NCBI GenBank assembly: GCA_016187125.1
Contig: JACPKF010000001.1
Location: forward strand, 302,178 to 366,177
DNA: 64,000 bases
Direction: 5' to 3'
Source of the DNA: Candidatus Saccharimonadota bacterium
Lineage (GTDB): Bacteria > Patescibacteriota > Saccharimonadia > Saccharimonadales > UBA10212
In this document: one piece after another, positions 1 to 64,000 of the stretch
How the letters are laid out: each line of letters opens with the position of its first letter
How positions within the stretch are numbered: position 1 is the stretch's first letter
Made by a program: the position numbers and the translations under genes
The notes under the pieces: generated by a model
Database searches by the model: none
What the model was told of the DNA's origin: nothing
The model's input: the letters and a program-made list of their open reading frames with translations, nothing else

Positions 1-1404
1 AATGCCGCTACCAAAAACTTGGTTGATTTTGTTGGCGGTGTCGGGCATGAAAGGTACTAAAAGAGCCGCTATTTCTATGAGATTGGCCACAATCGTGGCC
101 AGTACCTCGCGCAGGTGAACTTCATCTTTTCCGCCAGCTGGCGGATTAGCTATTTCCCATGGCTTGGCCTCATCGATATATTGATTAAGTCCTTTGACCT
201 GTTCCCAGACTACATCTAGGGCCTTGTCAAACCGGCAGTTATCAATAGCCCGGCTGTAAGCGGCAACATCATGCTCCGGCGACGGAATATCACCGATCAA
301 ACCATTTTGATACTTAGCTATCATGGCGGCGCTGCGACTTATGGCATTGCCTAGCTGATCGGCCAGTTCATTGTTGTAGGCCGCTTCCATCATCTCCCAA
401 GTAAAATCGCCGTCACTATAACTGGGGATGTGCCTCAGGAAAAAATAGCGGAAGGCCTCAACACCGTACTTATCAACTATGTCCAGCGGGTCCACTACAT
501 TGCCTAGGGTTTTACTCATTTTTTTGCCGCCGCTGGTTACAAAGCCATGGACATAGAGCGCTTTTGGCAAAGCTAGTCCCAGTCCAAGTAGCATTCCTGG
601 CCAAACAGCCGCGTGAAAACGCAAAATATCCTTGCCGATGACCTGCATATCAGCCGGCCAATATTTTTTAAAGTCCGGATGCTCCGGATAACCGATTACG
701 CTAATGTAGTTCATCAGGGCTTCAAACCAGACGTACATAGTTTGGGTCGGGTCACCCGGTACCGCAATACCCCAACCTATCTTGTCTTTAGGGCGGCTGA
801 TGGAAATGTCTTGCAGGCCCTCGCCTATAACTGCCAGAATTTCGTTTTTTCTGGACTTTGGGATAATCCGATACTGATCTTTTTCAATCGCATCTTTGAT
901 TTTAATGGCATATTTACCGAGCGCGAAAAAATAATTTTCTTCCTGGATCTTTTCATATGGCCGATTATGCAGCGGGCAAATACCATTAGTTTCCTTTACG
1001 TAAGCTTCGGTTTTGAATTCTTCGCAGCCGACACAGTACATACCAACGTAAGCTTTTTTATAAATGTCCGCCGCTAGAGCTTTCCAGATCAGCTGGGCTC
1101 TTTGTTCGTGACCGGCGTCGGTGGTTCTGATAAAACGGTCGTTGCTAATTTCCAGTTTTTTAAGTCCTTCGCGGAACTTGGCGCTTATTTCATCGACAAA
1201 TTGTTTGGGCGGCAGGCCGGCTTTTGCTGCGGCTTCGGCAACTTTACCGCCGTGCTCGTCGGTTCCGGCACTAAAAAGTACATCATCGCCGAGCTGCCGG
1301 CGGTAACGAGCCAGCACATCGCCATATAAATGGAGCAAGGCATGGCCAAGATGCGGCTTATCATTGACATATGGAATAGCCGTAGCAATGTAGAATTTTC
1401 TCAT
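1..1404 (-). CDS. metG: methionyl-tRNA synthetase, C-terminal part cut by window edge
   Basis: Absent from the ORF track because it runs off the left edge. The minus frame from the ATG at 1404 reads MRKFYIATAIPYVNDKPHLGHALLH (class I HIGH motif). It also has a CVGCEEF...CPLH zinc knuckle and GGKKMSKTLG (KMSKS loop, about 505-535). The frame stays open to nt 1. Plus-strand ORFs 613..1077, 1102..1329 and 1121..1306 are antisense artefacts. Confidence 0.9.
   Translation of the reverse strand, partial: MRKFYIATAIPYVNDKPHLGHALLHLYGDVLARYRRQLGDDVLFSAGTDEHGGKVAEAAAKAGLPPKQFVDEISAKFREGLKKLEISNDRFIRTTDAGHEQRAQLIWKALAADIYKKAYVGMYCVGCEEFKTEAYVKETNGICPLHNRPYEKIQEENYFFALGKYAIKIKDAIEKDQYRIIPKSRKNEILAVIGEGLQDISISRPKDKIGWGIAVPGDPTQTMYVWFEALMNYISVIGYPEHPDFKKYWPADMQVIGKDILRFHAAVWPGMLLGLGLALPKALYVHGFVTSGGKKMSKTLGNVVDPLDIVDKYGVEAFRYFFLRHIPSYSDGDFTWEMMEAAYNNELADQLGNAISRSAAMIAKYQNGLIGDIPSPEHDVAAYSRAIDNCRFDKALDVVWEQVKGLNQYIDEAKPWEIANPPAGGKDEVHLREVLATIVANLIEIAALLVPFMPDTANKINQVFGSGI
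130..145. repeat. F3 palindrome TCCGCCAGCTGGCGGA (inside metG)
   Basis: Exact 16-mer, translated as NPPAGG on the minus strand. Confidence 0.9.
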
Positions 1405-1449
1405 CCGTCTAATTGTAACCTGTTAAAAACATAAAAAGAAGGCGCCGCT

Positions 1450-1908
1450 TTAAGTTGAGAAAAACTGGCCAACAACTCTTTCAAAGCCCGGCACAAGCTT
1501 GAGCTTGCCAATTTCCCCGGGAGTGAACCAATTGGCCTCCGATGCCTCGGAGTTGAGTTGGAACTTACCCGTTTTTATGCGCACTAAAACCGGCACCACT
1601 ATCCAGGTCTTTTTATAATCGGCCGCCTCTTGCAAAAAAACCGTGCCCTTTTTAATCTCCAGAATATCTGATTTGTTCAGTCCCAACTCCTCGGCCAATT
1701 CTTGAATAACTTTTTGGGCAATATCCAGATCATCGTCCAAAAAGCCAGATATACCATTCCAATAGCTAGGATAAAAACGCATTTTTGGACTGCGTTTTAC
1801 CAGTAGAATTTTATCGTCTTTGCTTACCACCGCATTAACAACCGGGCTGTAGCGAGCACTAGAGTAATCTACTTGGCCAGACTTCGGTGCAAATTTGGGC
1901 TCTGTCAT
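1450..1908 (-). CDS. NUDIX hydrolase
   Basis: 152 aa. Nudix-box-like segment SGFLDDDLDIAQKVIQELAEELGL (GX5EX7..ELXEEXG pattern). Confidence 0.75.
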   Translation of the reverse strand: MTEPKFAPKSGQVDYSSARYSPVVNAVVSKDDKILLVKRSPKMRFYPSYWNGISGFLDDDLDIAQKVIQELAEELGLNKSDILEIKKGTVFLQEAADYKKTWIVVPVLVRIKTGKFQLNSEASEANWFTPGEIGKLKLVPGFERVVGQFFST

Positions 1909-2039
1909 CTTTTATGGTCCTTCGACTTAAAATAATAAGCCCTCCGTCGCCAATCTCCTATACTAAAGTTTCGGAGATCAAGAAGGCTATGGAGGGCATT
2001 CTACTTCTCTAAATTCTACGAAGCTTTAGCGGAGTAGAA

Positions 2040-2115
2040 TGGTGGGATCGGAGGGATTTGAACCCCCGACTTCTTGCGTGTGATGCAAGCACTCTAGCCA
2101 CTGAGTTACGATCCC
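2040..2115 (-). tRNA. tRNA-Val (anticodon CAC), CCA encoded
   Basis: The reverse complement GGGATCGTAACTCAGTGGCTAGAGTGCTTGCATCACACGCAAGAAGTCGGGGGTTCAAATCCCTCCGATCCCACCA folds as a cloverleaf. The acceptor stem is GGGATCG/CGATCCC and the anticodon loop is ATCACAC. Confidence 0.9.
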
Positions 2116-2235
2116 TCGTCGAAATCGACGTATCGGCTTCCGTAAGTACAAGTTTATACTTACTTACAGCCTCAGGTCGCTTCCTCCTCTTCAATTTTGC
2201 AAAGATCTGCTAGAGCACGATTTTGTAAAATTGTG
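2116..2235 (-). promoter_or_regulatory. stable-RNA promoter/leader cassette (copy upstream of tRNA-Val)
   Basis: In gene orientation it reads AATTTTACAAAA-N-TTTGCAAAATTGAAGAGGAGG, then hairpin GTAAGTA/TACTTAC, then TTTCGACGA directly before the tRNA 5' end. The layout matches the five other copies. Confidence 0.6.
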
Positions 2236-2311
2236 AGCTGTAAAGGAATTATAGGTTAATCGCGAGTTTTACTCGAGAGGTTTACCTCGAGCTTGTCGCC
2301 ATTCGATAAAC

Positions 2312-2524
2312 TCATGGCGACCCCGAGCCGGTTGAATGGGTCGAGAGGTGCCATAGGCCACAGTAGCGGCATTTGTAAACTTTTAGCTTCGTGCCGCGCC
2401 GCCACCGTAAAACATTGGCCTCTGTTTGAGCTTCACTTTTCGTATCAAAAGCCATTTTATCAGCGCAGGGTAAAAGTTCTGGCGGAGTATTATCCATCAA
2501 TAAACTCCTGAGAATAACATTCAA
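2312..2524 (-). CDS. small hypothetical protein with C-terminal YKCRYCGLWHL motif (zinc-ribbon-like)
   Basis: 70-aa ORF from the track. The true start may be an internal Met (MDNTPP or MAFDTK). No family recognised. Confidence 0.35.
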   Translation of the reverse strand: MNVILRSLLMDNTPPELLPCADKMAFDTKSEAQTEANVLRWRRGTKLKVYKCRYCGLWHLSTHSTGSGSP

Positions 2525-2688
2525 AACACGCCGTTATATTTAATGGCCGCCCAAATTCCTAAAATCCCGCCGATGACTCCGCCCAAAATACTCCACGGCG
2601 AGAAAAGTCCTGCGCCAAACAACACCGGCACATATGAACCGACAAAACCGCCGATGGTCAAAAATAAATATATGTAGCCTTTGCTCAA
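2521..2688 (-). CDS. small glycine-zipper membrane protein (55 aa, TTG start)
   Basis: Not in the track. GGAGG lies 7 nt upstream of the TTG. Translation is (M)SKGYIYLFLTIGGFVGSYVPVLFGAGLFSPWSILGGVIGGILGIWAAIKYNGVF, two hydrophobic GxxxG-rich helices. It overlaps the stop of the upstream gene by 4 nt. Confidence 0.5.
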   Translation of the reverse strand: MSKGYIYLFLTIGGFVGSYVPVLFGAGLFSPWSILGGVIGGILGIWAAIKYNGVF

Positions 2689-3299
2689 ACTGATGCCTCC
2701 TTGGCTCTTTTTTTTAAAAAATAGCTAATAACCGGACTATAAAGCGTGATAGCCATAAGTATGCCTGGAATGTGCCCAAATATAGGCATTTTTTTTATTC
2801 TAATGCCGGGGACTATAGTAGGTCGGCTAAAAACTATATTGTCAAACTGTGCTCTGATGTCTAACATTTTATGTTTATCGGCACTTTGCAGCTTGGCCAC
2901 ATTGGCGTCGGACATTATCAGCGACTGCTTAAAGGCTGGGTTTTTAATGTAATAGGAGAGATTCACCCCACGCAGATTCCTAATTTTGCCACACACGTAA
3001 ACCACCCCCGCTATCTTGTCTTTCCTGATCATATAGGTGTTCAAGGCAGCGCTGGCTCCGGCGCTGACGCCAACTAAGGAAACTTGGTTACCACCCGCCG
3101 CCAATTTGTCTACCAGTGCCCCGATTCTTTCCAGCTTTGGCTCAAAAGCTTCGCCGTCGGCCCAACCAATGATGTGAAATTGGGCCCTAACCCCAAATAT
3201 CCGCCATAGTTTAATAATTTTGTCCTGGCCCCATGGTCGGTGGTCGCCAATCCCCGGAAGATAAATAACATGGTGTAGCCTGCTCACTGCTATGAGCAT
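2685..3299 (-). CDS. alpha/beta hydrolase fold protein
   Basis: 204 aa. Nucleophile elbow GVSAGAS (GxSxG) after a beta-strand; HHVIYLPGIGD near the N-terminus. Confidence 0.6.
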   Translation of the reverse strand: MLIAVSRLHHVIYLPGIGDHRPWGQDKIIKLWRIFGVRAQFHIIGWADGEAFEPKLERIGALVDKLAAGGNQVSLVGVSAGASAALNTYMIRKDKIAGVVYVCGKIRNLRGVNLSYYIKNPAFKQSLIMSDANVAKLQSADKHKMLDIRAQFDNIVFSRPTIVPGIRIKKMPIFGHIPGILMAITLYSPVISYFLKKRAKEASV

Positions 3300-3334
3300 A
3301 GCAAAGCTTACGAATGCAAACTATTCCAGTAGAG

Positions 3335-4153
3335 TTATGTTTTAGGTAGAACCCGGTTACCCAAAACCCGACCTTGAGTTTCTTGTTGTATTCTTTCTAC
3401 TTCACCCAAAAGACCAGTTTGTCTCACTCCTTCTGGATCCAACCGCCTAGCAACTAAGAATGATAAAAGTCCTTGCAAGCTAAGTACGTTAACAAGTTCT
3501 CGTGCGCTATCACCAAATTTTGGTTTAAGTACTTTCTCGGCAGTTTGTGCATTAATTTTTCCAGAGAAATTATATCTACTTGAGAAAGAATCCAATAAAC
3601 TCTGTGCGCTTGGCGTTACATTATCTTCTCCTCTGAGAGGATAAAGCCAGTGATTTGCTCGCCAAATATCGTCATGGGTCGTAGCACAAACATGCGGTGC
3701 CGATGTATCACGAATCACTACAGATAAATGCTTAGCAACTTCAGAATGAGCTAAGGCTCGAGAATATTGTCGCCTTCCATCGCTACCCGAGTATCCATAG
3801 TAATCTACATTATCAACGATAATTAAGCCTTGGTTTCCAACGGCTTCAGCGAAGTGGTTCAAAACACTGGTTGCATTTGAAGCACCAGCTCTGCTTCCAC
3901 CACTAATTTGAGCTTTTAGAGTTAAAGTTGGCATTTCTAAAGCATCATTTCTGGCCAACCTGGCAATATCCGATACAAGATGTGTTTTACCAGCACCAAC
4001 ACTAGCTTCAATCAAACAACTACCATTGGCAACAACTAGATCCATCACATTTTGGGCATCAACTGGGAAGAAACCTGGATGCTCATCCAAACCAGTCATC
4101 GGTGCAATGATGCAATAGCCATGCCCATTTCTCATATCTTCAAATGACTTCAT
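3335..4153 (-). CDS. orphan P-loop NTPase
   Basis: 272 aa. Walker A is EASVGAGKTH and Walker B-like is GLIIVDNVD. No further family recognised. Confidence 0.55.
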   Translation of the reverse strand: MKSFEDMRNGHGYCIIAPMTGLDEHPGFFPVDAQNVMDLVVANGSCLIEASVGAGKTHLVSDIARLARNDALEMPTLTLKAQISGGSRAGASNATSVLNHFAEAVGNQGLIIVDNVDYYGYSGSDGRRQYSRALAHSEVAKHLSVVIRDTSAPHVCATTHDDIWRANHWLYPLRGEDNVTPSAQSLLDSFSSRYNFSGKINAQTAEKVLKPKFGDSARELVNVLSLQGLLSFLVARRLDPEGVRQTGLLGEVERIQQETQGRVLGNRVLPKT

Positions 4154-4516
4154 AAAACCTCAAAAATAAAAACGGGACTGTTGTAGTCCGGTTCCTCTTA
4201 ATTGCAATTTGTACTTTTTGGCCAAGCGCGGAACTACAGCATTTTCTCGTCGAGGACAAGAATAATTCTGCTTAGTTCAAGCTTGCGCACCATGGCAACA
4301 ATACTACATCCTAGATAACAGCAATACAAGCTTAATTGGCAAGAAAAATAATTCCCAATACCAGAGCCAGCCCCAAAAGCCCGGTAACAATAATTCCCGA
4401 CCTACCCATAACAGTTCTACTATACACGCAAAAGGATCTTGCAAAAAGTTGCTCACCTCTGTTATACTATTCTCAGTACCTTGAGTTATTACAATCATTC
4501 CCTCTTTGCAGCTTAA

Positions 4517-4631
4517 CAATTTTGTGAAAACACGCATTGCAGGTTTTTACAAAATTGAGAGGAGAAGCATAGCGCTAAGTTGAAGCTTTTGCCCCATAGG
4601 CAAAACAAGACAGGCGCGTAGGCTTCGACGA
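4517..4631 (+). promoter_or_regulatory. stable-RNA promoter/leader cassette (copy upstream of tmRNA)
   Basis: CAATTTTGTGAAAA-N-TTTTTACAAAATTGAGAGGAGAAGCATAGCGCTAAG, then hairpin TTTTGCC-ccat-aGGCAAAA, then GGCGCGTAGGCTTCGACGA immediately before GGGGCTGA. Confidence 0.65.
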
Positions 4632-5227
4632 GGGGCTGAATTTAAGCTCGACGTTGGACTTTAACAACTAGTTTGCAGGTCGTGCGCACTGAACGTGGGA
4701 CCTACCACAGGGTGTTTTGTCAGGGCCGAAATTGAAACAATTTCGAGCGAAACAGGTTTTTTCGATTGAAGCGTAGCTAAGGCTTACGTTGAATGAGAAA
4801 AAACCGGTTGCAGCCGAAACTTGGACAATTTTTAGGCGACTAAATACCGTGTGGTAGGCCCCTAATCCGGTGCAAACCCAACAAATGCAATAGCATTTAT
4901 TTCGGGATTCGGTCTTTTGGCCGCGTTCCGAGCGCGAATTTTGGGCCTTTTCGAAGGTTTTAAATTCGCACCAGCTTACGCCTGAGGGCCTAAGCCACGC
5001 TTACCACGACATCAGATAGTGGCTGCGGCGTGTCATATTATCTGGTTGCGCAGGTTTTTCTTTCCATAAAATCTGTTAAGTTTTAGGAATAGGAGACGCG
5101 ACTTTTTGGCCATTTACCGGCCGTGTTTCCGAACTAGGACGTAAGTCCTATCCTAAATGGCCTAAACCTGTAGACGACTAGTTGAATAATCCGACGGACG
5201 TGGGTGTGATACCCACCAGCTCCACCA
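4632..5227 (+). ncRNA. ssrA: tmRNA (ssrA), unusually long (~596 nt)
   Basis: The 5' end GGGGCTGAATTTAAGCTCGACG and the 3' end GGACGTGGGTGTGATACCCACCAGCTCCACCA form the tRNA-Ala-like acceptor/T-arm. An internal open frame (4866..4982) ends ...GFKFAPAYA followed by TGA at 4983-4985, which is a plausible tag. The resume codon could not be fixed. Confidence 0.85.
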
Positions 5228-5468
5228 CGTAAAATTGCCATCTGTAAAACTTCGCTTTGCTCGTTTTAACATAGGGCAATCACGTGGCGCAGCCCTTTGC
5301 GCATGGCAATTTTACGTGGGACGTGGTCGCTTTAGCGACTTTACGTCCCAAGATCTCGTGGCAAGGCCATGAGATGAATGTTGATGAAGATTTTGAGTGC
5401 CCCGTGGCAAACGAAGTGAGTTTTACGGGGCTTTTTCGCAATTTCCTACATGGCGCAGCCTTTTGCCC

Positions 5469-5726
5469 ATGCACTATGTTTACGTGCTTCAATCAGAACT
5501 AACAGCGGGCTTTTATATAGGATACTCTCTCGACCCGGAACAAAGACTGGTTGGTCATAATTCGGGCAAAAATATATCGACAAAAGCGGGGTGTCCGTGG
5601 AGATTAATATATTTTGAAGCTTATACGGATAAACGTGATGCTCTTAGCCGCGAGAAATTTTTGAAAAGCGGAAGTGGCAGAATTTATCTGCATAAACAAC
5701 TTCGGCATTTTCTGGACACTCCCTAA
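5469..5726 (+). CDS. GIY-YIG domain nuclease family protein (short, stand-alone)
   Basis: Starting at the internal Met: MHYVYVLQSELTAGFYIGYSLDPEQRLVGHNSG...PWRLIYFEAY...ALSREKFLKSGSG. This matches the small GIY-YIG family pattern. Confidence 0.75.
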   Translation: MHYVYVLQSELTAGFYIGYSLDPEQRLVGHNSGKNISTKAGCPWRLIYFEAYTDKRDALSREKFLKSGSGRIYLHKQLRHFLDTP

Positions 5727-5816
5727 CTGGTACTTATTTGATTGATTTTAAGAAGTAAGGTAGGCTAACTCGCGGGGTCGGTCTTAATCTTATCAACTTT
5801 AGCCTTGAAGTCTGCT

Positions 5817-6476
5817 TTAAGACTTACTAGGCAGAAGCTTAGTGGGAAAGCCGCCAAATGTTCGAATGTCTGGATAAACCTGCGTCATCCATACCTTATT
5901 CGGAGTTTTGTTTAGAAGCCAAACAACCTTAAAGGAGTCTGTTGGTACTATTATTTTCTCGGCGATAGGGGCGACATCCGTTTCCATTGAGATTTTATCT
6001 ATCTCTTCCCTTTTCAAATATGGGCCGATTTCAGGGATTACTATCAAACCAGTTTCACCAGTTTTAAACTTCTTGCAAATTGCGTTTATTTCGTCAGCCA
6101 ATTTAGAAGTAAAATCTGACCGAAACTCGCGGCCAACTCTCTTAATTTGAAAAGCGTGACCGGTATTTCTGTACTCGTTTAGTGGTCCAGGGACAATGGC
6201 GAAGTCTACGATGGTGTCCTTTTTAAGATAGTGTCTAAGAACTTTTTGTATATGATCCAAATTCTTCCCATCGAAGTTCGGCATAAGTCGCTTTAGCTCA
6301 TCTTTAAGTTGAAAACTTACAAAATAAGGTTTGTTGTACTTGTGCTTATAAATTCTGCAAGCCCAAACACTCACAGCCAGCTCTAGGTTTTCGCTTGACT
6401 GTTTATGTTCTGCGAAATTAAGAAACTCAACTATCTGCTCTTCAGAGATGAAAAATGCTGCTGACGGTAATTCCAT
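5817..6476 (-). CDS. hypothetical protein (AT-rich accessory gene)
   Basis: 219-aa ORF with no recognised motifs. It appears visibly more AT-rich than the flanking core genes. Confidence 0.5.
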   Translation of the reverse strand: MELPSAAFFISEEQIVEFLNFAEHKQSSENLELAVSVWACRIYKHKYNKPYFVSFQLKDELKRLMPNFDGKNLDHIQKVLRHYLKKDTIVDFAIVPGPLNEYRNTGHAFQIKRVGREFRSDFTSKLADEINAICKKFKTGETGLIVIPEIGPYLKREEIDKISMETDVAPIAEKIIVPTDSFKVVWLLNKTPNKVWMTQVYPDIRTFGGFPTKLLPSKS

Positions 6477-6574
6477 GCTGAATAGTATCAGTAGATATTA
6501 GCTGGGACGCAATAGTCTCCAAGATGATTGGTTATTCTTAGCTCTAAGGCCAAGCCAACACCAATTAAAGAAAA

Positions 6575-6826
6575 CTAAGGGCGTTTTTTAAGCGTTAGTC
6601 TTAGATTGGCCATGTAATGATGCGGATCTAATGAGGGATGTAGTTTCAGGTAAGTTAGATGGAAGTCGACGAAGGAAATTTGATTACCGGGCCATTTTTC
6701 GGCGTTGCCTCGGTAAACCGGTTCAGTCAAGTAAACAGAACTAGCTTTCATAGAATTCAGTTCAGCTATTATCTCATCCTCACTGACACTATTTATAAAA
6801 CCGTCAACTTGGGGAGTTTTCTTCAC
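6575..6826 (-). CDS. hypothetical protein
   Basis: 83-aa ORF with no recognised family. Confidence 0.45.
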   Translation of the reverse strand: MKKTPQVDGFINSVSEDEIIAELNSMKASSVYLTEPVYRGNAEKWPGNQISFVDFHLTYLKLHPSLDPHHYMANLRLTLKKRP

Positions 6827-6905
6827 TAAGTACCATTATCCTCTTATCACCGATCATATCCTAATTAGGTGAAACTCCTCCGGGAAGAGTATGATAAACA
6901 GCTAG

Positions 6906-6952
6906 CTCTCACATGTTTAGTTTTAGGTAACCTAAAACTAAACATGTGAGAG
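6906..6952. repeat. 47-nt near-perfect palindrome (23-nt arms, 1-nt centre)
   Basis: CTCTCACATGTTTAGTTTTAGGT a ACCTAAAACTAAACATGTGAGAG. It lies between the 7052 gene stop and the 6826 gene start, and a T-run follows on the plus strand (caggttttttt). Confidence 0.8.
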
Positions 6953-7051
6953 AATACAGGTTTTTTTGGCCCAGGGATACAAATATGGAAAAGCTGTGGT
7001 AAAAATTGCAGCTAGTATTTTTATAAATAAAAGAGATTTATTTCCGCTTAG

Positions 7052-8053
7052 CTACTTTAGAAATTTGTTTTTAAGGCGTTTAGACCGCGGTAAGTCTTTT
7101 TCGTCTTCGATCTCTTGGCCGATGATTTCTTCTAAAATATCTTCAATCGTAATAATACCAACGATTTTATCATCACGTTCTACCGGTGTTAAGTGGCTGT
7201 GTGAGTTAATAAACTTGCGAAAAGCCGTATCTAGTGCGGTCATGCTGCCGACAATTTTTACCGGTCTAATTGGCAATTCATCTACTCGGTAAGCTCTTTC
7301 ATCAAAATCTATATCTACCAGATCTTTTTGCAACAAAATCCCGTAGCACTCAGTCAGTTTTTTATCAAAAATCGGTATGCGGCTATGGCCGATGCTTTTA
7401 ATCTCGTCAATCTTGTCAGCGTCAATCATTGTGTATGGAGTCAGCCAATAGACTTGCCCTATAGGCATCATTACATCTCGGACTCGTTTCTCGCTGAGGC
7501 CGATGGCCCCTTGCATGATTTCTATTTCGTCTTCATCAAGCTCACTGCTCTTGTGACCGGAGTGTTCGGCAATAATAATACCTAGTTCTTGGCGACTAGC
7601 CAAAGATGTTTTTTCATCGCCCAGCATTTTATCCAGCAAGAGCTGCAGCGGTTTTGATACAGGATACGTAACAATAATCATCAATCTCAGGAGCGGTGCG
7701 AATAGTGCCGTGAAGGTTAAGGCATAGCGAGCAAAATACGCCTGAGGTACTATCTCGCCAAAAACCACAACTAAAAGTGTGGTTATTATGCCGGCCAGCA
7801 AGCCGTTAAGAGCGTGCTCCAAAAGCAACGAAGTTGTAGAAACAACTGCTACGCCGGTTAATAATATGCTGGCCAGGGCTAGATGCGTTTTTTTACGCAA
7901 CGGCAGCACTAGCTTAGCCCGGTGGTTGCCAAGTTTGACTTTTCTTTTTAGGTCGGCAAAATCAAGCGACAAAAGAGCTACATTTAGGCCCGAACAAATA
8001 CCAGCTAGGCCGATTAGGAAAAAAATCTCTAGTACATAAAGGCCGATACTCAT
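7052..8053 (-). CDS. CNNM/DUF21 transmembrane domain + CBS pair protein (CorB/TlyC-like)
   Basis: 333 aa. Four N-terminal TM helices with SGLNVALLSL, followed by a CBS-pair-like region (VRDVMMPIGQV...IPIFDK...VGIITIEDILEEI). Confidence 0.8.
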   Translation of the reverse strand: MSIGLYVLEIFFLIGLAGICSGLNVALLSLDFADLKRKVKLGNHRAKLVLPLRKKTHLALASILLTGVAVVSTTSLLLEHALNGLLAGIITTLLVVVFGEIVPQAYFARYALTFTALFAPLLRLMIIVTYPVSKPLQLLLDKMLGDEKTSLASRQELGIIIAEHSGHKSSELDEDEIEIMQGAIGLSEKRVRDVMMPIGQVYWLTPYTMIDADKIDEIKSIGHSRIPIFDKKLTECYGILLQKDLVDIDFDERAYRVDELPIRPVKIVGSMTALDTAFRKFINSHSHLTPVERDDKIVGIITIEDILEEIIGQEIEDEKDLPRSKRLKNKFLK

Positions 8054-16351: not shown

Positions 16352-17653
16352 TTACTTATCCAAAAGCGCCTCTATACCTGGAAGCTTTTTACCAGCCATG
16401 AGGTCCAGACTGGCGCTTCCCCCGGTTGACACATGATTAAAATCGTCTAGCCAGCCCTCCGAGGATATATATCTGACGCTGTCACCGCCGCCAACCACAC
16501 TAAAAGGCTTGTTTTTATGACTATTACTCTGCCCAATCATGGCTTCGGCCACAGTTTTTGAACCATGAGCAAAGGGGTCTGCCCCGCCGGCAATACCTTT
16601 AGTTTCGGTAACGCCGCAAGTACCGGCCCAAACGACTGTGCGAGCAATTTTAATAGCGCCAACGATCTCGGCAGCACTAATCGGACCAATGTCCAAAATT
16701 AGTTCATCGGCTCGGACGCTGTAAGAATCCGGTTTGGGCAGTTTTGGATAAGCCTCGATGTCAGCTAAGCTATGACTGGCAATATCAACGATGCGGGTCG
16801 GGCTCCGCCCGTCGAGGCTTTTAGAAACTACGACGTCAACTGGTACCAAAAAATTAAACGGCCTTTTTTGTTCTTCAGCCTGAGCCCGGTGCCAAATCTC
16901 GCTAGCCTCGGCACCGGCATCCGGATCAATCAGACTTTTACCAATTCTAACTCCTTGACCGGCCAAAAAATTATTAGCCAAAGCTCCCGTAACCGCCACG
17001 CAATCGGCCAGCTCAATAAATTTATTCAGCACATCTATTTTGTCGCTGATTTTAGCGCCGCCGACTACCGCCACCAAAGGACGAGCCGGCTTATTCATGA
17101 CTCCGACAATAGTCTCAACTTCTTTTTCCAGTAGTAAGCCACCGACCGAGGGCAGAATTTTAGTAATGGCCTGGGTTGAAGCATGGGCCCGATGGACTAC
17201 ACCAAAACCGTCCTGCACAAAAATTTCAGCGCTCGTAGCGGCTACGATGGCTTTGGCAAAATCCGGGTCGTTGGTTTCCTCGCCGGCGCGAAAACGCAGA
17301 TTTTCTAATAGCAATATTCCGTCGCTACTTAGTTTTGCGACGAGTTCTTTAACAGCATCACCTGTGCACTGGGGCGCAAAGCCAACAGGGCGTCCTAGCA
17401 GTTGCGCCAAACGTTTAGCCACCGGGGACAGGCTAAGCGCTTTATCGGGTTTGCCTTTTGGCCGTCCTAGGTGCGCAATAATTATCAGGCTGGCTGGACC
17501 ATTTTTTAAGATGTACTCAATAGTCGGCAAAGACTGGCGGATCCGGTAGTCATCGGCTATCTTGCCATCTACTAGTGGCACGTTATAGTCAGTCCGCAGC
17601 AGCACTCGCTTGCCGGATAAATTGATATCTTTGACAGTTTTAAACATCCCCAC
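16352..17653 (-). CDS. pgk: phosphoglycerate kinase
   Basis: 433 aa: KRVLLRTDYNVPL, IIAHLGRPKG, VVGGAKISDKI, STGGGASL-like STGGSASLD. Confidence 0.92.
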   Translation of the reverse strand: MGMFKTVKDINLSGKRVLLRTDYNVPLVDGKIADDYRIRQSLPTIEYILKNGPASLIIIAHLGRPKGKPDKALSLSPVAKRLAQLLGRPVGFAPQCTGDAVKELVAKLSSDGILLLENLRFRAGEETNDPDFAKAIVAATSAEIFVQDGFGVVHRAHASTQAITKILPSVGGLLLEKEVETIVGVMNKPARPLVAVVGGAKISDKIDVLNKFIELADCVAVTGALANNFLAGQGVRIGKSLIDPDAGAEASEIWHRAQAEEQKRPFNFLVPVDVVVSKSLDGRSPTRIVDIASHSLADIEAYPKLPKPDSYSVRADELILDIGPISAAEIVGAIKIARTVVWAGTCGVTETKGIAGGADPFAHGSKTVAEAMIGQSNSHKNKPFSVVGGGDSVRYISSEGWLDDFNHVSTGGSASLDLMAGKKLPGIEALLDK

Positions 17654-17815
17654 CCTCAGGCATTACTTGGTAGTAGTTCTCATTACTGTTTAGTTTATCA
17701 TCGCCGCTTCCTCAAAAAAACTTGGGTTTAACCAAAGAGCAGAAATGCCCTTTTGCTCCAAGGCGCTTGTCGTTATACTATCAATGTATTAAATGTATTA
17801 AAGAAAGGAGAAATT

Positions 17816-18040
17816 ATGGACGGACAAGACGACAAGCCAATGGGCCCGCCAGCACCGGCACCAATGCCTGGTGGCGACAACCCACCGACAACTCCACCGG
17901 CACCAATGCCTGGTGGTGGAGATCAGGGTGACGACACGGGCGGTATGCCTGGAATGCCCCCCAAAGAAGATGGCGGCATGGGCGAAACACCTCCCCCCAG
18001 CGGCAACGAGCCGCCAATGCAGCCACCCACCTCAATGTAA
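17816..18040 (+). CDS. small acidic Pro/Gly-rich protein (74 aa)
   Basis: AAAGGAG lies 6 nt before the ATG at 17816. Translation: MDGQDDKPMGPPAPAPMPGGDNPP...; low complexity. Three overlapping track ORFs in other frames were rejected. Confidence 0.5.
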   Translation: MDGQDDKPMGPPAPAPMPGGDNPPTTPPAPMPGGGDQGDDTGGMPGMPPKEDGGMGETPPPSGNEPPMQPPTSM

Positions 18041-18432
18041 AACTCCGCGGGCTTGCCAACCAGGGCTTTTGAAATCCATGGTGATCCCTGGCAGAATTCG
18101 ACCCACGCGTCAAAAACCTTGGGTTTTTGCGTTCGGGCCCGGCTTACGGTTTACTTAGTTTATGGAGCCCCCACGGCTGAAAGCCGTGGCACCTCCAATT
18201 ACCCTCCTTCGTCCGCCGGCTGGCGGACTACGGAAGGTTATCCGCCAGCCCTCAACCAGTTGATAGACTTTCCTTAGCGACATCCGCTCAAAGCCTAAGA
18301 CCGCGCATTCAACCACGGCTAAAGCCGTGGTCCTCTGCGAAGGCGGATAAACATCGCTCCGGCTGTTCGATACCCTTAGTAGCTACTAGCGAATTCAAAA
18401 AGCCCACCTCAACGGTGAACTTATCGAATGTG
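18041..18432. repeat. GC-rich cluster of palindromic units (BIME-like)
   Basis: Contains ACGCGTCAAAAACC/GGTTTTTGCGT, CCACGGCTGAAAGCCGTGG (18171-18189), TCCGCCGGCTGGCGGA (18212-18227) and CCACGGCTAAAGCCGTGG (18313-18330). Confidence 0.75.
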
Positions 18433-18508
18433 TGGTGACCCCAAGGGGAATCGAACCCCTGTTGCCAGGATGAAAACCTGGTGTCCTAGGCCACTAGACG
18501 ATGGGGCC
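18433..18508 (-). tRNA. tRNA-Glu (anticodon TTC), CCA encoded
   Basis: The reverse complement is GGCCCCATCGTCTAGTGGCCTAGGACACCAGGTTTTCATCCTGGCAACAGGGGTTCGATTCCCCTTGGGGTCACCA. The anticodon loop is TTTTCAT. Confidence 0.9.
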
Positions 18509-18551
18509 GTCTTGCGACTATTTTATCCTATCATAAGGAGTTGACACCTGT

Positions 18552-18578
18552 CTGCTACAAGGATTATCCTTGTAGCAG
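18552..18578. repeat. REP family F1 palindrome, left flank of RAYT-1
   Basis: CTGCTACAAGGATTATCCTTGTAGCAG ends on the base before the ATG at 18579. Confidence 0.9.
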
Positions 18579-19208
18579 ATGCCGCTAAAAAATGTCGTTA
18601 AGGAGTTTGTGGCTGAAAGCTACTACCATGTTTACAATCGTGGTGTCTATAAACAGAATATTTTTACCCAGGAAAGAGACTATACTGCCTTTTTAAGTCT
18701 TCCTAAACGACATCTATCTAGAGAACCAGCTCAAGATCACACTAGGCGACCACTCCCTCATTTACGTAATGATGTGGAATTATTAGCATATTGCCTAATG
18801 CCAAGCCACTTTCATCTCCTTATATACAACAAAAAAGAGTCTGGTCTGACCGACCTGATGAGAAGCATGATGACAGCCTATAGCAGATACTTTAACAAAA
18901 CCCATAAACGAAAAGGCGCCCTGTTTGAGTCGTCATATAAGGCTAGCTTGATTGATAATGAAGCTTACCTATGGCATATCAGCCGTTATATTCACCTTAA
19001 TCCTCAAGACCTAGGCTCCAAATATATTTCTTACCCCTACTCTAGTTATGCTTATTACATGGGTAATAAAAAAGCCGAATGGATTAACCCAGAAAGAATA
19101 TTAAAGATGCATGGCGACGAATTGAGTGATTATGCGAGTTTTGTAAAGGATTACGAATCAATGCGCGCTGAGCTCCAGCAACTTAAACTTTATCTAGCAG
19201 ACCACTAG
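18579..19208 (+). mobile_element. IS200/RAYT-type HUH-Y1 transposase-like protein (RAYT-1)
   Basis: 209 aa: YYHVYNRGVYKQNIF..RDY..FL, LAYCLMPSHFHLLIY (HUH), FESSYKASLID, SRYIHLNPQDLG (Tyr region). Flanked on both sides by the F1 palindrome. Confidence 0.8.
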
Positions 19209-19251
19209 TTGCTACAAGGATTATCCTTGTAGCAATTGTAGCAACTAGTGG
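19202..19251. repeat. REP family F1 palindrome, right flank of RAYT-1 (nested hairpins)
   Basis: GCTACAAGGATTATCCTTGTAGC at 19211-19233 sits within CCACTAGTTGCTACA ... TGTAGCAACTAGTGG. Confidence 0.9.
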
Positions 19252-19270
19252 TCTCGCTTCCTTGAGCAAC

Positions 19271-19305
19271 AAAAATCCCCCGTTATAGACCCGCGGGGGA
19301 TTTTT
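19271..19305. terminator. bidirectional rho-independent terminator-like hairpin
   Basis: AAAAATCCCCCG-ttatagacc-CGCGGGGGATTTTTG, with A/T runs on both sides. Confidence 0.7.
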
Positions 19306-19397
19306 GTTTATCAAGTTTTGTTTTTCCCATCCCAAGCCCCAAAGATACCTTGGCGGATGAAGAAAGAGAGCGGTCAGTCACGACTTGTCCCGTCGGA

Positions 19398-19444
19398 TTT
19401 CCGCTTCCGAGCAGTCTGTAATCAGATTGCGAGGAAGAGCGAAA
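19398..19444. repeat. structured repeat family F5 (copy 2, short form)
   Basis: TTTCCGCTTCCGAGCAGTCTGTAATCAGATTGCGAGGAAGAGCGAAA, with inner motif GCAGTCTGTAATCAGATTGC. Confidence 0.6.
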
Positions 19445-19630
19445 CCCTGTGGGATTACTCTATTGATCCTATCTGTTAGGCTAGCACAGTTTGGCTAATT
19501 CCGCAAGCCCAGTAATAGACTTTCGCGCATTCACCTCTAGTGAACTATATCCACAAAGTGGATAATCGCGAAAGCTCACTCCTGGGCAAGTGCTTATCCA
19601 TGGATTGGTCCGCTAAAAACAGCAGCTAGT

Positions 19631-20794
19631 TTAGCTGCGTCGGCGAGTCACAAAGTAGTGACTCACGCCGGCAAAGGTGCTTACCCCGGCGAACAAAGCA
19701 GCAAGGCTGCCAGTACCCGTGTTAGGCAAAGTTTTGCCTACTTGGGGAGTGGTAGGAGGATAGCTAGGAGGACTAGGAGGATAAGTGGGAGGAGTCGTTG
19801 GGGGAGCAGGCTTGGCAGGAGGCGGAGTTACAGGAGGTGTTGAAGGAGGTGGGGGCGGCGTGGCAAAGCTTACTTGATTTGAACAATAGTCGTATTGGAC
19901 AGCACCACCGACATTGAAGGCCAAAGTGGACCAAATGGTATATGTACCATCCTGTGTGTAAGTGTGGCTGGCCGAAGGGCTGCTGGTAAGCAGTGGGGTG
20001 CTGCCATCTCCCCAGTCAAAAGTGACGCTATTTAAAACTGCACCGCCAGTAGCTGTATAGTCTACGCTAGCGTTAACCTTACGATTTGGCAGAACTGCCA
20101 CGTTCAGCAAGTTACAAGAGTAAGCTGGTATAACTTGAGGCTGCACGTGTACTCGAACGCGGAGGGCTACCCAGCCGCTAAATTCTGCGCAACCGGGTAC
20201 GTCACCATTAACTGCATTGTAGCCAATTTGGGCGCCGCTGCCGGTAACAATACTGTCACTAAGCTGCACGTCATTAAGTGCGTTGGTTCGAAGTATGGCT
20301 GTGCCAGGCTCGTATTCAAGCGAAAATGGCTGGGAGCCGGTAAAGCCAACCGTATCAGTAACAGTGCCAGGGTTAGCATTATCAGCCGAAATAGAGGCAA
20401 TGCTCATTAGACTTGTAGCGGTATTTTGTGGCAGATTAATTTTAACTCTAGTGTTATGAGCAACTAGGCCAAGATTGGCCCCGGCATTATTGTGGAAGTA
20501 AATCCTAAGAACTAATTCTTGGTTATTGCTCACCGAGATGCTGTCAGCGTAAGTGCTAGTGCTAGCGGCGGCATCTCGAACCGTGTAAAACGCTCTTTCG
20601 TCACCGACAACTGGGTTATCGGTAATTGAGTTAAAGGTTATATAAGACGCCGGATTTTGCCAAGTAAAAGTTGTACGGTCTGGGGTCCAGCCGGCCAATA
20701 CTGATTTGCCGGTTAAGACAAAAACCAGCGTAGCAACCACCAACAAAGCACTAAGACTGCCGCGCTTGCTCTTTAAAGTTTTAAGTATATTCAT
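19631..20794 (-). CDS. LPXTG-anchored surface protein with PKD-like domain
   Basis: 387 aa. Signal peptide; FDWGDGS...HTYTQDGTYTI (PKD-like); Pro-rich stalk; C-terminal LPNTG followed by a hydrophobic segment and RRRS. Confidence 0.8.
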   Translation of the reverse strand: MNILKTLKSKRGSLSALLVVATLVFVLTGKSVLAGWTPDRTTFTWQNPASYITFNSITDNPVVGDERAFYTVRDAAASTSTYADSISVSNNQELVLRIYFHNNAGANLGLVAHNTRVKINLPQNTATSLMSIASISADNANPGTVTDTVGFTGSQPFSLEYEPGTAILRTNALNDVQLSDSIVTGSGAQIGYNAVNGDVPGCAEFSGWVALRVRVHVQPQVIPAYSCNLLNVAVLPNRKVNASVDYTATGGAVLNSVTFDWGDGSTPLLTSSPSASHTYTQDGTYTIWSTLAFNVGGAVQYDYCSNQVSFATPPPPPSTPPVTPPPAKPAPPTTPPTYPPSPPSYPPTTPQVGKTLPNTGTGSLAALFAGVSTFAGVSHYFVTRRRS

Positions 20795-20820
20795 ATTATT
20801 ATCCTTTATTCAATTTATTC

Positions 20821-22722
20821 TTATGGTGAGGGCGGGATTTGACTAGGGGGTTGCTTTGGAGCTGGTTGTTCAGGTGCAGGGGCTGGGGCTGGGGCTGGTG
20901 CGGGTGCGGGTGCGGGTGCGGGAGTTTGGGGAGTTTGGGGAGTCTGAGGAGTTTGGGGAGTTTGGGGAGTCTGAGGAGTTTGGGGAGTTTGGGGAGTCTG
21001 AGGAGTTTGGGGAGTCTGAGGAGTTTGGGGAGTTTGGGGAGTTTGGGGAGTCTGAGGAGTTTGGGGAGTTTGGGGAGTCTGAGATGGGGCGGGAGCAAGT
21101 TGAGTAGGGGTCTCTGCAGGAGGAGCAGGTTTAGCGGCCGCCTCGCCAACTTGGAATTTTGCTACACATTCAGCCAGTCCTTCCACAGGTACAACGGATC
21201 CGTCATGGAGCCTAAATACGGCTCTGCCGTCATTGATAGCGTTAGCATATTTATGGCTGATGCCTTGCAATTGCAATTTTCCAGCCTCGGTTGAAGGATC
21301 AATCCTGACCGACTGACCATCACCAAAGTCAAGAATGATTTCCGGTTTTTTGACATTATTGAACTCGTTAGTTCTGAGGCTGAATGTGATTTCTTTTTGT
21401 CCGGTCGCAGCTGCTTCCGCAGCAGTACACTTGGCTGTCGCAGCAGGACTCGGGGTAGGCCCTGGTTTGGGAGTAGGTGCCGGTTTAGGTTTCGGTTGCG
21501 GCTTGGGTTTGGGAGTAGGTGCCGGTTTAGGTGGCTTAACCTCTTTTTCAACGTTTTTGAGTTCTACTGTAAGATCAACAGTTTTTGGATTAGAGTCGCC
21601 GTGTATGTTCAGATACACTAAGTGGGGATTTTTCTCATCGTAGTCCGGCAAATCAGTTTCATCAATAACTAATCTTGAGCCGTCTGGACAAGATGGACCT
21701 CTCTGAGGGTTTCTGAGTATTTTAACTAGCTTGTCTAAGATAAGTACGCCGTTTCTATAGCATCTTTCACGTGCTGAAAATACACCACTAGGCGCTGGTA
21801 TTGGAAACTCACGAGTAGTCACCAATGTTTTGTGAAATTCAGGAGTAACAGGAGCGGGCACCTTGGCGGCTGGACCTTGTGGACCGGGTTTGCCCTGTTT
21901 ACCCTGTGGGCCAGTTTTGCCAGCTGGACCCTGTGGGCCAGGTTTGCCAGCTGGACCTTGTGGACCGGGTTTGCCCTGTTTACCCTGTGGGCCAGTTTTG
22001 CCAGCTGGACCCTGTGGGCCAGGTTTGCCTGAAGGGCCAGGTTTGCCTGGAGGACCCTGTGGGCCAGATTTGCCGGGTGCAGAAGGGGTTTGTGTTTTTT
22101 TGACAGGAACGTAGACCCATACAGGGACTTCTTTGCCTGTCCGTGGATTTGAACTCTCATCACTAGCACCCTCGCCGACAATTCTTTCAACTCTTTTGGA
22201 GCCTTCACGAGGGGTAAGAGAAAAACCTTCAGGAAACTCTCCTTTCAAGGAATCGATTCTAACCCATTCTGTAGAACCATCTGGCAGAGTTTTGTTACCA
22301 ACCGGTACAATCTTGCCATCCTTACAGCCTGTGTTTTGAACTACGGCACCACCAGCAAGGGTAGCCCGGCCGAAATGATTTTTTACATATCCTAGTACAG
22401 ACTCATCAACGGTTGGAATTTTATAGAATCTCACGACATCATCTAAAATACCTTTTTGCCGCCAGTGATTAACTAAAATTTCTGCCGTCGGTGCAAAGCC
22501 GCCGCAACGATCAGCCAAGAGACTAGGCGTAGCTTCTTTCAAAGGAGCGGCTTCAGCATTGCCGCTAAATTTGCCAACACCTGCTATAGTAGCAACGGCT
22601 GCTAGCCCACTAGCCATAAACATCGCTAGCTTACCTCTGCGGTCGGGAGTGGCTGTCGGTTCAGTCTCAAAAGCAGGAACCAGAGTTAAGACTGGTGCAG
22701 CTTCCATAGTAGGATGATTCAC
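20821..22722 (-). CDS. secreted collagen-like / TPQ-repeat surface protein
   Basis: 633 aa with a GTG start 10 nt after AGAGGA. It has 23 uninterrupted G-X-Y triplets, PKPxP tracts, DFGDGQS (PKD-like), 18 TPQ repeats and a (PA)n tract. Confidence 0.8.
20923..21084. repeat. 18 tandem 9-bp repeats (AGTTTGGGG / AGTCTGAGG) encoding (TPQ)18
   Basis: Counted directly. The two unit variants are interspersed. Hexamer repeats GGGGCT/GGTGCG (about 20877-20922) lie adjacent. Confidence 0.95.
21868..22074. repeat. collagen-like G-X-Y coding repeat (23 triplets)
   Basis: [69 protein letters not shown]. It contains an internal duplication of about 63 nt. Confidence 0.9.
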
Positions 22723-23008
22723 TTTAATAATTTCCTCTTATTAATCTTGCCTATTTCTCCACCCTGCGCTTTTCCCAAGCGAGGATTACTCACACCTTAA
22801 CACTAAGGTTAGAGTTTGTCAACGATTATATAACCTTTTTTGCTAAGCACAAGCATTTTACCCTCAAAATCCCCCTAAAAATGTTAGTTATTTCACAACA
22901 TTTTATAAAATTATCAAAGCCGTCATGACGCCTGACCAGCTAGCCGATTTGCTAAGAACTCAGCTGAAAACAATAGCAGTTGCGCGGTTTCTATCAAATA
23001 CAGCCATT

Positions 23009-23056
23009 TGTGATAGCTTGTGATAGGTTGAACCTATCACAAGACCTATCACAAAT
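23009..23056. repeat. REP family F2 palindrome, flank of RAYT-2 (stop side)
   Basis: TGTGATAGCTTGTGATAGGTTGAACCTATCACAAGACCTATCACA, with the core at 23020-23040. It overlaps the RAYT-2 stop codon. Confidence 0.9.
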
Positions 23057-23669
23057 CATTAGCTAACTGATGCTTAAGCACAGCCAGTTCAGCTTTTGTC
23101 TCAACATAATCATCTAAGAATTGTTGATATTCCAAGGAGTTATTACTAAATAAGCTCAGAATAGGCTCTGGATTTACCCACGTAGTTTTTTTAATGCCCA
23201 TGTAAACCGGATAGCTTGAATATGGCCAGTGTTTGTAATCATTAGGATTGAGATGTATGTAGCGTGATATATGATGCAGATAAGCATCTGCGTCAATCCG
23301 AGAAGCTCTGTACACACCTTGAAAGAGACCGCCCACTCTTTGGTATCGGTTGTTGAAATACATAACGTAACCTGTATTAACACGTCGCATTAGTTCTATA
23401 ATGGCCGACTCTGATGACTGATAAAAAAGCAGGTGTAGGTGGTTGGGCATCAGACAATATGCCAGCAGCTTAAGCTCGCTTTGAAAATTCTTAAAAATAT
23501 GTCTGTTTTGTTTGTTAGTAGATTCCCCTGATAAGTATTTCTTCAGGAGCCCCAGAAAAATAATGTAGTCCTGCTCGTCAGTAAAAATTACCCGCTTTTC
23601 TATACCTCGATTGTAAACATGGTAATAACTATCCGGCGCAAACTCTCTAACAACATTTCTACTTGGCAT
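23049..23669 (-). mobile_element. IS200/RAYT-type HUH-Y1 transposase-like protein (RAYT-2)
   Basis: The start is taken at MPSRNVV (ATG 23669); the track GTG start lies inside the palindrome. Motifs: YYHVYNRGIEKRVIF, LAYCLMPNHLHLLFY (HUH), SRYIHLNPNDYK. Confidence 0.8.
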
Positions 23670-23690
23670 GTGATAGGTTAAACCTATCAC
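23670..23690. repeat. REP family F2 palindrome, flank of RAYT-2 (start side)
   Basis: GTGATAGGTTAAACCTATCAC lies immediately adjacent to the ATG at 23669. Confidence 0.9.
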
Positions 23691-23729
23691 AAAATAGGCT
23701 GGCTGTCATTTATGAGTTAGAGCAATTTT

Positions 23730-23767
23730 CCATGTGATAGATGTGATAGGTTTAACCTATCACATGG
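23730..23767. repeat. REP family F2 palindrome (second start-side copy)
   Basis: CCATGTGATAGATGTGATAGGTTTAACCTATCACATGG, with the core at 23743-23763. Confidence 0.9.
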
Positions 23768-23789
23768 AAATGTCGGTTATTATTAGGAG

Positions 23790-25148
23790 ATGAAGATTGG
23801 AATTGTTGGCTGGGGCGTGGAGGGGCAAAGTGCCTACCGCTATTTTGGTCCCGAGCACCAGTACTTGATTGTCAACGAACATCCCCGGGATGATTTTCCA
23901 CCAGAGTCTGATAAGTTACAAATTAAGTTTCTAACAGAGGAGCGGCCGCCAGGTGTTACCAGTAATGTCACTGACCTATCTTATCTGGAAGGCATCGATA
24001 AGTGCGACAAAATTATTTACTCTGTTACCTCTGTTAAAAACCTCGAGCGGCGTTTTGGCGAAGACAAGAAATTTTGGCAAAAAGCCACCACTAGTCAACA
24101 CATCTTTTTTGAAGAGGTAAAGACTAAAAACATTATCGGCGTGACTGGCACTAAAGGCAAAGGCACGACTGCCACACTGATTTACCAGATGCTGAAAGCC
24201 AGTGGCTTAAAAGTATTCTTGGGTGGCAACATCGGCACCAGCATCCTAGATTTTGTGAACGATGTTAAGCCGAACGATTGGGTAGTGCTGGAGTTATCTA
24301 ATTTTCAGCTCTATAACTTTCCTTACAGCCCGCACATCGGCGTTTGTCTGATGATTACCGACGAACACCAAGACTGGCACACCAGTGTAGACGAGTATAT
24401 AAAAACTAAAATTAACCTCTTTTCGCACCAGTCTAAAGACGATATCGCCATCTATTTTGCCGATGGTGAGCTGTCAAAACAGATCGCTGGCACCTCGCCG
24501 GGGATAAAAATTCCCTACTTTGCCAAGCCCGGCGCAGTCGTTAAAGACGAGGGGGTTATTGTGGTTGGCGACCCAGAGACTGAGGTTATAAAAACTGATC
24601 AACTAAAACTGATTGGGCGGCACAATCTGGAAAATATTTGCGCTGCCGTAACAACCGTTTGGCAAGTTGTCCAAGACAAAGAAGCTATTCAAAAAGTCTT
24701 AAGCACTTTTACCGGCCTAGAGCACCGCTTAGAGTTTATTCGTGAACTTGGCAATGTCAAATATTATGATGACTCGTTTGGCACCACGCCTCAGACAGCC
24801 ATTACTGCCATGAAGGCTTTTACGCAGCCAAAAGTTATGATTTTGGGTGGTATTGATAAGGGGCTTAGCTTTGACTCTCTTGCCAACGAAGTTGTAAAAA
24901 ATAGAGTCCGTCATGCCATATTAATTGGCCATGTTGCCCCTAAGATTGCGACTTTGCTCAGGGATAACAACTTCAGCCAAATTACGACTGGGCTAAAAAA
25001 TATGGATGAGATAGTAAAAACAGCTCGTGAAGTAGCCGAACCCGGTGACGTAGTACTTCTGTCTCCAGCGTCGTCCAGTTTTGATATGTTCAAAGATTAT
25101 AAGCAAAGAGGCGAAAAATTTAAGGCCGCCGTGCGAGCCCTAGCTTAA
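23790..25148 (+). CDS. murD: UDP-N-acetylmuramoylalanine--D-glutamate ligase
   Basis: 452 aa: IGVTGTKGKGTT P-loop, Mur ligase middle and C-terminal features (HRLEF, DSFGTTP-like, SPASSSFDMF). Confidence 0.88.
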   Translation: MKIGIVGWGVEGQSAYRYFGPEHQYLIVNEHPRDDFPPESDKLQIKFLTEERPPGVTSNVTDLSYLEGIDKCDKIIYSVTSVKNLERRFGEDKKFWQKATTSQHIFFEEVKTKNIIGVTGTKGKGTTATLIYQMLKASGLKVFLGGNIGTSILDFVNDVKPNDWVVLELSNFQLYNFPYSPHIGVCLMITDEHQDWHTSVDEYIKTKINLFSHQSKDDIAIYFADGELSKQIAGTSPGIKIPYFAKPGAVVKDEGVIVVGDPETEVIKTDQLKLIGRHNLENICAAVTTVWQVVQDKEAIQKVLSTFTGLEHRLEFIRELGNVKYYDDSFGTTPQTAITAMKAFTQPKVMILGGIDKGLSFDSLANEVVKNRVRHAILIGHVAPKIATLLRDNNFSQITTGLKNMDEIVKTAREVAEPGDVVLLSPASSSFDMFKDYKQRGEKFKAAVRALA

Positions 25149-25170
25149 ATAGTGGATTGTAAACTTTGAT

Positions 25171-25206
25171 ACCCCACTTTTGGTCCGATCGGACCAAAAG
25201 TGGGGT
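25171..25206. terminator. 36-nt perfect palindrome between convergent murD and murI (bidirectional terminator-like)
   Basis: ACCCCACTTTTGGTCCGATCGGACCAAAAGTGGGGT. Confidence 0.75.
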
Positions 25207-25226
25207 AGTTTGATTGCTATCTTAAA

Positions 25227-25871
25227 CTACGGAGAAGCTAGAATTCGTTTGAGCTGTTCAATTACCGGTCCCTCAGGTTGGATGACTTGGGCCCGGTCTT
25301 TGGCTAAATCTTTAATTAATTGTTCGATCCAGTGGTAGTGAGTGCAGCCAAGTACAATTTGGTCGGCTCCCGCATTGCGAGCCTCATTGACTATTTTTGC
25401 GATTTTTTCGCGGTCAACGCTGTTAGTCTCTACCATATAGGCCCAGTCACTGCAGTCTGGCTCTAGTACTTTAACGCTTTTGGCATACTCATCCTTGAGC
25501 CATTTGTAGCGGTCGCTGGCTAGCGTGCGAGGTGTCGCGCAAACGGCGATTACTCCCGTTTTGCTGGCCGCGGCGGCTGGCTTAACCATTGGCTCCATTC
25601 CCACTATCGGCACCGAAAACTCCGCACGTAACTGGCTGGCCAAGTTAGTGGTCACGGTGTTACAGGCAATAACAATCACCCTGCAGCCCTCATCTAAAAA
25701 ACTCTGGAAAATCGGTTTTACAAAACCATGAATTTCCTCAACTGATCTGGTGCCATAAGGCACATGCTCGGCGTCATCTTTATAAACAATTTCTAGATCC
25801 GGCAGTTCTTTTTGAATAGCCTTTACAACTGACAGTCCACCAACCCCCGAATCAAAAACGCCTATCTTCAT
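25227..25871 (-). CDS. murI: glutamate racemase (short form)
   Basis: 214 aa: MKIGVFDSGVGGLSV, IACNTVT, LGCTHY. Confidence 0.85.
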   Translation of the reverse strand: MKIGVFDSGVGGLSVVKAIQKELPDLEIVYKDDAEHVPYGTRSVEEIHGFVKPIFQSFLDEGCRVIVIACNTVTTNLASQLRAEFSVPIVGMEPMVKPAAAASKTGVIAVCATPRTLASDRYKWLKDEYAKSVKVLEPDCSDWAYMVETNSVDREKIAKIVNEARNAGADQIVLGCTHYHWIEQLIKDLAKDRAQVIQPEGPVIEQLKRILASP

Positions 25872-25972
25872 CCCGTTAGAGTCTTTACAGTTATTTGCAA
25901 AACGATAAATGTAGTTTGAGTGCTTGACATAGTTTTATATGTAATACACACGGCGTCAGGAACTCTAACGGG
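25872..25972. repeat. TIR element, copy B (diverged interior)
   Basis: The ends are CCCGTTAGAGTC ... ACTCTAACGGG. The left end touches the murI ATG (CAT|CCCGTTAGA). Confidence 0.7.
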
Positions 25973-26041
25973 ATTAACTCTTGGCACCCCAGCACCAAAG
26001 TCTTGATATTCCGAAATAGGATTATTCATCCTTTTCTCCAT

Positions 26042-26854
26042 TCATGATTTGGTACGGGGCAAGTTTTGAGCTGCTCGAATAACATTTTCGAATAACGCGC
26101 AGACCGTTAAAGGCCCTACCCCGCCCTTTTTTGGGGTGATGGTGATATCATCGCGCTCATAAAGATCGGCCGCGGCATTGCCGACGGTTTTGCCTTCTTC
26201 GTTGGCAGTGCCAGCGTCCACTATTATCACTCCCTGTTTTACCATATCGGCAGTCAAAATGCCCGCGGCGTTGGCAGCGGCAATAATTACATCGGCTCTT
26301 TTGCTCAACTCCTTGGTATTAGTAGTGTTTATATCGGCCACGTCAAGATCAATACCCGAATTTTTTAGGATTTGCTCGAGCGGTCCTCCGACTAATTTGC
26401 CCCGGCCTATCAGCAGAACTTTTTTGTCTTTTAGCTCAACGTTGTGGCCAGCCAGTAACCAAAGTATAGCCGTCGGGGTGGCAGGTTGAAATTTTGAGTT
26501 TTTGCCAAGGGCGTCAACATCTTTCTGGGGCGCAATCAGATTAACTATTTCGTCGGTTTCGTCCGGATCCTCGAGCGGTAGCTGCACAATAATCCCATAA
26601 ACACTTTTGTCGGCGTTAAGTTTGCTTAGCAAATTTGGTACTTCTTTTTGCGCAGGTCTATAGATATCTACTTCAACTCCTATATCTGTGCCGTACTTTT
26701 TCTTGAGCCGGACGTAGGTGTTGATAACCGGGTCGTCCTTAACTTGCACAATCGCCAGCTTTGGAAAAATCTTAGACTCGCGCAGCTGACGCACTTGCTG
26801 GGCGTGCCTCTGCTTTATAAAGCCTGCTAGTTCGCTGCCACTAAGAAGTTTCAT
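26042..26854 (-). CDS. folD: bifunctional methylenetetrahydrofolate dehydrogenase/cyclohydrolase
   Basis: 270 aa: YVRLKKK, GIIVQLPL, LIGRGKLVGGP, GGVGPLTVCALFENV. Confidence 0.88.
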   Translation of the reverse strand: MKLLSGSELAGFIKQRHAQQVRQLRESKIFPKLAIVQVKDDPVINTYVRLKKKYGTDIGVEVDIYRPAQKEVPNLLSKLNADKSVYGIIVQLPLEDPDETDEIVNLIAPQKDVDALGKNSKFQPATPTAILWLLAGHNVELKDKKVLLIGRGKLVGGPLEQILKNSGIDLDVADINTTNTKELSKRADVIIAAANAAGILTADMVKQGVIIVDAGTANEEGKTVGNAAADLYERDDITITPKKGGVGPLTVCALFENVIRAAQNLPRTKS

Positions 26855-26961
26855 CCTGTTATTCTAACTTATAAAATTGGGCTCCCCAAGCCGAGAGAGT
26901 TGATCTAGCTAACGCGCAGGGCTAACCCAAGATGTCCTTTGGTCCAAATCTAGCAAACTTT

Positions 26962-27004
26962 CCAATGAAAATGTCTCAACCTTTGGCTGAGACATTTTCA
27001 TTGG
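26962..27004. terminator. 17-bp stem hairpin abutting the 3' CCA of tRNA-Lys
   Basis: CCAATGAAAATGTCTCA-acctttggc-TGAGACATTTTCATTGG. The tRNA CCA is part of the stem. Confidence 0.65.
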
Positions 27005-27078
27005 AGGGCCCACTGGGACTTGAACCCAGGACACTCTGCTTAAGAGGCAGATGCTCTAACCAACTGAGCTATGGGCCC
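27002..27078 (-). tRNA. tRNA-Lys (anticodon CTT), CCA encoded
   Basis: The reverse complement is GGGCCCATAGCTCAGTTGGTTAGAGCATCTGCCTCTTAAGCAGAGTGTCCTGGGTTCAAGTCCCAGTGGGCCCTCCA. Confidence 0.9.
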
Positions 27079-27194
27079 TCGTTGCGACTTACGCGCCTAC
27101 CTCGTTTTACATAATCAGTAAAAACTTCAGTCTAGCGCTACGAGTGCTCCTCTCAATTTTGCAAAAACCTGCACTGCGTGTTTTTGCAAAATCG
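27079..27194 (-). promoter_or_regulatory. stable-RNA promoter/leader cassette (tRNA-Lys copy)
   Basis: In gene orientation: CGATTTTGCAAAAACACGCAGTGCAGGTTTTTGCAAAATTGAGAGGAGCACTCGTAGCGCTAGACTGAAG, hairpin TTTTAC-tgattat-GTAAAA, then GGCGCGTAAGTCGCAACGA. It differs from the 58571..58686 copy by about 1 nt over about 105 nt. Confidence 0.7.
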
Positions 27195-27260
27195 TTTAGC
27201 TGCAAAGCCATCAAATACTAGCACGTTCACCCCTGTTTTGTGAAGCATTATGTACAAAAT

Positions 27261-27349
27261 CCCTTACCTTTTTAGAGTGAAAGTAGTTTGTAATCCACGG
27301 CATGTCGCCATGGCATGCAGATTACGAAAACGCCTGCAAAAGGTGTGGG
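27261..27349. repeat. structured repeat family F5 (copy 3, expanded loop)
   Basis: The outer stem CCCTTACCTTTTTAG / CCTGCAAAAGGTGTGGG encloses GTTTGTAATCC...GCAGATTACGAAAAC. Confidence 0.55.
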
Positions 27350-27372
27350 ATAAACGGTGATACAATTCAGGC

Positions 27373-27894
27373 ATGGATAAATCTGAGCTAAGAGAGCAGC
27401 TAAAAGCGCGGCGGCAAAAGCTTAGTGCACGCGAAGTTAAGCATTTAAGCCAACAGATTATAAATAACTGTTGGCAGATAATTGATTGGAGGGACATTTA
27501 CTCAGTCCATAGCTACTTGCCGATTGCCAAAAACAACGAGATTGACACGCTGTCGCTGTTAAAAGCTGCCAGGCGAGTAAATCCGGAGCTTAAAATAGCC
27601 AGCTCGGACCCAAATAGCCAAACCTACTGGCTGGATTCTGACTTTCAGCCAACAAAAAAAGTTCCAAAAGATTTTCAATATGACCTGATAATTGTGCCTT
27701 TGCTGGCTTTTGATAAGTCCGGTTACCGTCTAGGTTACGGTGGCGGATTTTACGATAAATTTTTAGCCGGTCAGGAACAAGTTTTAACTATCGGCCTCTG
27801 TTATGAGTTCGGCCACTTACTTAAACTCCCACGGGAGAAGCACGATCTGCCTCTCCAAAATATAATTACCGAAAAGAACATTTATAAATTCTAG
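27373..27894 (+). CDS. 5-formyltetrahydrofolate cyclo-ligase
   Basis: 173 aa: LKARRQKLS, YLPIAKNNEIDT, VPLLAFDKSGYRLGYGGGFYDKFL. Confidence 0.85.
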   Translation: MDKSELREQLKARRQKLSAREVKHLSQQIINNCWQIIDWRDIYSVHSYLPIAKNNEIDTLSLLKAARRVNPELKIASSDPNSQTYWLDSDFQPTKKVPKDFQYDLIIVPLLAFDKSGYRLGYGGGFYDKFLAGQEQVLTIGLCYEFGHLLKLPREKHDLPLQNIITEKNIYKF

Positions 27895-27910
27895 AGCAAA
27901 CTGCAATGTT

Positions 27911-27953
27911 GCTACAAGTGCTACAAGAGTGCTACAAGGATTATCCATGTAGC
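27911..27953. repeat. REP family F1 copy with two leading half-sites
   Basis: GCTACAAG (27911), GCTACAAG (27920), then GCTACAAGGATTATCCATGTAGC (27931-27953, 1 mismatch). Confidence 0.85.
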
Positions 27954-28088
27954 ATAAGGTTTTTACACTGGGCAGCGGAGCAGATACAATAAACCCATTA
28001 TGCTGCTGAACAAAAGAGTTACAACTTGGTCCGGCTTTGCCTGCTAATTCCTCTTCCCATTCACCATTAATTTAAGAGGAGAATTCCA

Positions 28089-28763
28089 ATGTTTAAAATT
28101 CAAAAATTTGATCTAGTTGTAGCACTTTTTATTTTTGGTGTTATGACAGCCGAGATATTCGGCTCCAAAACCTTCCCGCTGACTAACTTTAGCTGGATGC
28201 ACCTTAACGCTAGCGTGGCTATTTTTGTGCTGCCACTGCTTTTCACCCTTACTGATGTGGTAGTCGAAGTCCATGGTAGAGCCCGGGCCCGTAGCATGGT
28301 GTGGTCCGGTTTAATAGTCATAGCTCTGTTGTTGCTTTTTTCGCTTCTAGCAACCCATCTGCCACCCTCTAAAAGATTTGCAGCTTCAGAGTCCGCCTAT
28401 GATAAGATTTTTGGCTTAACAGCGCGTATTTCGGCTGCCAGTTTAGCTGCTTTTGCCATATCGGAGTTTTTGGATGTAGCGATTTTTGCTAAGCTGCGCG
28501 AAAAACTGCACAAAAAGGCGCTTTGGCTGCGTAATAATTTGTCTAATTTCATCTCAATGTTTGTCGACTCACTGGTCTTTATTTTTCTGGCCTTTTATTC
28601 GTTCAGTCACGGGCTAGGAGATAACTTGACCTTTTTGTTTGGCCTAATAATTCCCTACTGGCTGATTAAATGTTCTTTGTCTGTTTTGGAGACACCGCTG
28701 GTCTATCTAGGAGTAAGGTGGCTTAAGGAAGATAAAGCAAAAAATGTTAGTAAGACCACTTAA
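28089..28763 (+). CDS. queuosine-precursor transporter (YhhQ/VUT family)
   Basis: 224 aa, multi-TM: LLFTLTDVVVEVHGRARAR, ISEFLDVAIFAKLR, FVDSLVFIFLAF. Confidence 0.75.
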   Translation: MFKIQKFDLVVALFIFGVMTAEIFGSKTFPLTNFSWMHLNASVAIFVLPLLFTLTDVVVEVHGRARARSMVWSGLIVIALLLLFSLLATHLPPSKRFAASESAYDKIFGLTARISAASLAAFAISEFLDVAIFAKLREKLHKKALWLRNNLSNFISMFVDSLVFIFLAFYSFSHGLGDNLTFLFGLIIPYWLIKCSLSVLETPLVYLGVRWLKEDKAKNVSKTT

Positions 28764-29493
28764 GACTAAAAAGATACTGCCCGGCGCTCAATCTATGGTT
28801 GAAGTCTTAGACGAAAGCTTGGAAAAAGTAGAAGAAAAAAACATTCTGGTTGTGACTTCTAAGATTGTGGCGCTATGTGAAGGCAGAGCAGTTCCCATAA
28901 AAGGTAATGATAAAGAAGAGTTAATCAAGCAAGAAGCTGATTATTACTTGCCGCGTCGATCAAGCAAGTGGAATTTTGAGTTCACCATAACCAAAAAGAC
29001 TCTAATAATGTCCGCTGGCATCGATGAATCAAACACTAACGGAAATTATTTGCTGTGGCCTAAAGATCCGCAAAAATCAGTCAATGAGATTCGATCTTAT
29101 CTGAAAAAAAGATTTAGTCTAGAAACCGTAGGCGTAATTATTACCGACAGTTCCTGCACCCCAATGCGCTGGGGGACTGTTGGTGTGCCTATCGCCTACA
29201 GTGGGTTCGAGCCCAAAAAGAACTACATCGGCACAAAAGATCTATTTGGCTATACATTAAAAGTTAGTCAGTCTAATATTGCCGGCGGCTTGGCCGCGGC
29301 GGCAGTTGTAACCATGGGAGAGGGTAAAGAGCAAACACCTTTGGCGTTAATTTCGGATATCCCGTTTGTTAGTTTTTTGGATCATGATCCAACCCAAGAG
29401 GAGTTAGATCAATACTTTATCGGCCATAAGGAAGACGATCTGTTCGAGCCATTCCTCAGTAGCGTCAAGTGGCTCCCCGGCAAAAACAAATAA
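28744..29493 (+). CDS. CofE-like gamma-glutamyl ligase (putative folate-metabolism gamma-glutamate ligase)
   Basis: 249 aa: ILVVTSKIVALCEGRAV, AGIDESN, ITDSSCTPMRWGTVGV, MGEGKEQTPLALI. Sits in a folate gene context. Confidence 0.7.
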   Translation: MLVRPLKTKKILPGAQSMVEVLDESLEKVEEKNILVVTSKIVALCEGRAVPIKGNDKEELIKQEADYYLPRRSSKWNFEFTITKKTLIMSAGIDESNTNGNYLLWPKDPQKSVNEIRSYLKKRFSLETVGVIITDSSCTPMRWGTVGVPIAYSGFEPKKNYIGTKDLFGYTLKVSQSNIAGGLAAAAVVTMGEGKEQTPLALISDIPFVSFLDHDPTQEELDQYFIGHKEDDLFEPFLSSVKWLPGKNK

Positions 29494-29583
29494 ATTTTGG
29501 TACTCCGTGCTAAACGAGACCTGACTGCCGATAGGCAGGTTAGAATCTCGATTATTCAGTTCACTGATGGCTGAACCAGGAGT

Positions 29584-29784
29584 TTAAGCTTGTGTAGCTG
29601 AGCTGACGACAACCGGCGGCTGGCAACCGCAGTGAACATCGGCTTGACTGCAGGCCTTACACTTCATGGTGCAGTAACGGTCCGAGCCAGCGTGCTTGTG
29701 ATTTTCGTCGTGGTTATCGGACTCGCTGCCGCATATAGCACATTTCCAACCCTCGGTTTTGCCATTACATTTTGGACATTCCAT
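29584..29784 (-). CDS. small Cys/His-rich metal-binding protein (66 aa, 11 Cys)
   Basis: MECPKCNGKTEGWKCAICGSESDNHDENHKHAGSDRYCTMKCKACSQADVHCGC. Lies directly downstream of merA. Confidence 0.6.
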   Translation of the reverse strand: MECPKCNGKTEGWKCAICGSESDNHDENHKHAGSDRYCTMKCKACSQADVHCGCQPPVVVSSATQA

Positions 29785-29852
29785 AGCTATTTCCCCTTCT
29801 TATTATGCTTTTATTATAGGCTACGGTAGTTATTTTACTTTTATGATTTTGT

Positions 29853-31256
29853 TTATATGCAGCAACTTAGCTTGGACACATCCTGCGTAAATGACATAGC
29901 GACTAATTTAATAGCTTCGGACATTGTTGGGAATACAGGCAGCATATTTGTTAAATCGTCTATAGTATTCTTGTTTTTAATTAGCACCATTGCCTGGGCA
30001 ATCAAGTCTCCAGCATTTGGGGCGAGTATATGCACACCCATAATCACCTTAGTTTGCGGGTGGATTGCCATTTTAATAACACCTTCTGTTCGTTTGGTTA
30101 TCAATGCTTTGGGCAACTTATCAAAAGTAACTGTGCGGCAGGCACAGACCTTTAGTTCTGCCATTTGTCTGTCTTCGGTATAGCCAACCGAGGCCAGCTG
30201 CGGGTCTGTAAAGACCGCGTAAGGCACGATGTTGTAGTCTATAAATTTACCAGAACCGTTGAGGGCATTTTCTACGGCATACGTGCCTTCACGGCCAGCC
30301 GTCGTTTCCAGCCGCAGCGGTAAGTTAGTCACATCGCCAGCAGCATAGATGTGAGGCTGTGAGGTCTGTAGTGTTGGCTGAGTAACGATAGCTTGCTTAT
30401 CGTCAACTTGAATGCCAGCTACTACTAAGTTCAGTTCAGCTGTATTTGGCGTTTTGCCAGCCGCCAGTAGTATTTCATCTACGTCTATAGGGTGTTCGCC
30501 AGATGTATCATTGTAAAATACTGTCTTCCTGCCATTCTCAGTTGTAACTTTAGTAACTTTGACTCCAGTCTTTATGTTGATACCTTCACTCCCTAGTATC
30601 TGACTTAACTGCTGAGTCAAAACAGGCTCGGCATTAGGCATAACAGAGGTTGCTCTTTGCAAGATGGTTACTTGACTACCAAAACGAGCATACAGCTGTG
30701 CCAATTCTAAGCCTACCGGCCCTGCTCCAATAACCGCCAGCCGTTTGGGAATTGTGTTGAGCCGCATGGCTTCTATGTGAGTTATGTAGCCAGCTTCAGC
30801 TAGCCCCTCAATCTTTGGCAAGGTGGCTGTTGAGCCAGTAGCGATGATGAACTTAGCTGTCTCTAGGTTTTGTTCACCTACTTTAATCTGATTGCTGGAC
30901 ACAAAGCTGGCTTTACCTTTTATGTAGGTTACGTTGCCCAAGTCCCTAAGCACTTGTTCGTATTTCTCTGTCCGCAATTTTTCAACTAGCGCCAGTTCGT
31001 CCGCCACAACAGCGGCATAATCAGTGGCCTTTACAGCTAGTTTAATGCCTGGCACGCCGTGATGTTTAGCGGTATACACTAACTCGGCAGCGTGCAACAG
31101 CGTTTTTGAAGGCACGCAACCAACGTTTACACAGGTGCCGCCCAGCGGCAGACCATCATTAACAAAAGCCGTTTTAGCTCCTAGCTCGTTGGCTTTAATA
31201 GCTGCGGCAAAAGCTCCGGCACCGCCGCCGATGATAACAAGATCAAAGTTACTCAT
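29853..31256 (-). CDS. merA: mercuric reductase core (no NmerA domain)
   Basis: The start is taken at MSNFDLVIIGGG (ATG 31256, an ATGAGTAA overlap with the upstream stop). Redox site GGTCVNVGCVPSK; C-terminal vicinal Cys pair KLSCCI. Confidence 0.8.
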   Translation of the reverse strand: MSNFDLVIIGGGAGAFAAAIKANELGAKTAFVNDGLPLGGTCVNVGCVPSKTLLHAAELVYTAKHHGVPGIKLAVKATDYAAVVADELALVEKLRTEKYEQVLRDLGNVTYIKGKASFVSSNQIKVGEQNLETAKFIIATGSTATLPKIEGLAEAGYITHIEAMRLNTIPKRLAVIGAGPVGLELAQLYARFGSQVTILQRATSVMPNAEPVLTQQLSQILGSEGINIKTGVKVTKVTTENGRKTVFYNDTSGEHPIDVDEILLAAGKTPNTAELNLVVAGIQVDDKQAIVTQPTLQTSQPHIYAAGDVTNLPLRLETTAGREGTYAVENALNGSGKFIDYNIVPYAVFTDPQLASVGYTEDRQMAELKVCACRTVTFDKLPKALITKRTEGVIKMAIHPQTKVIMGVHILAPNAGDLIAQAMVLIKNKNTIDDLTNMLPVFPTMSEAIKLVAMSFTQDVSKLSCCI

Positions 31257-31650
31257 GGTGATGACCCCCTGATTTTTTACTAAATTGTCTTTTGTTAAAA
31301 ACAACAGCTACAATTACAGTAACAGCCCCTGGGGCCCATATCTGCCAGCCGCCAAAACCAGCGCCGCCAAATACATAGCGGCCCAGATAGAGCAATACTC
31401 CACCGACTATCAGTAACAATAGGGGGTACGGATCTCTATGTGAGCGGTAATCAAAAGCAAAACCCACAAGACTCAGAGCGAGTAATAGAGCAATAACCCA
31501 CCGCCACACTGGAATAAGGGCACCTAGACCAAGATAGGTAAGTAGTGAAGCGGAACCCAGCCAACATAAAGGACAGGCTCCTACAGCGCCTGCGCCCAGA
31601 ATCGGAGCTAAAGGGGCTAAAGGATTTTTTGGACTTGAACTCATTGACAC
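31249..31650 (-). CDS. membrane protein with CPLC motif in TM1 and His-rich tail (putative Hg/metal transporter, MerC-like)
   Basis: 133 aa: GAVGACPLCWLGSASLL, 4 predicted TM helices, ends GGHHHE. Translationally coupled to merA. Confidence 0.5.
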   Translation of the reverse strand: MSMSSSPKNPLAPLAPILGAGAVGACPLCWLGSASLLTYLGLGALIPVWRWVIALLLALSLVGFAFDYRSHRDPYPLLLLIVGGVLLYLGRYVFGGAGFGGWQIWAPGAVTVIVAVVFNKRQFSKKSGGHHHE

Positions 31651-31668
31651 TAGCCTTTCCTGGTCAGC

Positions 31669-31986
31669 TTATACACTAAGCAATTCCTTTAATTCACTGC
31701 TAAAACCAGCCTGATTGAGAGAATAAAAAACGGTTTGGGCTTCTTTTCTGGTTTTAACCAAATTAACAGCCCGCAATTTGCTAAGACTGTGCGAGGTATT
31801 AGAAACCGACGTACCGACTAGCTCGGCAATGACCGTAACGCTAAGTTCAGGATGATGGCGAAGTAGGTAGCAAATCTTGAGTTTTGTAACATCGCCAATC
31901 ACCCCGCACTGGCGAGCACATAGTCCAATCGCCTCGTTATCTTGCAGCTCCTGCTTTAATCGTTGAGTATTTGAACGCATATTCAA
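31669..31986 (-). CDS. ArsR/SmtB family metalloregulator
   Basis: 105 aa: GDVTKLKICYLLRHHPELSVTVIAELVGTSVSNTSHSLSKLRAVNLV. The TTG track start may really be the ATG at 31980. Confidence 0.8.
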   Translation of the reverse strand: MNMRSNTQRLKQELQDNEAIGLCARQCGVIGDVTKLKICYLLRHHPELSVTVIAELVGTSVSNTSHSLSKLRAVNLVKTRKEAQTVFYSLNQAGFSSELKELLSV

Positions 31987-31991
31987 ATACT
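31966..31991. promoter_or_regulatory. 10-6-10 inverted repeat over the ArsR start (candidate operator)
   Basis: AGTATTTGAA cgcata TTCAAATACT spans the start codon region of 31669..31986. Confidence 0.45.
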
Positions 31992-32140
31992 ACTATTGCG
32001 TGTTTAGTTTGTAAATGACTTTCTTGTTTCAAATGCATGGATGATTGCGGCTTCTTTTGTTCTTCACACCAAAGAGCACGTTTTTCGTCGGTCTTTTCGT
32101 CCGGGCAGTAGGACCATAGTCTACGAATTGTCTACTCAGT

Positions 32141-32623
32141 TTATTCTACACGGCTCTCTATCAAGTTTAGGCCTATATAGCTTTCAAGCATCAAGATAAG
32201 GTAAGCGGCGTTGCCATACACAAATGACATACCAATAAACCATAAGAGGTAGCTGTCGTAGATTGGATCTTTCAGTATTTTATAAATGCCTTTGTGCGAA
32301 ATCTTTCCACGACCAAACAAGTTGCCGTTCGTTAGCGATTGAACACCTATTTCATGCAGGGCCATCATAAACACTCCAAAAGCCATCAAAAGCAGCACGT
32401 AACCTACAATTGGCAACAAATAGAAATTTATCCCGTAGTGGCCGTTCAAACTTACGAATAAATATATAAAAGCAATCCAAGCCGGCACTATGACAGCACT
32501 ATGGATTAACCAGCCATTTTGCCAGCGATTATAGTATTTATAGCGTCTTTGGGCATAAACACTAACCGAATTTATTGCTACCGCCAGTGCAAAAACCAAA
32601 CAAGTCAGAATAAAATAGATCAT
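32141..32623 (-). CDS. ICMT/PEMT-like membrane protein (tentative methyltransferase family)
   Basis: 160 aa, about 4 TM helices. KGIYKILKDPIYDSY resembles the GxYxxxRHPxY motif, but the C-terminal part of the family signature is missing. Confidence 0.4.
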   Translation of the reverse strand: MIYFILTCLVFALAVAINSVSVYAQRRYKYYNRWQNGWLIHSAVIVPAWIAFIYLFVSLNGHYGINFYLLPIVGYVLLLMAFGVFMMALHEIGVQSLTNGNLFGRGKISHKGIYKILKDPIYDSYLLWFIGMSFVYGNAAYLILMLESYIGLNLIESRVE

Positions 32624-32985
32624 TTTTTTAAACTTTTCTCGTACTCAAGATGTGTACCAACCCGAATCAGTTTGATAACACGAATGATCCGGAGTCCTCT
32701 AAGTAACTGAGCGAAAGTATATGGCAAGGGTATGGCGGCCAGCAGATAAAACCAGTTACTCTTGACGTAACCCCTTTTATTGGTTGTTAACTCTAGCTCA
32801 AGTACAAATTCTCCAATGAAAATAAGCCCCACAGTCACATCGAAAACATCGAGCGCTCTTAACTGAGCCGTGGAAAGATAGCCCAGTTGCTCAATCGCCA
32901 AAAATACCAAACTCAATGCTGCCAAAGTAAGGATTAAGCACTCCTTGGCGTATAGGAATTCTTTTAGTCTTTTGTTTTGTTTCAT
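32620..32985 (-). CDS. stand-alone voltage-sensor-domain-like protein (S1-S4, no pore)
   Basis: 121 aa. S2-like FDVTVGLIFIGEFVLEL, S3-like NWFYLLAAIPLP, and S4 with basic residues every third position (LLRGLRIIRVIKLIRV). It ends 14 aa after S4 and overlaps the next gene by 4 nt. Confidence 0.55.
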   Translation of the reverse strand: MKQNKRLKEFLYAKECLILTLAALSLVFLAIEQLGYLSTAQLRALDVFDVTVGLIFIGEFVLELELTTNKRGYVKSNWFYLLAAIPLPYTFAQLLRGLRIIRVIKLIRVGTHLEYEKSLKK

Positions 32986-33051
32986 TTCTTCCTGTCCTGC
33001 TAACAGCTTACTGCAGCTCCATATTAACCGCCATTTATTTTTTGCGTTTTC

Positions 33052-33480
33052 TTAGTATTTTCCTGCGGGCTGAACGTCTCGCAGTTTTTTACTGAGTAAA
33101 TCCATGAGATCGGATAAACCAGTTGTGCTCTTGAACTCGTCGCTGCTTATAAGCATAGTGATAGAGCCGTTTTGCTCTAAGATTATAGCCGGAAAAGTAA
33201 TATTTTGGTCGGAATAGGCCCGGCTGAACTCATCACGATGCATAAAGATCGATGGCATGCCTAGATTGACCACATATTGTTTCCATAATTTATTCATCGT
33301 TGCACCACTATAAGTCATCATGCACAGTTTACAGGGATATGTTTTTGGGCTGACTGTTTTACGGGCCAAATCTAGCATAGAGTGCATAAATCCACCCTTG
33401 GCATTGTAGACAAAAATAAGTTTTGACCCACACTTATTAATCGCCTCAGTCCCCAAAACTGCAAGATCATACTCCTTCAT
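33052..33480 (-). CDS. hypothetical protein with CKLC (CxxC) motif, thioredoxin-fold-like
   Basis: 142 aa with YPCKLCMMTYSG. No family recognised. Confidence 0.45.
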   Translation of the reverse strand: MKEYDLAVLGTEAINKCGSKLIFVYNAKGGFMHSMLDLARKTVSPKTYPCKLCMMTYSGATMNKLWKQYVVNLGMPSIFMHRDEFSRAYSDQNITFPAIILEQNGSITMLISSDEFKSTTGLSDLMDLLSKKLRDVQPAGKY

Positions 33481-33481
33481 C

Positions 33482-33865
33482 TCAGGTCTCGACTTTTTCT
33501 ACATGGCAATGGCAGCCAAAAGCCACATAATTATGAATGTTCCTATTAACGGCTTTAGCTGACTTTGCTACCGGATAAGGATAAGTCCAGGCTTCGTCTT
33601 TATGCCACTTTTTAGCTTTACCTACGTCAAAATGTAGCTGTTTTTTGCCAAATGGATAGCTCAAGAGGGGGCGTAAAAAGCTGCGGTCAATAGATTCCGG
33701 CGGAAAATACCAATTCCCGTCTCTGTGAACAAGCTCCTGCTGGGGTGCTTCGGCGACAACATGGCCGTTCCAAATAGCCTTAAGTAACTTTTGTTGCTTC
33801 GCATCTTCCCTGTGCCAGCCCTCGTATTTTGCTAATAAGCCTTTTATCAAAAGATTCTCCTTCAT
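33482..33865 (-). CDS. DUF427-like protein
   Basis: 127 aa: AIWNGHVVAEAPQQELVHRDGNWYFPPESI...EAWTYPYP...YVAF. Confidence 0.55.
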   Translation of the reverse strand: MKENLLIKGLLAKYEGWHREDAKQQKLLKAIWNGHVVAEAPQQELVHRDGNWYFPPESIDRSFLRPLLSYPFGKKQLHFDVGKAKKWHKDEAWTYPYPVAKSAKAVNRNIHNYVAFGCHCHVEKVET

Positions 33866-33871
33866 TTTTAT

Positions 33872-35227
33872 TCATGCCACCGAATAAAAAGCTCGCTGCA
33901 CCCATTCCGACAGTGCCGGATGGGCATATACGGCTTTTGTGATGGCATTGGTTTTACCAGTTGCGTTCATAGCAATAACAATCTCATGGATAAGCGTGGT
34001 AGCATCAGGCCCGACTATGTGACCGCCTAAGATCTTATCCTCCTTACCGACTAATATTTTTACCAGGCCATTGTCTTGGAGAGCACTGCCCATACCAGTA
34101 TTTTTAAGTTCATACTTGCCGACTTTATAGTTGATGCCTTTCTGTTTCAACTCATCTTCGGTATAGCCAACTCCGGCTACTTGCGGCGAAGAAAATACGG
34201 CGTGCGGAATTTTGCGGTAATCAACAGTTTCTTTTTGGCCAAAAAAGGCGTTGTGGATTACGGGGCCGACCTGGTCGTTAGCGACATGTTTAAACGGCAT
34301 TAGACCGGTGATATCACCAAAGGCCCAAATGTCTTCAACATTCGTCTCAAAGTAATCATTAACCTTTATATAGCCCTTTTCGTTAGTCTCGATATTGCTG
34401 GCTCTAGCATCTAAGATATCGGCGTTAGATCGAATACCTGTAGCTATCAACAATTGATCGGCCGTAATTACCTCATCGCTATCTTTAAGCTTAATTTTAG
34501 TATTCTTACCTTCTTTATAAAGGCTTTCGGCCTCGGTTCGAAAACGGATGTCATAGCGCTTAGAAAACTCGTCAGTAAACCACCTGGCAATTTCGGAGTC
34601 TTCGTTTCTAATTAAAACTTCATCGCGTACTAGCATGGTTATCTTGGTGCCAAGCGCGCCAAAGAAGTGGGCCAGTTCAGCCGAAATGTAACCGCCGCCA
34701 ATAATTACTAGATGCTCGGGTTGTTTTTGCAGGCGCAGGGCTTCTTTACTTGTCAAATATGGGACACTGTCTAGGCCGTTAATCGGTGGAATAACAGCTC
34801 GCGCGCCGCCGGCAATAATTATTTTATCGGCCGTAATTGTTTCATCATGGACTTGCAACAGTTTTTTACCAATAAACTTTGACTTGGTTTTATAGTGTGT
34901 AATGTATGAGCTTTGGCGGATGCCTGTCTCAATCTGCCGGGCGGCGTTGTCGACATAATCTGATACATGTTTAACAATGGCCGAAAAATCAATCCCCTGA
35001 ATGGTGGCTTTAATGCCAAATTTACGACTGCTATTTATTGTGTCGGCGACATCGGCACTATGAATCAGCATTTTGGAGGGGATGCAGCCTCGATTTAAGC
35101 AAGTTCCACCCATCGGCCCCTCTTCAACCAAAGCCACTTTCATACCCTTGCTGGCGGCAAAAGATGCTACATCGAGGCCGCTGCCAGCCCCAATTACCAA
35201 GACATCAAAGCTTTTTACGGCTTTCAT
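33872..35227 (-). CDS. class I pyridine nucleotide-disulfide oxidoreductase (dihydrolipoamide/glutathione/mycothione reductase-like)
   Basis: 451 aa: FDVLVIGAGSG, redox site GGTCLNRGCIPSK, a second Rossmann fold IIGGGYISAELA, C-terminal HPALSE. Confidence 0.8.
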   Translation of the reverse strand: MKAVKSFDVLVIGAGSGLDVASFAASKGMKVALVEEGPMGGTCLNRGCIPSKMLIHSADVADTINSSRKFGIKATIQGIDFSAIVKHVSDYVDNAARQIETGIRQSSYITHYKTKSKFIGKKLLQVHDETITADKIIIAGGARAVIPPINGLDSVPYLTSKEALRLQKQPEHLVIIGGGYISAELAHFFGALGTKITMLVRDEVLIRNEDSEIARWFTDEFSKRYDIRFRTEAESLYKEGKNTKIKLKDSDEVITADQLLIATGIRSNADILDARASNIETNEKGYIKVNDYFETNVEDIWAFGDITGLMPFKHVANDQVGPVIHNAFFGQKETVDYRKIPHAVFSSPQVAGVGYTEDELKQKGINYKVGKYELKNTGMGSALQDNGLVKILVGKEDKILGGHIVGPDATTLIHEIVIAMNATGKTNAITKAVYAHPALSEWVQRAFYSVA

Positions 35228-35235
35228 GAGATTGT

Positions 35236-35340
35236 TTAGCTCTGTTTAGCTTCTTTTTCATTCTTTTTCTTAACAGACATACGCTGTTTGATGTGTTTTA
35301 AGGGCTTTTTCATTTGGGCGCTGCAAATTTGGCACTTCAT
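35236..35340 (-). CDS. possible 34-aa basic CxxC peptide
   Basis: Not in the track. GGAGAAAATA precedes the ATG. Translation: MKCQICSAQMKKPLKHIKQRMSVKKKNEKEAKQS. Speculative. Confidence 0.3.
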   Translation of the reverse strand: MKCQICSAQMKKPLKHIKQRMSVKKKNEKEAKQS

Positions 35341-35364
35341 TATTTTCTCCTCTTCTTAAGTTCT

Positions 35365-35580
35365 TTACAGATGCTGGCCGTGAGCTTTGTGAGTGTGTTC
35401 ATCAAGCTCCTGCTTGGTGGTGAAAGTTGCGGCGCACATCGGACACTTGAATTCAGCCGTCTCATTGTCGTGGCCGACATGTTCATCAGCATTGGCATGA
35501 TCGGCCATTTTATGTTTATGCAACTCGTCTTCCGTATCGAACCTCGCACTGCACATCGGGCAAGTTGTTGATTGATCCAT
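35365..35580 (-). CDS. small protein with two tandem classical C2H2 zinc fingers
   Basis: AAGGAG lies 7 nt before the ATG at 35580. Fingers: CPMCSARFDTEDELHKHKMADH and CPMCAATFTTKQELDEHTHKAH (C-X2-C-X12-H-X4-H). Confidence 0.65.
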   Translation of the reverse strand: MDQSTTCPMCSARFDTEDELHKHKMADHANADEHVGHDNETAEFKCPMCAATFTTKQELDEHTHKAHGQHL

Positions 35581-35680
35581 AATTACTCCTTTATTAAACA
35601 CATTATTTTGCTTTAAGCTAATCTGTCTATCTATCCCTATTCGATATAACCTCCTCTCCCCTTAGTTTATTTGGCCGTAC

Positions 35681-35932
35681 TTACGCCAGACCTAAAACTT
35701 GGTCGAAGCGTGGTTTGTCAAAGCCGAGGATCTTTTCTTCTCGTCCATCATCAAACACAATATGTGTGCAAGGCACACCCATTGAATTACAAACATGCAT
35801 AGCCTCGACTGCCTTTTCTGGTTGTTCATCGAGTAAGACTTCTTCATAGACAATCTTTTTGCTCTTTAGGTAGTTCTTGAGCATGTTGCAGTACGGGCAT
35901 GTCTTGGTACTATAGATCTTAATTTTTGGCAT
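35681..35932 (-). CDS. glutaredoxin/NrdH-like redoxin
   Basis: 83 aa: KIKIYSTKTCPYCNMLKNYL (CPYC). Confidence 0.8.
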   Translation of the reverse strand: MPKIKIYSTKTCPYCNMLKNYLKSKKIVYEEVLLDEQPEKAVEAMHVCNSMGVPCTHIVFDDGREEKILGFDKPRFDQVLGLA

Positions 35933-35993
35933 ATATCCTCCTTTAAGCTAGCGTTTAGTTTATTTAGGAAAAATCAAAATTATGTAAATTTTT

Positions 35994-36359
35994 TTATTGT
36001 CTTGCAGATGGCCTCATCATGGCGCCCAAGCGAATCGGCATCATAAACAGCACAATTAAAATAGCCACTAATGACGAAAAAATACCAGTCAAAATCTTAC
36101 CAACCCCCACTAGTTTTAACCGAAGTAGCTCTGACGGATAGTTTTGAATTTGGGCCAGCTGGTTATTCAGTTCGGATCCAGTTGGCGCTGAGTCGCGGTC
36201 TGCTTTACTAAGACTGTAGTAACTGGTCTGTAACTGGTGGAATCTCGCCTCCTGAGGCGCTACTTGTTTTTGCATGACATAGCCCTGTCCAGCAAAGATA
36301 ATGCCGGCAATGGTTAGAGCCATAACGATCATGATTATTGGTATCATTTTCTTGTCCAT
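35994..36359 (-). CDS. hypothetical two-TM membrane protein
   Basis: 121 aa with N- and C-terminal hydrophobic helices. Confidence 0.5.
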   Translation of the reverse strand: MDKKMIPIIMIVMALTIAGIIFAGQGYVMQKQVAPQEARFHQLQTSYYSLSKADRDSAPTGSELNNQLAQIQNYPSELLRLKLVGVGKILTGIFSSLVAILIVLFMMPIRLGAMMRPSARQ

Positions 36360-36498
36360 ATTATTCTCCTTATTATTTTCATTCTTACTTTCTTAGTTAC
36401 ATATTTCAGTTACCTAATTTAGGCATAGGATAATCATTTGATTTGTCACTAGCATTGAAAGTTGCAGTTTGGGCACATATTTATCCTCCTTTTTACAT

Positions 36499-36813
36499 CT
36501 ATTGCATAAAACAATTAACCAGTTTTTTAACTAAAGTATGGTCTTTCTTGAGCACGTAGCAGATCATCTTGCCGTAGCGACGCTTGTCTACTAATCCCAC
36601 TAGTTCAAATATCCGAAAATGTTGTGAAGCTGCAGGCACAGAAATTCCAACTTTGTCGGCAACCTCACTGACGCAAAATTCCTCTTTAGATAAGAGAATT
36701 TTGAACATTTTGTAACGAGTCCTATCGCCCAGTAGCTGTAAAACATTAACTAGTTGCTCTTCGCTTCTTGTCAAAGTCATTGGTCTTTTAAGACTTGTTT
36801 TCATATTAATCAT
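36499..36813 (-). CDS. ArsR family transcriptional regulator (second copy)
   Basis: 104 aa: LGDRTRYKMFKILLSKEEFCVSEVADKVGISVPAASQHFRIFELVGLV. Confidence 0.78.
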   Translation of the reverse strand: MINMKTSLKRPMTLTRSEEQLVNVLQLLGDRTRYKMFKILLSKEEFCVSEVADKVGISVPAASQHFRIFELVGLVDKRRYGKMICYVLKKDHTLVKKLVNCFMQ

Positions 36814-36882
36814 TTAAGCAAATACTTAAATTAATGTCAATGGCAAATTGGTATGCTTATCACAAAAGCTTAAATCCAGCGC

Positions 36883-37827
36883 TCAGTTTTTAGCGCTGGC
36901 TGCAGGTTTTTGAATCTTTTGTAGAGCTAGCTTTTTAGCGTCTTTGGCAATCAAGTAAATAGTGCCTGTTAGTAACAGCGCCCCAAAAATCTGCGAGGTA
37001 GTGAGGCCTTGATGCAACCAGACGTAACCGACAAAGACGGCCGAGGCCGGCCAAGCCAGTTCTAAAACCGCAGCCCGTGAAGCCAAAACTCGCTTCAAGC
37101 CAAAATAGTAAATCATTAGTGCTACTAAACCAGTAGAAAAAGTAATGGCCGCGATGTATTTGAATTGACTAAAAGTTAGAGCGCCTAACGAGCCAGTACT
37201 GCCCGATAAAACCACAAACAACAGGGCGAAAATAGGTGTAATCCCAAAGCGGGCGGCCGTGATGTGCAGCGATGAAGTATCTTTTAGAGCATACCGGGAA
37301 AAGGCCGTGGAAACGCCCCAGCTAGCCGCTGCTCCTACGGCAAACAAAGCGGCTATGAGCGTTCCCTTACCCGTGGATAGGTTCACGCTCAGGTCCGGGA
37401 AGGAAACCAAGTAAGCTCCTAAAAGAGCAACTGCGGACAAGCCAAAAAACTTTTTAGTTAAAGGTTCATGAAGCAATGCGGCAGCGGCGCCAATCGCAAA
37501 GATTGGATTGAGCTGTTGCAGTAGCACCACGACCGAGAACGGAATGAAATTAATTCGGCCCAGAGCCGCGGTATAAAGGATTGTGCCAACGGCGCCCGAC
37601 AAAAACGACACGCCGATAATTGCCAGCCATTGTTTACGGGTAAGTTTTTTAAAAGCCCTGTAAGAAGCAATGATAATTGGCGCTAGTAGTACAACCCCAA
37701 AAACATGCTCCCAAAAAACTATTACCGGTGCCGGCAGACTATATAAATGTCGGCGCAACAGGCCGTCCAAGCTCCAAAGAAGCGCGGCCAAAACCACAGC
37801 ACCAGAACCATACTTAATATATTTCAT
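36883..37827 (-). CDS. EamA/DMT superfamily transporter
   Basis: 314 aa, about 10 TM helices, duplicated EamA-like halves. Confidence 0.75.
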   Translation of the reverse strand: MKYIKYGSGAVVLAALLWSLDGLLRRHLYSLPAPVIVFWEHVFGVVLLAPIIIASYRAFKKLTRKQWLAIIGVSFLSGAVGTILYTAALGRINFIPFSVVVLLQQLNPIFAIGAAAALLHEPLTKKFFGLSAVALLGAYLVSFPDLSVNLSTGKGTLIAALFAVGAAASWGVSTAFSRYALKDTSSLHITAARFGITPIFALLFVVLSGSTGSLGALTFSQFKYIAAITFSTGLVALMIYYFGLKRVLASRAAVLELAWPASAVFVGYVWLHQGLTTSQIFGALLLTGTIYLIAKDAKKLALQKIQKPAASAKN

Positions 37828-38199
37828 CGAGTATCCTTTCTGTCCTTTTCAAGACACCCCCTACCTTTTCAGATAAGAAGTCCCGACTATACGGTCGGCG
37901 CATGAGTTTCACATGCTCGTCCCCACCCAATTTGTTGAATCAAATTGGGAAACCCAAATTTCATAAATCTGGGTGGGGTTGATGACTATCACATCCGATT
38001 GGCGAATTTCACGCCACCCTGGAAATTTAATTGTGAATATATTTATCTTACCACGCCACGCTTTAGTTTGTTGCGACGTGGTACGGCTTTACGAAGCCGC
38101 TAGAACTTACTTTATAGCAATAGGTATTCCCTCCACATCTGCACTTCAGGATTCAGTGCGGGGCAGGCCTCCGACCCTTTGTTCCGATCCCGCACCTTT

Positions 38200-38276
38200 T
38201 GGTACCCCCTGAGGGATTTGAACCCCCGGCCTCATCGTCCGAAGCGATGCGCTCTGATCCGCTGAGCTAAGGGGGC
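38200..38276 (-). tRNA. tRNA-Arg (anticodon TCG), CCA encoded
   Basis: The reverse complement is GCCCCCTTAGCTCAGCGGATCAGAGCGCATCGCTTCGGACGATGAGGCCGGGGGTTCAAATCCCTCAGGGGGTACCA. It is flanked by the complementary CCCGCACCTTTT (38189-38200) and AAAAAGGTGCGGG (38279-38291). Confidence 0.88.
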
Positions 38277-38375
38277 ACAAAAAGGTGCGGGACCAATCCA
38301 CTGCCTGTCCGCCACAGTCCGCCTTGACGGACGTCGGCGGAAGCTACGGGCGCACACAGGTCTCATTTTAACAGA

Positions 38376-38885
38376 TTAGGGTGAGTTAATCTCTTGTAGT
38401 TTCTTGTCCACAAATTTCGTGGCTTGAGCTACATCGTGGTCTTTAGGGATATGAATAAAGCCAAATTTAACGTCTTTGTTATTTTTGAGAAAATCTAAAA
38501 TTACGTACATGGAAAAATTGCAGACATATTGGCCCCCGTTATAGGAAACCCAAGAACTGCTGTCTTTTTTGAGCTTCAGGCTAACTTTTATTTTTGAGGG
38601 TCCAGCTCTTAAAATGGTCTGCGGCTTATCTTGTTTATGAAGCTTCCAGAGGTTAAGGGCTTGGCGTTCGATCCGAATTTTATTGCCTCGTGGATATTGG
38701 CCAAGTCCGATTATCAAATCAGGAGCAATGGCTTTTACTTTTTTTAGAAACATTTCCCTGTCAAATCGTACCGGAAAAACAACCCTTATCAAATTCCGGC
38801 GTTTTTTGATATTAGCTAGAACTTCTTGGCTAATATTACTAGGCCGCTTTCCCCACGGTTTAAATGCGTATACTAAAACTTTCAC
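38376..38885 (-). CDS. pcp: pyroglutamyl-peptidase I (peptidase C15)-like
   Basis: 169 aa: MKVLVYAFKPWG, GQYVCNFSMY (Cys), GFIHIP (His). Confidence 0.65.
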   Translation of the reverse strand: MKVLVYAFKPWGKRPSNISQEVLANIKKRRNLIRVVFPVRFDREMFLKKVKAIAPDLIIGLGQYPRGNKIRIERQALNLWKLHKQDKPQTILRAGPSKIKVSLKLKKDSSSWVSYNGGQYVCNFSMYVILDFLKNNKDVKFGFIHIPKDHDVAQATKFVDKKLQEINSP

Positions 38886-38903
38886 TTTCCGAGGTTGAAA
38901 TTA

Positions 38904-39473
38904 TCAGCTGCTCTTGATTTCGTCCGAGCTAGAACTATCCGGGGCGATGAGTTTGTTGGGTAGCTTAAGAATATTCTTTTCGGTTTGGGAAAGCGTCAGC
39001 TGCAAAATTTGCAGGACGCTTTTAGCATGCTCGCGACTCATGCCGATTTTGGCTACTACCGCCGGCTGGGTGCCTGAACCGGTGTTCTGCATAAAGTTCA
39101 TTACAACCCCGTAATTATTGACAATCACATCAACTATATCGGTAAACAAAACGTGATCATTGTTGCCCGCTGCCACTTGGTTATCCAGAGTGCTGGCGCT
39201 GCCCATATGCGACATGGGGATTTTGCTCATATTATAACCAGCCAGATCCCAGAGTTTAATCGCTTCGTCGTCCTTTACGCCAAAGTGACTAAGCAGTAGC
39301 AGTAGCACGTCTTCGCTGGGCCGAGCTTGGCCAAGTTCAAAACTAGCCAGCTGGCGGACATCAATTTCTACGGCTCCGGAGGCCTCGGCTAAAGTTTCAT
39401 TAATTTGACCACGCAGCTCTTTGAGTCGTCTGCCGAGGGGTTTAAACGGACTTGAGGCTTGAGGTTTATCCAT
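38904..39473 (-). CDS. XRE-type HTH domain protein
   Basis: The start is taken at MDKPQAS (ATG 39473, abutting TIR element C). HTH: LGRRLKELRGQINETLAEASGAVEIDVRQLASFELG. Confidence 0.65.
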   Translation of the reverse strand: MDKPQASSPFKPLGRRLKELRGQINETLAEASGAVEIDVRQLASFELGQARPSEDVLLLLLSHFGVKDDEAIKLWDLAGYNMSKIPMSHMGSASTLDNQVAAGNNDHVLFTDIVDVIVNNYGVVMNFMQNTGSGTQPAVVAKIGMSREHAKSVLQILQLTLSQTEKNILKLPNKLIAPDSSSSDEIKSS

Positions 39474-39576
39474 CCCGTTAGAACTCACTCAACTTCCGCA
39501 CCTTTGTTAAGGATTGAACACGTGTGCTTACTTCAACGTATTGATAAATATTGTAGGTCTTTTGAGGTCTAACGGA
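39474..39576. repeat. 103-nt TIR element, copy C (MITE-like)
   Basis: The ends are CCCGTTAGAACTCA ... TGAGGTCTAACGGA. Its reverse complement aligns end to end with copy A. The left end touches the ATG at 39473. Confidence 0.8.
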
Positions 39577-39692
39577 ATCCATGTACTACCATTTTACTAC
39601 ATCTAACCAACTGCTGGGTATAATGAAACTGATGGATTCTATTAGAGATAAGTATTTTATAAAAATCTGCCGATCTACGGTCAGAAGATCGG

Positions 39693-39704
39693 ACTTCTAA
39701 CGGG
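39693..39704 (+). repeat. solo TIR half-site abutting the murB ATG
   Basis: ACTTCTAACGGG|ATG. This is the same junction as in copies A-C. It is preceded by hairpin CCGATCT-acggtcaga-AGATCGG and a TATAAT box at about 39619. Confidence 0.6.
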
Positions 39705-40733
39705 ATGAATATACAGGAAAATGTTGATCTCAAAGCCCACAGTACGATGCGCCTTGGGGGCAAAGCCCACTATTTGGCTGAGGCTGACTCTGAAACCAGA
39801 GTCAAAAATCTAGTCAACTGGGCCAATACCAGAAACTTGCCGGTGATCATGATTGGTGAGGGTAGCAACATCATCTGGCAGGACGAGGGCTACCAAGGAC
39901 TTGTTATTGTCAACAAGATTCCTGGAATCAAAATAGCCGCTGAAGATGATAAGAATCTGACCATAAAAGCCGGCGGCGGCGAAATGTGGGACAAAATTGT
40001 CGAATGGAGTACAAACAAGAATCTCACCGGCATCGAGTTTTTATCTCGGATCCCCGGTTATGTTGGGGCAGCACCAGTCCAGAACATTGGCGCCTACGGC
40101 GCCGAACTTAGTGATGTGCTGGTTGAGCTAGAGGCTTACGATACCAATTTACGAAAATTTGTAACTTTAGCTAACAAAGATTGCGCCTTCGCTTACCGAA
40201 CCAGCCGGTTCAAAACGGTTGATAAAGGCAGATTTCTAATTACCTCTGTTACCATTAAGCTAGCTAAATCCAGTCCCAAACCGCCGTTTTATGAATCGTT
40301 GCAAAATTACTTGGACGAACACAAAATCCGAGACTATAGTCCAAGGACCATACGCCAGGCGGTGACTGAAATCCGTAAAATTAAATTGCCGGATCCATCA
40401 GTGGTAGCCAACAATGGTTCGTTTTTTACCAATCCGATAATCAACAAGCTCAAATACCAGAAGTTAAAAGCTGATTTTCCAGAAATAAAGGGCTGGGGGC
40501 ATAGTGACGGCCAAATAAAAATTGCGGCTGGATGGATGGTTGAGAAAGCTGGTTTTAAAGACTTTCACGATAAAAAGACAGGCATGGGCACTTGGTGGGG
40601 TTCGGCTCTAGTTATGATTAATGAGGAGGCTAGGACGACGGCCGATTTGTTAGCCTTCAAGCAAAAGATTGTCAGTAAAGTCTATGAGATGTTCGGCATT
40701 ATACTTGAGCAAGAACCAGAACTCTTGCCTTAA
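39705..40733 (+). CDS. murB: UDP-N-acetylenolpyruvoylglucosamine reductase
   Basis: 342 aa: HSTMRLGGKA, GEGSNII, FAYRTSRFK, AGWMVEKAGFKD. Confidence 0.88.
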   Translation: MNIQENVDLKAHSTMRLGGKAHYLAEADSETRVKNLVNWANTRNLPVIMIGEGSNIIWQDEGYQGLVIVNKIPGIKIAAEDDKNLTIKAGGGEMWDKIVEWSTNKNLTGIEFLSRIPGYVGAAPVQNIGAYGAELSDVLVELEAYDTNLRKFVTLANKDCAFAYRTSRFKTVDKGRFLITSVTIKLAKSSPKPPFYESLQNYLDEHKIRDYSPRTIRQAVTEIRKIKLPDPSVVANNGSFFTNPIINKLKYQKLKADFPEIKGWGHSDGQIKIAAGWMVEKAGFKDFHDKKTGMGTWWGSALVMINEEARTTADLLAFKQKIVSKVYEMFGIILEQEPELLP

Positions 40734-40754
40734 CTAGTTAAATAACGTTGCTTG

Positions 40755-40894
40755 CCCCGCACCAAAACCTGAGCGAAGCAGTCGGTAATCCAGCACATTT
40801 TCATCTCTTATCGCAATCTGATTGCTGACTGCTCAAAAACAGGAAAATATGCGGGACAGGTCGGATTGTGGAGCATCAAGCTTTTGGTGCGGGG
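40755..40894. repeat. structured repeat family F5 (copy 4, 140-nt expanded form)
   Basis: The outer stem CCCCGCACCAAAAC / CTTTTGGTGCGGGG encloses GCAGTCGGTAATCC ... GCAATCTGATTGCTGACTGC. The right arm encodes the last residues (DPAPKA) of glyA. Confidence 0.7.
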
Positions 40895-42153
40895 TCGCTG
40901 GGTAGCGGGAACTTTTTACAGAATTCGCCGATTTGCTTATTTAGCCTGGTAAGTATTTTTGCGTCACTGGCGCTGCTAATAGCTTCGTCAATCCAGCTGG
41001 CTATTTGGACCATCTCCTTTTCTTTCATGCCTCTGGTGGTTATAGCCGGAGTGCCCATACGGATACCAGACGGACTAAACGGTGACCGAGGATCAAAAGG
41101 CACGGTATTTTTATTAACCGTTATGCCGGCTTTGCTAAGAGCTTTTTCGGCGTCGGCGCCAATAATTTTTTTATTTGTCAGATCAATTAACAACAGATGA
41201 TTATCGGTGCCGCCGGTGACTAATTTGTAGTCCTTTTTAAGAAGTTCTTCGGCTAGGATCTTGGCATTTTTTACAATCTGCCGGCCATATTGCTTGAAGC
41301 TCGGCTGGGCGGCCTCGCGCAGGGCCACGGCAATAGCCGCTGTCTGATGGTTATGAGGACCACCTTGCAAGCCTGGAATAATCGCCCGGTCTATTAAAGT
41401 TGGCAGGTTTTCCGGTCGGCGTTCAGCAGCTTTTAGCGGATTAGAAGGGTTGCCGTTGCATAAGATCATTGCTCCCCTGGGGCCACGCAGCGTTTTATGA
41501 GTAGTAGTCATAACTACATGTGCTTGGCCGACTGGCGAAGGATGGGCTCCAGCTACTACCAGGCCAGCTATATGTGAAATGTCGGCGATTAACCACGCTC
41601 CCGATATGTCGGCGATCTCCCGGAGTCTTGCCCATTCGAATATCCGGGGATAAGCAGTCGCGCCCACAAAAATCAGTTTTGGTTTTTCGGTTTTAACCAT
41701 TTTTGTCATCTCCCCGTAGTCCAGGTAACCGTCTTTTCCGGTATGGTATTGGACTGAGCGGTAGTAGGTGCCGGAAAAATTAACCTTCAGGCCATGTGTC
41801 ATATGGCCGCCGAAATACAAGTGCATACCCATGACTGTATCGCCAGGGTCAACCAAGGCAAAATAGATGGCTTGATTGGCCGGCGAGCCGGAATACGGCT
41901 GAACATTGGCATGAGATACACCAAATAAGGCCTTGGCTCTATCGCGCGCCAGGTTTTCTACGGCGTCCACGTATTCGCAACCTCCGTAGTAACGCATACC
42001 CGGATAGCCCTCCGAATATTTATCAGTCAGACGAGAACCAAGCGCTTTTAGGACATCGGCGGAAGTATGATTCTCGCTGGGAATCATCTCTAAGCCTTCC
42101 CGTTGCCGCTTGCCCTCAGCCGCAATTAACTTTTCTATTTCTTTATCATTCAT
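40876..42153 (-). CDS. glyA: serine hydroxymethyltransferase
   Basis: The start is taken at MNDKEIEKL (ATG 42153). Motifs: LEMIPSENH, RYYGGCE, TTTTHKTLRGPRG (PLP Lys). Confidence 0.9.
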   Translation of the reverse strand: MNDKEIEKLIAAEGKRQREGLEMIPSENHTSADVLKALGSRLTDKYSEGYPGMRYYGGCEYVDAVENLARDRAKALFGVSHANVQPYSGSPANQAIYFALVDPGDTVMGMHLYFGGHMTHGLKVNFSGTYYRSVQYHTGKDGYLDYGEMTKMVKTEKPKLIFVGATAYPRIFEWARLREIADISGAWLIADISHIAGLVVAGAHPSPVGQAHVVMTTTHKTLRGPRGAMILCNGNPSNPLKAAERRPENLPTLIDRAIIPGLQGGPHNHQTAAIAVALREAAQPSFKQYGRQIVKNAKILAEELLKKDYKLVTGGTDNHLLLIDLTNKKIIGADAEKALSKAGITVNKNTVPFDPRSPFSPSGIRMGTPAITTRGMKEKEMVQIASWIDEAISSASDAKILTRLNKQIGEFCKKFPLPSDPAPKA

Positions 42154-42248
42154 AGCAAACTCCCAGGAGCTACATACCGCATCAGCTTGCACAGCTTGTC
42201 AGAGCCAGCAGCTCCGCCGATGCTCTTGGCAAATCGCGTTGTTGCCAT
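42150..42248 (-). CDS. possible 32-aa leader ORF coupled to glyA
   Basis: Not in the track. GAAGGAG lies 8 nt before the ATG at 42248. Translation: MATTRFAKSIGGAAGSDKLCKLMRYVAPGSLL. Its TGA overlaps the glyA ATG (ATGA). Confidence 0.35.
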   Translation of the reverse strand: MATTRFAKSIGGAAGSDKLCKLMRYVAPGSLL

Positions 42249-42437
42249 CTGCGCTGCTCCTTCAATGTATTTGAATACATCTAAGTCCGCTGCTCGCTGG
42301 CGCCTAGCGATTTACCCAAGTATGTACCTCCTCTACCTTTAATCTTTAATATTTGAGTTGATTTTTAGGTAGCTAGATCATAACTTTATTGTACAGCTAA
42401 GTGGCTAGATATTAAGTTGTAATTTATTCTTACCGCC

Positions 42438-42483
42438 TCATTTCCTAATAGATTATGCGATCGCATAATCTATTAGGAAATGA
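42438..42483. promoter_or_regulatory. 46-bp perfect palindrome upstream of the HTH-MurA gene (candidate operator)
   Basis: TCATTTCCTAATAGATTATGCGA|TCGCATAATCTATTAGGAAATGA. It is followed by TTGACG-16 nt-TATCAT and then the ATG at 42550. Confidence 0.6.
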
Positions 42484-42549
42484 TAGTTATGATCGAAGCC
42501 GACGATTTACTTGACGCTTATATCACGTGTGATATCATCATAGGGTTTT

Positions 42550-44073
42550 ATGCACGAAACTAATCAGAAAATTGGCCGGCTTATTTACCAAATCCGCCAA
42601 GAGCGAGGCTTAACTCAAGCCGCTTTTGCTAAAAAACTGGGTACTAGCCAATCAGCCGTTAATCGCATTGAGCATGGCAAGCAGAATTTAAGCCTCGATA
42701 CTCTAGGCCGTATTAGCGATGCTTTGAACAAACAAATTGTCAGCCTTGGCGGCCAGGGTGTAAACCTACGTATTGAAGGTGGACAGGAGCTTAAGGGCGA
42801 AGTTACGCTGAAAAAGAGTAAAAACGCCGCGGTGGCGATTTTGTGCGCTAGCTTGCTCAATAAGGGTACGACTCATCTTAAAAACGTGCCGCGGATTGAA
42901 GAAGTAAACCGGATTGTGGAAGTTTTAACCAGCATTGGAGTCCACGTGCGTTGGGTAGGCACTAGCGATATGGAGATAAAAGTGCCAGCCAGGCTTGACC
43001 TGGATAATATAGACAAAGCGGCGGCCCGTAAAACCAGAATTGTAATCCTGTTGGCCGGCGCCTTGATGCACGACCTGAGCGAGTTTAAAATTCCTTATGC
43101 CGGCGGCTGCGAGATAGGTAAGCGCAGCATCCTGCCGCATATTTACGCTTTGGAAGAATTCGGCGTGCACATTGAGGCCCATAAAGGCAATTACCATATC
43201 AGCGTCAAGCGGCACCTGCCTGATGGCCCGGTAATTTTATATGAATCCGGTGACACCACCACCGAAAATGTTATTTTGGCAGCCGCCCGCATGGAAGGCG
43301 AAACTGTTATAAAAATGGCCAGCGCCAATTACATGGGACAGGAGCTGTGTTTCTTTTTACAAAAACTCGGCGTCAAAATCGAAGGTATCGGTACAACCAC
43401 GCTTCGGATTAGAGGCCTCAAAAATATTAAGCGCCATGTGACTTACTGCCCAAGCGAAGATCCGGTAGAAGCCATGACTTTCATTGCCGCGGCTGTTACT
43501 ACCGATTCTTCTATTACTATTCGGCGGGCGCCAATTGAATTTTTAGAACTTGAGCTTTATAAGCTAGAAAAAATGGGTCTAAAATTTGATGTTTCCAAAA
43601 CATACAAAGCCGAAAACGGCTCGACTGATTTAGTTGATATAACCATTCATAAACACAATGGCGAACTGCAAGCGCCCGAAGAAAAAATTTACGGCCGCCC
43701 CTACCCCGGCCTAAACATTGATCACGTACCCTACTTCGTGCCGATTGTGGCTTGTGCCAAAGGTCGCAGCCTGATTCATGACTGGGTCTATGAGGACCGG
43801 GCTCTGATGTATACCGAGATGAAAAAGATTGGCGTTGATTTAGAGCTGGCTGACCCGCACCGAGTTTTTATAAACGGCCCGACACAGTGGCGGGCGGCGG
43901 ATGTTGTAGCTCCCAGTGGCCTGCGCCCGGCGGTAATTTTGCTGATCGGCATGTTAGCCGCCCCCGGCGTCTCGATGCTGCGCAATGTCTATACCATCAA
44001 CCGCGGCTACGAAGAACTAGCCGCCAGGTTAAATGATCTGGGTGCTCAGATTAGCGTCATGCACGACATCTAA
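42550..44073 (+). CDS. murA: XRE-HTH domain fused to UDP-N-acetylglucosamine 1-carboxyvinyltransferase
   Basis: 507 aa. Residues 1-65 form an HTH: IGRLIYQIRQERGLTQAAFAKKLGTSQSAVNRIEHGKQNLSL. The remainder is MurA-like: LRIEGGQELKGEVTLKKSKNAAVAILCASLL...NVPRIEEV, with catalytic loop YAGGCEIGKRSILPHI. Confidence 0.8.
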   Translation: MHETNQKIGRLIYQIRQERGLTQAAFAKKLGTSQSAVNRIEHGKQNLSLDTLGRISDALNKQIVSLGGQGVNLRIEGGQELKGEVTLKKSKNAAVAILCASLLNKGTTHLKNVPRIEEVNRIVEVLTSIGVHVRWVGTSDMEIKVPARLDLDNIDKAAARKTRIVILLAGALMHDLSEFKIPYAGGCEIGKRSILPHIYALEEFGVHIEAHKGNYHISVKRHLPDGPVILYESGDTTTENVILAAARMEGETVIKMASANYMGQELCFFLQKLGVKIEGIGTTTLRIRGLKNIKRHVTYCPSEDPVEAMTFIAAAVTTDSSITIRRAPIEFLELELYKLEKMGLKFDVSKTYKAENGSTDLVDITIHKHNGELQAPEEKIYGRPYPGLNIDHVPYFVPIVACAKGRSLIHDWVYEDRALMYTEMKKIGVDLELADPHRVFINGPTQWRAADVVAPSGLRPAVILLIGMLAAPGVSMLRNVYTINRGYEELAARLNDLGAQISVMHDI

Positions 44074-44091
44074 ATTGGTACAGCATAGTTG

Positions 44092-44106
44092 ACCAGGTTA
44101 GAACCA
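44092..44106 (+). repeat. direct repeat, left copy (ACCAGGTTAGAACCA)
   Basis: 15-nt exact core within a roughly 36-nt imperfect repeat GGTACAGCATAGTTGACCAGGTTAGAACCACACTGA. The partner is at 45134-45148. Confidence 0.8.
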
Positions 44107-44136
44107 CACTGATTACTACATGATACTATTCCATAG

Positions 44137-44694
44137 ATGAAAATTCTTATTTTTGAAGGTATAGCTACAAGTGGTAAATCGACAGTTATCTCTGGCTTGA
44201 AAGAAGTATTGCCTGGTTTAAATATAGAGGTCGTCGGAGAGTCCGAAACGCATATACCGATCATGAAAGAAAAGGCGGATAAGCATATTGCGTTCTTTGA
44301 GTCACTTATCAATAAACTTATTGCTAATAAACCCGACCTATTAATTTTCGACAGGCTTTATTTAACTCAAGCATTTAGAGCAAAATGTAGCATCAATGAT
44401 TATGCGGAAATAGAGAAACTACTTTCTAAGTACTCCCCTGTAACAATTTTTCTCAAAGTAGACGAATCTGCCATTGCAAGCAGGATTTCAAAAGCAGCAG
44501 AACATAGAAGGTCAGATTATTTTGCATCAAGGGGCGAATCATCAGAGGAAATTGCTCAGTACTACATTGATCAACAACGAAATCAATTGAAGCTACTAGA
44601 ACAATCCAAGCTTCCTTGTAAGATTATTAATACCACCGAGCATAGCTACGAGAAAGTAATTAAAGAAATAAATACGCTTGTTAATGAAAAATGA
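44137..44694 (+). CDS. thymidylate-kinase-like P-loop nucleotide kinase (divergent)
   Basis: 185 aa: ILIFEGIATSGKST (compare the Tmk pattern FEGxDGxGKST) and IFDRLYLTQAFRAK (DRY-like). AT-rich. Confidence 0.5.
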   Translation: MKILIFEGIATSGKSTVISGLKEVLPGLNIEVVGESETHIPIMKEKADKHIAFFESLINKLIANKPDLLIFDRLYLTQAFRAKCSINDYAEIEKLLSKYSPVTIFLKVDESAIASRISKAAEHRRSDYFASRGESSEEIAQYYIDQQRNQLKLLEQSKLPCKIINTTEHSYEKVIKEINTLVNEK

Positions 44695-44799
44695 CCTCAC
44701 TTGAGGCCATTATGTTTATGCTTTGGTACACCCGGCGATGGTTCGACAAGCTTCGGCCTGAGCTCAGTCGAACGGCTCACCATAGCCTGTCGTGATATA

Positions 44800-45090
44800 T
44801 CATCCTTCGCCAGCCCAGGATTTGCTCCTGCTTAATTCTACTAACTTACTCCCGTCTCTATTGGTTAAAGCTTGCTTCTTAGCTTTTGACCAACCCTTGA
44901 GTTGCCGCTCTCTGTTCTCGGCATCAACTCATGTATTGAACTTTTCACTATAAACGTACTCAATTTTAGAATATCTTTTTGTATGTAACGATTGTTTATT
45001 CTGATACTGTGAAACACGTCGCCCTAAATTATCAGTCAGCCCAATATAATAGCTTTGATCGTTACAAAGAAGAATATATATGTAAAACAT
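44800..45090 (-). pseudogene. GIY-YIG family gene with one in-frame TGA
   Basis: MFYIYILLCNDQSYYIGLTDNLGRRVSQYQNKQSLHTKRYSKIEYVYSEKFNT*VDAENRERQLKGWSKAKKQAL... The stop is at 44929-44931. Not in the track because it is split. Confidence 0.7.
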
Positions 45091-45133
45091 GTACCAAATC
45101 CTGAGCCTGTCGAAGGATGGTATAGTGCACTGA

Positions 45134-45148
45134 ACCAGGTTAGAACCA
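45134..45148 (+). repeat. direct repeat, right copy (ACCAGGTTAGAACCA)
   Basis: Lies within GGTATAGTGCACTGAACCAGGTTAGAACCATTTTGA. Confidence 0.8.
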
Positions 45149-45229
45149 TTTTGACAACCAGGAATGCAGCTATGAATTTGTAGGCGGCAGATCTTTTCTG
45201 TCGAGAAGTTTAACAGTACAATAAAGCTA

Positions 45230-46066
45230 ATGGTTAAGAATCAAGAAGGGTTCGCTCATCTGTGGCCAGTGTTGTTGGTCGTGGTTCTAGCGGTTATTGG
45301 TCTTATTGGCTGGCGGGTGTTTGAAAACAATCACAAGCTCACTGGCCAATCTTCTTCAGCGAATTCAGCCCAAGCCGATACGGCTGTAGTTGCCGACGCC
45401 GATAAATTGCCAAAGTTTATCCAAGCTGACTGGATAGATACCAGCCGTATCGGCGCTGTCTCTAAGTTTCGCTCCAGCTCTGGGCATGATTTTTCCGGCA
45501 ACGGGGAAAGCTGCCGTAGCATGAAGCATTATTTTAACGCCTTGCGAACCGCTGAAGACGAAACGCTTGTCAACAACAATCGCGGCTTTCCACCACCGTT
45601 CAGTCTAGAGGGGGCAATCCCGGTTTATAGCCCGGTTGATGGCAAAATCGTTGCGGTTGAAAGCGATAAAGAAGATGTCGGCCAGCAAATTTATATTCAA
45701 CCGCAAAATTATAAAAGCTTTACTGTCCGTCTTTTCCATATTTTCTTGCTTGATGGTTATAATAAAGGCAAATCCGTTAAAGCTGGTGAACAGATTGGTA
45801 ACGTTGGGAAAATCCAAAACAGTGACATTGCGATCAGCAGCGGAGGGCTTGGCAGCCATAATTTTGTTTCTTACTTCGAAGTGATGCCGGATTCAGTCTT
45901 TGCCAAATACCAAGCTCTTGGAATAAAGGACCGCGAAGAATTAATTATTACCAAGGAGTACCGTGATGCCCATCCCTTGCAGTGCAATGGCGAACAGTTT
46001 GCCCAGCACTATGATGGGTCTAACGCCGACGAATTTGTCTTCATTAACGGTTATAGGGGGCGTTAG
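45230..46066 (+). CDS. secreted LytM/M23-like protein (HxH motif degenerate)
   Basis: 278 aa with an N-terminal TM. SSSGHDFSG (HxxxD-like), PVDGKIVAV, VKAGEQIGNVG, and GSHNFVSYFEV in place of GPHLHFE. Confidence 0.5.
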   Translation: MVKNQEGFAHLWPVLLVVVLAVIGLIGWRVFENNHKLTGQSSSANSAQADTAVVADADKLPKFIQADWIDTSRIGAVSKFRSSSGHDFSGNGESCRSMKHYFNALRTAEDETLVNNNRGFPPPFSLEGAIPVYSPVDGKIVAVESDKEDVGQQIYIQPQNYKSFTVRLFHIFLLDGYNKGKSVKAGEQIGNVGKIQNSDIAISSGGLGSHNFVSYFEVMPDSVFAKYQALGIKDREELIITKEYRDAHPLQCNGEQFAQHYDGSNADEFVFINGYRGR

Positions 46067-46132
46067 AGGTTACTGCCGTAAACTTCGCACATTGTACCAG
46101 CGATTGCTGATTGAGTGGAATGCTTCTGGTTT

Positions 46133-46153
46133 TGGTACCCCAGGAGGGATTCG
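46133..46153 (-). other. duplicated 3' end of tRNA-Arg(TCT) (21 nt exact)
   Basis: TGGTACCCCAGGAGGGATTCG is identical to 46351-46371, followed by a further CCCCC match after a 2-nt gap. Confidence 0.85.
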
Positions 46154-46217
46154 CCCCCCAAGTATTTCTCCTGACGGGAAAATCTCGCGGGCCGCGGCTC
46201 GCGGTCTTCGCCTTTCG

Positions 46218-46233
46218 TCCGCCAGCTGGCGGA
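46218..46233. repeat. F3 palindrome TCCGCCAGCTGGCGGA (intergenic)
   Basis: Exact 16-mer. The flanking AATCC matches the metG and tsaB copies. Confidence 0.9.
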
Positions 46234-46350
46234 TTCCAACTCAGACAACGCTGCGCCCGTTCGAATCCCACGCAACTGAAGCAGTTCAGTTGCTTCCAGC
46301 CATGAACAATCCTCCATAGCTAAGTCCATAAAGGACTTTGCGACGGAGGA

Positions 46351-46426
46351 TGGTACCCCAGGAGGGATTCGAACCCCCGACCTTGACGTTAGAACCGTCT
46401 TGCTCTATCCACTGAGCTACTGGGGC
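46351..46426 (-). tRNA. tRNA-Arg (anticodon TCT), CCA encoded
   Basis: The reverse complement is GCCCCAGTAGCTCAGTGGATAGAGCAAGACGGTTCTAACGTCAAGGTCGGGGGTTCGAATCCCTCCTGGGGTACCA. Confidence 0.88.
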
Positions 46427-46608
46427 CCCACTTCGCTCCGGATTTGCACCGGAGCTTCGAGGGGCAAGCAATTTTATTAATCGCTGCTTGTCCTCCGAAG
46501 CTTGAGTGTAAACGAAAGCGAAGGAGGAAACTACGGGGGCGCTATCAAGAGATTATATCAGATATAAATGGAATTGAACCGACTATCTAATATTGATATA
46601 ATGGTATA

Positions 46609-47274
46609 ATGAACAAATATAGAGCAGAGGCGGAGAAGTTGAGAAAAGCGGGCTATTCATACAACATGATTACCAATGCTCTAGGTATATCCAAAGGGAC
46701 TATGAGCTATTGGTTTAAGGATAAACCATTCACACCTAATAAGAAGGTCCTTGAAAGAATTAAATATGGTCCGATAAAATCTGGTGCCAGGAGTCATAAT
46801 AGACGAGTTAAAGAAATTGCAGACTTAAAAGAGCTGGGCAGAAAAGAGCTTGGCGAAATATCAAAGAGGGACTTATGGCTGCTTGGATTAGGATTGTATA
46901 TTGGTGAGGGCAGCAAGACAACCGAGAGTATAAGGATCATAAATTCGGATCCGGCCATTATTATTACTGGTATTAGGTGGCTAAGAGAAATTTGTAATCT
47001 ACCACTAAATAATATCGTTATTAGACTTCATATCTATCCTGATACAAATAAACAAGAGGCTATTAAATTCTGGCGATCTATAACTGACATTCCGAAGAAG
47101 AATTTTCGCAATCCAACAATTGATCATCGAACGGATAAAAAATCAAAAAAAACTGGTAAATTGCCTTACGGTACAGCACACATTATGGTCATTACAAATG
47201 GTGATCCAGAAAAAGGGGTAAAACTGTATAGAAGAATTAATGGCTGGATTGCCGGAGCATTAAATCAGCTATAG
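46609..47274 (+). CDS. HTH + LAGLIDADG-like homing-endonuclease-like protein (tentative)
   Basis: 221 aa, AT-rich. N-terminal HTH: AGYSYNMITNALGISKGTMSYWFK. WLLGLGLYIGEGSK resembles a single LAGLIDADG motif. It ends 13 nt before tRNA-Gly. Confidence 0.4.
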   Translation: MNKYRAEAEKLRKAGYSYNMITNALGISKGTMSYWFKDKPFTPNKKVLERIKYGPIKSGARSHNRRVKEIADLKELGRKELGEISKRDLWLLGLGLYIGEGSKTTESIRIINSDPAIIITGIRWLREICNLPLNNIVIRLHIYPDTNKQEAIKFWRSITDIPKKNFRNPTIDHRTDKKSKKTGKLPYGTAHIMVITNGDPEKGVKLYRRINGWIAGALNQL

Positions 47275-47287
47275 AATAAGTCGAAGA

Positions 47288-47362
47288 GCGGGTGTGGTAT
47301 AACGGCTATTACTTCAGGTTTCCAACCTGAATACGAGGGTTCGACTCCCTCCACCCGCACCA
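47288..47362 (+). tRNA. tRNA-Gly (anticodon TCC), CCA encoded
   Basis: GCGGGTGTGGTATAACGGCTATTACTTCAGGTTTCCAACCTGAATACGAGGGTTCGACTCCCTCCACCCGCACCA. Confidence 0.9.
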
Positions 47363-47436
47363 AATATCAGCCGATACACGAATCCCGCAAGCGTAGAAAT
47401 AACCTCTCGAACTACAGCAAATTTATATCCGCTCCT

Positions 47437-47934
47437 CTATGATTTCAGAAGCTGGGCGATAAAAATCGGGAACATTGTAGCCCCGACAATCAGTTCGGGA
47501 ATAATTCCCCACGGGTACTCGTGTTGAATACCCAGATGAAATTTCATAAACTTGTTTTCTGCCTTTATATCCATATCTCCGCCGTGCCTCAAATAATACG
47601 ACACTACCGAGACATCAGGAAGATAGGCGACAGAGCCGGCAATCAACATATCCCACTTATGAAAAATAGCTGCCGTAACAGCAAGCGCTAGCGCAATAGC
47701 CGTATCACTGAAAACAACTGTTTTATAAGTAGAAGGTATACTATGGTGATTGTGATTAATGCCATAGTGAGGTAGTGCATCGAGTACAAAATGCGAAACT
47801 AAAGCTACCGGTATGGCAACTGGCAAAGCCAAAAAGGCTCCGATCAGCGCACCGGAAAGCGCGTGGTTAGTGGCAGTCACGATTTTATAGTAACTCAAAA
47901 CCAGCCGGTTTGTGCTTATAATTAAATCGTGCAA
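47437..47934 (-). CDS. YdjM-type membrane-bound metal-dependent hydrolase (DUF457-like)
   Basis: 165 aa: TNHALSGALIGAFL, SHFVLDALPHYG. The start is uncertain. Confidence 0.55.
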   Translation of the reverse strand: MHDLIISTNRLVLSYYKIVTATNHALSGALIGAFLALPVAIPVALVSHFVLDALPHYGINHNHHSIPSTYKTVVFSDTAIALALAVTAAIFHKWDMLIAGSVAYLPDVSVVSYYLRHGGDMDIKAENKFMKFHLGIQHEYPWGIIPELIVGATMFPIFIAQLLKS

Positions 47935-48546
47935 CCTTCTGAAGAAAAGATTTACAACCAGCTAGCCCAGTTGCGAACTATGGCTTTTCGGCCGCTCAAT
48001 AAAATTTTGACTAGCCTGGGTATGACAGCCGATTCGCTCAGTTATCTGGCGGTGTTTCTGATGGTCTTATTCGTCTTCGTCAGCCAGCATAATCTAAGAC
48101 TGGGTTTTTGGTTAATTGTGGCCCGGATGTTGGCCGATGTACTGGACGGTCCCCTAGCCCGCTACCAAAAAACGGCTTCTGATCGGGGTAAATTCGTGGA
48201 CGTGTTGATGGATAATTTGGGTTTCGCTCTTTTTATTATAGGTGTAGTCAAAGCCGGCATAATAAACAGCTTGCCGGCTATAACTTACCTTTTTGCTACC
48301 GAGCTAGTGGTTGTACTGATGATTATAAGATTTAATTTAAAACGAAGAAGCAACTGGCTTTTTTACGCCAGTGCTGGCTCATTTCCGTATAATTTCGTCT
48401 ACGGCTCGTACCTGCTTTACGGTCTTTACGCCTTTGGCGGCGGCAATTATCTAAACGGAGCCGCTCAAATATTTTCGATCCTTTTAATAGCTAAGGCGGC
48501 CCTTGATTATTGGATCATTCAAAAAATCCCAGACAAAAAAGCCTAA
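47929..48546 (+). CDS. CDP-alcohol phosphatidyltransferase family protein
   Basis: 205 aa. Signature DVLDGPLARYQKTASDRGKFVDVLMD, matching D-x2-DG-x2-AR-x8-G-x3-D-x3-D. Confidence 0.8.
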   Translation: MQPSEEKIYNQLAQLRTMAFRPLNKILTSLGMTADSLSYLAVFLMVLFVFVSQHNLRLGFWLIVARMLADVLDGPLARYQKTASDRGKFVDVLMDNLGFALFIIGVVKAGIINSLPAITYLFATELVVVLMIIRFNLKRRSNWLFYASAGSFPYNFVYGSYLLYGLYAFGGGNYLNGAAQIFSILLIAKAALDYWIIQKIPDKKA

Positions 48547-48620
48547 AACTCCCTGAACCTCAAAACCCCCAGTCAACGTGTAAAGTTAAGGACCGACTCA
48601 TCCGTTGTTTACAAGGAGTT

Positions 48621-48645
48621 GTTTACAAGGAGCCTCCTTGTAAAC
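48621..48645. terminator. hairpin between convergent genes (F1-related palindrome)
   Basis: GTTTACAAGGAGCCTCCTTGTAAAC, preceded by a TTGTTTACAAGGAG half copy. Confidence 0.55.
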
Positions 48646-48685
48646 GGCAAAAATATTGCCTAATGATTATGTTTTGAGATTCAGG

Positions 48686-49240
48686 TTAAAACTTATTGGA
48701 TTTTATTTTGAGAAAATAGCCTAGCAGATTTATCAGCGGATGCAAGATACCGAATAAAACTATGGCAACTAAAGCTTGTTTCAAAGAAAAGTCGACGACA
48801 GTCATGGACAGCAGCAGGGCGCCGACAATCCAATCAATTTGATCAAATGGCACCCAAGTTCGTCCACTAGCGACCTTTATGCGCCGTTTAAAAAAGCTCT
48901 TGATAAGATCACCGCCTAAGGCGCCAAAGCCTAGTAAAAAGCCCAGCAAAATTGCATTTGCAGAGTTATAATCCACCAGCCAGTAGCTTCTGCTAGGAGT
49001 GATAGCCGTCTGTAAATAAACCGTTAATATGGCAAAAATTATGCCGACGAAAAAGCCGCGGTAAGTTTTATGAGGTCCAAAAATCGGCAGCTCCCCAATT
49101 TTTTTATTAAAGTCTACTGGTGTATTGAACAGGGGTAGCCACTTGAACAGGACTGGGACCATGTTAGCAATTCCAGCCGGCAGAAAAAACCAAAATACAC
49201 TGATAACTAGACTGCTTAACGAATCTACTCCTGTGCCCAC
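48686..49240 (-). CDS. CarS-like protein (CDP-archaeol synthase / DUF46 family)
   Basis: 184 aa: FWFFLPAGIANMVPVLF, FGPHKTYRGFFVG, GGDLIKSFFKRRIKVASG, PFDQIDWIVGALLL. This matches the remembered CarS family pattern. Confidence 0.65.
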   Translation of the reverse strand: MGTGVDSLSSLVISVFWFFLPAGIANMVPVLFKWLPLFNTPVDFNKKIGELPIFGPHKTYRGFFVGIIFAILTVYLQTAITPSRSYWLVDYNSANAILLGFLLGFGALGGDLIKSFFKRRIKVASGRTWVPFDQIDWIVGALLLSMTVVDFSLKQALVAIVLFGILHPLINLLGYFLKIKSNKF

Positions 49241-49382
49241 GGTTTATTTTGCGCCATGTGTCATTGGCAGTAATTATACTCATTGCCCGGCCGCTAAACA
49301 AAAAGGCTTGCATTAAAGCTTGCATGGGCTTAACATACACTTATAAAGTAAACATAACCTCTATAAAATAAAAGGATTTGTT

Positions 49383-51599
49383 ATGAACTTATTTAGTAAA
49401 CTTCCGCTGATCGCTAAAATGGCAGCGGTGATATTGCCATTGGCAACTTTAACCGCCGTTATTGCGGGAGCCGGTGTTTCTACTTATAACAACCATAGAC
49501 CTCTTAAAGTAGCAACTATCGTGACTCCAAGTAACCCAACTGAAATTCTTGGGGACACTACGTATATGCCATCGCCTGAATATACAATGCCAACAACTTG
49601 CCCAGCGCCCTATACCGGCACACCGCCCAACTGCCAACCGCCAGCCGGTAGTACAAGTACTCCACCGCCGACTAGTACCACTCCACCGCCGACTAGTACC
49701 ACTTCACCGCCGACTAGTACCACTCCACCGGCCAGCAGCACCACTTCACCATCTGGTAGCACCATGCCAACATCTTGTCCAGCGCCCTATACCGGCACAC
49801 CGCCCAACTGCCAACCGCCAGCCGGATCAACTACATCACCATCCGGAAATAGTTATCCTTCTACCTGTCCACCGCCAGCTACTGGCACACCGCCCAACTG
49901 CCAACCGCCAGCCGGTAGTACAAGTACTGGAGGAGCACCTAGCAGTAGCCCAACGTCAGGTGGCGGCAACTCCCAACAATATGGAAGTCAGCCCAGTGGC
50001 TCGGGCAGCACACCAATAGCGCCGCCAACTCTGACAGTAAATAATCCATCATCTTGTATCCAGTCGGTGCTTGGATCGGATGCAGCCAATAGATTCCAAT
50101 CTGGAAATTTCGCTCCGACACCGGATCAAATTGCCAAGGCTCAGAGCTGCTTTAGCGCTCAGGTAAATTACGGCCCGCCCCCGTCTGGTTCTCAAGCCAG
50201 GAGTGGTCAGGGCTCAAGCGGTTCAAACAGCTCGTCTGGTTTCCAAGGCGGGCCAAACTCTCAGCAGGCATTCGCTAACATCGCCATAGCTCCGCCACCA
50301 GCCTTTCAAGCCGATTCGCCGATGTTGACCTGCGCTAAATCAATAGTTGGCGACCGTTTTGGTAGTCAGCCAACCCCCGAGCAAATGGCCCAAATCCAAT
50401 CTAAGTGTTTCGCTGCCGCTACATCTGGTCAACAGATCGGTTTTATTGATCCTAGCGGCCAAAACCGAGGCGGTCCGCTGCCGGGCGTGGCGTTGGCTAG
50501 CGGCGGGCCCAACGGACAGTCTGGACAACCGGGCTCCCCACCGGCCATGCCTCCCGAAATCAAAGCCTGCGTGCTTAAAGCCGGCATGAGTGAAACCGAT
50601 ATTAACGCTATCCAGCGCGGTCAATCGCCGACTGCTGCCCAACAAGCTCAAGGCGAAAGCTGTTTTAGCGCTTACGCTAAAGAAAAAGGCTACACGCCGC
50701 CAACCCTAACACCGCCCGATCCGACCCAACCGTTTGATCCAAATAGTAAGCAGAACCAGTGTGCCGATTTAGTTGCCCAAACCCACGGCATTAGGTTTAA
50801 CCAGATGAATCCAGGGATTGTCTCCTCCTGGAGCGCCGATGACGTCGGTAAACTACGCAGCTGCTACGGCGTAGCACCGGCCGGATCGGCTAGCAGTAAC
50901 AGCGTGGCCTTCGCGCCAACTAGCCCGCAGGTTGCCATTTCTAGCTCAAAACTGACCTGCATGCAAACAGCCCTTGGCGCTGACAAAATAGCCGCGGTTG
51001 TGGCTGGAACTGCCAATATTAGTGACGCTGACCGTAAGAATGTTTACGATAAATGTATCAACCCGACTAAAATTGCCGCAGGAGCTAATCCGGCGCTGCT
51101 TGGAGTGCTGGCCGCTATGCCACCATCTGAGCTGGAAAGCCAGTTTATCCCAGTAGACTCCCAAACCTTGCCGACTCCCACAGCCTCTAACGTTAACCAA
51201 GGCTCAAACGGTGAAGTAACCGTTGGCGGTGAGGTTATAGTGGCCGCCGGCGCAACACTGCCCACAAAAGTTGACATCTTTGTTAAATCCACGCCGCAAA
51301 CCTATACGGTCTCCTTGAAGAAAATCAGTGCCACCAAGGCTACCTGGACAGTCAACATTGCTCAAAACAAACTACCTCTGGGTAACCACAAAGCTTACGC
51401 CGTAGCTACTTTGGCTGATGCCACGCAGTTGCGCAGCCCCGAAGCTAAATTCGCCATCGCGGCTTTTAAAGCTGCTAAAAGCCGCTTACCAGTGGTTATT
51501 GAAGGAACAGCCGTCGGACTAGCCGTCATTGTCGGCGGTTGGGCTGGCTGGCGTTGGCACAACAAGAAATCGCTGCTACCTTGGCGCCCCCAACACTAA
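49383..51599 (+). CDS. large secreted Pro/Ser/Thr-rich protein with Cys-containing repeat modules and C-terminal TM anchor
   Basis: 738 aa with a signal/TM at the N-terminus. It has 3 modules of CP(A/P)P(Y)TGTPPNCQPPAGST (the 32-nt exact repeat GGCACACCGCCCAACTGCCAACCGCCAGCCGG occurs 3 times, at 49617-49648, 49794-49825 and 49884-49915) and a C-terminal TM GLAVIVGGWAGW. Confidence 0.75.
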   Translation: MNLFSKLPLIAKMAAVILPLATLTAVIAGAGVSTYNNHRPLKVATIVTPSNPTEILGDTTYMPSPEYTMPTTCPAPYTGTPPNCQPPAGSTSTPPPTSTTPPPTSTTSPPTSTTPPASSTTSPSGSTMPTSCPAPYTGTPPNCQPPAGSTTSPSGNSYPSTCPPPATGTPPNCQPPAGSTSTGGAPSSSPTSGGGNSQQYGSQPSGSGSTPIAPPTLTVNNPSSCIQSVLGSDAANRFQSGNFAPTPDQIAKAQSCFSAQVNYGPPPSGSQARSGQGSSGSNSSSGFQGGPNSQQAFANIAIAPPPAFQADSPMLTCAKSIVGDRFGSQPTPEQMAQIQSKCFAAATSGQQIGFIDPSGQNRGGPLPGVALASGGPNGQSGQPGSPPAMPPEIKACVLKAGMSETDINAIQRGQSPTAAQQAQGESCFSAYAKEKGYTPPTLTPPDPTQPFDPNSKQNQCADLVAQTHGIRFNQMNPGIVSSWSADDVGKLRSCYGVAPAGSASSNSVAFAPTSPQVAISSSKLTCMQTALGADKIAAVVAGTANISDADRKNVYDKCINPTKIAAGANPALLGVLAAMPPSELESQFIPVDSQTLPTPTASNVNQGSNGEVTVGGEVIVAAGATLPTKVDIFVKSTPQTYTVSLKKISATKATWTVNIAQNKLPLGNHKAYAVATLADATQLRSPEAKFAIAAFKAAKSRLPVVIEGTAVGLAVIVGGWAGWRWHNKKSLLPWRPQH

Positions 51600-51658
51600 G
51601 CAAAACCTCTAGTTTCATCTGTTAAACAGTGCTATAATCACCTCTGCTACTGAATACC

Positions 51659-51773
51659 AATTTTGTGAAGTTGTGCATTGCAATACTTCGCGAAATTGAG
51701 AGGAGAAGCATAGCTATAAGCCGAAGCTTTTGCCACTATTGGCAAAACTAGGCAATAGTGCAAGTTTCGACGT
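51659..51773 (+). promoter_or_regulatory. stable-RNA promoter/leader cassette (tRNA-His copy)
   Basis: AATTTTGTGAAG-N-CGCGAAATTGAGAGGAGAAGCATAGCTATAAG, hairpin TTTTGCCA-ctat-TGGCAAAA, then GTTTCGACGT before the tRNA. Confidence 0.65.
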
Positions 51774-51849
51774 GGTGCCTGTGGCTTAGTGGTTAAAGCG
51801 CCGCTCTGTGGAGGCGGATACGAGAGTTCAATTCTCTTCAGGCACCCCA
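51774..51849 (+). tRNA. tRNA-His (anticodon GTG) with encoded G-1 and CCA
   Basis: G-GTGCCTGTGGCTTAGTGGTTAAAGCGCCGCTCTGTGGAGGCGGATACGAGAGTTCAATTCTCTTCAGGCACCCCA. Confidence 0.88.
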
Positions 51850-51892
51850 GATTAACCAATTCAAGACCCATCGTTCGCCCCACATTATAGTC

Positions 51893-52420
51893 ATGAGAAG
51901 TATTAATCCTTTTAAATGGCCGATTAATATTAAGGCCAAAAGAGGTACCCTAGAGCACAACACCTTTATTCTGCAGACTATCCAGCCAGGATTAGCCGGA
52001 CTGATGGATGGTTCAGTTTCAACTTTGGCGCCAATTTTCGCGGCCGCTTTTGCTACCAAGCAGCCGCACATTGCTTTTATAGTTGGCCTGTCAGCGGCTG
52101 TTGGTGCAGCAATTAGCATGGCCTTTGCCGAAGGTTTAAGTGATGATGGCAAGTTGACAGGTAGAGGTCACCCATTTCGTCGAGGAGTTATTATAGGTTT
52201 GATGACCTTCCTGGGTGGTGTTTTTCACACTATTCCTTTTCTTATGTCCAACCTCCACACGGCACTAACCATTGCTTATTTAGTGGTAGGCATAGAACTA
52301 ATAGTTATAGCTTATGTAAGGTTTTACTACTTCCAAATGAGGTTTTGGCTATCAGTTTTACAAGTAATAGTTGGAGGCGGTCTGGTGTTTGCCGCTGGAA
52401 TTTTAATCGGCGCCTCTTAA
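51893..52420 (+). CDS. VIT1/CCC1 family iron/manganese transporter-like membrane protein
   Basis: 175 aa: GLAGLMDGSVSTLAPIFAAAF, SMAFAEGLSDDG, followed by TM helices. Confidence 0.65.
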   Translation: MRSINPFKWPINIKAKRGTLEHNTFILQTIQPGLAGLMDGSVSTLAPIFAAAFATKQPHIAFIVGLSAAVGAAISMAFAEGLSDDGKLTGRGHPFRRGVIIGLMTFLGGVFHTIPFLMSNLHTALTIAYLVVGIELIVIAYVRFYYFQMRFWLSVLQVIVGGGLVFAAGILIGAS

Positions 52421-52431
52421 GATCAAATTTT

Positions 52432-52640
52432 AAATTTTATCCCGTTTTTGGTCCGATTCAGCCTTCGTAGCCTAGCGCTACTACGGCGAAGTAGGCTCGG
52501 ACAAATCTCGGGATAAAATTTATTACCCCACGCACCAGAAGGCCACCGACTCCTGTCGGTGGATGATAGTTGGTGCATTGGCCTTCGGTGCGGGGTTTCG
52601 CACCGTAATCTGAGAAGCCGCCAACTCCTGTTGGCGGTGC
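52432..52640. repeat. cluster of long hairpins / palindromic units
   Basis: A 90-nt hairpin closed by AAATTTTATCCCG/CGGGATAAAATTT (52432-52521), then GGCCACCGACTCCTGTCGGTGG and GCCGCCAACTCCTGTTGGCGGTGC units. Confidence 0.7.
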
Positions 52641-52720
52641 TTCACTTTTGTTATATTTGAAAAATAATCGATCAATTCCCCGCCTATGTTTATCTTGCCT
52701 ATGAGTAATGGCTTATCGAA

Positions 52721-53374
52721 TTATGCAGCTAAACTTAGAGCTGACAAAACAGCCAGCGGCACCAAGATATTATCTGTGCCCCAAAAACCGCCGGCATTTT
52801 CTAAGATTGCCAGTATTGGCGGCAGCCCCAGAATTAAAACCGTGTATTGATGATAGCCAATCAGGTCGCGGGCAAACAGCAGTCCAATGCCGAGTATAAA
52901 AACCGACACTAACCAGAAGGCCATAGTCCCAATAACTGTTTTAGTATAATGGAAAATTTTATAGCCCCAGCGCTTATGTAGTTTCTCGCCAACTATGGCA
53001 GCCAGGCCATCAGCCACCGACAGGTGAAAAATAGCCAGGGCAAAAAATATTTTTTGATCAGTCAGCATAGAGCAAAGTAGAATTGCCACGGCGTACAAGA
53101 TGTTCCCATAAGTCCGGCGCTGAACTGGGGCATTAGAGTGAAAAATCGGACGCCGATCAAATAAATTGACTACCAGCATAAGTAGAGCGATTACTTGAAT
53201 AGCCCGCCAAGAAATCAGCCAAGGCCAAAAGGCTACAAAAATTCCTACGGCAATGTGAACGAATTTGCGGTTATACTCGCCTCTTAGAATCTTATATTTC
53301 CACAAGATTTCCGAGACTACCAAAATAGCCAAGACGCCGGCCAGACAGGCAATAACCGCAAGCATTATGAACAT
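52721..53374 (-). CDS. CTP-dependent polyprenol/diacylglycerol kinase family membrane protein (dolichol/phytol-kinase-like)
   Basis: 217 aa, multi-TM: YNRKFVHIAVG, SVADGLAAIVGEKLHKRWG. Confidence 0.6.
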   Translation of the reverse strand: MFIMLAVIACLAGVLAILVVSEILWKYKILRGEYNRKFVHIAVGIFVAFWPWLISWRAIQVIALLMLVVNLFDRRPIFHSNAPVQRRTYGNILYAVAILLCSMLTDQKIFFALAIFHLSVADGLAAIVGEKLHKRWGYKIFHYTKTVIGTMAFWLVSVFILGIGLLFARDLIGYHQYTVLILGLPPILAILENAGGFWGTDNILVPLAVLSALSLAA

Positions 53375-53415
53375 TTTACTCCTATTTGTTAAAATCAGCC
53401 TGGTGTCTGATTAAC

Positions 53416-53530
53416 AATTTTGCAAGGTCGTGCGTAGCAGACTCTTGTAAAATTGAGAGGAGAGGCATAGCGTTAGGTCGAAGCTTTTGGCGATGTAGCC
53501 AAAACGAGACTTACGCGCAGGCTTCGACGA
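53416..53530 (+). promoter_or_regulatory. stable-RNA promoter/leader cassette (tRNA-Pro CGG copy)
   Basis: AATTTTGCAAGG-N-CTTGTAAAATTGAGAGGAGAGGCATAGCGTTAGG, hairpin TTTTGGC-gatgta-GCCAAAA, then GCGCAGGCTTCGACGA before the tRNA. Confidence 0.65.
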
Positions 53531-53607
53531 CGGAGCGTGGCGCAGCTTGGTAGCGCGCATCGTTCGGGACGATGAGGTCGCCGGTTCAAATCCGGCCGCT
53601 CCGACCA
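53531..53607 (+). tRNA. tRNA-Pro (anticodon CGG), CCA encoded
   Basis: CGGAGCGTGGCGCAGCTTGGTAGCGCGCATCGTTCGGGACGATGAGGTCGCCGGTTCAAATCCGGCCGCTCCGACCA. Confidence 0.9.
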
Positions 53608-53899
53608 AAGTGCTAGGGACGGAGATATTACTACTTGTCCGCTCGAAAGCTTAAGCATCTCGCTAATTAAGTGAAGCGCTCCACGGACTAAAGTCCGTGG
53701 CTTCAGGCTTGCGGCTTTCGGAGCGTGGAACCCCGCACCGAAAGCCAGAACTGGCATTCAGCCCCGAACTAAAGTTCGAGGCTTTCTGGTGCGTGGGTAA
53801 ACTCGAACTGCCACAGGCAGTTCTCCGGTCGTGGGTTAGCGCTGCGCGAGAGCCAGAGCGCTATCCCGCCACCCCGACCATTCAAAACTTAGCGATTTT
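53608..53899. repeat. GC-rich cluster of palindromic units (BIME-like)
   Basis: CCACGGACTAAAGTCCGTGG (53681-53700), CCCGAACTAAAGTTCGAGG, CTGCCACAGGCAG and other hairpins. The track ORFs here were rejected. Confidence 0.7.
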
Positions 53900-55231
53900 T
53901 CATAGGTTCTGAGTAACGCCTGCAAACAGTATTTCTTGTGTTCGACTATCAGTAATTGCATAGAAGAATGGCTGGTTAACTTCCATATAGAAAGTTTTTT
54001 TCTTTACGGGCTCTGCAGTTGCGGAAAGTTCGACAATTTCTACACTCGTAATAGCTGCAGCTTCGGTGCCTTTTTCATCAACGTCTATATAAGATTTGTG
54101 TTTTACCTTACTAATTTTTAGATTTTTGTCTATGCCACTAAAATCCGCGTTATCCTCGAAAGCAGTTTTCATACCAAGACCTTTTAAAGTCTCATTCAGC
54201 TCCTTTTCATATGTTGCTTTGAATTTAGGCATCCAGAGCGTACCTTCGGTGTCTTGGTAGCTGGCCAGCCACTTGCTCCAGTTATTTAGGTCCAAGCTGG
54301 CGACAAAAGATTGAAGATTCTTTGGTAAAAATACTTCCATCCTAAAGTCCCCGCTTTTGCCATACGGAAGAACGACACTTTGGAAATCACTTGTTTCCAG
54401 ATATGACATTTTGTCATGTCTGTACATGAATGGACGGTTCTGTTTTGCAGACGATGAGGAATGGAAATCTTTGTTTTCTGTTAGTTTTTCATTAAATTTC
54501 GACGACCATTCACCTTTAAAATACATGGCATTGATAAGAAACATCATGCTATCACTATTAACTTGGTCTACTATGGTCGGGATTTTACCTTTGGTCTTTT
54601 GATTCACCCAGCTATTAATCTGATCAGCGGCAGCCGGACTATTGAAATCTAGAGCCAAGGCTTCAGCCTGATAGAAGGTTTTTACGTTACTTATAAAGTC
54701 ATTTTTAGGATGAAGGCTTTGCCTGTACCACAAGGAGTTCGCTGCCGAAATTTCAACCCCGGAAGATTGATCATTTAATATTTTTATTAAACCCAGGCTC
54801 TGCTGATTGAGTTCTGAGGTGCTTAAGTTTTTTAGCTGAAGAACTCTAGTCATTTCGTCCTTAGTGGTTGAGTTGGCTCCGTTATAAGCCATGGATAGAG
54901 CTAGCGAAATGCCAGCTGGGGAAATAAAAAAGTTATTTTTAGCTTCTTTTTTACTAAGGGACTTGATGAGATTTAATCCAAACTCATCATGGGCATTTTG
55001 AAGATCTTTGGGCGTCTGATAAGTTGACGCTAGCTCCGACTTACCGTGTGAATTCTTATTTGGGCTGTCTTGCTTGGATTGATAGACCCGGTAACCGGCC
55101 AATCCCATGATTGCAATTATCATGATTATAATTAAGTGCTCGAAGATAGCCATGCCGCTTTGGTTCTTTGTGGTCGGCTTTGTTTGGCTAATCATAAAGA
55201 TAATTATCATGGCCGGCAGATCTTTAGTCAA
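53900..55231 (-). CDS. serpin family protease inhibitor with N-terminal membrane anchor
   Basis: 443 aa: NFFISPAGISLALSMAYNGA, hinge/RCL EKGTEAAAITSVEIVELSA, C-terminal FYMEVNQPFFYAITD. Confidence 0.8.
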   Translation of the reverse strand: MTKDLPAMIIIFMISQTKPTTKNQSGMAIFEHLIIIMIIAIMGLAGYRVYQSKQDSPNKNSHGKSELASTYQTPKDLQNAHDEFGLNLIKSLSKKEAKNNFFISPAGISLALSMAYNGANSTTKDEMTRVLQLKNLSTSELNQQSLGLIKILNDQSSGVEISAANSLWYRQSLHPKNDFISNVKTFYQAEALALDFNSPAAADQINSWVNQKTKGKIPTIVDQVNSDSMMFLINAMYFKGEWSSKFNEKLTENKDFHSSSSAKQNRPFMYRHDKMSYLETSDFQSVVLPYGKSGDFRMEVFLPKNLQSFVASLDLNNWSKWLASYQDTEGTLWMPKFKATYEKELNETLKGLGMKTAFEDNADFSGIDKNLKISKVKHKSYIDVDEKGTEAAAITSVEIVELSATAEPVKKKTFYMEVNQPFFYAITDSRTQEILFAGVTQNL

Positions 55232-55297
55232 TTAATATAAGCATCCTCGTTTTAGATTAAGCTTTACGGTTGAGTTAGGAGCTGCTATAAACCAAAC

Positions 55298-56143
55298 ATG
55301 TCAGTTGTTGATTTTTTTGAATCATTTATCGAAGCTTTCCGTAAGACTAGGGTGGTTGTAAGGCTTAGCTTTAAGTCTCTGCGCAAAGACCCTCAAATTT
55401 TGGTCTACCCATACTTGGCAGTAAGCTTCATACTACTTACTTCACCAATTGTTTCTGGCATCGTATTGTCGATTTGGCGGCGGCTTGATCAACCAGCAGT
55501 AGTTGCCGAAGTAACCCAAAAGGCGCCTGACGTTTTTCTGGCAAAAGTTGGCTTGGTTAGTTTTTCGGTTTTTTATGCCGCATTCATAACCTCTTACTTC
55601 ATTGTGGCCATGTCGGCCGGCGCGTTGGCCAAGTTAGAAAACCGACCAACTTCTCTCCTTTATGGCCTACGGCAGGTGTTTAAACATTTTTTCAGAGTCA
55701 GCCAGTTTGCGCTGTTAGCTATTTTCTTTTTACCACTTGGTGTTGCCGCTCAGTACCGTAAGCTGCGTAGCCCTAAAGCGTTAGTTGAAATTATTGGCAG
55801 TTCATTTTCGCTCAACATGGCCCAGCTGGCCCCGGCGGTCCTAAGTACTGAAAAAAGCCTGCTGGCAATAGTCAGGCACTCCATCAATACTCTAGGGCAG
55901 GCCTGGCGCGAGAATTTAATTATCAAAGGAGGCATGTATCTGACCTTTTTACTCCTGGCCTCTGTCAGTTTTTTGCCTAAAGTCATTGAACACTACTGGT
56001 TTGAGGGCCGCTCGGCTCAAATTATTAGCTGGATAGCCACAGCTCTGCTGGGGGTAACCAGCTATGTGGCCGTCAAAGTTATTGGAGCTGTCTTTACCAC
56101 CACTTTGTACCACCAGGCCAAAAAGCCCGACACCAAAACTTGA
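55298..56143 (+). CDS. hypothetical polytopic membrane protein
   Basis: 281 aa, about 6 TM helices. No family recognised. Confidence 0.6.
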   Translation: MSVVDFFESFIEAFRKTRVVVRLSFKSLRKDPQILVYPYLAVSFILLTSPIVSGIVLSIWRRLDQPAVVAEVTQKAPDVFLAKVGLVSFSVFYAAFITSYFIVAMSAGALAKLENRPTSLLYGLRQVFKHFFRVSQFALLAIFFLPLGVAAQYRKLRSPKALVEIIGSSFSLNMAQLAPAVLSTEKSLLAIVRHSINTLGQAWRENLIIKGGMYLTFLLLASVSFLPKVIEHYWFEGRSAQIISWIATALLGVTSYVAVKVIGAVFTTTLYHQAKKPDTKT

Positions 56144-56354
56144 TGCTTCATAATCCCGACAAAAGTCGGGACTGCTCCGCCCAGCTTTCGACTTCGCTCA
56201 AGCTAAAGGTTCTGGTACGGGGCCACATACCGTATGGTACGTGGCGGGGCAGGCAAAAATAGAGCCGTAATATTTGCGATAAAGTAATAATTATGATATA
56301 CTACCATGTAGTTCGATAGTTTCCCATGGAATTTGTGATATTCGGAGGTAAAAA

Positions 56355-57146
56355 ATGACTGAAGTAATCAGTAGATATGAACAAGGCTTACTAGATAGAT
56401 GCCCAGCTGATCGCGTAGTTGAGGTAGGCCGGGATTTACCCGAAATCGTCCCCAATAGACTTCAGCACCTGCGCCGAACTGCCGTCGCCAGCGGTTGTTT
56501 GATCCTCGCCTCGTTAGGCTTGGTAGCGGCAAATGCTCGGTCAAGTAGCGAACGGCGCCCGGCGTACACCCCGGCACCCCCCGCCATACAAGCTGATTTT
56601 CCGGTACCAGTCCGGTGTTATAAAACAGATTCCGATTTCTACCTTGCTGAAGGCATAGATCCTAACAAACTTATTTTTGAGACACCTGGACTATTAGCAG
56701 GTTTTTATAGATATCCATATGAAACTCCAATCGCTGAAAATCCAATCGTTGGTTTTAGCCCTGGAGAGTGTACCGCTTTAGAAAAGATTAAGAGAGCGGT
56801 CCCTATGTATCCCGAAGACGCAGCAGCAGCCGAATATATTAAAATTCATGAACTGCAGCATGCCACCACCGATATAGATAGAATAGTAGATCCAGTTTAC
56901 GGTGGCGATTTTGAGGGTCAGGCGGACTGCCAAACAGCCAAGACATATTCCGAGTATCTTTACCGGGATGGTTTCCGGGGGCACCGTGTATTTAACTTGT
57001 TAACCTTCCTAGCTCAGCGTAATACCGGATACGATCCACAAAAAACTCGACACTGCTGGCCCGTGTGGCTGACTAAAGATCCTGATCCTGCTTTGATGGT
57101 GGAGAGTGTCGCCATCATAGTCAAGCCCGATCCTGAGTTTAAGTAG
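56355..57146 (+). CDS. hypothetical membrane-anchored protein with HExxH motif
   Basis: 263 aa. TM segment VASGCLILASLGLVAA; IHELQHA (HExxH). Confidence 0.5.
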   Translation: MTEVISRYEQGLLDRCPADRVVEVGRDLPEIVPNRLQHLRRTAVASGCLILASLGLVAANARSSSERRPAYTPAPPAIQADFPVPVRCYKTDSDFYLAEGIDPNKLIFETPGLLAGFYRYPYETPIAENPIVGFSPGECTALEKIKRAVPMYPEDAAAAEYIKIHELQHATTDIDRIVDPVYGGDFEGQADCQTAKTYSEYLYRDGFRGHRVFNLLTFLAQRNTGYDPQKTRHCWPVWLTKDPDPALMVESVAIIVKPDPEFK

Positions 57147-57342
57147 CCAACCCCTATTTTATACTGGCACTATTTTACAATCTAAATGGTCGAGATTTAC
57201 AGAGAAGTTAGAACTGCTTTCTGCAAGCTTAACCTTTAACCGAGCTTCAGTCGCGCCGCCTTCCACCTGCGCCAAGGCTTCGGCGGACAGATCGGCGGCG
57301 CTCCAGCAGCTCGGCACGGCGCACCTCGCCCGCCGTGCCTCC

Positions 57343-57358
57343 TCCGCCAGCTGGCGGA
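57343..57358. repeat. F3 palindrome TCCGCCAGCTGGCGGA (intergenic)
   Basis: Exact 16-mer in a GC-rich spacer. Confidence 0.9.
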
Positions 57359-57407
57359 TATTTTTTGCCCGCGCGATTTTTGCAAGTTGTTAGTGAAGCT
57401 GTATTTT

Positions 57408-57671
57408 TTATGTATCGAACTCGCTGGCGAGTCTCGTAACTAAACGAACAGTTGGTGGTACGATAGCTTGCATTACAACAGCTTCGGCCGGTGTCTCGAC
57501 TACTTTTCTGGAATATACATGACGGTCAAATGGGTATGGAAAACTGATTCTAGTAAGTTTATCAACAGCTTGCTGTCCTAGATTCTCGACAAGGGCAGCT
57601 CGACACTCTTCTGGTGTCAAGCCTTCACAAAGCTCTGCCGCCGCATCCATTAACTCAAAGCGGTCCATCAT
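57408..57671 (-). CDS. hypothetical protein (87 aa)
   Basis: Second gene of a two-gene unit, with a 4-nt ATGA-type overlap with 57668..58198. Confidence 0.5.
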   Translation of the reverse strand: MMDRFELMDAAAELCEGLTPEECRAALVENLGQQAVDKLTRISFPYPFDRHVYSRKVVETPAEAVVMQAIVPPTVRLVTRLASEFDT

Positions 57672-58198
57672 TCCACAGCACGTTCTAGAGATGCACGAGC
57701 AATATCGTCGTAAAATTCAGTACGAGGTGCCAGCGGAGTTTCTATGCCCCTCAATGGAACTAAACTTACACCGGCTCCTTCTGTGTCTGTCGCTGGGCAT
57801 TCGATTGATGCACACACCGCAAAGCGTTCTGGTTCAATGCCCTGAAGTTTAAAACCTGACATATTACGCACATAAGCTCCGTTTGTATCTAGAACCGTAA
57901 GCCCATTGAACTTTCCGTAGATTGTCTGTAAACGGACGCTGCCGGTGACACCATAGAAATTATACTGCAAACCTAAAGAAGTAGGCGTAAATTCTTCGGT
58001 GGTCTCAAATCGCACATACGAGCCTACAAGACCTTGTTCTTCCAATTCTGCATTTTTTGCAGCTACTTCTGTCTCCAATTGCTCCCTCGTAGCATCAGCA
58101 ACCTCAACTGCTGAAATTGCCAGCCTTCTGCTTTTATTAAATTCAGCGGATTTTGGTAGTTGCTCCGCAAACTCTTGCCCCGTTAATCTCTCTGCCAT
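57668..58198 (-). CDS. hypothetical protein (176 aa)
   Basis: AAAGGAG lies 7 nt before the ATG. No recognisable motif. Confidence 0.55.
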   Translation of the reverse strand: MAERLTGQEFAEQLPKSAEFNKSRRLAISAVEVADATREQLETEVAAKNAELEEQGLVGSYVRFETTEEFTPTSLGLQYNFYGVTGSVRLQTIYGKFNGLTVLDTNGAYVRNMSGFKLQGIEPERFAVCASIECPATDTEGAGVSLVPLRGIETPLAPRTEFYDDIARASLERAVE

Positions 58199-58493
58199 AA
58201 TTACTCCTTTAATTTAATATTTTGTTCTTTTTGTCCAAAAATGCAAGCATTACCGAAATGGCAAACACGATCAATACTAAAATATTGTTGGACTCAGCTC
58301 AGAATCACTTTTTTAATTGGCGCATTCGGACAGTTGGAAGTGATTCAAAATAACTTCTTAAGATTTCAGCTACATTGGCCCTTCGACTCACTATGTTCGC
58401 TCAGGGTCATTCGACTCGGCATAATGGTTTACTCTTCGATTAAACTCAGGGCAAGACCATGAGCGAGGCAGAATTTATTTCTGCCGAGTCGAA

Positions 58494-58570
58494 TGGTCGG
58501 GGATGCCAGATTTGAACTGGCGACCTCCGCGTCCCAAACGCGGCGCGCTACCAGACTGTGCTAATCCCCG
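58494..58570 (-). tRNA. tRNA-Pro (anticodon TGG), CCA encoded
   Basis: The reverse complement is CGGGGATTAGCACAGTCTGGTAGCGCGCCGCGTTTGGGACGCGGAGGTCGCCAGTTCAAATCTGGCATCCCCGACCA. Confidence 0.9.
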
Positions 58571-58686
58571 TCGTCGTGACTTACGCGCCTACCTCGTTTT
58601 ACATAATCAGTAAAAGCTTCAGTCTAGCGCTACGAGTGCTCCTCTCAATTTTGCAAAAACCTGCACTGCGTGTTTTTGCAAAATTG
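58571..58686 (-). promoter_or_regulatory. stable-RNA promoter/leader cassette (tRNA-Pro TGG copy)
   Basis: Nearly identical to 27079..27194 (1 mismatch seen in the shared ~105 nt). Confidence 0.7.
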
Positions 58687-58710
58687 GAAATAAACCAAAT
58701 AACAGACTAA

Positions 58711-59265
58711 TTATACCTTAACTTTTTCTTTGATTATCTCAACGAGTTTGGGAAATTTTTTATATCTCGGGTCGATGTGGGAACTGAAGTGCTGTCCACC
58801 CGGAATTAATACAAACTCTGCCTCCAATTTTTCGGCTATCCATTTGGCTCCTTCTAGTGGGCAGTATGGATCATTATCGGAGTGAATGACGATAAACTTT
58901 TTAGCTTTTTGATTTAGCCTTTCGTAGTCAAAATCAATGTCAACACCTTTTAAATCTTCCCTGCCTAAATCACCACGGAAGGTGCCCACCAAAACCGCAG
59001 TATCAACTTTAGTGCCAGCTGGCAGAGCTTGCAGCAAACCTATAACGGCTACCGCACCCGACGAGTGACCTATAACCAAATTATCTTGAAAATCCCAGCC
59101 GCTGTCCAGCAGAAACTTATTGTACCGGGCGATGTTTGGCTCTTGGGCCTGAGGTAAATCTGGCACCCAAACTTCAAAAGCTAATTTTTCTAGCTCCTTT
59201 TTCAGCCAAGGAAACCAGTTACTGGCATGGCTCGAGCCTGTTCCATGAAGAATGACGGCTTTCAC
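58711..59265 (-). CDS. YdeN/RBBP9-type serine hydrolase (alpha/beta fold)
   Basis: 184 aa: AVILHGTGSSHASNWFPWL, GHSSGAV, IHSDNDPYCP. Confidence 0.7.
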   Translation of the reverse strand: MKAVILHGTGSSHASNWFPWLKKELEKLAFEVWVPDLPQAQEPNIARYNKFLLDSGWDFQDNLVIGHSSGAVAVIGLLQALPAGTKVDTAVLVGTFRGDLGREDLKGVDIDFDYERLNQKAKKFIVIHSDNDPYCPLEGAKWIAEKLEAEFVLIPGGQHFSSHIDPRYKKFPKLVEIIKEKVKV

Positions 59266-59798
59266 AGTGAAAATTCGTATATTGCTCCATTGGGGAACCG
59301 ATCTATCCGATACATTTCAGTAAATGGTAGTTCTTGATGAATTATCCTCAGTATTCTACTTACTCCTCCGTGACTTACAACCAATATCCGATCTTCTTTT
59401 AAATTTTTTAACCAGTCTAGTCCTTTGCTAATCCGTGCATGCATCACTTCAGCAGTTTCGGCGCTTTCATGTAAAGTATCGGCCAAGGCATCCGCTAGGT
59501 AGATTTTATCTGGTTTATGGGAATAAACTCCGTATGCCCGCTCGATAAAGTAAGGACTGGTTATTATTTTCTTGGGGTCATAGCCCATTTCTTTGGCTAT
59601 GATCGTTGCCGTATCTACGGTTCTACTTAACGGTGAACATATGATGAGTTGGATTTGTTTATGTTTGAGATCTTTACCGGCCTTTTTTGCTTGTGCCCGA
59701 CCATTATCAGTTAGTGGGGTGTCAAACTCAGATCCAGAACCAAGACTAGCAACGTTTGCCTCACTCTCCCCATGGCGCACGAAATAAATTGTTTTCAT
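59262..59798 (-). CDS. histidine phosphatase family protein (phosphoglycerate-mutase-like)
   Basis: 178 aa: IYFVRHGESEAN, VVSHGG. Confidence 0.8.
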   Translation of the reverse strand: MKTIYFVRHGESEANVASLGSGSEFDTPLTDNGRAQAKKAGKDLKHKQIQLIICSPLSRTVDTATIIAKEMGYDPKKIITSPYFIERAYGVYSHKPDKIYLADALADTLHESAETAEVMHARISKGLDWLKNLKEDRILVVSHGGVSRILRIIHQELPFTEMYRIDRFPNGAIYEFSL

Positions 59799-61309
59799 TT
59801 AGCAAATTCGATGGCGCGGGTTTCACGGATAACATTAACCTTGATTGTGCCTGGATACTGCATAGTGGATTCGATTTTATTAGCCACGTCACGGGCCAGT
59901 TTAATAGCCTGCAGATCATTGATTTCTTTGGGCTGCACAATCACTCGGACTTCGCGACCGGCGCTGATAGCGTAAACTTTTTCTACGCCGTCGAAGCCTT
60001 TGGCAGTATTCTCTAAGTCCTTTAAGCGCTCCACAAAGCCTTCGGCGCTGATGTTACGGGCGCCCGGACGGGCACCGCTTATGGCATCGCAGACCCTGAC
60101 AATCAGAGCTTCTAAGCTAGTAGCCTCGACATCATCATGATGCGCTTCAGCGGCATGAGCTACTTCTTCCGGCGCCCCATACTTACGTAGCATCTCGCCG
60201 CTGATGTGATGATGCTTACCTTCAATTCTATGGGAAAGCGCCTTGCCAATATCATGCATCAAGGCGGCGTATTTGGCAATTTTAGCATCAGCCCCCAGTT
60301 CTTCGGCCAACACTCCGGCCAGCTGAGCCATTTCGGTACTATGTTTAAGAACATTTTGGCCATAACTGGTACGGTATTTAAGCTCACCAAGCAGTTGCAG
60401 GATTTCTTTGGGTACGCCGACAATTCCGACTTCACGAGCGGCATCTTCGCCAGCCCGAACAACTTCTTTTTGAACTAGGGCTTGGGCTTTTTCAACCACT
60501 TCTTCAATGCGGCCTGGATGTACACGACCGTCTTTCAGTAGCATTTCCATGGCTTGGCGGGCCACCTCACGGCGTACCGGGTCAAAACTGGAAAGTACAA
60601 TCATGCCAGGCGTTTCATCTACTAAAATATCTACGCCAGTAGCCCGTTGAAAAGCTTGAATATTGCGGCCTTCTTTGCCGATAATTCGGCCTTTCATTTC
60701 CTCGTCTTCAAGTTTTACAGCCGTAACCGTCCGCTCGGCCGTGACTTCGGAAGCCAGGCGTTCCATGGTTCCGACCAAAATCGTAGACGCCATTTCCTCG
60801 GCATTTTCTTTGGCTTCATTTTGCAGCTTAACGATGAGTCCTTCCAGATCATGAGCGATGTCACGTTCTGTCATTTGCATGAGCTTCTCGGTTGCGTCAG
60901 CTTTAGTCAGTTTGGCGATTTTTTCCAGCTTGTCTTGCTGCTTGGAGCGAATCTCGCGAATTTCATTTTTAAGGGCTTCGACTTCGTCTTCGTCCTTACG
61001 TAAACCTTGACTGCGCTTATCAAGTTCATCTAGTTTTTTGTCAAGTGACTCTTGGCGATCGAGTAATTTTTGTTCGAGTTCTTTAAGCTCGGCCCGGCGT
61101 CTTTGTTCGTCCTTACGGGCTTCGTCAACTCGCCTGTCAGCTTCCTCTTGAGCTTTATGTACCAGTGCTTCTGATTCTTTTTTGGCTTTGGTTAGTTCCT
61201 TTTTGACCTCATCGGCAGCTTTGCCTTGCGTCCGGCGGTTGTAATAAAAGCTCCCGCCAGCACCCACAAAAAGCCCGGCTATTGCCACTGCAATAGTAAG
61301 TACTATCAT
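59795..61309 (-). CDS. rny: ribonuclease Y
   Basis: 504 aa. N-terminal TM, long coiled coil, KH domain (GRIIGKEGRNIQAF), HD domain (LMHDIGKA...HHD). Confidence 0.92.
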   Translation of the reverse strand: MIVLTIAVAIAGLFVGAGGSFYYNRRTQGKAADEVKKELTKAKKESEALVHKAQEEADRRVDEARKDEQRRRAELKELEQKLLDRQESLDKKLDELDKRSQGLRKDEDEVEALKNEIREIRSKQQDKLEKIAKLTKADATEKLMQMTERDIAHDLEGLIVKLQNEAKENAEEMASTILVGTMERLASEVTAERTVTAVKLEDEEMKGRIIGKEGRNIQAFQRATGVDILVDETPGMIVLSSFDPVRREVARQAMEMLLKDGRVHPGRIEEVVEKAQALVQKEVVRAGEDAAREVGIVGVPKEILQLLGELKYRTSYGQNVLKHSTEMAQLAGVLAEELGADAKIAKYAALMHDIGKALSHRIEGKHHHISGEMLRKYGAPEEVAHAAEAHHDDVEATSLEALIVRVCDAISGARPGARNISAEGFVERLKDLENTAKGFDGVEKVYAISAGREVRVIVQPKEINDLQAIKLARDVANKIESTMQYPGTIKVNVIRETRAIEFAK

Positions 61310-61434
61310 CCTGTCCTCCTACGTGCTAGCCGCGTCGGTTTTGAGCGTTCACTATCACTTCTTTAGCTAAAACCAGGTGCGGCTATTATTCGTTCAAAAT
61401 TAATATAAGATGGATTGTTCCCAGCCCACCGAAG

Positions 61435-61450
61435 TCCGCCGGCTGGCGGA
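61435..61450. repeat. F3 variant TCCGCCGGCTGGCGGA in a longer hairpin
   Basis: CCCACCGAAGTCCGCCGGCTGGCGGACGAAGGTGGG. The same variant occurs at 18212-18227. Confidence 0.85.
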
Positions 61451-61610
61451 CGAAGGTGGGCAAAACACCAGAAAATCCTACTTATAATATACCTGCCTGG
61501 GCCTGAATTGGTCAATTACGGAATTTAAGACATGGACCCAAGAAGACTGCAGGCGTTAAATATTCCCTGAAGCTAGTCCCGATGATCAAAAATGATAAGC
61601 TAGACAAAGA

Positions 61611-62471
61611 ATGACTTGGCAACTGCTTCTAACTATTAGCATTCTGAGTGGTTCAGCGGCAGTGGTACTGCAACGTTATACCCAAAAGAACAGCCAATTA
61701 AATCCACTGGGGTTTATCTTTTGGCCATGTGCTATTGCGTCAGTGCTGCTGATAGGCCTGGCGCTGATTCGTGGTTTTGACACTAACTGGGCCCTGTTGC
61801 CCAAATTCAATTTGTTTTTATCCTTAATACTCTGGCCTATTTCTAACTACTTTTATGTATACGCCATGAAGCATTCGGAAGCTTCACAGTATAGCATTCT
61901 ATATACAACTAGAGTTTTTTGGACCATTTTGGTGGCGATAGTTTTTTTGCACGAACGTTTCCCAGAGGCAGTAGCAGTAGGGGCAATCTTTTTGTTTGTT
62001 AGCTGCGTTTTGGCACTTTGGGAAGAAGGGCTATCGCTACGCAACTACGGCACCATTTATCCTTTATCAAATGCTTTCCTGGCGGGCACCGCTATTGCTA
62101 ATGACGGCATTGCTTTGTCGCACGGCTACGATGTTATAAGTTACTTCACTCTATCTTTTATGGGTACGCCGGTTTTGTTTGGTTTACTTTCGTCTGCAGC
62201 GCGCTCATCGGCTATATCTATTGCCCGCAACTCCAGACAATTTTTAGGTACAGCCATGCTGGCGGCTTTATATGTAACCAGCGCAGTTACGCTTTATTAC
62301 GCATTTGGCAAGGGCCAGGAGCTGAGTATTTTAATCTCACTTAGTCAGATCGGGACAATTTTGGTGGTTATCAGTGCCGCCATCTTACTAAAAGAACGAC
62401 GCTACTTAACTCGTCGACTAGCAGCAGCGGTTGTCAGCTTCATCGGCGTTTTGTTCATTATCAACGCTTAG
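61611..62471 (+). CDS. EamA/DMT superfamily transporter
   Basis: 286 aa, about 10 TM helices. Confidence 0.7.
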   Translation: MTWQLLLTISILSGSAAVVLQRYTQKNSQLNPLGFIFWPCAIASVLLIGLALIRGFDTNWALLPKFNLFLSLILWPISNYFYVYAMKHSEASQYSILYTTRVFWTILVAIVFLHERFPEAVAVGAIFLFVSCVLALWEEGLSLRNYGTIYPLSNAFLAGTAIANDGIALSHGYDVISYFTLSFMGTPVLFGLLSSAARSSAISIARNSRQFLGTAMLAALYVTSAVTLYYAFGKGQELSILISLSQIGTILVVISAAILLKERRYLTRRLAAAVVSFIGVLFIINA

Positions 62472-62474
62472 GTT

Positions 62475-62978
62475 TTATTTTTTGGGTTTAGTTATATTTG
62501 GCGGCGAGCCATATGCAGGTACAGCGATTTTGTCTCCGCCAGCTGGCGGATTGCCGGCAAGTAAATCTTCAATCCCTTCCTGTATCCAACCTTGGCCTCT
62601 ACGCGCGACTATCGGAATATGGTTGGCAGAAGCCAAGGCATTGGCGACAGTCAGGCCAATCCGCAGGCCTGTAAAACTGCCCGGGCCTTTGAAGCAAACG
62701 ATTCCCTGGATATCATTCCAACAAACATTTGATTTGTTAAGTAATCTCTTAATTTGGGAATGAATAGTCTTGGATAACTCCAGATGGGCTTGCCATTTAA
62801 GCTGGCCGAGCTTTTTTTTGTCGTCATTGTGAAAGGTCCGTCCTTTCACACTATATAAATACAGCTCGGCCTGATGCTTATCGGTCCTAATTCCTAAGAT
62901 AGCTGTGCCCCGCTCCTTTTCAGGGTGGAGCAGTCGGTAATCAGATTGTGGAACACCTTGAAAAGGTGCGCGGGTCAT
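62475..62978 (-). CDS. tsaB: tRNA t6A biosynthesis protein TsaB (N-terminal domain type)
   Basis: KGPGSFTGLRIGLTVANALA. The ATG at 62978 overlaps the tsaE stop (ATGA). The first ~24 codons are encoded by an F5 repeat, and the C-terminus contains the F3 palindrome. Confidence 0.8.
   Translation of the reverse strand: MTRAPFQGVPQSDYRLLHPEKERGTAILGIRTDKHQAELYLYSVKGRTFHNDDKKKLGQLKWQAHLELSKTIHSQIKRLLNKSNVCWNDIQGIVCFKGPGSFTGLRIGLTVANALASANHIPIVARRGQGWIQEGIEDLLAGNPPAGGDKIAVPAYGSPPNITKPKK
62535..62550. repeat. F3 palindrome TCCGCCAGCTGGCGGA (inside tsaB)
   Basis: Exact 16-mer, translated as NPPAGG on the minus strand. Confidence 0.9.
62908..62974. repeat. structured repeat family F5 (copy 5) inside the tsaB 5' end
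   Basis: CCCCGCTCCTTTTCAGG-GTGGAGCAGTCGGTAATCAGATTGTGGAAC-ACCTTGAAAAGGTGCGCGGG. Confidence 0.7.
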
Positions 62979-63634
62979 GGGCGCAGCTCCTGCCAGCTAG
63001 TTTCCAGTTTTCGCACAAGTGCGGCTTTTGTTTCCGGATAACTGATCTTAATCTCCCTTTCCTCGGAATCATTGGCGATGGGTTTAAATTCAATTGTTAG
63101 TCTTTGCTCGGGTAAAACGTTTTGGACGATGTCGCTCCACTCCACGACCGTGACAACACACGGATTCTTTAATGATTCCACCAATTGGTCGGCCATTATG
63201 CCGGCGTCGTTCAGTCGGTAAAAATCAAAGTGGTGCAGCTCAACCCCTTTTTTACATTTATAAATTTGATTAAGGGTAAAGGTCGGACTGGAAACTATGT
63301 CTTGGCTACCCAAACCGCGGACCAGGCCACGCACAAATGTGGTTTTGCCGCCGCCTAAATCCGACCGAAGTTCTATAACCTCTTCGCCTATCGCACCGCT
63401 ACCCGGCCATCTACCCGAGGCAGATGCACCGGCAGCTCTTGGCAGATTGGTGTGTTGCCTGCTGTGGTACTCAGTCCCTGTACCAATTTGTATAGTTCCT
63501 TCCGTTCCTCGTCGGCGTCTTGCACTGCGCTCAAGTGCGACAGGCTCATGCTCATTAGTCTTAAGAAGGCTTCCTAGCAGTTCGCCGAGTCTCTCGGTAT
63601 CTTCTGAACTGGTAGAAACGGTTTGCCAAATCAT
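62975..63634 (-). CDS. tsaE: tRNA t6A biosynthesis ATPase TsaE with a ~56-aa in-frame insertion
   Basis: SSEDTERLGELLG ... (insertion) ... VIELRSDLGGGKTTFVRGL. The start is taken at MIWQT and is uncertain. Confidence 0.75.
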   Translation of the reverse strand: MIWQTVSTSSEDTERLGELLGSLLKTNEHEPVALERSARRRRGTEGTIQIGTGTEYHSRQHTNLPRAAGASASGRWPGSGAIGEEVIELRSDLGGGKTTFVRGLVRGLGSQDIVSSPTFTLNQIYKCKKGVELHHFDFYRLNDAGIMADQLVESLKNPCVVTVVEWSDIVQNVLPEQRLTIEFKPIANDSEEREIKISYPETKAALVRKLETSWQELRP

Positions 63635-63998
63635 CGCGGTACTCATATGCTGCATATGCTACTGCCAGAGCCCCGACTCCGGCAAGTACCAAGGGGTGAA
63701 GATTCCGAGAAGTTGTGGCCGGTGTTAATTTATTATTGCTAAGGGTACTAGAGGTATTAGTCGGGCTAGTAGCTTTGGCTTTCGGAGCAGCGGCCGCGTT
63801 AGTTTTTGCTGCCGGTGTAGCGGACTTCTTAGTAGCTGAGGCTACAGATGAAGGAGTAGTAGAAGGAGAACCAACGCTAAGAGATTTAATGCTCAACGGT
63901 TGGACAATAATATTGGCGGCGTTGGGCGTCGCACTACTTGTCCAATACCATTTGCCGTTTGCCAGTGACCAGCTTTGGCCGTCTTTGGCAGAGCTATA
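63561..63998 (-). CDS. hypothetical protein, N-terminus beyond window edge
   Basis: The frame is open from the right edge: ...YSSAKDGQSWSLANGKWYWTSSATP...; Ala/Thr/Ser-rich linker; TM segment HPLVLAGVGALAVAYAAY. The track shows only the TTG-started part (63561..63896). Confidence 0.55.
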   Translation of the reverse strand, partial: YSSAKDGQSWSLANGKWYWTSSATPNAANIIVQPLSIKSLSVGSPSTTPSSVASATKKSATPAAKTNAAAAPKAKATSPTNTSSTLSNNKLTPATTSRNLHPLVLAGVGALAVAYAAYEYRDDLANRFYQFRRYRETRRTARKPS

Positions 63999-64000
63999 AA

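Follow-up and report, generated by a model that had tools for sequence, protein, structure and literature searches.

The 64,000-nucleotide stretch analysed here (the window; 46% GC), which comes from a Candidatus Saccharibacteria MAG, carries dispersed copies of a palindromic 16-mer, TCCGCCAGCTGGCGGA, that is probably the commonest of a set of very short GC-rich hairpin repeats, added secondarily as REP-like or RPE-like selfish or neutral DNA. Comparison of orthologous sites shows the copies as insertions, with the same hot spots occupied again in different lineages and with later decay. The surviving coding copies gain a multiple of three nucleotides, the 16-mer replacing about 4 nt for a net gain of four codons, and their sites are surface loops, where the harmless frame (N)PPAGG is the one read. 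Many non-coding copies lie in the loops of pre-existing hairpins (REP-like elements, terminators and truncated tRNA copies). In our reading, the 16-mer is a hairpin micro-repeat of REP-like type, subject to insertion, decay and occasional co-option.

The original prediction listed six dispersed copies and held that the repeat exceeded chance, and both statements were borne out. Exact copies lie at positions 130–145, 46218–46233, 57343–57358 and 62535–62550 (n = 4; none in 100 dinucleotide shuffles). A search that allowed up to two mismatches added only the two copies of a one-base variant, TCCGCCGGCTGGCGGA (the G variant), at 18212–18227 and 61435–61450 (6 matches compared with a shuffle mean of 0.03). 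The family has the stem TCCGCC/GGCGGA and a centre that is mostly AGCT or GGCT, and it accounts for 6 of the 18 GC-rich hairpins with a 6-bp stem in the window. Its density is modest (6 per 64 kb, or 1 per 10.7 kb), and much lower in relatives (0–1 copies per 20 kb) and in loci around RAYT relatives (described below; 1 per 321 kb). Two of the six window copies are in-frame in ORFs. The hexamer CAGCTG is present within the motif, as had been pointed out; restriction avoidance of this hexamer was rejected, given 31 CAGCTG sites in the window. The four window copies with an orientation are all minus-strand, and the whole window has negative GC skew; four copies are too few to infer a strand bias relative to replication. 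No Rfam family fell on any copy when the complete window and the surroundings of 46218 were searched, either at the gathering threshold or with permissive E-values, and an assignment of the copy at 46218 to a tmRNA proved wrong. We found no published account of the 16-mer in the literature searched, which included PPAGG, CPR palindromes and GIY-YIG/COG2827.

The two coding copies have the same extended 18-mer, AATCCGCCAGCTGGCGGA, and the same frame, and the ORF translations confirmed that both are read as NPPAGG. Copy 1 (130–147, minus strand) is in-frame in the MetRS gene metG, between the conserved stretches KPWEIA and DEVHLREVL (...KPWEIA-NPPAGG-KDEVHL). Copy 6 (62535–62552, minus strand) is in-frame in the TsaB ORF at 62475–62978 (minus strand; ...DLLAG-NPPAGG-DKIA), which has a TsaD/TsaB-family Pfam match. 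Both copies of the G variant are within longer hairpins, as had been claimed. In the intergenic copy 2 (18206–18237, plus strand), which has a small Pro-rich ORF on one side and a tRNA-Glu on the other, TCCGCCGGCTGGCGGA caps a longer, imperfect hairpin (ccttcg...ctacggaagg); a solo half-site, ATCCGCCAGCC, follows at 18240–18250. Copy 5 (61424–61461, plus strand), upstream of RNase Y, has the variant (61435–61450) within the hairpin GCCCAC-CGAAG-[16-mer]-CGAAG-GTGGGC; the flanking 5-nt direct repeat CGAAG (CTTCG on the opposite strand) would fit an older UUCG-type hairpin whose loop received the copy. The site upstream of RNase Y occurs in three states: empty in locus L131, occupied by another 16-nt palindrome in L129 and L130, and occupied by the G variant in the window. 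Copies 2 and 5 have 35 nt in common (86%), in inverted orientation.

Copy 3 (46218–46235, minus strand) is an exact 18-mer within a 190-nt non-coding stretch, between tRNA-Arg(tct) (46351–46426, minus strand) and a 27-nt duplicate of the 3′ end of that tRNA (46133–46160). This setting resembles the tRNA-fragment settings of loci L104, L091, L098 and L109, and in the last three of these the 16-mer has replaced loops of truncated tRNA copies. Copy 4 (57343–57366, plus strand) is an exact 16-mer followed by TATTTTTT; it lies about 200 nt downstream of the ORF at 56355–57146 (plus strand), with a second hairpin upstream of it, and looks like an intrinsic terminator. It is the sole terminator-like site called within 57100–57500 and the only copy with a T-run after the stem, the other five window copies being without one.

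Both coding copies were compared with orthologous sites. At the MetRS loop, KTK has become NPPAGGK (GCC AA-AACT-AAG GAC to GCT AA-16-mer-AAA GAT), and at the TsaB loop KN has become NPPAGG (GGC AA-AAAA-GAC, as in the empty L131, to GGC AA-16-mer-GAC), with a net gain of 12 nt (four codons) in each case. Most orthologues of both proteins are four residues shorter at the exact insertion point, and most Saccharibacteria have KPWEIA-KTK-DE in MetRS. PPAGG occurs in 2 of 120 MetRS relatives, plus one decayed copy, and in 3 of 120 TsaB relatives, which agrees with the earlier proposal that the insert is lineage-restricted in both genes and not conserved; a few scattered lineages are filled, others have decayed copies and most are without the insert. 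The identical MetRS 18-mer is found in the window and in L125, with a decayed copy, AGTCCGCCAGGTGGCGGA, in L127. TsaB is filled in the window, L129 and L130 and empty in L131, which is from the same genome as a filled MetRS. Every bearer has an insert-free sister in the MetRS tree, which, like that for TsaB, is an unbootstrapped neighbour-joining tree; one old insertion followed by several losses could conceivably lie behind the scattered bearers. The 7-residue MetRS loops of other clades (NPKSGTR, NPTAGEI, SPKKGEA and KPAAAGG) look like older, decayed copies, and TsaB variants with NPPTGG and HPLDSG exist.

Only 47–53% of codons for the same amino acid are identical between bearers. Against this background, identity at six of six insert codons corresponds to P of about 0.01–0.02 per pair, and such identity between diverged bearers points to either independent recent insertion or constraint at the nucleotide level. 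Synonymous differences in the flanking sequence reach the very edge of the 18-mer, and on this ground a recombination tract that moved the insert between lineages was rejected. The AlphaFold model of TsaB has the insert after helix 131–140, as a coil of low confidence (low pLDDT); NPPAGG is predicted to be in an exposed coil. Judged from the orthologues, both coding copies are secondary insertions.

At least 120 loci with the 16-mer were found when one genome per species was scanned. Among the matches listed, 36 loci are from Patescibacteria and 28 from Bacteroidota, and cultured isolates are included (Mucilaginibacter flavidus and Longitalea luteola). Other in-frame hosts of xPPAGG in Patescibacteria include CysRS, MetK, RecJ, GdhA, TsaD, TopA, PNPase, PheT and RpoD; in low-GC genomes, 29 of the 44 ORFs that span a copy are read as xPPAGG, 13 of them with N first. 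Three control palindromes matched in composition gave 1, 0 and 0 matches in viral contigs, in which the 18-mer has 8. In Bacteroidota and other phyla, copies cap hairpins, lie within CGTC-type REPs and occur in truncated copies of tRNAs. Given how many hairpins 596 Gb contain, some of the single-copy apex matches in other phyla could be coincidental. The TCCGCC/GGCGGA stem also occurs with other loops: loci obtained by means other than the 16-mer scan, 464 kb in all, have 15 cases (about 0.6 expected, a rough estimate from hexamer frequencies in the window); four of the five AGCT copies in the same 464 kb are in loci that were fetched because their protein carries the insert.

A at −1 or T at +1 is found for 77 of 102 copies, and both together for only 13; the presence of A on one flank only implies an oriented event. 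The oriented consensus is RA-16-mer-[C/G]AA, with no GTAG. The apex of a longer hairpin is occupied by 19 copies, compared with 5.2 expected. Flanking direct repeats of at least 3 nt (3–5 nt) were found for 7 of 102 copies compared with about 3.6 expected, and no target-site duplication of fixed length recurs consistently; 5-nt repeats account for two cases, with none expected, and the MetRS and TsaB coding sites have no flanking direct repeats. When checked for features of MITEs, the element consists of two abutted 8-nt inverted halves and nothing else. A split palindrome (a MITE with an internal insert) was considered for the pair at 11653/11768 and rejected, as these are just LAD and IRRL codons in a UvrD-like helicase; a second candidate pair in the window lies at 18241/18342.

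The statement that no cognate transposase is visible in the window needs a correction. Nuclease genes are visible, namely two IS200-like Y1 (RAYT-like) genes with their own palindromes (18579–19208 and 23049–23690), a GIY-YIG gene (5469–5726) and a GIY-YIG pseudogene (44866–45090), but none of the four is flanked by the 16-mer. The RAYT-like genes are instead flanked by two other palindromes, GCTACAAGGATTATCCTTGTAGC and TGTGATAGGTTAAACCTATCACA, with solo copies elsewhere. A test for a RAYT as the mover, by tblastn on all loci and with 80 loci that surround RAYT relatives in metagenomes (321 kb), was negative: the latter contain one exact 16-mer, and none of their RAYTs is flanked by the 16-mer or by a hairpin of the same stem. 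The REP/RAYT picture implied by the original prediction was not supported in the window or in the metagenome loci (0 of 80).

At seven loci, all chosen for the motif, a copy has a GIY-YIG gene or the remnant of one no more than about 170 nt away, compared with an expectation of about 0.2–0.3 (a rough estimate from one GIY-YIG gene in about 430 kb of unselected loci); L098 and L042 have copies on both sides of the gene. The 16-mer is absent from eight GIY-YIG genes sampled irrespective of the motif (two in the window and those in L115, L201, L230, L231, L232 and L233). Small GIY-YIG cassettes are found near the 16-mer far above chance, yet most such cassettes are without it. The link is statistical and may be indirect, and it may only reflect cassettes that make pseudo-tRNA fragments where the repeat is tolerated.

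A structure-specific nuclease or recombinase working in trans on ssDNA hairpin loops or A-rich sites would catalyse the insertion, and the best lead for a candidate enzyme is the small (~85 aa) GIY-YIG nuclease cassettes nested in tRNA and tmRNA genes. A more far-reaching reading, which we regard as tentative and rather doubtful, is that Patescibacteria and some Bacteroidota have an unrecognised insertion system, in which a nuclease acting in trans, possibly the ~85-aa GIY-YIG protein, writes a fixed 16-nt hairpin into ssDNA loops and A-rich hot spots. Against the insertion reading, 16 bases is, to our knowledge, shorter than every element known to transpose.

The perfect symmetry of the palindrome, including its centre, would also suit a functional double-stranded DNA site under selection and bound by a dimeric protein, for example a DNA-uptake signal for the competence and pilus machinery of Patescibacteria or a parS/NBS-like chromosome-organisation site, tolerated within genes wherever the protein permits. 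A paired change of AGCT to GGCC in the MnmA copy of L125 retains the symmetry, 18 nt are identical in orthologues with diverged synonymous sites, and coding and intergenic copies are common to the whole superphylum; uptake sequences and parS sites do occur inside genes. We nevertheless consider such a site unlikely, given that the copies originated as 12-nt insertions and not by point mutation, decay freely in many lineages, and occupy a set of sites that varies among close relatives at low, uneven density. The recurrence of the stem with unrelated 3-nt loops fits a hairpin better than a duplex, and the motif is embedded in REP-like elements of unrelated phyla. Movement as a classical REP or REPIN by a motif-flanked cognate RAYT (an IS200-like Y1 HUH transposase) elsewhere in the genome is distinctly unlikely. 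The genome does have two RAYT-like genes, each bracketed by its own palindrome family with solo copies, the one-sided, oriented flank fits ssDNA cleavage beside a hairpin, and REP-like repeats are known to span phyla and sometimes to lie within genes (PMC3733652). However, neither the window RAYTs nor those at any of the 80 related loci are flanked by the motif, a perfect 16 nt without a GTAG tag differs from imperfect REPs of 20–40 nt, and one third of the window copies are coding.

Spread through usefulness at the RNA level, as a terminator or as a stability or processing signal, receives little credence from us. Copy 4 is a textbook stem with a T-run, many copies cap longer hairpins, and the stem is kept while loops vary, including a G-U-compatible stem change in L115 (TCCGCC-TTC-GGTGGA). 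Yet a T-run is present at only one of the six window copies, two copies lie within essential ORFs in which termination would be harmful, the self-complementary AGCT centre must stay unpaired in the hairpin, and no Rfam family matches. To chance, codon usage or a sequencing or assembly artefact we assign almost no weight. Such an account does suit high-GC genomes, in which the 16-mer simply encodes [VILF]R[QR]LA[ED] in long ORFs and its occurrence is chance. It is effectively refuted for low-GC genomes: shuffles of the 46% GC window give no copies, control palindromes are rare, identical copies are found in independent assemblies of three sequencing runs (L001–L003) and in NCBI MAGs, cultured isolates carry the motif and the coding copies keep the reading frame.

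If the insertion reading were true, the 16-mer would be minimal selfish DNA, a 16-nt unit without room for transposase-binding ends, and its repeated appearance at one and the same codon, in lineages independent of each other and in different phyla, would need an undescribed mechanism. As an insertion system it would involve the smallest mobile DNA unit known, with the same four-codon PPAGG loop repeatedly added to essential proteins such as aminoacyl-tRNA synthetases, TopA, RecJ, PNPase and RpoD. It would account for one kind of small insertion in the loops of core proteins from ultra-small bacteria, provide a sequence marker for recent DNA turnover in unculturable genomes, and offer a concrete substrate for the very abundant small GIY-YIG nucleases and RAYTs, for which we did not find described functions. 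For annotation, the motif can split or extend ORFs and mimic terminators.

The 16-mer has features in common with several known systems. Cyanobacterial HIP1 and the uptake sequences (DUS/USS) are also over-represented short motifs that favour one frame and occur both inside and outside coding DNA. However, point mutation and drive give rise to HIP1 and USS, at about 1 per kb, whereas the 16-mer arises by insertion at about 1 per 10 kb at most, and its 6 copies per 64 kb, with fewer in relatives, are below the density of DNA uptake sequences (~1 per kb). REPs and REPINs with their RAYTs are likewise short, GC-rich, dispersed and decaying hairpins with a conserved stem and variable loop that sometimes act as terminators. 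They differ in being imperfect, 20–40 nt long and extragenic; the 16-mer is a perfect 16 nt without the GTAG tag or a cognate RAYT in the window or the 80 metagenome loci, is in-frame in ORFs for two of six window copies, and is identical across phyla. Another related system is the CGTC-tagged REP superfamily (including dRS3 of Neisseria), which is similarly without a known dedicated transposase: in a subset of copies, the 16-mer is the apex of CGTCAT-NNN-GA[16-mer]GA-NNN-ATC hairpins with a covarying lower stem in Bacteroidota, gammaproteobacterial MAGs and some CPR genomes. The 16-mer is not among the consensus sequences of Di Nocera et al. 2013 (PMC3733652), in which neither GGCGGA nor TCCGCC is present. 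The window copies, unlike this superfamily, are without the CGTC arm.

The mitochondria of yeast (GC clusters) and of Neurospora (PstI palindromes) have small GC-rich palindromes within a genome richer in AT; these palindromes insert, by an unknown mechanism, into genes (var1 and rRNA) and intergenic DNA, and they accompany GIY-YIG and LAGLIDADG endonuclease genes. The 16-mer resembles them in its composition, in its presence in genes and intergenic DNA and, at some loci, in lying near GIY-YIG genes, but they are organellar, 30–50 bp long and unrelated in sequence. RPEs and in-frame MITEs (for example, those of Coxiella) differ in scale, RPEs being about 100–150 bp and confined to one genus whereas the 16-mer adds a net four codons in Patescibacteria and beyond; the 16–18-nt unit has neither RPE-family length nor homology, with no match in Rfam or in the literature searched. 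They are nonetheless similar in being palindromes that lie in-frame in housekeeping genes, in tolerant surface loops and in RNA-gene contexts, with later decay, and the filled and empty sites of MetRS and TsaB show the same kind of in-frame insertion that is absent from orthologues.

The original prediction placed four exact and two variant copies of a GC-rich palindrome (stem TCCGCC/GGCGGA, centre AGCT) in the window, two of them read in the same frame in metG and tsaB, and both claims were borne out. A window scan located the exact 16-mer, TCCGCCAGCTGGCGGA, at 130, 46218, 57343 and 62535 and never in 100 shuffles; allowing up to two mismatches added only TCCGCCGGCTGGCGGA, at 18212 and 61435. 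At a GC content of 45.8%, the window holds only 18 hairpins that are GC-rich and have stems of 6 bp; 6 of these belong to the 16-mer family, and the same copies recur in independent assemblies from three sequencing runs. Copies 130 and 62535 fall within minus-strand ORFs for MetRS and TsaB (62475–62978), where translation gives NPPAGG with identical codons (AAT CCG CCA GCT GGC GGA); copy 57343 has the form of a terminator. Around copy 18212, a non-coding stretch is bracketed by near-identical hairpins, CCACGGCT(G)AAAGCCGTGG (18171–18189 and 18313–18330), for which no matching Rfam family was found. Two tandem-repeat ORFs explain part of the window's CCAGCTGG excess: one at 20821–22722 (minus strand), Gly/Pro-rich and collagen-like with 9-nt and 27-nt units, and one at 49383–51599 (plus strand), whose 21-nt and 65-nt units are Thr/Pro-rich. 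A sub-threshold FMN riboswitch match (37861–38030, minus strand; 48.7 bits compared with a gathering score of 66.2, E = 5 × 10−8) lies upstream of the ORF at 36883–37827.

Comparison with metG and tsaB orthologues, which the original prediction proposed, shows that the coding copies in MetRS and TsaB are insertions. Nearly all of 120 MetRS relatives read KPWEIA-KTK/KTG-DEEHL where the window has KPWEIA-NPPAGGK-DEVHL. The empty site of one relative (L124), GCC AAA ACT AAG GAC, corresponds to GCT AAT CCG CCA GCT GGC GGA AAA GAT in the window, such that the 16-mer stands in place of about 4 nt, a net gain of 12 nt. Another MetRS gene (L125; 82% protein identity to that of the window) has the identical 18-mer (the 16-mer plus 2 nt) but different adjoining synonymous sites, a third (L127) has a decayed copy, AGTCCGCCAGGTGGCGGA, and in a neighbour-joining tree built with the loop left out, every bearer is paired with an insert-less sister. 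Seven-residue MetRS loops in other clades (NPKSGTR, NPTAGEI, SPKKGEA and KPAAAGG) look like older copies. TsaB orthologues read DLLAGK-NDKIA, compared with DLLAG-NPPAGG-DKIA in the window and two relatives (L129 and L130), and the variants NPPTGG and HPLDSG occur among relatives; the filled site (GGC AAT CCG CCA GCT GGC GGA GAC) again exceeds the empty site (GGC AAA AAA GAC in L131) by a net 12 nt. Because L131, which is empty at TsaB, and L125, which is filled at MetRS, are from one genome, occupancy varies by site within a genome. Codons for the same amino acid are only 47–53% identical between bearers, so six identical codons of six have P ≈ 0.01–0.02 per pair. In an AlphaFold2 model of the window TsaB (mean pLDDT of 80), a helix ends at residue 140 and PPAGG (144–148) is coil with pLDDT < 50. 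Copies of the 16-mer have originated by insertion and have decayed.

The non-coding site upstream of RNase Y is a hot spot. In the window it reads CCCAC-CTTCG-16-mer-CTTCG-GTGGG, which looks like a small hairpin whose loop contains the 16-mer between 5-nt direct repeats; L131 has TTTTG followed by GGATTATCC, and L129 and L130 have a different 16-nt palindrome, GGTCGCCT(A/C)GGCGACC. A second family of 16–17-nt GC-rich palindromes, GGTCGCC-N2–3-GGCGACC (window 9688–9704, L129 4238 and L130 3179), occupies in relatives the same hot spot as the 16-mer in the window. Among 102 copies of the 16-mer with their flanks, 77 have a preceding A or a following T and only 13 have both, indicating that the unit has an orientation; with copies aligned accordingly, the consensus is RA before the 16-mer and (C/G)AA after it. 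The 16-mer caps a longer hairpin in 19 of the 102 copies (5.2 expected), usually joined via tandem G·A mismatches, and many of these apex copies form CGTCAT-NNN-GA-16-mer-GA-NNN-ATC hairpins with a covarying lower stem, which belong to the CGTC-tagged REP superfamily (PMC3733652). In 464 kb of loci retrieved by means other than the 16-mer scan, the same stem with other loops (TTT, TAA, TAT and others) was found 15 times, where hexamer frequencies give a rough expectation of about 0.6; 4 of the 5 AGCT copies in this set are in loci fetched for their insert-bearing protein.

A scan of one genome per species returned at least 120 loci with the 16-mer. The matches listed include 36 from Patescibacteria of many classes and 28 from Bacteroidota, among them the cultured Mucilaginibacter flavidus and Longitalea luteola; the remaining phyla include Elusimicrobia and Cloacimonadota. 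In low-GC genomes, 29 of 44 spanning ORFs use the xPPAGG frame (13 of these 29 with N), and the host proteins include CysRS, MetK, RecJ, GdhA, TsaD, TopA, PNPase, PheT and RpoD, the last with two copies. Viral contigs gave 8 matches to the 18-mer; three control palindromes of matched composition gave 1, 0 and 0. Occurrences in high-GC genomes were rejected as repeats, as they are codons for [VILF]R[QR]LA[ED] that match by chance.

Copies also occur in tRNA contexts. Copy 46218 lies between tRNA-Arg(tct) and a 27-nt near-copy of its 3′ end (46133–46160), 190 nt downstream of the gene, and the two ends resemble the attL/attR pair of a lost integrated element. In Longitalea, two truncated tandem tRNA-Gly copies have the anticodon loop swapped for the repeat; a partial tRNA-Lys copy (L091) has 8 nt replaced by it, and two tRNA-Asn 5′ fragments (L098) carry it where the D-loop belongs. 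At L221 (1837–2000; the same locus as L042), tandem tRNA-Met-derived units downstream of the real tRNA have the stem GGCGGA/TCCGCC in both anticodon-like and T-like arms. Two neighbouring units are distinguished by a 22-nt segment (TTCATATCCGCCGGCT plus a repeated GGCGGA), so that this one locus contains a filled/empty pair. Separately, five RNA genes, namely a tmRNA-like region, tRNA-His, two tRNA-Pro and tRNA-Lys, have directly 5′ of them a conserved stretch of about 120 nt with an inverted repeat (CAATTTTG...CAAAATTG). This element (4514–4634, 51655–51776, 53412–53533 and, on the minus strand, 27147–27207 and 58567–58691) probably serves these genes as a common promoter or processing module.

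The mechanism of insertion is one that we infer, and two kinds of gene were considered for the enzyme. The window has genes for two RAYT-like (IS200-like Y1) proteins that are 50% identical to each other (18579–19208, plus strand, in a bracketed unit at 18550–19233; and 23049–23690, minus strand, in one at 23018–23764). Each gene has its own bracketing palindrome, GCTACAAGGATTATCCTTGTAGC (GTAG-containing) and TGTGATAGGTTAAACCTATCACA, and solo copies of these lie at 8956, 27927, 48618 and 14129, which gives the appearance of two REPtron-like units; the 16-mer brackets neither gene. Across 80 metagenome loci of RAYT relatives (321 kb) there was one exact 16-mer, and none flanked a RAYT. Small GIY-YIG nuclease genes are no more than about 170 nt from a copy at L098 and L042 (on both sides in each), L104, L050, L065 and L088, and L091 has a remnant near its copy; a rough estimate puts the number expected by chance at about 0.2–0.3. 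Across phyla, this very large family forms cassettes within or next to tRNA and tmRNA genes, creating partial tRNA duplicates; the ORF lies inside a tRNA D-loop in L232 and L201, and the target is tRNA-Asn in Wolfebacteria, Doudnabacteria and Ignavibacteria. The window has a frameshifted GIY-YIG pseudogene (44866–45090, minus strand) and an intact gene (5469–5726, plus strand) about 240 nt downstream of the tmRNA-like 3′ end, with the same synteny in L230. That tmRNA-like region (4615–5227) reaches only 23 bits in Rfam (5019–5227; gathering score of 47) and was not called by ARAGORN in the window, whereas the homologous L230 region was; the gene may be interrupted or longer than usual. The 16-mer was absent at all eight GIY-YIG genes sampled regardless of motif, including both window genes, and the link between repeat and GIY-YIG is therefore real, though it may be indirect.

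Overall, the sequence comparisons identify the 16-mer as a real hairpin micro-repeat that was secondarily inserted. The best comparison is with REP and RPE elements, from which it differs in its size and perfect symmetry, its recurrent in-frame insertion in essential genes and its spread across phyla.

Follow-up and report, generated by a model that had tools for sequence, protein, structure and literature searches.

The analysed window is a 64-kb stretch of Saccharibacteria DNA in which a cassette of ~116 nt occurs six times, each time directly 5′ of one of five tRNAs or of a single 596-nt tmRNA. The focal copy, 115 nt in length, lies at positions 4517..4631 on the + strand, immediately upstream of the tmRNA (4632..5227, + strand), and was matched over its full length by a covariance model at 116.8 bits. 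It folds as two hairpins (minimum free energy −42.6 kcal/mol, z = −4.6, single-sequence fold), named here H1 and H2, the second of which exists in two sequence types, A and B. The other copies precede tRNA-Val(CAC) (cassette 2116..2233, − strand, type B; tRNA 2040-2115), tRNA-Lys(CTT) (27079..27194, − strand, type A; tRNA 27002-27078), tRNA-His(GTG) (51658..51773, + strand, type A; G-1 at 51774, tRNA 51775-51849), tRNA-Pro(CGG) (53415..53530, + strand, type A; tRNA 53531-53607) and tRNA-Pro(TGG) (58571..58686, − strand, type A; tRNA 58494-58570). In the centroid fold of the Pro(CGG) copy H1, H2 and the cloverleaf stay separate modules.

With filters off, the covariance model recovered exactly six full copies in the 64 kb, scoring 82-117 bits, and no protein gene in the window is preceded by one. 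The Glu tRNA, both Arg tRNAs and the Gly tRNA are thus without the cassette, as the initial annotation had reported. Its central observation, a shared cassette that comprises a leader with a covarying hairpin and runs up to the mature 5′ ends of the tmRNA and five tRNAs, was borne out as well, and the positions it gave for the six copies agree with our alignment to within 1-2 nt. Between the Lys and Pro(TGG) copies, previously thought to differ by about 1 nt in 105, we counted 4 differences in 116 positions, of which two fall within the last 7 nt. The pattern ATTTTG-N27-AAATTGAGAGGAG matched the window five times against 0.05 expected, and the model match that ranked next after the six copies (18.6 bits, 42439-42496) proved to be an unrelated perfect palindrome.

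Neither ARAGORN nor, at the gathering score, Rfam called the tmRNA behind the focal copy. Its earlier identification holds: the acceptor stem reads GGGGCUG/CAGCUCC with a G3·U pair, Rfam matches the 3′ part (T-arm and CCA end) with E=4e-7, and the gene aligns with the tmRNAs of L003 and L116, the former of which scores 67 bits against an Rfam threshold of 47 bits. The window tmRNA falls under that threshold because of an insertion of ~168 nt relative to its relatives (~4697-4865).

A search of Saccharibacteria genomes and metagenomes recovered about 105 copies (101 distinct). tRNAs representing ~30 anticodons adjoin 77 of them, within 0-3 nt, tmRNAs adjoin nine, and about eight (~8%) are orphans with no adjoining tRNA or tmRNA. 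Most copies were retrieved by patterns that combined AAATTGAGAGGAG with ATTTTG or CGACGA, and the invariance of these three motifs is therefore inflated, having been built into the search; ~8 copies were found independently of any pattern. The cassette is present at ~45% of tRNA genes, and no copy lies directly upstream of a protein gene on the same strand.

The initial annotation had read the first part of the cassette as two DNA elements, namely box 1, possibly a factor-binding or UP-like site, and box 2, with a −10-like CAAAAT, and had placed the start of the leader only after GAGAGGAG. We found instead that the two boxes are the arms of one ~15-bp hairpin, H1, with CAAUUUUGnnnnnnn as the 5′ arm, nnnnnnnCAAAAUUG as the 3′ arm and an apical loop with a GC-N3-GC clamp. 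In the focal copy H1 spans 4517..4557 (+ strand), and box 1 is the 5′ arm CAATTTTGTGAAAAC, which pairs with box 2, the 3′ arm GTTTTTACAAAATTG. Double-sided changes affect 6 of the 15 pairs among 24 copies and 9 of the 15 among 101 copies. Mismatches in the basal 13 pairs are strand-asymmetric, with 87 G·U against 13 A·C. Together with the compensatory changes between the arms, this indicates selection for pairing on the tRNA strand, for which an RNA is the simplest explanation. The mismatch pattern of H1 agrees with an RNA of the sense strand, not with a site in double-stranded DNA.

These observations leave only the slimmest chance that the boxes are an internal promoter, since a site in double-stranded DNA explains neither the complementarity of the arms, nor their compensatory changes, nor the excess of G·U over A·C. 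Box 2 does hold A-rich hexamers (CAAAAT/AAAATT), sometimes after TG, and at two derivatives such a hexamer looks like the only −10 box available: H1 alone with TATAAAAT 18 nt before +1 at Arg(TCT) in L005, and TAGAAT-TAAGAGGAG without H1 at Gly in L142. A cassette with its own promoter would also explain the orphans. Against this, the boxes are 22-23 nt apart, a spacing unfit for a −35/−10 pair, as the initial annotation had itself recognised for its 22 nt, and a promoter scan called no site at either box. The TG and the key A of box 2 vary in step with the opposite arm of H1, and in His-type copies (GCGAAATTG) the key A of the candidate hexamer is lost. Three arrangements, a −35/−10 pair that uses box 1, a TGn-extended −10 box in box 2 and a sigma-54 GG-N10-GC element, were rejected by reading on grounds of spacing and covariation.

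The distribution of promoter-like sequences places the likeliest start of transcription upstream of the entire cassette. Of 89 stand-alone copies, 54 have a sigma-70-type −10 box 7-30 nt upstream (61%, background 9.5%, p=2e-32), as against only 1 of 12 copies directly behind another tRNA; 22 of 60 such boxes are TGn-extended. This enrichment of independent −10 boxes where they are needed, and their absence behind tRNAs bar that single case, again speaks against a promoter inside the cassette. The order of elements in L136, which is terminator, TGGTACAAT, cassette, tRNA-Ile, points the same way. All six window copies have a −10 box 14-23 nt upstream. For the focal copy this is TACAAT (4490..4495, + strand), a candidate from which the cassette and the tmRNA would be transcribed together and which has a −10-like counterpart at the same position in orthologous tmRNA loci; a second candidate promoter, TTGCAA-18-TATACT, is found at 4439-4468. 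The corresponding boxes are TATAAT 14 nt upstream of the Val copy (2248-2253), TGC-TAGTAT 20 nt upstream of the Lys copy (27215-27220), TGC-TATAAT 19 nt upstream of the His copy (51633-51638), TGT-TAAAAT 19 nt upstream of the Pro(CGG) copy (53390-53395) and TATAAT 23 nt upstream of the Pro(TGG) copy (58710-58715). Since non-cassette tRNAs of the same genomes carry the same promoter (TATAAT-cACCTCTGTT) with the −10 box only 10-11 nt before +1, the cassette looks as if it had been inserted where a native leader of very small size meets the tRNA. A motif near the promoters, AACAGRGGT, was not enriched across the window (26 matches, 21.7 expected).

H2 is an irregular hairpin of ~30 bp with purine-rich internal loops. 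In the focal copy, which is of type A, it occupies 4559..4631 (+ strand), and its apical stem (4587-4593/4599-4605, + strand) is the hairpin on which the initial annotation had based its single covarying structure, TTTTGCC/GGCAAAA with variants. That stem was confirmed on 48 type-A copies, in which pair 35-55, for example, is GC 35 times and AU 12 times; compensatory changes occur at 14 of the 19 pairs of type-A H2. The count of one hairpin did not survive, as the second and larger covarying hairpin had been missed and taken for promoter boxes. H1 and H2 are joined by an A, followed by GAGGAG, the 5′ strand of the H2 base (4558..4564, + strand), and this linker A/GAGGAG is invariant in 98-101 of the 101 distinct copies, partly by virtue of the search pattern. 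GAGGAG faces CGACGA (4626..4631, + strand), the 3′ strand of the H2 base, which ends at −1 of the tmRNA, and G47-C127 and G50-C124 pair. The variants at this base comprise one compensatory A-U (L136) and one G·U (L142) at 50-124, one G·U at 47-127 and two co-occurrences of A44 with C129; with so few informative variants, the non-canonical pairing of GAGGAG with CGACGA is a candidate. Read from sequence, both the H2 base (GGAG/CGAC) and a GCC-GA...GA-GGC loop are compatible with the tandem G·A pairs of a kink-turn. The 3-nt bulge that a kink-turn has 5′ of its G·A pairs is absent; on the 5′ strand the extra nucleotides follow GA, in the reverse order.

Covariation of the structure was supported by the larger collection. 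Across the 101 distinct copies ~94-94.7% of cells were paired against 83.5% in shuffles, double-change cells numbered 305 against 97, and none of 500 shuffles did as well, although these statistics overstate independence because the copies are paralogues and orthologues of one another. Sliding the register left at most 48% of cells paired. A4 was fitted to the model, and the same covariation was seen in 24 copies aligned by MAFFT without a model.

The 3′ boundary of the cassette is fixed with respect to the mature RNA. CGACGA ends exactly at −1 in 61 of the 77 tRNA-linked copies, and 12 of the 77 are one nucleotide off, including all five tRNA-His, in which the extra nucleotide is G-1 and the junction is exact once this is counted. 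The nine tmRNA copies likewise lie on the gene strand and end at −1. A canonical class A RNase P RNA was identified in L034 (261 bits, 2 kb from a cassette) and apparently also in L065. The cassette is not required for RNase P processing, since 55% of tRNA genes and rnpB are without it. By eye, we saw no complementarity between the L034 RNase P RNA and GAGAGGAG, and the 3′ trailers of ten window genes shared nothing complementary to the cassette that would suggest pairing of leader and trailer.

In several respects the cassette resembles the leaders of pre-tRNA, pre-tmRNA and pre-4.5S RNA: it lies on the gene strand directly 5′ of +1 and downstream of a probable sigma-70-type promoter, its lineage has a class A RNase P RNA, and tRNAs and tmRNA are treated alike. 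Ordinary leaders are, however, short, unconserved and gene-specific, whereas the cassette is one covarying structure of ~116 nt shared by many genomes, with its last six nucleotides nearly invariant. The boxB-boxA-boxC elements of rRNA operons and the HK022 put RNAs are also similar, as promoter-proximal modules of hairpin plus conserved sequence that are repeated at stable-RNA loci and spacers, with similar copies within a genome. The cassette could accordingly be viewed as a regulatory leader, whether riboswitch-like, protein-dependent or of the put/boxBAC kind, that modulates elongation or maturation according to the state of the cell. It would be a promoter-proximal two-hairpin RNA with conserved helix bases on stable-RNA genes, recurring in tRNA spacers and beside the rRNA-linked tRNAs Ile and Ala. 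We nonetheless hold this to be very unlikely. There is no terminator and no platform for alternative pairing, H1 being followed by AGAGGAG and not by a U-tract; no boxA-like sequence was seen in the cassette; rnpB is not preceded by a cassette; and genes of 76 nt hardly need processive antitermination. Antitermination elements are not tied to an RNase P site, and a regulatory role leaves the exact abutment to +1 unexplained.

The T-box leader offers a further comparison. Its Stem I, a long irregular hairpin with a K-turn at the base, binds tRNA. The cassette shares with it the long irregular hairpin, the G·A-rich base, the purine-rich loops and the place in a tRNA-linked leader, but it precedes tRNA genes instead of aminoacyl-tRNA synthetase or amino-acid genes, and it has no matching specifier, T-box sequence or terminator/antiterminator, nor a conserved apical loop. 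A T-box or guide RNA was rejected on the grounds that in ~100 copies the H2 apex and the H1 loop bear no relation to the downstream tRNA or its anticodon, that no Rfam match was obtained and that no terminator follows the cassette. The CUGAYGA-like 3′ ends raised the possibility of a hammerhead ribozyme, which was dismissed because 99 of 101 copies have C in place of the U of CUGA, no GAAA element occurs in the required place and Rfam gave no match. A scan of the window with Rfam 15 returned only the nine tRNAs and no family for the cassette; a match to rliD over the cassette, obtained at E<=10 in 4300-5500, was at chance level (14 bits against 50). A small ORF beginning TTG-AGA-GGA was discarded because of early stops and frame shifts between copies. 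In the literature on tRNA leaders, pre-tRNA and structured RNAs of Saccharibacteria and CPR bacteria we found no description of the cassette.

The distribution of copies raises the question of mobility. True matches occur in the genomes of only ~11 GTDB species. Presence varies between orthologous tRNA genes: Gly(TCC) has a cassette in L005 and none in the window and L029, and Arg(TCT) has one in L029, L061 and L074 and none in the window. Within a single genome the Gly and Pro copies of L005 are mosaic, sharing the H2 apex and differing in H1, and in L136 the cassette adjoins a tRNA-Ile whose 5′ half is foreign. Together with the near-identical copies at unrelated tRNAs (Lys and Pro(TGG)), the orphans and the truncated derivatives that occur at tRNA genes, these features speak for a repeat, selfish or mobile, that moves from one tRNA gene to another and is tolerated because RNase P removes it harmlessly. 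Spread might proceed by recombination through tRNA-body homology, by an IS200/IS605-like single-strand route or by an RNA-mediated one, with the structure serving propagation; hairpins that tolerate G·T on one strand would also suit a single-stranded DNA transposition intermediate. REP/BIME elements, MITEs and IS200/IS605-derived palindromes are comparable as multi-copy hairpin repeats of ~100 nt that are mosaic, truncated and patchy, but the cassette differs from all of these in its strict position (−1 of tRNA, same strand) and in RNA-type covariation within long irregular helices. We regard a selfish origin as improbable, because over 90% of copies stand at −1 of a tRNA, which no 4-nt target preference explains, and because the ~30-bp irregular H2 with its conserved purine loops is what one would expect of an RNA rather than of the end hairpins of a transposase system. 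An IS200/IS605-type element was specifically rejected: the 5′ flank has just a slight excess of T (no position above 0.58 bit), and the copies do not occupy many kinds of site. A scan of 18 of the larger window ORFs yielded no transposase, and no target-site duplication was seen. A phage origin was likewise discounted, the lone pattern match on a viral contig being due to chance, with no model match and no tRNA.

The orphans bear on whether the cassette acts through the RNA to which it is attached. They score like linked copies (L042 124.5 bits, L008 112, L011 106, L148 103), and the best-scoring copy overall is the L042 orphan, which adjoins a convergent ORF. For that reason a purely cis-acting tRNA leader is an awkward fit. 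The sequence downstream of the L008 orphan is predicted to close with a terminal stem, which could serve as an RNase P substrate; the sequences after the L008 and L011 orphans matched no Rfam family. One explanation is that the released cassette is itself a functional multi-copy small RNA or RNP, for which the downstream tRNA or tmRNA acts as a 3′-end processing signal, RNase P creating a ...CGACGA-OH end that closes the GAGGAG/CGACGA helix. Exact abutment to +1 would then be expected from the need for a defined 3′ end, the free RNA would have a conserved core that is compact and closed, and the expense of a 116-nt leader per 76-nt tRNA in a reduced genome would be accounted for. There are precedents in MALAT1-mascRNA, mitochondrial tRNA punctuation and the E. 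coli 3′ETS-leuZ, where, as would be the case here, tRNA-processing enzymes set a precise end and the released piece could be functional, but those are single loci or 3′-side fragments and the cassette is a 5′-side module at dozens of tRNA genes per genome. What counts against a released functional RNA is that a single genome contains both divergent types of H2 and apical loops that vary freely, which leaves no conserved single-stranded targeting sequence. So do the persistence of truncated derivatives at tRNA genes and the lack of an obvious RNase P substrate after the L042 orphan count against it. We consider it unlikely on balance, if less so than a selfish repeat.

The reading we prefer is that the cassette, rather than being a promoter, is transcribed as a structured RNA leader, and of this much we are largely confident. 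It would be co-transcribed with the tRNA or tmRNA and cut off by RNase P at its 3′ boundary. Conservation is highest in the basal 8 bp of H1, in the linker A and where GAGGAG faces CGACGA, there as two G-C pairs flanked by candidate tandem sheared G·A pairs; together with the acceptor stem, these parts could form a three-helix junction at the cleavage site. Such a junction may be a platform for sequence-specific binding, most likely by a protein, that acts in cis, for instance by gating or aiding the cut by RNase P and by shielding the 5′ end of the precursor, and the leader would be released as a discrete by-product of ~125 nt. For the whole of this reading, including a cis-acting function in the handling of the precursor, we see the chances as evenly balanced. 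Whether the cassette goes further and defines a new class of tRNA-linked RNA of ~116-125 nt, either gating the maturation of stable RNAs by RNase P through a dedicated protein or forming an abundant trans-acting RNP, is a tentative suggestion that we would rather doubt than assert. An RNA of that class would be made in equal amounts with about half of the tRNAs and the tmRNA, and if it also moved from one tRNA gene to the next by way of an RNA intermediate, the exactness of the −1/+1 junction would be explained.

Leaders of pre-tRNAs are usually regarded as brief and disposable. In a group of Saccharibacteria (TM7), ultra-small bacteria with reduced genomes whose RNA biology is little known, one covarying structure of 116 nt is carried by ~45% of tRNA genes and by the tmRNA gene. 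Recognising the cassette as RNA corrects the placement of promoters, its ~100 covarying copies make a clean case for a new family in RNA databases, and the covariance model flags tRNA, tmRNA and novel non-coding RNA genes that standard tools miss, the window tmRNA being an example. If the cassette acts on maturation, it would represent a previously unseen control of tRNA and tmRNA supply and a new layer in a lineage of reduced genomes; if the excised piece is functional, it may rank among the most abundant small RNAs in these cells.

The window is chromosomal DNA of Candidatus Saccharibacteria (TM7, Saccharimonadales) and carries housekeeping genes for PcrA, RNase Y, MurA, MurB, MurD, PGK and SHMT together with nine tRNA genes called by ARAGORN, which lie scattered and all encode their CCA. 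Five of these tRNA genes (Val, Lys, His, Pro-CGG and Pro-TGG), and the tmRNA gene behind the copy at 4517–4631 (+), directly follow a repeated cassette whose six copies could be aligned over ~116 nt. The pattern ATTTTG-N27-AAATTGAGAGGAG matched five times in the window against 0.05 expected, and an unfiltered search of the whole window with a covariance model of 24 copies returned exactly six full copies (82–117 bits), with none preceding the remaining tRNA genes and none preceding a protein gene. Both the six-copy set and its absence from the other tRNAs, as proposed in the initial annotation, were therefore borne out; the Lys and Pro-TGG copies, described there as differing by about 1 nt in 105, differ at 4 of 116 positions. 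The cassette is a real and statistically solid feature and apparently one not described before: no Rfam family matches it, and no description of it was found in the literature.

The tmRNA (4632–5227, +, 596 nt) was overlooked by ARAGORN and by Rfam at the gathering threshold. Its 5′ GGGGCUG pairs with CAGCUCC-ACCA at 5217–5227, its 3′ part matches Rfam with E = 4e-7, and it can be aligned along its length with the tmRNAs of two collected loci, L003 and L116, of which that of L003 passes Rfam. Relative to L116, and likewise to L003, it contains a ~168-nt insertion at about 4697–4865; no group I intron was detected in it. The L003 tmRNA has a different insertion of ~150 nt elsewhere. With its frame read by eye from a GCA at ~4873, the tag would be long, ~37 aa, and end in ...FAPAYA. 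We also noted a perfect 42-bp palindrome at 42440–42481 (ATTTCCTAATAGATTATGCGA followed by TCGCATAATCTATTAGGAAAT), ~70 nt upstream of an ORF (42550–44073) encoding MurA with an N-terminal HTH (Xre/antitoxin-like) domain, which is why the palindrome may be an autoregulatory operator. Two surface or secreted proteins are unusual for a reduced genome: one of 633 aa (20821–22722, −), whose matches to collagen-like (Scl/Lcl-type) repeat adhesins are weak and below threshold, and a serpin of 443 aa (53900–55231, −).

One scan of a species-genome collection gave 29 loci, comprising 16 true cassette loci (L001, L003–L006, L008, L010–L013, L019, L020, L022–L024 and L029) and 13 chance matches. Exact pattern matches in this collection came from 10 MAGs named Saccharibacteria or Saccharimonadales and from two others labelled Patescibacteria group and Binatia, the Binatia-labelled locus (L029) carrying the same tRNA cluster. 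Metagenome contigs, scanned once with a pattern in which the 5′ arm of the first hairpin was left free, gave at least 120 loci. Among the matches listed, nhmmer and the covariance model together identified at least 105 full copies, at least 101 of them distinct. In the nhmmer count used for neighbour tallies (106 copies among the matches listed), a tRNA begins 0–3 nt downstream of 77, representing ~30 anticodons, a tmRNA follows nine, several precede intron-containing or edge-truncated tRNAs, and ~8 have nothing recognisable downstream. A full cassette is present at 77 of 173 tRNA genes (45%) with enough upstream sequence in the cassette-bearing loci among the matches listed. At L024 (5635–6300) the cassette precedes a tRNA-CAT whose anticodon loop is interrupted by a group I intron (Rfam, 68 bits at 6044–6252); ARAGORN does not call this tRNA.

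RNAalifold and single-sequence folding concur on two hairpins, H1 and H2, separated by one A. The 5′ arm of H1 consists of CAAUUUUG and seven variable nt, the loop carries a GC-N3-4-GC clamp, and the 3′ arm consists of seven variable nt and CAAAAUUG. At the base of H2 an invariant GAGGAG faces CGACGA, forming two G-C pairs (47–127 and 50–124); the purines that face each other on either side of these may form tandem sheared G.A pairs. Further up the hairpin come a covarying helix of 3–4 bp (GAA/UUC, GGA/UCC, GAG/CUC and others) and internal loops, then a GCC/GGC helix that adjoins a further GA/GA opposition; the stem-loop at the apex is variable. H2 occurs as type A (CAUAGCG...CUUUUG) and type B (GCGACCUGAGGCUG...UAAG), and the two coexist in single genomes. 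In a MAFFT alignment of 24 copies, pairing reached 93.3% where shuffles gave 85.7%, and 57 double-change cells were counted where shuffles gave 21; none of 500 shuffles did as well. The 101 distinct copies among the matches listed, which are mutually related, were aligned (A4) in a fit to the model and were found with patterns that fix parts of the sequence, gave 94.7% against 83.5% and 305 double-change cells against 97, again with 0/500 shuffles as good, so the covariation first proposed from the window was upheld with more copies. Sliding the register by 1–3 columns in this set lowered pairing to 28–48%. Within type-A H2 alone, 14 of 19 pairs show compensatory changes, including the apical stem already noticed in the initial annotation, and the apparently invariant outer stem of H1 has a compensatory UUUCG/CGAAA at L029:634–751, a copy outside the pattern selection.

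The two boxes that had been read as promoter elements are the two arms of H1. Across its 13 basal pairs, copies among the matches listed contain 87 G.U cells and only 13 A.C cells; as these counts would swap on the opposite strand, selection for pairing acts on the strand of the tRNA. Neither complementary arms nor this asymmetry would be expected of a protein site in double-stranded DNA, the spacing does not suit a −35/−10 pair, and a promoter scan at the boxes called no site. A −10-like hexamer (TAnWRT, scored where its end lies 7–30 nt upstream of the cassette) instead precedes 54 of 89 stand-alone copies among the matches listed, against a 9.5% background in the same loci (p = 2e-32). Among the same matches, 22 of 60 such boxes are TGn-extended, the commonest spacing to the cassette is 16–17 nt, and only one of 12 copies lying ≤80 nt behind another tRNA has such a box. 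All six window copies have one, 14–23 nt upstream. At L136 the 16S rRNA is followed by an intrinsic terminator, TGGTACAAT, 18 nt and a cassette that precedes tRNA-Ile, and then by a further cassette that precedes tRNA-Ala. The asymmetry, the box spacing, the upstream −10 box and the L136 order point the same way, to an RNA and not a promoter, leaving the promoter model very improbable; the leader half of the initial reading was right, if understated. The L136 16S gene also holds a group I intron, with the terminator between it and the tRNA promoter. At 2943–3500 of this locus the cassette is followed by a tRNA-Ile 5′ half, a complete second tRNA-Ile flanked by the inverted repeat TTATTGAAAATTTGGTGG / CCACCAAATTTCAATAA, and the matching 3′ half, i.e. 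a tRNA gene nested inside the anticodon loop of another.

Cassette-less tRNA genes of the same genomes (window 47262–47287 and 18509–18545, and many further loci) use the same promoter, often TATAAT-cACCUCUGUU, which is also found upstream of many cassettes. In these genes just 10–11 nt separate the −10 box from the mature 5′ end, which would make native leaders ~3–4 nt long. The recurrent string after this box is TATAAT-(c/t)ACCYCTGTT; its reverse complement, AACAGRGGT, occurs within the spacer of other stable-RNA promoters, rnpB included, and is not enriched across the whole window. The rnpB genes of L034 and L065 lack a cassette too, and their promoter is of this type as well (TTGnnA, a 17-nt stretch that includes CAGGGGT, and TGC-TAnnAT). 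Taken with the cassette-less tRNA promoters, this makes the cassette look like an insertion, with a very short native leader on its 5′ side and +1 on its 3′ side. Orthologous genes differ: tRNA-Gly(TCC) has a cassette in L005 only, and tRNA-Arg(TCT) has one in L029, L061 and L074 and none in the window. Copies are mosaic, and derivatives include truncated copies that retain the 3′ ...CCGACGA at L148 Glu, L048 Asp, L142 Gly and L038 Ser, with that before tRNA-Gly in L142 being an H1-less mini-cassette, TAGAAT-TAAGAGGAG...TTTGACGA, and others being reduced to the H2 3′ strand, and H1 alone at L005 2033–2073, 16 nt before tRNA-Arg(TCT). In these genomic dynamics the cassette resembles MITEs, and a selfish repeat is an improbable reading. 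It would work like a pre-tRNA leader. Like rrn boxBAC and put RNAs it is a hairpin module repeated close to promoters, and like T-box Stem I it has a long irregular, G.A-based hairpin; a regulatory or antitermination leader is less probable than a selfish repeat. Judged by what defines rrn boxBAC/put RNAs, T-box Stem I and MITEs, the cassette belongs to none of these families. A different long GC-rich leader is shared by tRNA-Arg TCG and TCT (window 38277–38372, −, and 46427–46560, −); right after the −10 box it starts with a tRNA-like 5′ fragment, GCGCCC(C)CGTAG(C/T)TTCC, with GGACA(G/A)GCAG further on. These leaders may form a second family, or they may be what is left of a tRNA that was partially duplicated.

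CGACGA ends at −1 in 61 of the 77 tRNA-linked copies among the matches listed and is one nt off in 12, five of them tRNA-His, in which the extra G belongs to the mature tRNA. Cassette-less leaders have unrelated 3′ ends, so CGACGA is not required by RNase P, and its conservation is a property of the cassette. Variants of the GAGGAG pairing comprise A50-U124 (L136), G50.U124 (L142) and G47.U127 (L006), and A44 occurs together with C129 twice; these few informative variants appear, on thin evidence, to fit GAGGAG/CGACGA pairing. The lineage has an RNase P RNA of canonical class A: the one at L034 12023–12370 (261 bits) lies 2 kb from a cassette and is itself without one, with a standard promoter (TGC-TATAAT) 10 nt upstream; the apparent one at L065 (~3850–3980) also has none. 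CPR RNase P RNAs have been reported as divergent in some cases (PMC8172020).

The cassette is thus an element of two covarying hairpins on the tRNA strand, present in many copies and restricted to this lineage. Upstream it adjoins a promoter or another tRNA, and downstream it runs up to the mature 5′ end. Orphan copies, which no tRNA follows and which score at full strength with the model, occur at L042 366–481, L008 1925–2038, L011 826–941, L148 607–721, L046/L075 and L079/L085. In L042, 9 nt separate the end of the orphan from the stop of an ABC-2 permease ORF that converges on it; the orphan of L008 is followed by a ~130-nt region with a predicted closing terminal stem, and that of L148 by ~75 nt and two strong terminator-like hairpins. 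The orphans are conserved as well as the linked copies, and the one adjoining the convergent ORF is the top-scoring copy of all, which favours the main rival reading, that the excised cassette RNA is itself the product; we consider this unlikely, if less so than the other alternatives, and the orphans may be unknown small RNAs. From what is generally known of tRNA maturation, the cassette would be co-transcribed with the downstream gene and then removed by RNase P. Since conservation peaks at the H1 base, the linker, GAGGAG/CGACGA and the cleavage site, we judge it likeliest, with evenly balanced confidence, that the cassette forms a sequence-specific, probably protein-bound three-helix junction that would act in cis on the handling and cleavage of the precursor.

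Follow-up and report, generated by a model that had tools for sequence, protein, structure and literature searches.

Genes and palindromes of the locus

The window, the 64-kb stretch of DNA analysed here, comes from a Candidatus Saccharibacteria MAG and has at 18579..19208 on the plus strand an HUH-Y1 (RAYT-like) gene with a product of 209 aa, which we call module 1. The motif layout originally read from this open reading frame is present in full in its translation: YHVYNRG, the HUH segment LAYCLMPSHFHLL, and SRYIHLNP. Its key residues are H77-F-H79 and Y137, which lies within RYIHLNP, and its helical C-terminal tail bears a YPYSSY motif. The Y1/HUH assignment is borne out by Pfam Y1_Tnp (PF01797), which matches residues 63-139 with 45.8 bits (E 7.8e-12) against a gathering threshold of 23 bits; no further Pfam domain, HTH included, was found in the protein. 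Across 29 aligned homologs the HUH histidines and the catalytic tyrosine are invariant, as are Y137, I138, H139 and N141 of the tyrosine motif YIHLNP, with P142 nearly so. Purifying selection on the gene is strong, with a dN/dS of 0.05, a value that comes from the comparison with the G20 ortholog only, since saturation of dS makes the ratio non-computable for most orthologs.

The relationship of this protein to known enzymes differs with the depth of the comparison. The NCBIfam equivalog NF047646 (REP_Tyr_transpos) is matched by 29 of 29 family members (best E 2e-14), and module 1 protein reaches 48.8 bits, below the cut-off of 80. Searches of PDB sequences, with the single protein or with a 29-sequence profile, did not reach the entry 4er8 and gave ISDra2 marginally (E 0.026). 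An AF2 model (pLDDT 90.4) compared with the PDB by Foldseek has 4er8_A as its top match (E 1.3e-6, target-normalised TM 0.65), ranked above the IS608 and ISDra2 transposases, and the top 30 hits are all Y1 transposases. The entry 4er8 shows a REP hairpin in complex with TnpAREP/RAYT of E. coli. Kinship with TnpAREP was visible at the level of the fold alone.

Module 1 is bracketed by a palindrome, P1, of the design TGCTACAAGGAT-T-ATCCTTGTAGCA, a perfect 11-1-11 arrangement. The 23-mer GCTACAAGGATTATCCTTGTAGC was predicted on both sides of the gene and is exact at 18554-18576 and at 19211-19233, the second copy lying 2 nt past the stop codon; none of 100 shuffles gave a match, even with up to three mismatches allowed. 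The symmetry of the 5' copy extends to 29 nt (18551..18579, TCTGC..GCAGA), its final A being the A of the module 1 ATG, and as single-stranded DNA it is predicted to form a hairpin of -13.6 kcal/mol (z = -7.7). The 3' copy extends to 27 nt (19209..19235). It is nested, as had been proposed, in an outer hairpin at 19200..19253 with arms GACCACTAGTTGCTACA (19200-19216) and TGTAGCAACTAGTGGTC (19237-19253). These arms are real, and the 63-nt stretch has a strong predicted fold as single-stranded DNA (-22.7 kcal/mol, z = -9.4); the right arm opens with an additional P1 half-site, TGTAGCA, at 19237-19243. By eye, a terminator-like hairpin lies beyond the 3' copy at 19271-19309.

The left neighbour of module 1 is a tRNA-Glu(UUC) gene (18433..18508, minus strand; ARAGORN and Rfam), found in this position in five genomes (the window, L003, L041, L050 and L134); the other neighbours are genes for a PKD-domain protein and for a Mur ligase. 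Around module 1 the 64-kb window shows neither a tnpB nor ends of the IS200/IS605 type, and the original reading is therefore not refuted on the ground of a complete IS200/IS605 element. Rfam, at gathering thresholds and at relaxed E-values, returned nothing for the palindromes or for the conserved non-coding block beside the gene. A consensus scan places a promoter-like site, TTGACA-18 nt-TATCCT (10/12 matches), at 18541..18570 on the plus strand, with its -10 element inside the 5' P1 copy, and the block TTGACAcCTGTcTGCTACAaGGATtATCCTTGTAGCAgATG at this site is near-invariant across 4 orthologous loci. Its sequence suggests a role as promoter. The predicted transcript start is then close to the ATG, so that the mRNA is possibly leaderless, and the 5' palindrome, which overlaps the promoter-like site and the start codon, probably limits expression as well.

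Some 4 kb away lies a paralogous HUH-Y1 gene, module 2 (23049..23669, minus strand; tblastn and BLASTP), whose product is 50% identical to module 1 protein and carries the motifs NHLH and YIHLNP. It is bracketed by a palindrome other than P1, namely P2, TGTGATAGG..CCTATCACA. The 5' copy, TGTGATAGGTTTAACCTATCACA at 23669..23691, again has the A of the ATG as its last base, and together with a second upstream copy at 23741-23765 it makes a doublet; this second copy and a half-site (CTATCACAT, 23732-23740) occupy 23730..23767. On the 3' side (23008..23054) the palindrome at 23017-23043 is nested between half-sites TTGTGATAGG (23045-23054, overlapping the stop codon) and CTATCACAA (23008-23016), and this region has a predicted single-stranded fold of -16.0 kcal/mol (z = -8.6). 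A solo P2 copy with two direct half-sites upstream (14110..14153; copy 14129-14153) is intergenic; at the syntenic loci L003, L041 and L134 it is missing, but these do not allow a clean empty-site comparison, being either too far diverged or without the adjacent gene. Module 1 is not strictly the single-copy Y1 gene of the original prediction: the window has no identical copy of it, but there is a paralog with a palindrome of its own. Given that the two paralogs are only 50% identical, we do not regard them as a multicopy IS.

Further P1-like sequences had been predicted at three places, and all were found. One, at 8960..8982, had been taken as extragenic; it sits in frame inside rsmA/ksgA (8719..9561, minus strand), departs from the 23-mer solely at the central base and codes for ATRIILVA in a variable loop of the gene product. 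This copy is common to the orthologs P0122, P0123 and P0125 and missing in most others; being common to species about 72% identical, it is old and gives no sign of recent activity. The second, at 27931-27953, has one mismatch, is preceded by two direct half-sites GCTACAAG (27911 and 27920; whole feature 27911..27953) and has a gene for a 5-FTHF cyclo-ligase on one side and one for a Vut_1 transporter on the other. The third, at 48607..48645, is an orphan palindrome GTTTACAAGGAGCCTCCTTGTAAAC (palindrome 48621-48645, direct half-site at 48607) between convergent genes, and it resembles the flank of the homolog L053. Another orphan, TGTGAAAGGTCCGTCCTTTCACA at 62828..62850 within a TsaB/TsaD-family ORF, is the identical reverse complement of a palindrome flanking the homolog L054. 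The window thus has two solo copies of P1 and one of P2, with 0 expected by chance, and sister MAGs have 1-2 solo P1 copies apiece. The palindrome does occur beyond the flanking pair, as anticipated, in what looks like a small family. Other palindrome families in the window have no nearby Y1 gene, for example TCCGCCAGCTGGCGGA, with four copies.

The ksgA gene contains two more palindromes of the same design at 9307..9360, both in frame: TTGCAGGGATTGTCCCTGCAA (9307-9327) encodes LQGQSLQ and TTGCAAGGCTTGGCCTTGCAA (9340-9360) encodes LQGQALQ. Their families flank homologs elsewhere (compare L060, L071 and L072). Lengths of 252 to 286 aa occur among the ksgA orthologs, and these differences are in-frame palindromes at three hot spots, which hold different palindrome families in different genomes and none in L132. 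The inserts are 21-41 nt long and come from families that flank Y1 genes. In other words, such palindromes are polymorphic for insertion among ksgA orthologs.

Pairing of gene and palindrome across the family

The bracketing of the gene by its own palindrome is a property of the family. The same palindrome occurs on both sides in 18 of 69 evaluable metagenomic homolog loci and in 0 of 129 control genes, the controls being gene ends of other genes in the same loci. Perfect palindromes of any kind are upstream in 32/69 homolog loci, downstream in 41/69 and on both sides in 24/69, against 6/129, 15/129 and 1/129 for the controls (Fisher p 1e-9 to 1e-12). This gene-end control, with its 129 genes, replaces an earlier comparison of palindrome density between gene ends and whole loci, in which a 17-fold enrichment was overstated because palindromes concentrate in intergenic DNA. 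We considered and rejected the idea that the flanking palindromes are ordinary terminators, since they are rare at control genes, none of which has one and the same palindrome at both ends; P1 itself was rejected as a terminator because its copies have no T-run.

The flanking palindromes have the consensus TTTACAAGGTC-N-GACCTTGTAAA and share the core ACAAGG-N5-CCTTGT. They are symmetric about a single central base in 84 of 88 cases, and RGG stands near the centre in 64/88, compared with 12/94 of other palindromes. Orthologs with the cognate palindrome on both sides of the gene are those of L041, L003, L050, L026 and L036, and the 5' palindrome block is near-invariant even though dS is saturated between most module 1 orthologs. 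Where the stems do differ, the changes preserve pairing: TCTGC..GCAGA in the window corresponds to TTTGC..GCAAA in L041, and L050 carries GCTACAGGG..CCCTGTAGC, a double compensatory change. These compensatory changes are present in both copies flanking module 1. In the upstream doublet of L134, the mismatches of the two copies compensate one another.

Solo copies of the cognate palindrome occur within the 4-kb flanks of 5 of 80 homolog loci, and a second Y1 homolog within 4 kb was found in none of the 80. A scan of 596 Gb of genomes for the palindrome gave 48 hits, with about 9-17 expected by chance on our estimate; only loci of Saccharibacteria/Patescibacteria (about 18) and of Halomonas (11) are enriched. 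Singletons in unrelated phyla we treated as noise.

A probable REPtron-like unit and its alternatives

We consider it probable that module 1 is a REPtron-like unit, that is, a gene for a RAYT-like HUH-Y1 ssDNA endonuclease/ligase bracketed by its cognate hairpin-forming palindrome. This is the REPtron, or REPIN-RAYT-type, arrangement of the original prediction, none of whose three refuting conditions applies, and it is upheld by the same-palindrome bracketing across the family and by 4er8 as the best structural match. Support also comes from the second paralog with a different cognate palindrome, the shared core, the compensatory changes and the insertion polymorphism in ksgA. The reading holds as a variant, because module 1 protein falls below the NF047646 cut-off, its motifs are like those of subclass 2.1, the palindromes are symmetric and have no GTAG foot, and copy numbers are low. 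It is a variant also because synonymous divergence is lower in module 1 than in the flanking genes and because some syntenic relatives have no module 1, so that the unit itself may move or recombine between lineages.

Among the closest known systems are the REPtrons (Quentin subclasses 2.2 and 2.5, Bertels groups 2 and 3), in which RAYT/TnpAREP goes with cognate REP/REPIN sequences, as in E. coli (yafM/rayT, 4ER8), Pseudomonas, Stenotrophomonas and Marinomonas. Like these, the window has HUH-Y1 genes that seem to be of low copy number, in divergent paralogs, each bracketed by one repeat family that forms hairpins and is also found elsewhere in the genome; the tyrosine motif is of the class 2 type Y---NP, and 4er8 is the closest solved structure. 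The doublets are inverted, as in REPINs, with mismatches that compensate across copies (L134), and the occasional in-frame copies inside genes have counterparts among REPs (PMC3733652). Unlike REPtrons, module 1 protein remains under the NCBIfam RAYT cut-off (48.8 vs 80 bits), the copies of the repeat number a few and not hundreds, a promoter-like site and the start codon are both overlapped by the 5' copy, and the host belongs to the small-genome Saccharibacteria (CPR) rather than having a large proteobacterial genome. The palindromes differ too: they are symmetric about one central base and have no unpaired 5' GT[AG]G foot, the GTAG in P1 being paired within the 3' arm and P2 having GTGA. 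In studied REPtrons it is the GT[AG]G tag that makes the reaction strand-specific and directs where cleavage takes place (PMC8266576, PMC6006769).

The protein itself resembles TnpAY1 subclass 2.1 (Bertels group 1, TIRYT of TIRtrons; PMC6006769 and Di Nocera et al. 2013, PMC3733652), its motif set matching the second set in Table 1 of PMC6006769: the family consensus has NHFH (SHFH in module 1), G-x-LFQ/LFE at the W position, YIHLNP and a proximal SS tail, YPYSSY. This likeness is a motif comparison with that table only. Members of subclass 2.1 are described as lacking a REP, carrying a C-terminal HTH (Bac_DnaA_C, HTH_23 or HTH_28) and having a median length of 238 aa (PMC6006769), whereas module 1 protein has 209 aa, no Pfam HTH hit and short perfect palindromes at its flanks. 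Self-complementary repeats with a moderate number of copies do flank some of the TIRYT genes. The flanks of module 1, unlike those of TIRYT genes, have the ACAAGG core instead of long TIRs with a GGGGWSAS motif.

An alternative, which we think unlikely, gives the palindromes a cis-regulatory or structural role, as operators, as hairpins that block translation, as stabilisers of mRNA 3' ends or as sites for host factors. Host processes would then make or keep them, and their association with the Y1 gene would come from autoregulation or from a tendency of the gene to land beside them rather than from mobilisation by the protein. The overlap of the 5' copy with a conserved promoter-like site and the start codon fits this, as does a 3' copy placed directly after the stop and before the terminator-like hairpin at 19271-19309. 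Solo copies are few, some are ancient and conserved in place, like P1 in ksgA, and families such as TCCGCCAGCTGGCGGA have no nearby Y1 gene. Regulation alone, however, leaves unexplained why each paralog and ortholog has its own palindrome on both sides, why in-frame copies occur in housekeeping genes where relatives have no insert, and why orphans in the window match palindromes beside homologs elsewhere, in other genomes. In addition, every HUH-Y1 enzyme of the same fold that has been studied is an ssDNA nuclease specific for hairpins (PMC8266576).

Rather improbable, in our view, is that the unit of about 680 bp from palindrome to palindrome is a minimal autonomous, tnpA-only IS of the IS200 type, with the solo palindromes as scars or MITE-like derivatives. 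There is as little chance that the palindromes of module 1 are its left-end and right-end hairpins. Size and layout are alike: IS200 too measures about 0.7 kb and has a single Y1 gene of the same catalytic fold between two subterminal hairpins, one of which lies over the translation start. The unit adjoins a tRNA gene, and many homologs are on very short contigs. The pattern of inheritance also leans this way. Between the window and G20, dS of module 1 is 1.39 and the flanking genes are saturated; third-position identity is 60% for module 1 and 35-41% for the flanks. Module 1 is moreover missing from three relatives (L137-L139) that keep the pgk/tRNA-Glu synteny.

Counter to an IS200 identity, the tyrosine motif is YIHLNP, of the class 2 TnpAREP-like kind and not the Y---Q of IS200 (Table 1, PMC6006769). 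IS200 transposases (Quentin subclass 1.1) are core-only proteins of about 150 aa, whereas module 1 protein has 209 aa with a helical C-terminal extension of 70 aa, and its best structural match is 4er8. IS200 elements occur in several near-identical copies, often with tnpB; here there is one copy per divergent paralog in the 64-kb window, the sole paralog is 50% identical with different ends, and a second copy within 4 kb is seen in 0/80 homolog loci. The same position beside tRNA-Glu is kept in five genomes with saturated synonymous sites. Finally, the ends are symmetric, so they define no distinct left and right cleavage sites.

That the unit is a decaying relic, with palindrome spread in the past, a gene that now has another host function or none, and palindromes that are fossils, is very improbable: low copy number, two frameshifts in the L003 ortholog, a degenerate 3' palindrome in L134 and the persistence in L137 of palindromes of the ACAAGG-type design at the corresponding spot, where the gene is absent, would fit it, but the gene is under strong purifying selection, three copies in the window have identical stems and differ in the central base alone (the two flanking the gene being identical), compensatory changes occur in both flanking copies, and palindromes invariant across orthologs with saturated synonymous sites are not what drifting fossils would leave.

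Proposed activity and wider context

Under the REPtron-like reading, the palindrome would fold into a hairpin where DNA is single-stranded, for example at the replication fork, and module 1 protein would bind it. The conserved ACAAGG..CCTTGT core probably serves recognition at the level of the family, and the loop and outer stem (GCTAC for module 1, TGTGAT for module 2) probably that of each paralog. The strand would be cut near the foot of the hairpin, with Tyr137 as the nucleophile and with help from a metal bound by His77 and His79. Re-joining of strands by the protein would allow palindromes to be copied, maintained or homogenised at new sites, which would be intergenic DNA and, in a gene-dense genome, also permissive protein loops such as that of KsgA. 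The paralog 4 kb away would run the second, separate palindrome family. For module 1 protein we infer catalysis, the single-stranded substrate and the movement or maintenance of palindromes alike.

The in-frame inserts recall intragenic REPs (PMC3733652) and the Rickettsia palindromic elements (RPE), which likewise are short palindromic inserts in housekeeping genes, in the latter case of a reduced genome. As with RPEs, the inserts lengthen permissive loops by a short peptide segment. At about 100-150 bp, RPEs are longer than the 21-41 nt seen here, and they are not known to have a dedicated transposase.

Nearly all that is known of RAYT/REP systems concerns large genomes of proteobacteria and cyanobacteria. 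In the literature that we searched, no link of RAYT, REP or IS200 with Saccharibacteria or CPR was found. The original remark that such an arrangement is unusual for a reduced CPR genome fits the survey of Quentin et al. 2018 (PMC6006769), in which non-IS TnpAY1 genes are mainly in larger genomes. Our reading would bring into the candidate phyla radiation a REP/RAYT-type selfish or co-opted repeat system, of a kind met mostly in proteobacteria with large genomes, with at least two paralog-palindrome pairs and strong purifying selection in an ultra-small episymbiont genome. The view of such systems as pure parasites is then harder to hold, because these genomes shed nearly everything dispensable.

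More tentatively, we suggest that RAYT-like HUH-Y1 enzymes could form a large clade, not described before, that is common across Saccharibacteria and other CPR. Each enzyme would be paired with its own symmetric ACAAGG-N5-CCTTGT palindrome and would actively write and maintain palindromes in genomes of about 1 Mb, where they would be tolerated in frame at recurrent hot spots in essential genes. Such a clade would comprise about 2,000 clusters at 50% identity (E<=1e-30). If this is true, scarce intergenic space would lead to in-frame palindromes at the three KsgA sites and to species-specific loop peptides. Since the substrate is symmetric and has no GTAG guide, recognition and the choice of cleavage site would, if this is true, differ from those of every studied REPtron.

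A 209-aa protein with a 23-nt symmetric substrate would make a compact study case, and two natural specificities 4 kb apart would offer a test of hairpin recognition without the GTAG guide. In-frame palindromes at the ksgA hot spots shape CPR protein sequences and could serve as fine-scale strain markers. Palindromic repeats of this kind probably also add to assembly breaks in CPR metagenomes; compare a 903-bp Logan contig with module 1 protein, which starts 4 nt ahead of the 5' palindrome.

The module 1 protein and its cognate palindromes

We consider it likely that module 1 pairs a RAYT-like HUH-Y1 enzyme with its cognate hairpin in a REPtron-like unit, and that it belongs to a CPR clade with a distinct substrate. 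The gene, an ORF at 18579..19208 (+), encodes 209 aa with YHVYNRG, LAYCLMPSHFHLL and SRYIHLNP, as originally predicted, and the protein scores 45.8 bits against Pfam Y1_Tnp (cut-off 23). An NCBI entry on a 397-kb contig is 100% identical to it and places the window in a Candidatus Saccharibacteria MAG. Against the NCBIfam REP-associated tyrosine transposase model the protein reaches 48.8 bits, short of the cut-off (80). The 29 homologs sampled all match this model (best E 2e-14), and their alignment is invariant at M1, P2, the HUH histidines H77 and H79, and R136-Y137-I138-H139-x-N141. Sequence searches of the PDB returned nothing beyond a marginal match to ISDra2 TnpA. The best Foldseek match of the confident AlphaFold model (pLDDT 90.4) is 4er8, E. 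coli TnpAREP bound to a REP hairpin (E 1.3e-6, target-normalised TM 0.65, rmsd 3.3 Å), followed by the ISDra2, IS608 and IS200 transposases.

Compared by motifs only, the family (NHFH, which is SHFH in module 1, LFQ/LFE, YIHLNP and an SS tail motif) matches the second motif set of subclass 2.1, or Bertels group 1 (Table 1, Quentin et al. 2018). That subclass is reported without REPs and with a C-terminal HTH domain (Quentin et al. 2018, PMC6006769); a Pfam search found no such domain in the module 1 protein. This is a large family, with 2,036 representatives of clusters formed at 50% identity (E<=1e-30). Source labels of close relatives include Saccharibacteria, Microgenomates and 'bacterium G20', and some JGI entries among them are already labelled RayT. 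Non-IS TnpAY1 genes occur mainly in larger genomes (Quentin et al. 2018, PMC6006769), and in the literature searched we found no report from Saccharibacteria or CPR of a RAYT, REP or IS200-type system.

Direct reading of 18300-19500 confirmed exact copies of the flanking 23-mer P1, GCTACAAGGATTATCCTTGTAGC, at 18554-18576 and 19211-19233. Within the 64-kb window, to which our copy counts for the source genome refer, further copies lie at 8960-8982 (central base alone differs) and 27931-27953 (one mismatch), and a relative at 48621-48645 has a direct half-site of its own; in 100 shuffles of the window P1 had zero matches, even at a tolerance of three mismatches. Perfect symmetry reaches 18551-18579 at the 5' copy, so the palindrome's final base is the A of the module 1 ATG, and 19209-19235 at the 3' copy. 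The larger hairpin said to enclose the latter is real (arms 19200-19216 and 19237-19253) and, folded as single-stranded DNA, has an energy of -22.7 kcal/mol (z = -9.4). Direct repeats of one palindrome arm lie beside most palindrome copies (27911-27930, 14110-14128, 48607-48618, 19237-19243, 23008-23016, 23045-23054 and 23732-23740), among them the predicted GCTACAAG half-sites at 27911 and 27920. To our knowledge, no described REP mechanism predicts them. Such half-sites were also seen at L006, L012 and L036, loci from other genomes or metagenomes, and in Halomonas REP loci.

A tblastn search of the window found a paralog, module 2, at 23049..23669 (minus strand), 50% identical to the module 1 protein. 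Its anatomy is the same and its palindrome, P2, is different (TGTGATAGGTT-N-AACCTATCACA); each paralog therefore has a cognate palindrome of its own, as is also described for REPtrons (PMC6006769). P2 copies lie at 23669-23691, ending on the A of the module 2 ATG, 50 nt farther upstream at 23741-23765, at the stop codon (23017-23043), and alone at 14129-14153. In contrast to studied REPs, the putative substrate of this clade is symmetric around a conserved ACAAGG core, and its hairpin has no GTAG foot left unpaired. Mechanistic steps beyond hairpin formation would be those of studied relatives (PMC8266576).

Ahead of module 1, a promoter-like TTGACA-18-TATCCT (10 of 12 matches) places its -10 element within the 5' palindrome and its predicted transcription start at about the ATG. 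A Shine-Dalgarno sequence would not fit ahead of the gene, and the protein family begins invariably with MP. We reasonably infer that the mRNA would be leaderless and hairpin-limited. The palindromes might instead be regulatory or structural, without mobilisation by the module 1 protein; we consider this unlikely.

Palindromes beside homologs and within ksgA

Bracketing by palindromes recurs in the family. Of 80 homolog loci from a metagenome scan, 69 had enough flanking sequence to look for perfect palindromes, with stems of 8 or more, within ~100 nt of the gene start and, likewise, near the stop. Palindromes lay near the start of 32 genes, near the stop of 41 and on both sides of 24, with the same one on both sides of 18; the corresponding counts for 129 control genes from the same loci were 6, 15, 1 and 0 (Fisher p 1e-9 to 1e-12). 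Stems vary by locus but share one design, with the consensus TTTACAAGGTC-N-GACCTTGTAAA: 84/88 flanking palindromes have a single central base, and RGG stands beside the centre in 64/88, versus 12/94 palindromes elsewhere. Inverted doublets form the flanks at L057, L060, L071, L072, L106, L108, L121 and L123.

Several families found beside homologs elsewhere, in other genomes, have orphan palindromes in the window as members. The one at 48621 resembles the L053 flank, and that at 9340 the L060 and L071 flanks. The palindrome at 62828-62850 equals the L054 flank and is probably another in-frame insertion. The TsaB/TsaD-family ORF at 62475..62978 (minus strand) contains it, upstream of the Pfam-matching part.

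Our evidence for movement of the palindromes comes from rsmA/ksgA. The P1 copy at 8960 is in frame within this gene, encoding ATRIILVA; in-frame REPs have precedent (PMC3733652). Length variation among ksgA orthologs (252 to 286 aa) falls at three hot spots, which at the DNA level hold palindromes of the same design and different families: three in the window, a P2-type copy, a 41-nt doublet and P1 in L130, three other families in L131, one in L133 and none in L132. At hot spots 2 and 3, length gains of 27-41 nt match palindromes; at hot spot 1, 23 nt are replaced by a 23-nt palindrome and length is unchanged. The P1 copy in ksgA is identical at 23/24 nt between the window and L130 despite saturated synonymous sites in that gene; the copy is therefore old, yet kept.

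Descent of the module 1 gene

Module 1 adjoins tRNA-Glu in five genomes (the window, L041, L003, L050 and L134, which is bacterium G20), most pairs having dN of about 0.19-0.20 and saturated dS. Despite this saturation, the block TTGACA-CTGT-TGCTACAAGGAT-ATCCTTGTAGCA-ATG is nearly invariant. Stem changes, where present, are two-sided. The 3' copy of L050 reads GCTACAGGG..CCCTGTAGC, a change of which its 5' copy shows half; for the outer pair, TCTGC..GCAGA of the window corresponds to TTTGC..GCAAA of L041. The two upstream module 2 copies in G20 have one mismatch each, compensating across the doublet, the signature by which REPINs are defined.

Compared between the window and G20, module 1 is 60% identical at third positions, with dS of 1.39, whereas the adjoining genes, for PGK, TIM and a hypothetical protein, have reached saturation (34-41%). 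In three relatives that share the pgk/tRNA-Glu synteny, the locus has no module 1 homolog. These two observations argue against simple vertical descent, and the low dS and empty sites favour a minimal IS200-like mobile cassette, an unlikely alternative to which we give slightly less weight than to regulatory or structural palindromes. One such relative, L137, has in the corresponding place (3005-3075) a TTGCAGGG-type doublet, a near-perfect 39-nt inverted repeat (TTGCAGGGATTGGCCTTGT-T-ACAAGGCTAATCCCTGCAA) of a family found in frame in the window ksgA. Module 1 has dN/dS of 0.05 between the window and G20, and the L003 gene carries two frameshifts. That the arrangement is a relic seems very improbable.

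Other repeats and neighbouring features

REP-like repeats with the same 9-bp stem GCTACAAGG/CCTTGTAGC, and GCTACAAG half-sites nearby, occur in Halomonas spp. (L002, L004, L009, L022, L023, L025, L028, L032, L035, L038 and L040); these 8-kb loci contain no homolog of the module 1 protein, and the likeness may reflect either convergence or a recognition code held in common. The 16-nt perfect palindrome TCCGCCAGCTGGCGGA, which contains CAGCTG, recurs with unrelated flanks at 130-145, 46218-46233, 57343-57358 and 62535-62550, a separate dispersed family not of ACAAGG design. Unusually long perfect palindromes lie at 6906-6952 (47 nt; core TTTTAGGT-A-ACCTAAAA, resembling the RAYT-type design), 25170-25207 (38 nt) and 42438-42483 (46 nt), the last two with GATC / CGATCG centres and between convergent and divergent genes, respectively.

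In G20, a 55-nt duplicate of the tRNA-Glu 3' part lies on the pgk side, ~100 nt from the complete gene (L134 4793-4847, 4950-5025), and could be left over from integration or recombination. A small hairpin, CCACGG(C/A)T-AAA-G(C/T)CCGTGG, recurs at 18171-18189, 18312-18331 and 53681-53700, with two copies between pgk and tRNA-Glu. Just downstream of module 1, non-coding blocks at 19368-19464 and 19498-19597 have 90% identity with L003 and 86% with L134, against only 65-71% for nearby protein genes; no Rfam family was found for them, and they are candidates for a small RNA so far unannotated or for a regulatory region. Two neighbouring ORFs at 19631-22722 (minus strand) are surface-protein-like, one with a PKD domain, proline-rich tail and C-terminal anchor-like segment, the other with collagen-like G-x-x-GPQG repeats and a long TPQ repeat.

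Follow-up and report, generated by a model that had tools for sequence, protein, structure and literature searches.

The gene at 23049..23669 of the window (the whole 64-kb stretch of DNA analysed here), which we call RAYT2, probably encodes a RAYT-like Y1 HUH enzyme that has been domesticated and is inherited vertically. The GTGAnAGG..CCTnTCAC palindromes that surround the gene would be its cognate REP-type hairpins, the gene and hairpins together forming a REPtron. We put the probability of this reading at about 0.7. A preliminary description had proposed a REPtron-like module at 23009-23767, and our data support that interpretation: the proteins encoded by RAYT2 and its paralogue RAYT1 match an HUH profile, the flanking hairpins are not terminators, and the palindrome family extends beyond the gene. 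The RAYT2 module adds a compact new case to the known RAYT/REP system; it is not an element of a new kind. Candidatus Saccharibacteria have small, reduced genomes, and this family is a stripped-down case with one or two paralogues and about a dozen cognate hairpins in the window.

The RAYT2 protein and the palindromes in the window

RAYT2 is 100% identical to NCBI MBI2588900.1 (Candidatus Saccharibacteria); its source contig is 397 kb long. We take the true start to be the ATG at 23669 because M1 and P2 (MPSRN) do not vary among 33 homologues. A longer ORF from a GTG at 23690 was considered and is unsupported. In Pfam searches PF01797 (Y1_Tnp, cut-off 23) matched RAYT2 with 39.5 bits (7e-10) and RAYT1 with 45.8 bits (8e-12), so that the earlier assignment of both to the HUH enzymes holds. 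The two proteins, described earlier as paralogues, are 50% identical, and these two divergent RAYT copies in the window include no near-identical pair. The HUH motif of RAYT2 is NHLH (H77, H79) and its catalytic tyrosine is Y137 in YIHLNP, with a C-terminal helical extension. H77, H79, and Y137 are invariant across the 33 homologues; within YIHLNP, the homologue alignment has I138, H139, and N141 invariant as well, and P142 in at least 90%. This is the Y-x-x-x-N-P tyrosine motif of class 2 RAYT as opposed to the Y...Q of IS200. For the HUH motif the clade consensus is NHFH, and the window has NHLH and SHFH.

An AlphaFold (AF2) model of RAYT2 (pLDDT 88) had as its top match in the PDB 4ER8, the E. 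coli RAYT-REP complex, and in the same type of fold search it also matched the ISDra2 and IS608 TnpA structures. The tail is predicted to be one long helix. A single-sequence search of the PDB gave no match and a profile search gave ISDra2 only, at a marginal E of ~0.04; the structural placement came from the fold search, sequence and profile searches of the PDB being insufficient. With NCBIfam NF047646 (REP_Tyr_transpos) the two proteins scored 39.0 (RAYT2) and 48.8 bits, below the equivalog cut-off of 80. No HTH or DnaA_C match was found in the RAYT2 tail by Pfam search. The fold of RAYT2 is that of a Y1 HUH enzyme, and its catalytic triad is intact.

REP2, the 21-nt palindrome GTGATAGGTTNAACCTATCAC, has four exact matches in the window (cores in Table 1), where 100 shuffles gave an expectation of 0, and no further site appears when up to three mismatches are allowed. 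Three copies surround the RAYT2 CDS, which is bracketed by a different palindrome from that of RAYT1, as had been proposed, and the window has one isolated exact copy in its 64 kb. The positions given previously for the copy touching the ATG, for the third copy, and for the isolated copy are exact matches. The downstream core, by contrast, does not overlap the stop codon as was thought; the stop (23049-23051) lies instead within the outer half-site CCTATCAC at 23045-23052. Extra GTGATAG/CTATCAC tiers, attributed to every copy, accompany three of the four and are missing from the copy at 23670. The heptamer GTGATAG occurs 19 times in the window versus 4.7 expected.

All REP2 copies fold as DNA hairpins (–8.7 to –20 kcal/mol, z –5 to –10). 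The downstream copy has an outer tier of GTGATAG (23010-23016) and CTATCAC (23046-23052), and its two-tier hairpin reaches –20.1 kcal/mol (z = –10.3). Mutually inverted over 25 nt at 100%, the two upstream copies can form a joint long hairpin of –26 kcal/mol; the distal one has a single additional left half-site (23734-23740, GTGATAG), and its outer stem has an alternative form (23727-23740/23757-23770). Where the proximal copy abuts the ATG, there is no Shine-Dalgarno sequence for RAYT2. Tandem left half-sites, GTGATG (14112) and GTGATAG (14121), precede the isolated copy and CATCAC follows it; the 247-aa gene adjoining it is missing at that position in three relatives (L009, L016, and L020). 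The foot of REP2 is (T)GTGA...TCAC(A), and the canonical 5′ GT[AG]G tetranucleotide foot is absent. A consensus scan around the RAYT2 module returned 0 terminator-like sites and no U-tract was seen at the hairpins. Rfam gave no family for the hairpins at gathering or E-value thresholds, with sub-threshold generic microRNA-like matches only, and no match in the GC-rich region 18100-18430.

Table 1. Positions of the RAYT genes, their palindromes, and neighbouring features in the window
Feature	Position	Strand	Remarks
RAYT2 CDS	23049..23669	–	206 aa; Y1 HUH single-strand DNA endonuclease/transposase homologue
Proximal REP2	23669..23691 (core 23670-23690)		Ends at –1 of RAYT2 ATG
Distal REP2	23727..23770 (core 23743-23763)		Inverted relative to proximal copy; ends 26 nt before murD ATG
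Downstream REP2	23010..23052 (core 23020-23040, extended 23017-23043)		Two-tier nested
Isolated REP2	14112..14166 (core 14131-14151)		Intergenic
REP2-murD spacer	23764..23789	+	26 nt; comparison of 8 orthologues
murD	23790..25148	+	Conserved divergent neighbour of RAYT2
Module 1	18551..19254	+	RAYT1 CDS 18579..19208
REP1 TCTGCTACAAGGATtATCCTTGTAGCAGA	18551-18579		Abuts RAYT1 ATG
Second REP1	19209-19235		Directly after RAYT1 stop
REP1 copy in ksgA/rsmA CDS (8719..9561, –)	8960..8982		In frame; encodes ..ATRIILVAN..
Two REP-like palindromes in ksgA, TTGCAGGGATTGTCCCTGCAA and TTGCAAGGCTTGGCCTTGCAA	9307..9360		Encode LQGQSLQ and LQGQALQ
Intergenic REP1 copy	27911..27953 (27931-27953, 1 mismatch)
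Intergenic AGG-N5-CCT hairpin GTTTACAAGGAGCCTCCTTGTAAAC	48621..48645		Between convergent ORFs; orphan superfamily variant
Third palindrome type GTGAAAGGTCCGTCCTTTCAC	62829..62849		In frame in tsaB-like CDS; encodes VKGRTFH

Hairpins with an AGG-N5-CCT core number 10 in the window compared with 0.06 expected from shuffles. The total for the superfamily is about a dozen. Several lie within genes. At 8960 in ksgA, REP1 is no clean insertion, adding just 2 aa in the orthologue alignment. At 9307..9360 of the same gene, an insertion hotspot spanning aa 68-88 of the window protein, the insert is missing from baseline orthologues, and the protein orthologue alignment has different palindrome-encoded inserts at this one site depending on the lineage, so the site is polymorphic between lineages both for presence or absence and for type. 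L029 has the GTGAAAGGTCCGTCCTTTCAC palindrome, centre inverted, at the corresponding place in tsaB, and L007 has it inside ligA. Two tandem left half-sites GCTACAAG (27911 and 27920) precede the intergenic REP1 copy at 27931.

Outside the window, a scan of reference genomes found exact REP2 in two other CPR genomes with 2-6 copies each. It is present at six loci of a Nealsonbacteria MAG, one of them beside a 38%-identical RAYT-like gene, as well as in another Saccharibacteria MAG and in 12 metagenome stretches. No isolated REP2 copies were seen in ~100 kb of relatives' DNA around RAYT2, and extension of the window with Logan contigs (~9 kb of new sequence) gave no new copies. The genomic copy number of REP2 is apparently low.

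Conservation beside murD and pairing of protein with hairpin

RAYT2 is the divergent neighbour of murD in all eight orthologues (61-79% identity). The order folD-murI-murD/RAYT (the slash marks the divergent pair) is found in L009, L012, L015, L034, and L035; L011 has folD, MurL in place of murI, and then murD/RAYT, and in L016 the murD/RAYT pair is kept. Proximal REP2 lies at –21 in seven of the eight and at –23 in the other. The distance from distal REP2 to the murD ATG is 26-27 nt in every one, the murD start of L015 having been corrected by eye for this measurement. The third REP2 contains, or comes after, the RAYT2 stop codon, and in four orthologues the stop TGA is within the core palindrome itself. 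The register of the module relative to the presumed promoter region of this essential gene does not vary.

The flanking hairpins, which might have been ordinary terminators, are present in every RAYT2 orthologue examined, with compensatory changes in their stems. Across the orthologue palindromes 91% of stem cells are paired and 19 cells have changed on both sides, where shuffles give 10.7; none of 500 shuffles attains the observed score. When the register is slid, pairing is only 27-55%. Some mismatches are common to all copies in a genome (A.G in 4/4 copies of L009, AA.CG in 4/4 copies of L035). These shared, lineage-specific mismatches represent concerted evolution of the REP2 copies. Proximal and downstream REP2 are in direct orientation around the gene in five of six informative orthologues, and tandem half-site duplications recur beside palindrome copies.

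In comparisons with the window, RAYT2 was more conserved than MurD in 6/6 cases (for instance, 63 vs 47% and 70 vs 39%). Likewise, RAYT1 is 88% identical between the window and 'bacterium G20' versus 67% for Pgk. Purifying selection on RAYT appears to be stronger than on MurD or Pgk. No RAYT2 was found in the viral contigs searched, and plasmid relatives, on 15 plasmids, are only ~30% identical. Carriage by phage or plasmid was rejected on these grounds. Because it is more conserved than MurD and absent from viral contigs, RAYT2 looks like a vertically inherited, domesticated RAYT rather than an insertion sequence.

The two RAYT genes do flank a block of surface-protein genes (19631-22722), but the arrangement seems incidental; most relatives carry response-regulator genes there. 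A check had been proposed of whether the segment 18552-23767 is variable or inverted in relatives; the surface-protein block is hypervariable and not inverted. An invertible segment between the two RAYT genes was rejected, the window, L016, and L009 (the three genomes sharing the block) having the same order and orientation.

In module 1, an additional right half-site comes after the second REP1, and then the end of the RAYT1 gene is repeated in inverted orientation (to 19254). RAYT1 adjoins pgk/tRNA-Glu in four lineages besides the window, and synteny in the RAYT1 clade holds in 5/5 genomes. In REP1, CTAC...GTAG forms the paired stem ends and there is no unpaired 5′ GTAG. REP1 and REP2 have a common inner core, AGG-N5-CCT, and differ in their outer stems alone (GCTACA and GTGAT, respectively). 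RAYT2 orthologues (n = 8) are associated with palindromes of the GTG(A/C)nAGG type and RAYT1-clade genomes (n = 4) with the CTACA(A/G)GG type, and a fifth, more distant genome has a related CAAGG type. At both gene ends, over 13 loci, the hairpin type follows the protein clade, and protein clade and outer-stem type are paired consistently. The suggestion that each RAYT has a private REP family with co-specificity therefore stands as regards this pairing; the families are, on the other hand, low in copy number and share an inner core, with only the outer stem distinguishing them. The Nealsonbacteria RAYT-like protein shares the REP2 core at 38% identity, whereas RAYT1, at 50%, uses another stem. 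Protein-hairpin specificity thus does not track overall divergence.

Possible mechanism, regulation, and alternative explanations

By analogy with E. coli TnpA-REP and IS608 TnpA, the enzyme would bind the hairpin when it is extruded on single-stranded DNA and would nick and rejoin the strand at the hairpin foot. Such activity could occasionally copy REPs to new sites, homogenise the resident copies, and leave tandem half-site duplications. The inner core AGG-N5-CCT may be read by residues common to both paralogues and the outer stem (GTGAT vs GCTACA) by clade-specific residues. Candidates for the latter are R26/Q, H57/R, Q84/N, W148/Y, F174/H, and a 4-aa insertion after YIHLNP; a further candidate, Q117/E, is seen in the clade consensus only. 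With two paralogues whose hairpins differ in the outer stem alone, a clean specificity swap is possible.

The gene-proximal copies may double as cis-regulatory elements. They would overlap the RAYT2 promoter or 5′ end and the –35 region of murD, an overlap that would keep transposase expression low and tie the module to murD. Comparison of the eight orthologues revealed, 6 nt upstream of the murD ATG, a hexamer that resembles a –10 box and is conserved (TATTAT, 23778-23783). From its conservation we regard 23764..23789 as a putative core promoter of murD, which would yield a leaderless or near-leaderless mRNA. An AT-rich hexamer immediately upstream of the REP2 palindrome is also conserved in orthologues, as is, in the RAYT1 clade, a TTGACA that precedes the palindrome by 8 nt. 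A promoter consensus scan found nothing in 23764..23789 and placed promoter-like sites around the module at the background rate, so the promoter readings are our own view of conserved hexamers. A –10 box within REP2 (TAACCT) was dropped as a general feature, not being conserved in orthologues.

The host role of RAYTs and the making and maintenance of REPs are open questions (PMC5581495; PMC6006769). It is possible, though we consider it doubtful, that in Saccharimonadia RAYT and its palindromes are more than a tolerated relic and serve the host as a core module built into the promoter of the essential cell-wall gene murD. The HUH enzyme would then act on hairpins or cruciforms at this locus and so couple expression of murD and of itself to DNA single-strandedness (replication or supercoiling), and occasional off-site activity would sow 7-codon cassettes into the essential genes ksgA, tsaB, and ligA. 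The constant spacing of the palindrome to murD in every orthologue and the slower evolution of RAYT2 than of MurD are observations that come under this idea. If true, it would provide a concrete host function for a RAYT in a minimal genome.

Against the REPtron explanation it should be said that cleavage and mobility of RAYT2/REP2 are what we infer. The low copy number of REP2, the sub-cut-off NCBIfam score, the subclass 2.1 motifs, and the lack of a GT[AG]G foot also weigh against it, as do the REP1 copy at 8960 in ksgA and the failure of specificity to follow overall protein divergence. We compared it with three other explanations. The hairpin-gene-hairpin unit (~23010-23695, 0.7 kb) could be an autonomous IS200/IS605-type insertion sequence that is still moving, the palindromes serving as subterminal end hairpins. 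The direct-orientation REP2 pairs noted above resemble the left and right ends of IS200/IS608, the ORF exactly fills the space between hairpins, the fold matches ISDra2 and IS608 TnpA too, and RAYT1 adjoins a tRNA gene, a classic integration site. We nevertheless find this very unlikely given that RAYT2 keeps the same locus and murD register in 8/8 orthologues at 61-79% identity, that RAYT1 is kept beside pgk/tRNA-Glu in four further lineages, and that the window has just two copies, 50% diverged. In addition, the RAYT protein is more conserved than MurD and Pgk, the tyrosine motif is class-2 Y...NP and not the Y...Q of IS200, the length is 206 aa versus ~150 aa for IS200 TnpA, and the protein is missing from the viral contigs searched, with rare and distant relatives on plasmids. 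Still harder to accept is the idea that the palindromes are ordinary RNA elements (terminators, attenuators, or mRNA-stabilising hairpins) that lie beside a decayed transposase gene by accident, protein and hairpin being functionally unrelated. The hairpins are stable and REPs downstream of genes can act as RNA elements (PMC3733652), but here they lie upstream of the gene too, they have no U-tract, terminator-like site, or Rfam family, the RAYT2 gene is intact and strongly conserved, and hairpin type follows protein clade at both gene ends over 13 loci.

A more serious competitor, although one that we still think unlikely, is that the palindromes are double-stranded operators that do not move, the HUH protein having been co-opted to regulate itself and murD through sequence-specific DNA binding. 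The scattered copies would be either further regulatory sites or relics of chance. Each site is a perfect 10-1-10 dyad. The distal copy is fixed 26-27 nt before the murD ATG in eight of eight genomes next to a conserved –10-like hexamer, the proximal one extends to –1 of the RAYT2 ATG, and TTGACA is conserved upstream of the palindrome in the RAYT1 clade. Low copy number and housekeeping-like conservation of the gene point the same way. By contrast, the invariance of the HUH histidines and catalytic tyrosine in 33 homologues argues for retained catalysis. Lineage-specific asymmetric mismatches common to copies are expected of copied DNA and not of independently selected dyads, and neither the in-frame copies in ksgA, tsaB, and ligA, with different palindromes by lineage at one ksgA site, nor the recurrent tandem half-site duplications are what operators would predict. 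The operator and REPtron explanations are not exclusive; a regulatory role of the gene-proximal copies belongs to the REPtron explanation. Were the palindromes only regulatory dyads, this would be a case of a transposase recruited as a regulator.

Comparison with known systems

In a full-text search of the literature we found no paper tying REPs or RAYTs to Saccharibacteria or Patescibacteria, and the module extends REP/RAYT biology to the Candidate Phyla Radiation. In this lineage REP-type palindromes have become fixed in frame in essential genes.

The closest structural match is the E. coli REPtron, TnpA-REP/RAYT with REP/BIME flanks (Messing 2012 and Ton-Hoang 2012, as cited in PMC6006769). 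Like the E. coli enzyme (4ER8), RAYT2 has the Y1 HUH fold and the Y...NP motif, occurs as single divergent gene copies per genome, and lies between hairpin repeats of its own, some of them in inverted pairs (REPINs). Copies away from the gene are known for the E. coli repeat, and REP2 has one isolated exact copy in the window. However, structure-based identity is just 14%, RAYT2 is below the NCBIfam cut-off (39 vs 80 bits), and it has 206 aa with a long C-terminal helix. REP2 has a perfect 10-bp stem, a 1-3-nt loop, and a GTGA/TCAC foot, whereas E. coli REP has an imperfect bulged stem and a 5′ GTAG. E. coli has hundreds of REP copies against about a dozen superfamily members in the window, and, unlike there, the REP2 repeats fit the gene exactly, adjoining its start codon and running over its stop codon.

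By motif, RAYT2 fits TnpA-Y1 subclass 2.1 (Quentin et al. 2018, PMC6006769), which equals Group 1 of Bertels and the TIRYTs of Di Nocera 2013. The motifs of that subclass are NH[YF]H (or NHVH), FQ (or W[EQ]), and Y[IV]HLNP (or YIELNP) (Table 1 of PMC6006769). NHLH/NHFH/SHFH, LFQG (FQ replacing W[EQ]), and YIHLNP correspond to these, membership being judged on motifs alone and not on a profile, and the C-terminal extension and low copy number are also shared. Subclass 2.1 is reported without REPs, or with long GGGGWSAS terminal inverted repeats (PMC6006769); unlike this, both paralogues and all orthologues here are flanked by short perfect palindromes. The subclass has a median of 238 aa and a C-terminal HTH/DnaA_C-like domain, whereas RAYT2 has 206 aa with no such Pfam match.

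RAYT2 shares with the IS200/IS605 family (IS608, ISDra2) the HUH/Tyr fold, direct-orientation hairpins at both gene ends, a size of ~0.7 kb, and an ORF filling the inter-hairpin space. The start region of IS200 itself adjoins a hairpin. Unlike that family, RAYT2 has Y...NP in place of Y...Q and is a syntenic single-copy gene without identical copies, so we consider that it is not mobile as a unit. It also differs from IS200 (subclass 1.1) in length (206 vs ~150 aa), in the lack of near-identical copies in the window, and in its fixed chromosomal position.

Pseudomonas and Stenotrophomonas carry several RAYTs, each with its own REP/REPIN family (Bertels and Rainey 2011; Nunvar 2010/2013; PMC6006769), and RAYT genes there are inherited vertically with housekeeping-like evolution (Bertels 2017, PMC5581495). 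Divergent paralogues in one genome, own REP types, inverted doublets, and vertical inheritance are all found here as well. As a comparison, REP families in those genera have hundreds of copies and GTAG feet; those described here are tiny, share an inner core, and belong to a CPR host. Intragenic palindromes are known from Rickettsia RPEs and GTAG/CGTC REPs (PMC3733652). The copies described here resemble these in being in frame in conserved genes, including those for replication and repair (here ligA), and in that REP termini supply stop codons. They differ in being 21-nt units (7 codons) and in the different palindrome types that occupy the same ksgA site according to lineage.

Palindromes and protein at the RAYT2 locus

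The palindrome GTGATAGGTTNAACCTATCAC (REP2) has four exact matches in the window, at 14131, 23020, 23670 and 23743, where none is expected by chance, and allowing up to 3 mismatches revealed no additional site in the window. This bears out the preliminary description, which had copies around the RAYT2 gene and an isolated one elsewhere, so that REP2 does occur away from the gene. The half-site GTGATAG occurs 19 times in the window versus 4.7 expected. All REP2 copies are predicted by folding to be stable DNA hairpins (z-scores -5 to -10). The proximal copy touches the RAYT2 ATG, as had been reported, and there is no Shine-Dalgarno sequence. A copy was also said to overlap the stop codon; the overlap is real, but it lies in an outer tier (23045-23052) and not in the core. 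Extra GTGATAG/CTATCAC tiers were attributed to every copy and are present on three of the four. With these two small corrections, the original observation stands.

RAYT2 (23049..23669, minus strand) encodes 206 aa, and ATG 23669 is the true start because MPSRN is conserved across all homologues. The protein (MBI2588900.1) is 50% identical to the product of RAYT1, 18579..19208(+) (MBI2588898.1), which confirms that the genes are paralogues; both are encoded on a 397-kb contig of a Candidatus Saccharibacteria MAG. Profile searches placed both above the Pfam Y1_Tnp cut-off, identifying them as HUH enzymes as proposed; scores with the NCBIfam REP-associated tyrosine transposase model were 39 and 49 bits, under its cut-off of 80. 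H77 and H79 (HUH) and Y137 of YIHLNP are invariant in alignments of 20 and 33 homologues. Searches of the PDB by sequence alone were uninformative for placing RAYT2. The AlphaFold2 model (pLDDT 88, pTM 0.84) had as its best solved match in a fold search 4ER8, the E. coli RAYT-REP hairpin complex (E 1.2e-5), followed by ISDra2 and IS608 TnpA structures. The family is large in Saccharibacteria: with RAYT2 and RAYT1 as queries, 4569 and 3088 clusters matched at E below 1e-5.

Coordinates of palindromes and other repeats (window positions)
Feature	Position	Context
Proximal REP2	23670-23690	last base just before RAYT2 ATG
Distal REP2	23743-23763	exact reverse complement of proximal copy over 25 nt
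Downstream REP2	23020-23040	8 nt past RAYT2 stop
Outer half-site CCTATCAC	23045-23052	holds RAYT2 stop codon; pairs with GTGATAG 23010-23016
REP2	14131	intergenic; by 247-aa gene missing there in L009, L016, L020
AGG-N5-CCT hairpin	48621	intergenic
AGG-N5-CCT hairpins	8960-8982 (REP1), 9340	inside ksgA (8719..9561 -)
AGG-N5-CCT hairpin	62829-62849	inside tsaB-like ORF 62475..62978 (-)
REP1, one mismatch	27931	intergenic; just outside filter
REP-like palindrome	9307	inside ksgA; just outside filter
Arm duplications	14112-14127, 27911-27927, 19236-19254, 23010-23016/23046-23052	
Arm duplications, relatives		downstream REPs of L012, L034, L018, L016
Imperfect palindrome CAATTTTGCAAAAACCTGCAtGCGTGTTTTTGCAAAATTG	4517-4557, 27156-27192, 58646-58686	two copies ~76-78 nt upstream of minus-strand tRNA-Lys and tRNA-Pro genes
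Long perfect palindrome, 47 nt	6906-6952	outward-facing ends CTCTCACATG...CATGTGAGAG, resembling GTGAGAGG-type REP half-sites
Long perfect palindrome, 38 nt	25170-25207	between convergent murD and murI
Long perfect palindrome, 46 nt	42438-42483	divergent intergenic region
GC-rich stretch	17700-18430	between pgk and tRNA-Glu; strong local hairpins, e.g. 18312-18331; Pro-rich ORF 17753..18040

Other repeats were noted in the window. The CAATTTTGCAAAAACCTGCAtGCGTGTTTTTGCAAAATTG palindrome may be a shared promoter or regulatory element. No T-run follows the three long perfect palindromes, and the GC-rich stretch matches nothing in Rfam, even with E values up to 1 allowed.

Orthologous loci and the murD neighbour

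We compared eight independent orthologous RAYT2 loci from related genomes (61-79% identity; L009/L010, L011, L012-14, L015, L016, L034, L035). Every orthologue has a common three-palindrome layout. The last base of the proximal palindrome is at -1 relative to the ATG (-3 in L011), and the distal one lies 35-65 nt farther upstream, inverted relative to the proximal in 7/8 loci. The downstream palindrome contains the stop in L011, L012, L015 and L034, with TGA as positions 2-4 of GTGA, and is within ~10 nt of the stop in the remaining orthologues; L009 and L035 have a second, inverted downstream copy, giving REP doublets on both sides of the gene. The REP2 sequence varies by lineage (GTGATAGG, GTGAGAGG, GTGAAAGG, with different loops) and pairing is retained, in 91% of cells over 25 copies. 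Double-sided changes at three stem positions numbered 19 cells versus 10.7 in shuffles, none of 500 shuffles reached the observed covariation score, and slid registers paired only 27-55%. Copies within one genome share lineage peculiarities, including asymmetric mismatches: each of the four L009 copies has A.G at stem position 4, and each of the four L035 copies has AA.CG. Such sharing is expected if copies are templated from one another and is not expected of independently selected dyads; it amounts to concerted evolution.

The murD gene divergently adjoins RAYT2 at all orthologous loci fetched (8/8), usually in the order folD, murI, murD, RAYT. The distance from the end of the distal palindrome to the murD start codon is 26 nt in all eight genomes except L012 (27), with the murD start of L015 set by eye. 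All eight also have a -10-like hexamer (TATTAT, TATGAT or TATGCT) 6 nt before the murD ATG (in the window, within 23764-23789), which suggests leaderless murD transcription in these Saccharibacteria. Given this hexamer and the fixed distance, the distal palindrome probably overlaps the -35 region of a leaderless or near-leaderless murD promoter. A promoter consensus scan found nothing at the murD upstream segment.

In every comparison the conservation of RAYT2 exceeds that of MurD (RAYT2/MurD % identity to the window: 79/74, 70/39, 68/62, 63/47, 61/48, 62/46). RAYT1 orthologues (56-88% identity; L016, L017-19, L020-21, L038) always adjoin tRNA-Glu and pgk, and RAYT1 is 88% identical to its counterpart in 'bacterium G20' versus 67% for Pgk. 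No relatives were found in 2.9 million viral contigs, from which the REP2 palindrome is likewise absent, and plasmid-borne relatives were limited to 15 plasmids at ~30% identity. RAYTs have been described as vertically inherited, domesticated genes (Bertels et al., PMC5581495). From the synteny, the conservation above MurD and Pgk, the viral absence and the plasmid rarity, we conclude that RAYT2 behaves as such a gene and not as an insertion sequence.

The neighbour on the other side of RAYT2 is variable: genes for surface proteins of the collagen/PKD kind occupy this place in the window, L009 and L016, and the other loci have response regulators. Between RAYT1 and RAYT2 (19631-22722) are genes for two surface proteins, one of 387 aa with PKD and LPXTG-like motifs, the other of 633 aa with collagen-like GPxG and PT/PQT repeats. 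Between relatives this pair diverges far more than the flanking genes, from 56% identity over part of the length down to undetectable, and gene number and sizes vary in L009, L016, L017 and L020. On the question whether the segment 18552-23767 is variable or inverted in relatives, this pair of genes is variable and its orientation is conserved.

Hairpin types, RAYT clades and dispersed copies

The RAYT1 module is built alike, with TCTGCTACAAGGATtATCCTTGTAGCAGA directly against the RAYT1 ATG and another copy after the stop. Palindromes of CTACA(A/G)GG type persist in the RAYT1 orthologues, where compensatory changes maintain them (..AAGGAT/ATCCTT.., ..AGGGAT/ATCCCT.., ..AAGGTT/AACCTT..), and so does a TTGACA 8 nt upstream of the palindrome; L038, which is more distant, carries overlapping palindromes of (T)TGCAAGG/ACAAGG type on either side. 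The idea that each RAYT has a private REP family is supported insofar as clade and hairpin type go together at 13 loci. The families are not unrelated, however: an inner core, AGG-(A/T)T-N-A(A/T)-CCT, is common to REP1 and REP2, and the five or six outer base pairs set them apart (GCTACA versus GTGAT). Clade-fixed protein differences (RAYT2/RAYT1) are R26/Q, H57/R, Q84/N, W148/Y, F174/H and a 4-aa insertion after YIHLNP; Q117/E (LFQG versus LFES) appears in the clade consensus lines but failed the clade-difference filter. In the E. coli RAYT, the stretch after the W[EQ] motif contacts the GTAG foot. From the alignments, the clade-specific residues are only candidates for hairpin specificity. 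In a Nealsonbacteria MAG, at least 6 loci contain the REP2 core without mismatch, within a composite unit of ~120 nt, one of them 75 nt upstream of a RAYT-like gene only 38% identical (231 aa, L003 5297..5992). Thus, a hairpin type can outlast much more protein divergence than the RAYT1-RAYT2 split.

In one Nealsonbacteria-like organism (MAG PUNQ01 and metagenome Ga0207421), a ~120-nt composite repeat is spread over many contigs (L001-L004, L006, L008, L022-L026, L028); it consists of units of GTGATAGG type, two or three in number, and the spacers are conserved (..aagtcNgaaatgaactcaatttgaagat..).

Filtering for an AGG-N5-CCT core with at least five further outer pairs gave 10 hairpins in the window versus 0.06 in shuffles, five of them flanking the RAYT genes. 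A third palindrome type, GTGAAAGGTCCGTCCTTTCAC, lies in frame in tsaB, encoding VKGRTFH. In L029 the tsaB gene has it at the same site (8531) with the centre inverted (VKGPSFH), and ligA of another Saccharibacteria MAG, L007, has it too (3768). A further entry is L036 4183. The window contains no cognate RAYT for this palindrome type, although RAYT2 orthologues of L015 and L035 use GTGAAAGG-type REPs.

The ksgA gene holds three in-frame REP-like palindromes (8960-8982; two in 9307-9360). KsgA aa 68-88 is an indel hotspot in an alignment (A4) of 21 Saccharibacteria orthologues, 7 of which have no insert. LQGQxLQ units are found in P0234 and in the window, where the palindromes at 9307 and 9340 encode them; in P0235 and P0236 the insert is KGRTFH or KGRTSH..RGPTFH, which are peptides of the tsaB palindrome type. 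Still other inserts occur in further orthologues. The REP1 copy at 8960 is not a clean insertion. Judged from these alignments, the palindromes appear to be, or to have been, mobile, and the presence/absence and type polymorphism in ksgA is the best evidence for this here. Copy numbers appear low despite dispersal: elsewhere, the only exact REP2 matches were in two reference genomes and in 12 stretches of metagenome, and no isolated copies were found in ~100 kb of relatives' DNA around the gene. Isolated REP2 copies in L027, L029, L030-L033 and L005 have a common 5' flank, TAAGCATTA(G/C)T, directly before the palindrome, so the repeat unit may be longer in those organisms; the flank is missing at 14131 in the window.

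Proposed mechanism and relation to known systems

Beyond the catalytic fold and residues, fixed architecture, covariation, concerted evolution, clade-stem pairing and polymorphic dispersed and intragenic copies documented here, a mechanism can be proposed by analogy with E. coli TnpA-REP and IS608 TnpA. The RAYT would bind the hairpin extruded on single-stranded DNA and would nick and rejoin at its foot, which could occasionally copy REPs to new sites and homogenise resident copies. Tandem duplication of one palindrome arm (7-9 nt units, 1-4 nt spacers) recurs by REP copies of both families in several lineages, and at 19199-19254 the final 10 nt of RAYT1 are repeated alongside it in inverted orientation. 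These half-site duplications may be footprints of the proposed chemistry. The copies next to the gene probably influence expression in cis as well, because the proximal one abuts an ATG lacking a Shine-Dalgarno sequence and the distal one is in the probable murD promoter region. Such entanglement of RAYT2 with murD would explain the frozen synteny.

Pure operator sites would fit the fixed register and low copy number, and this may be partly true alongside the nick-and-rejoin model, but it leaves unexplained the invariant catalytic residues, the shared asymmetric mismatches and the intragenic polymorphic copies. Synteny, copy number, motif type and conservation all contradict an autonomous IS200-like element. 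Ordinary terminators are excluded by a terminator scan and an Rfam search.

REPtrons, several RAYT paralogues each with its own REP, and vertical inheritance have already been described (PMC5581495, PMC6006769), as have REPs over RAYT gene ends, REP-supplied stop codons and intragenic REPs (PMC6006769, PMC3733652). Full-text literature searches found no link of RAYT/REP to Saccharibacteria or Patescibacteria. The NH[LF]H, LFQG and YIHLNP motifs correspond to subclass 2.1 (Quentin et al. 2018), equivalent to Bertels Group 1. Subclass 2.1 was reported without REP-like flanks (Quentin et al. 2018, PMC6006769), whereas the subclass-2.1-like RAYT2 has REPs. What is new is this pairing, the host group, the short perfect palindromes without a GT[AG]G foot, the very small repeat family, and a murD register frozen over deep divergence beside a protein that evolves more slowly than its essential neighbour.
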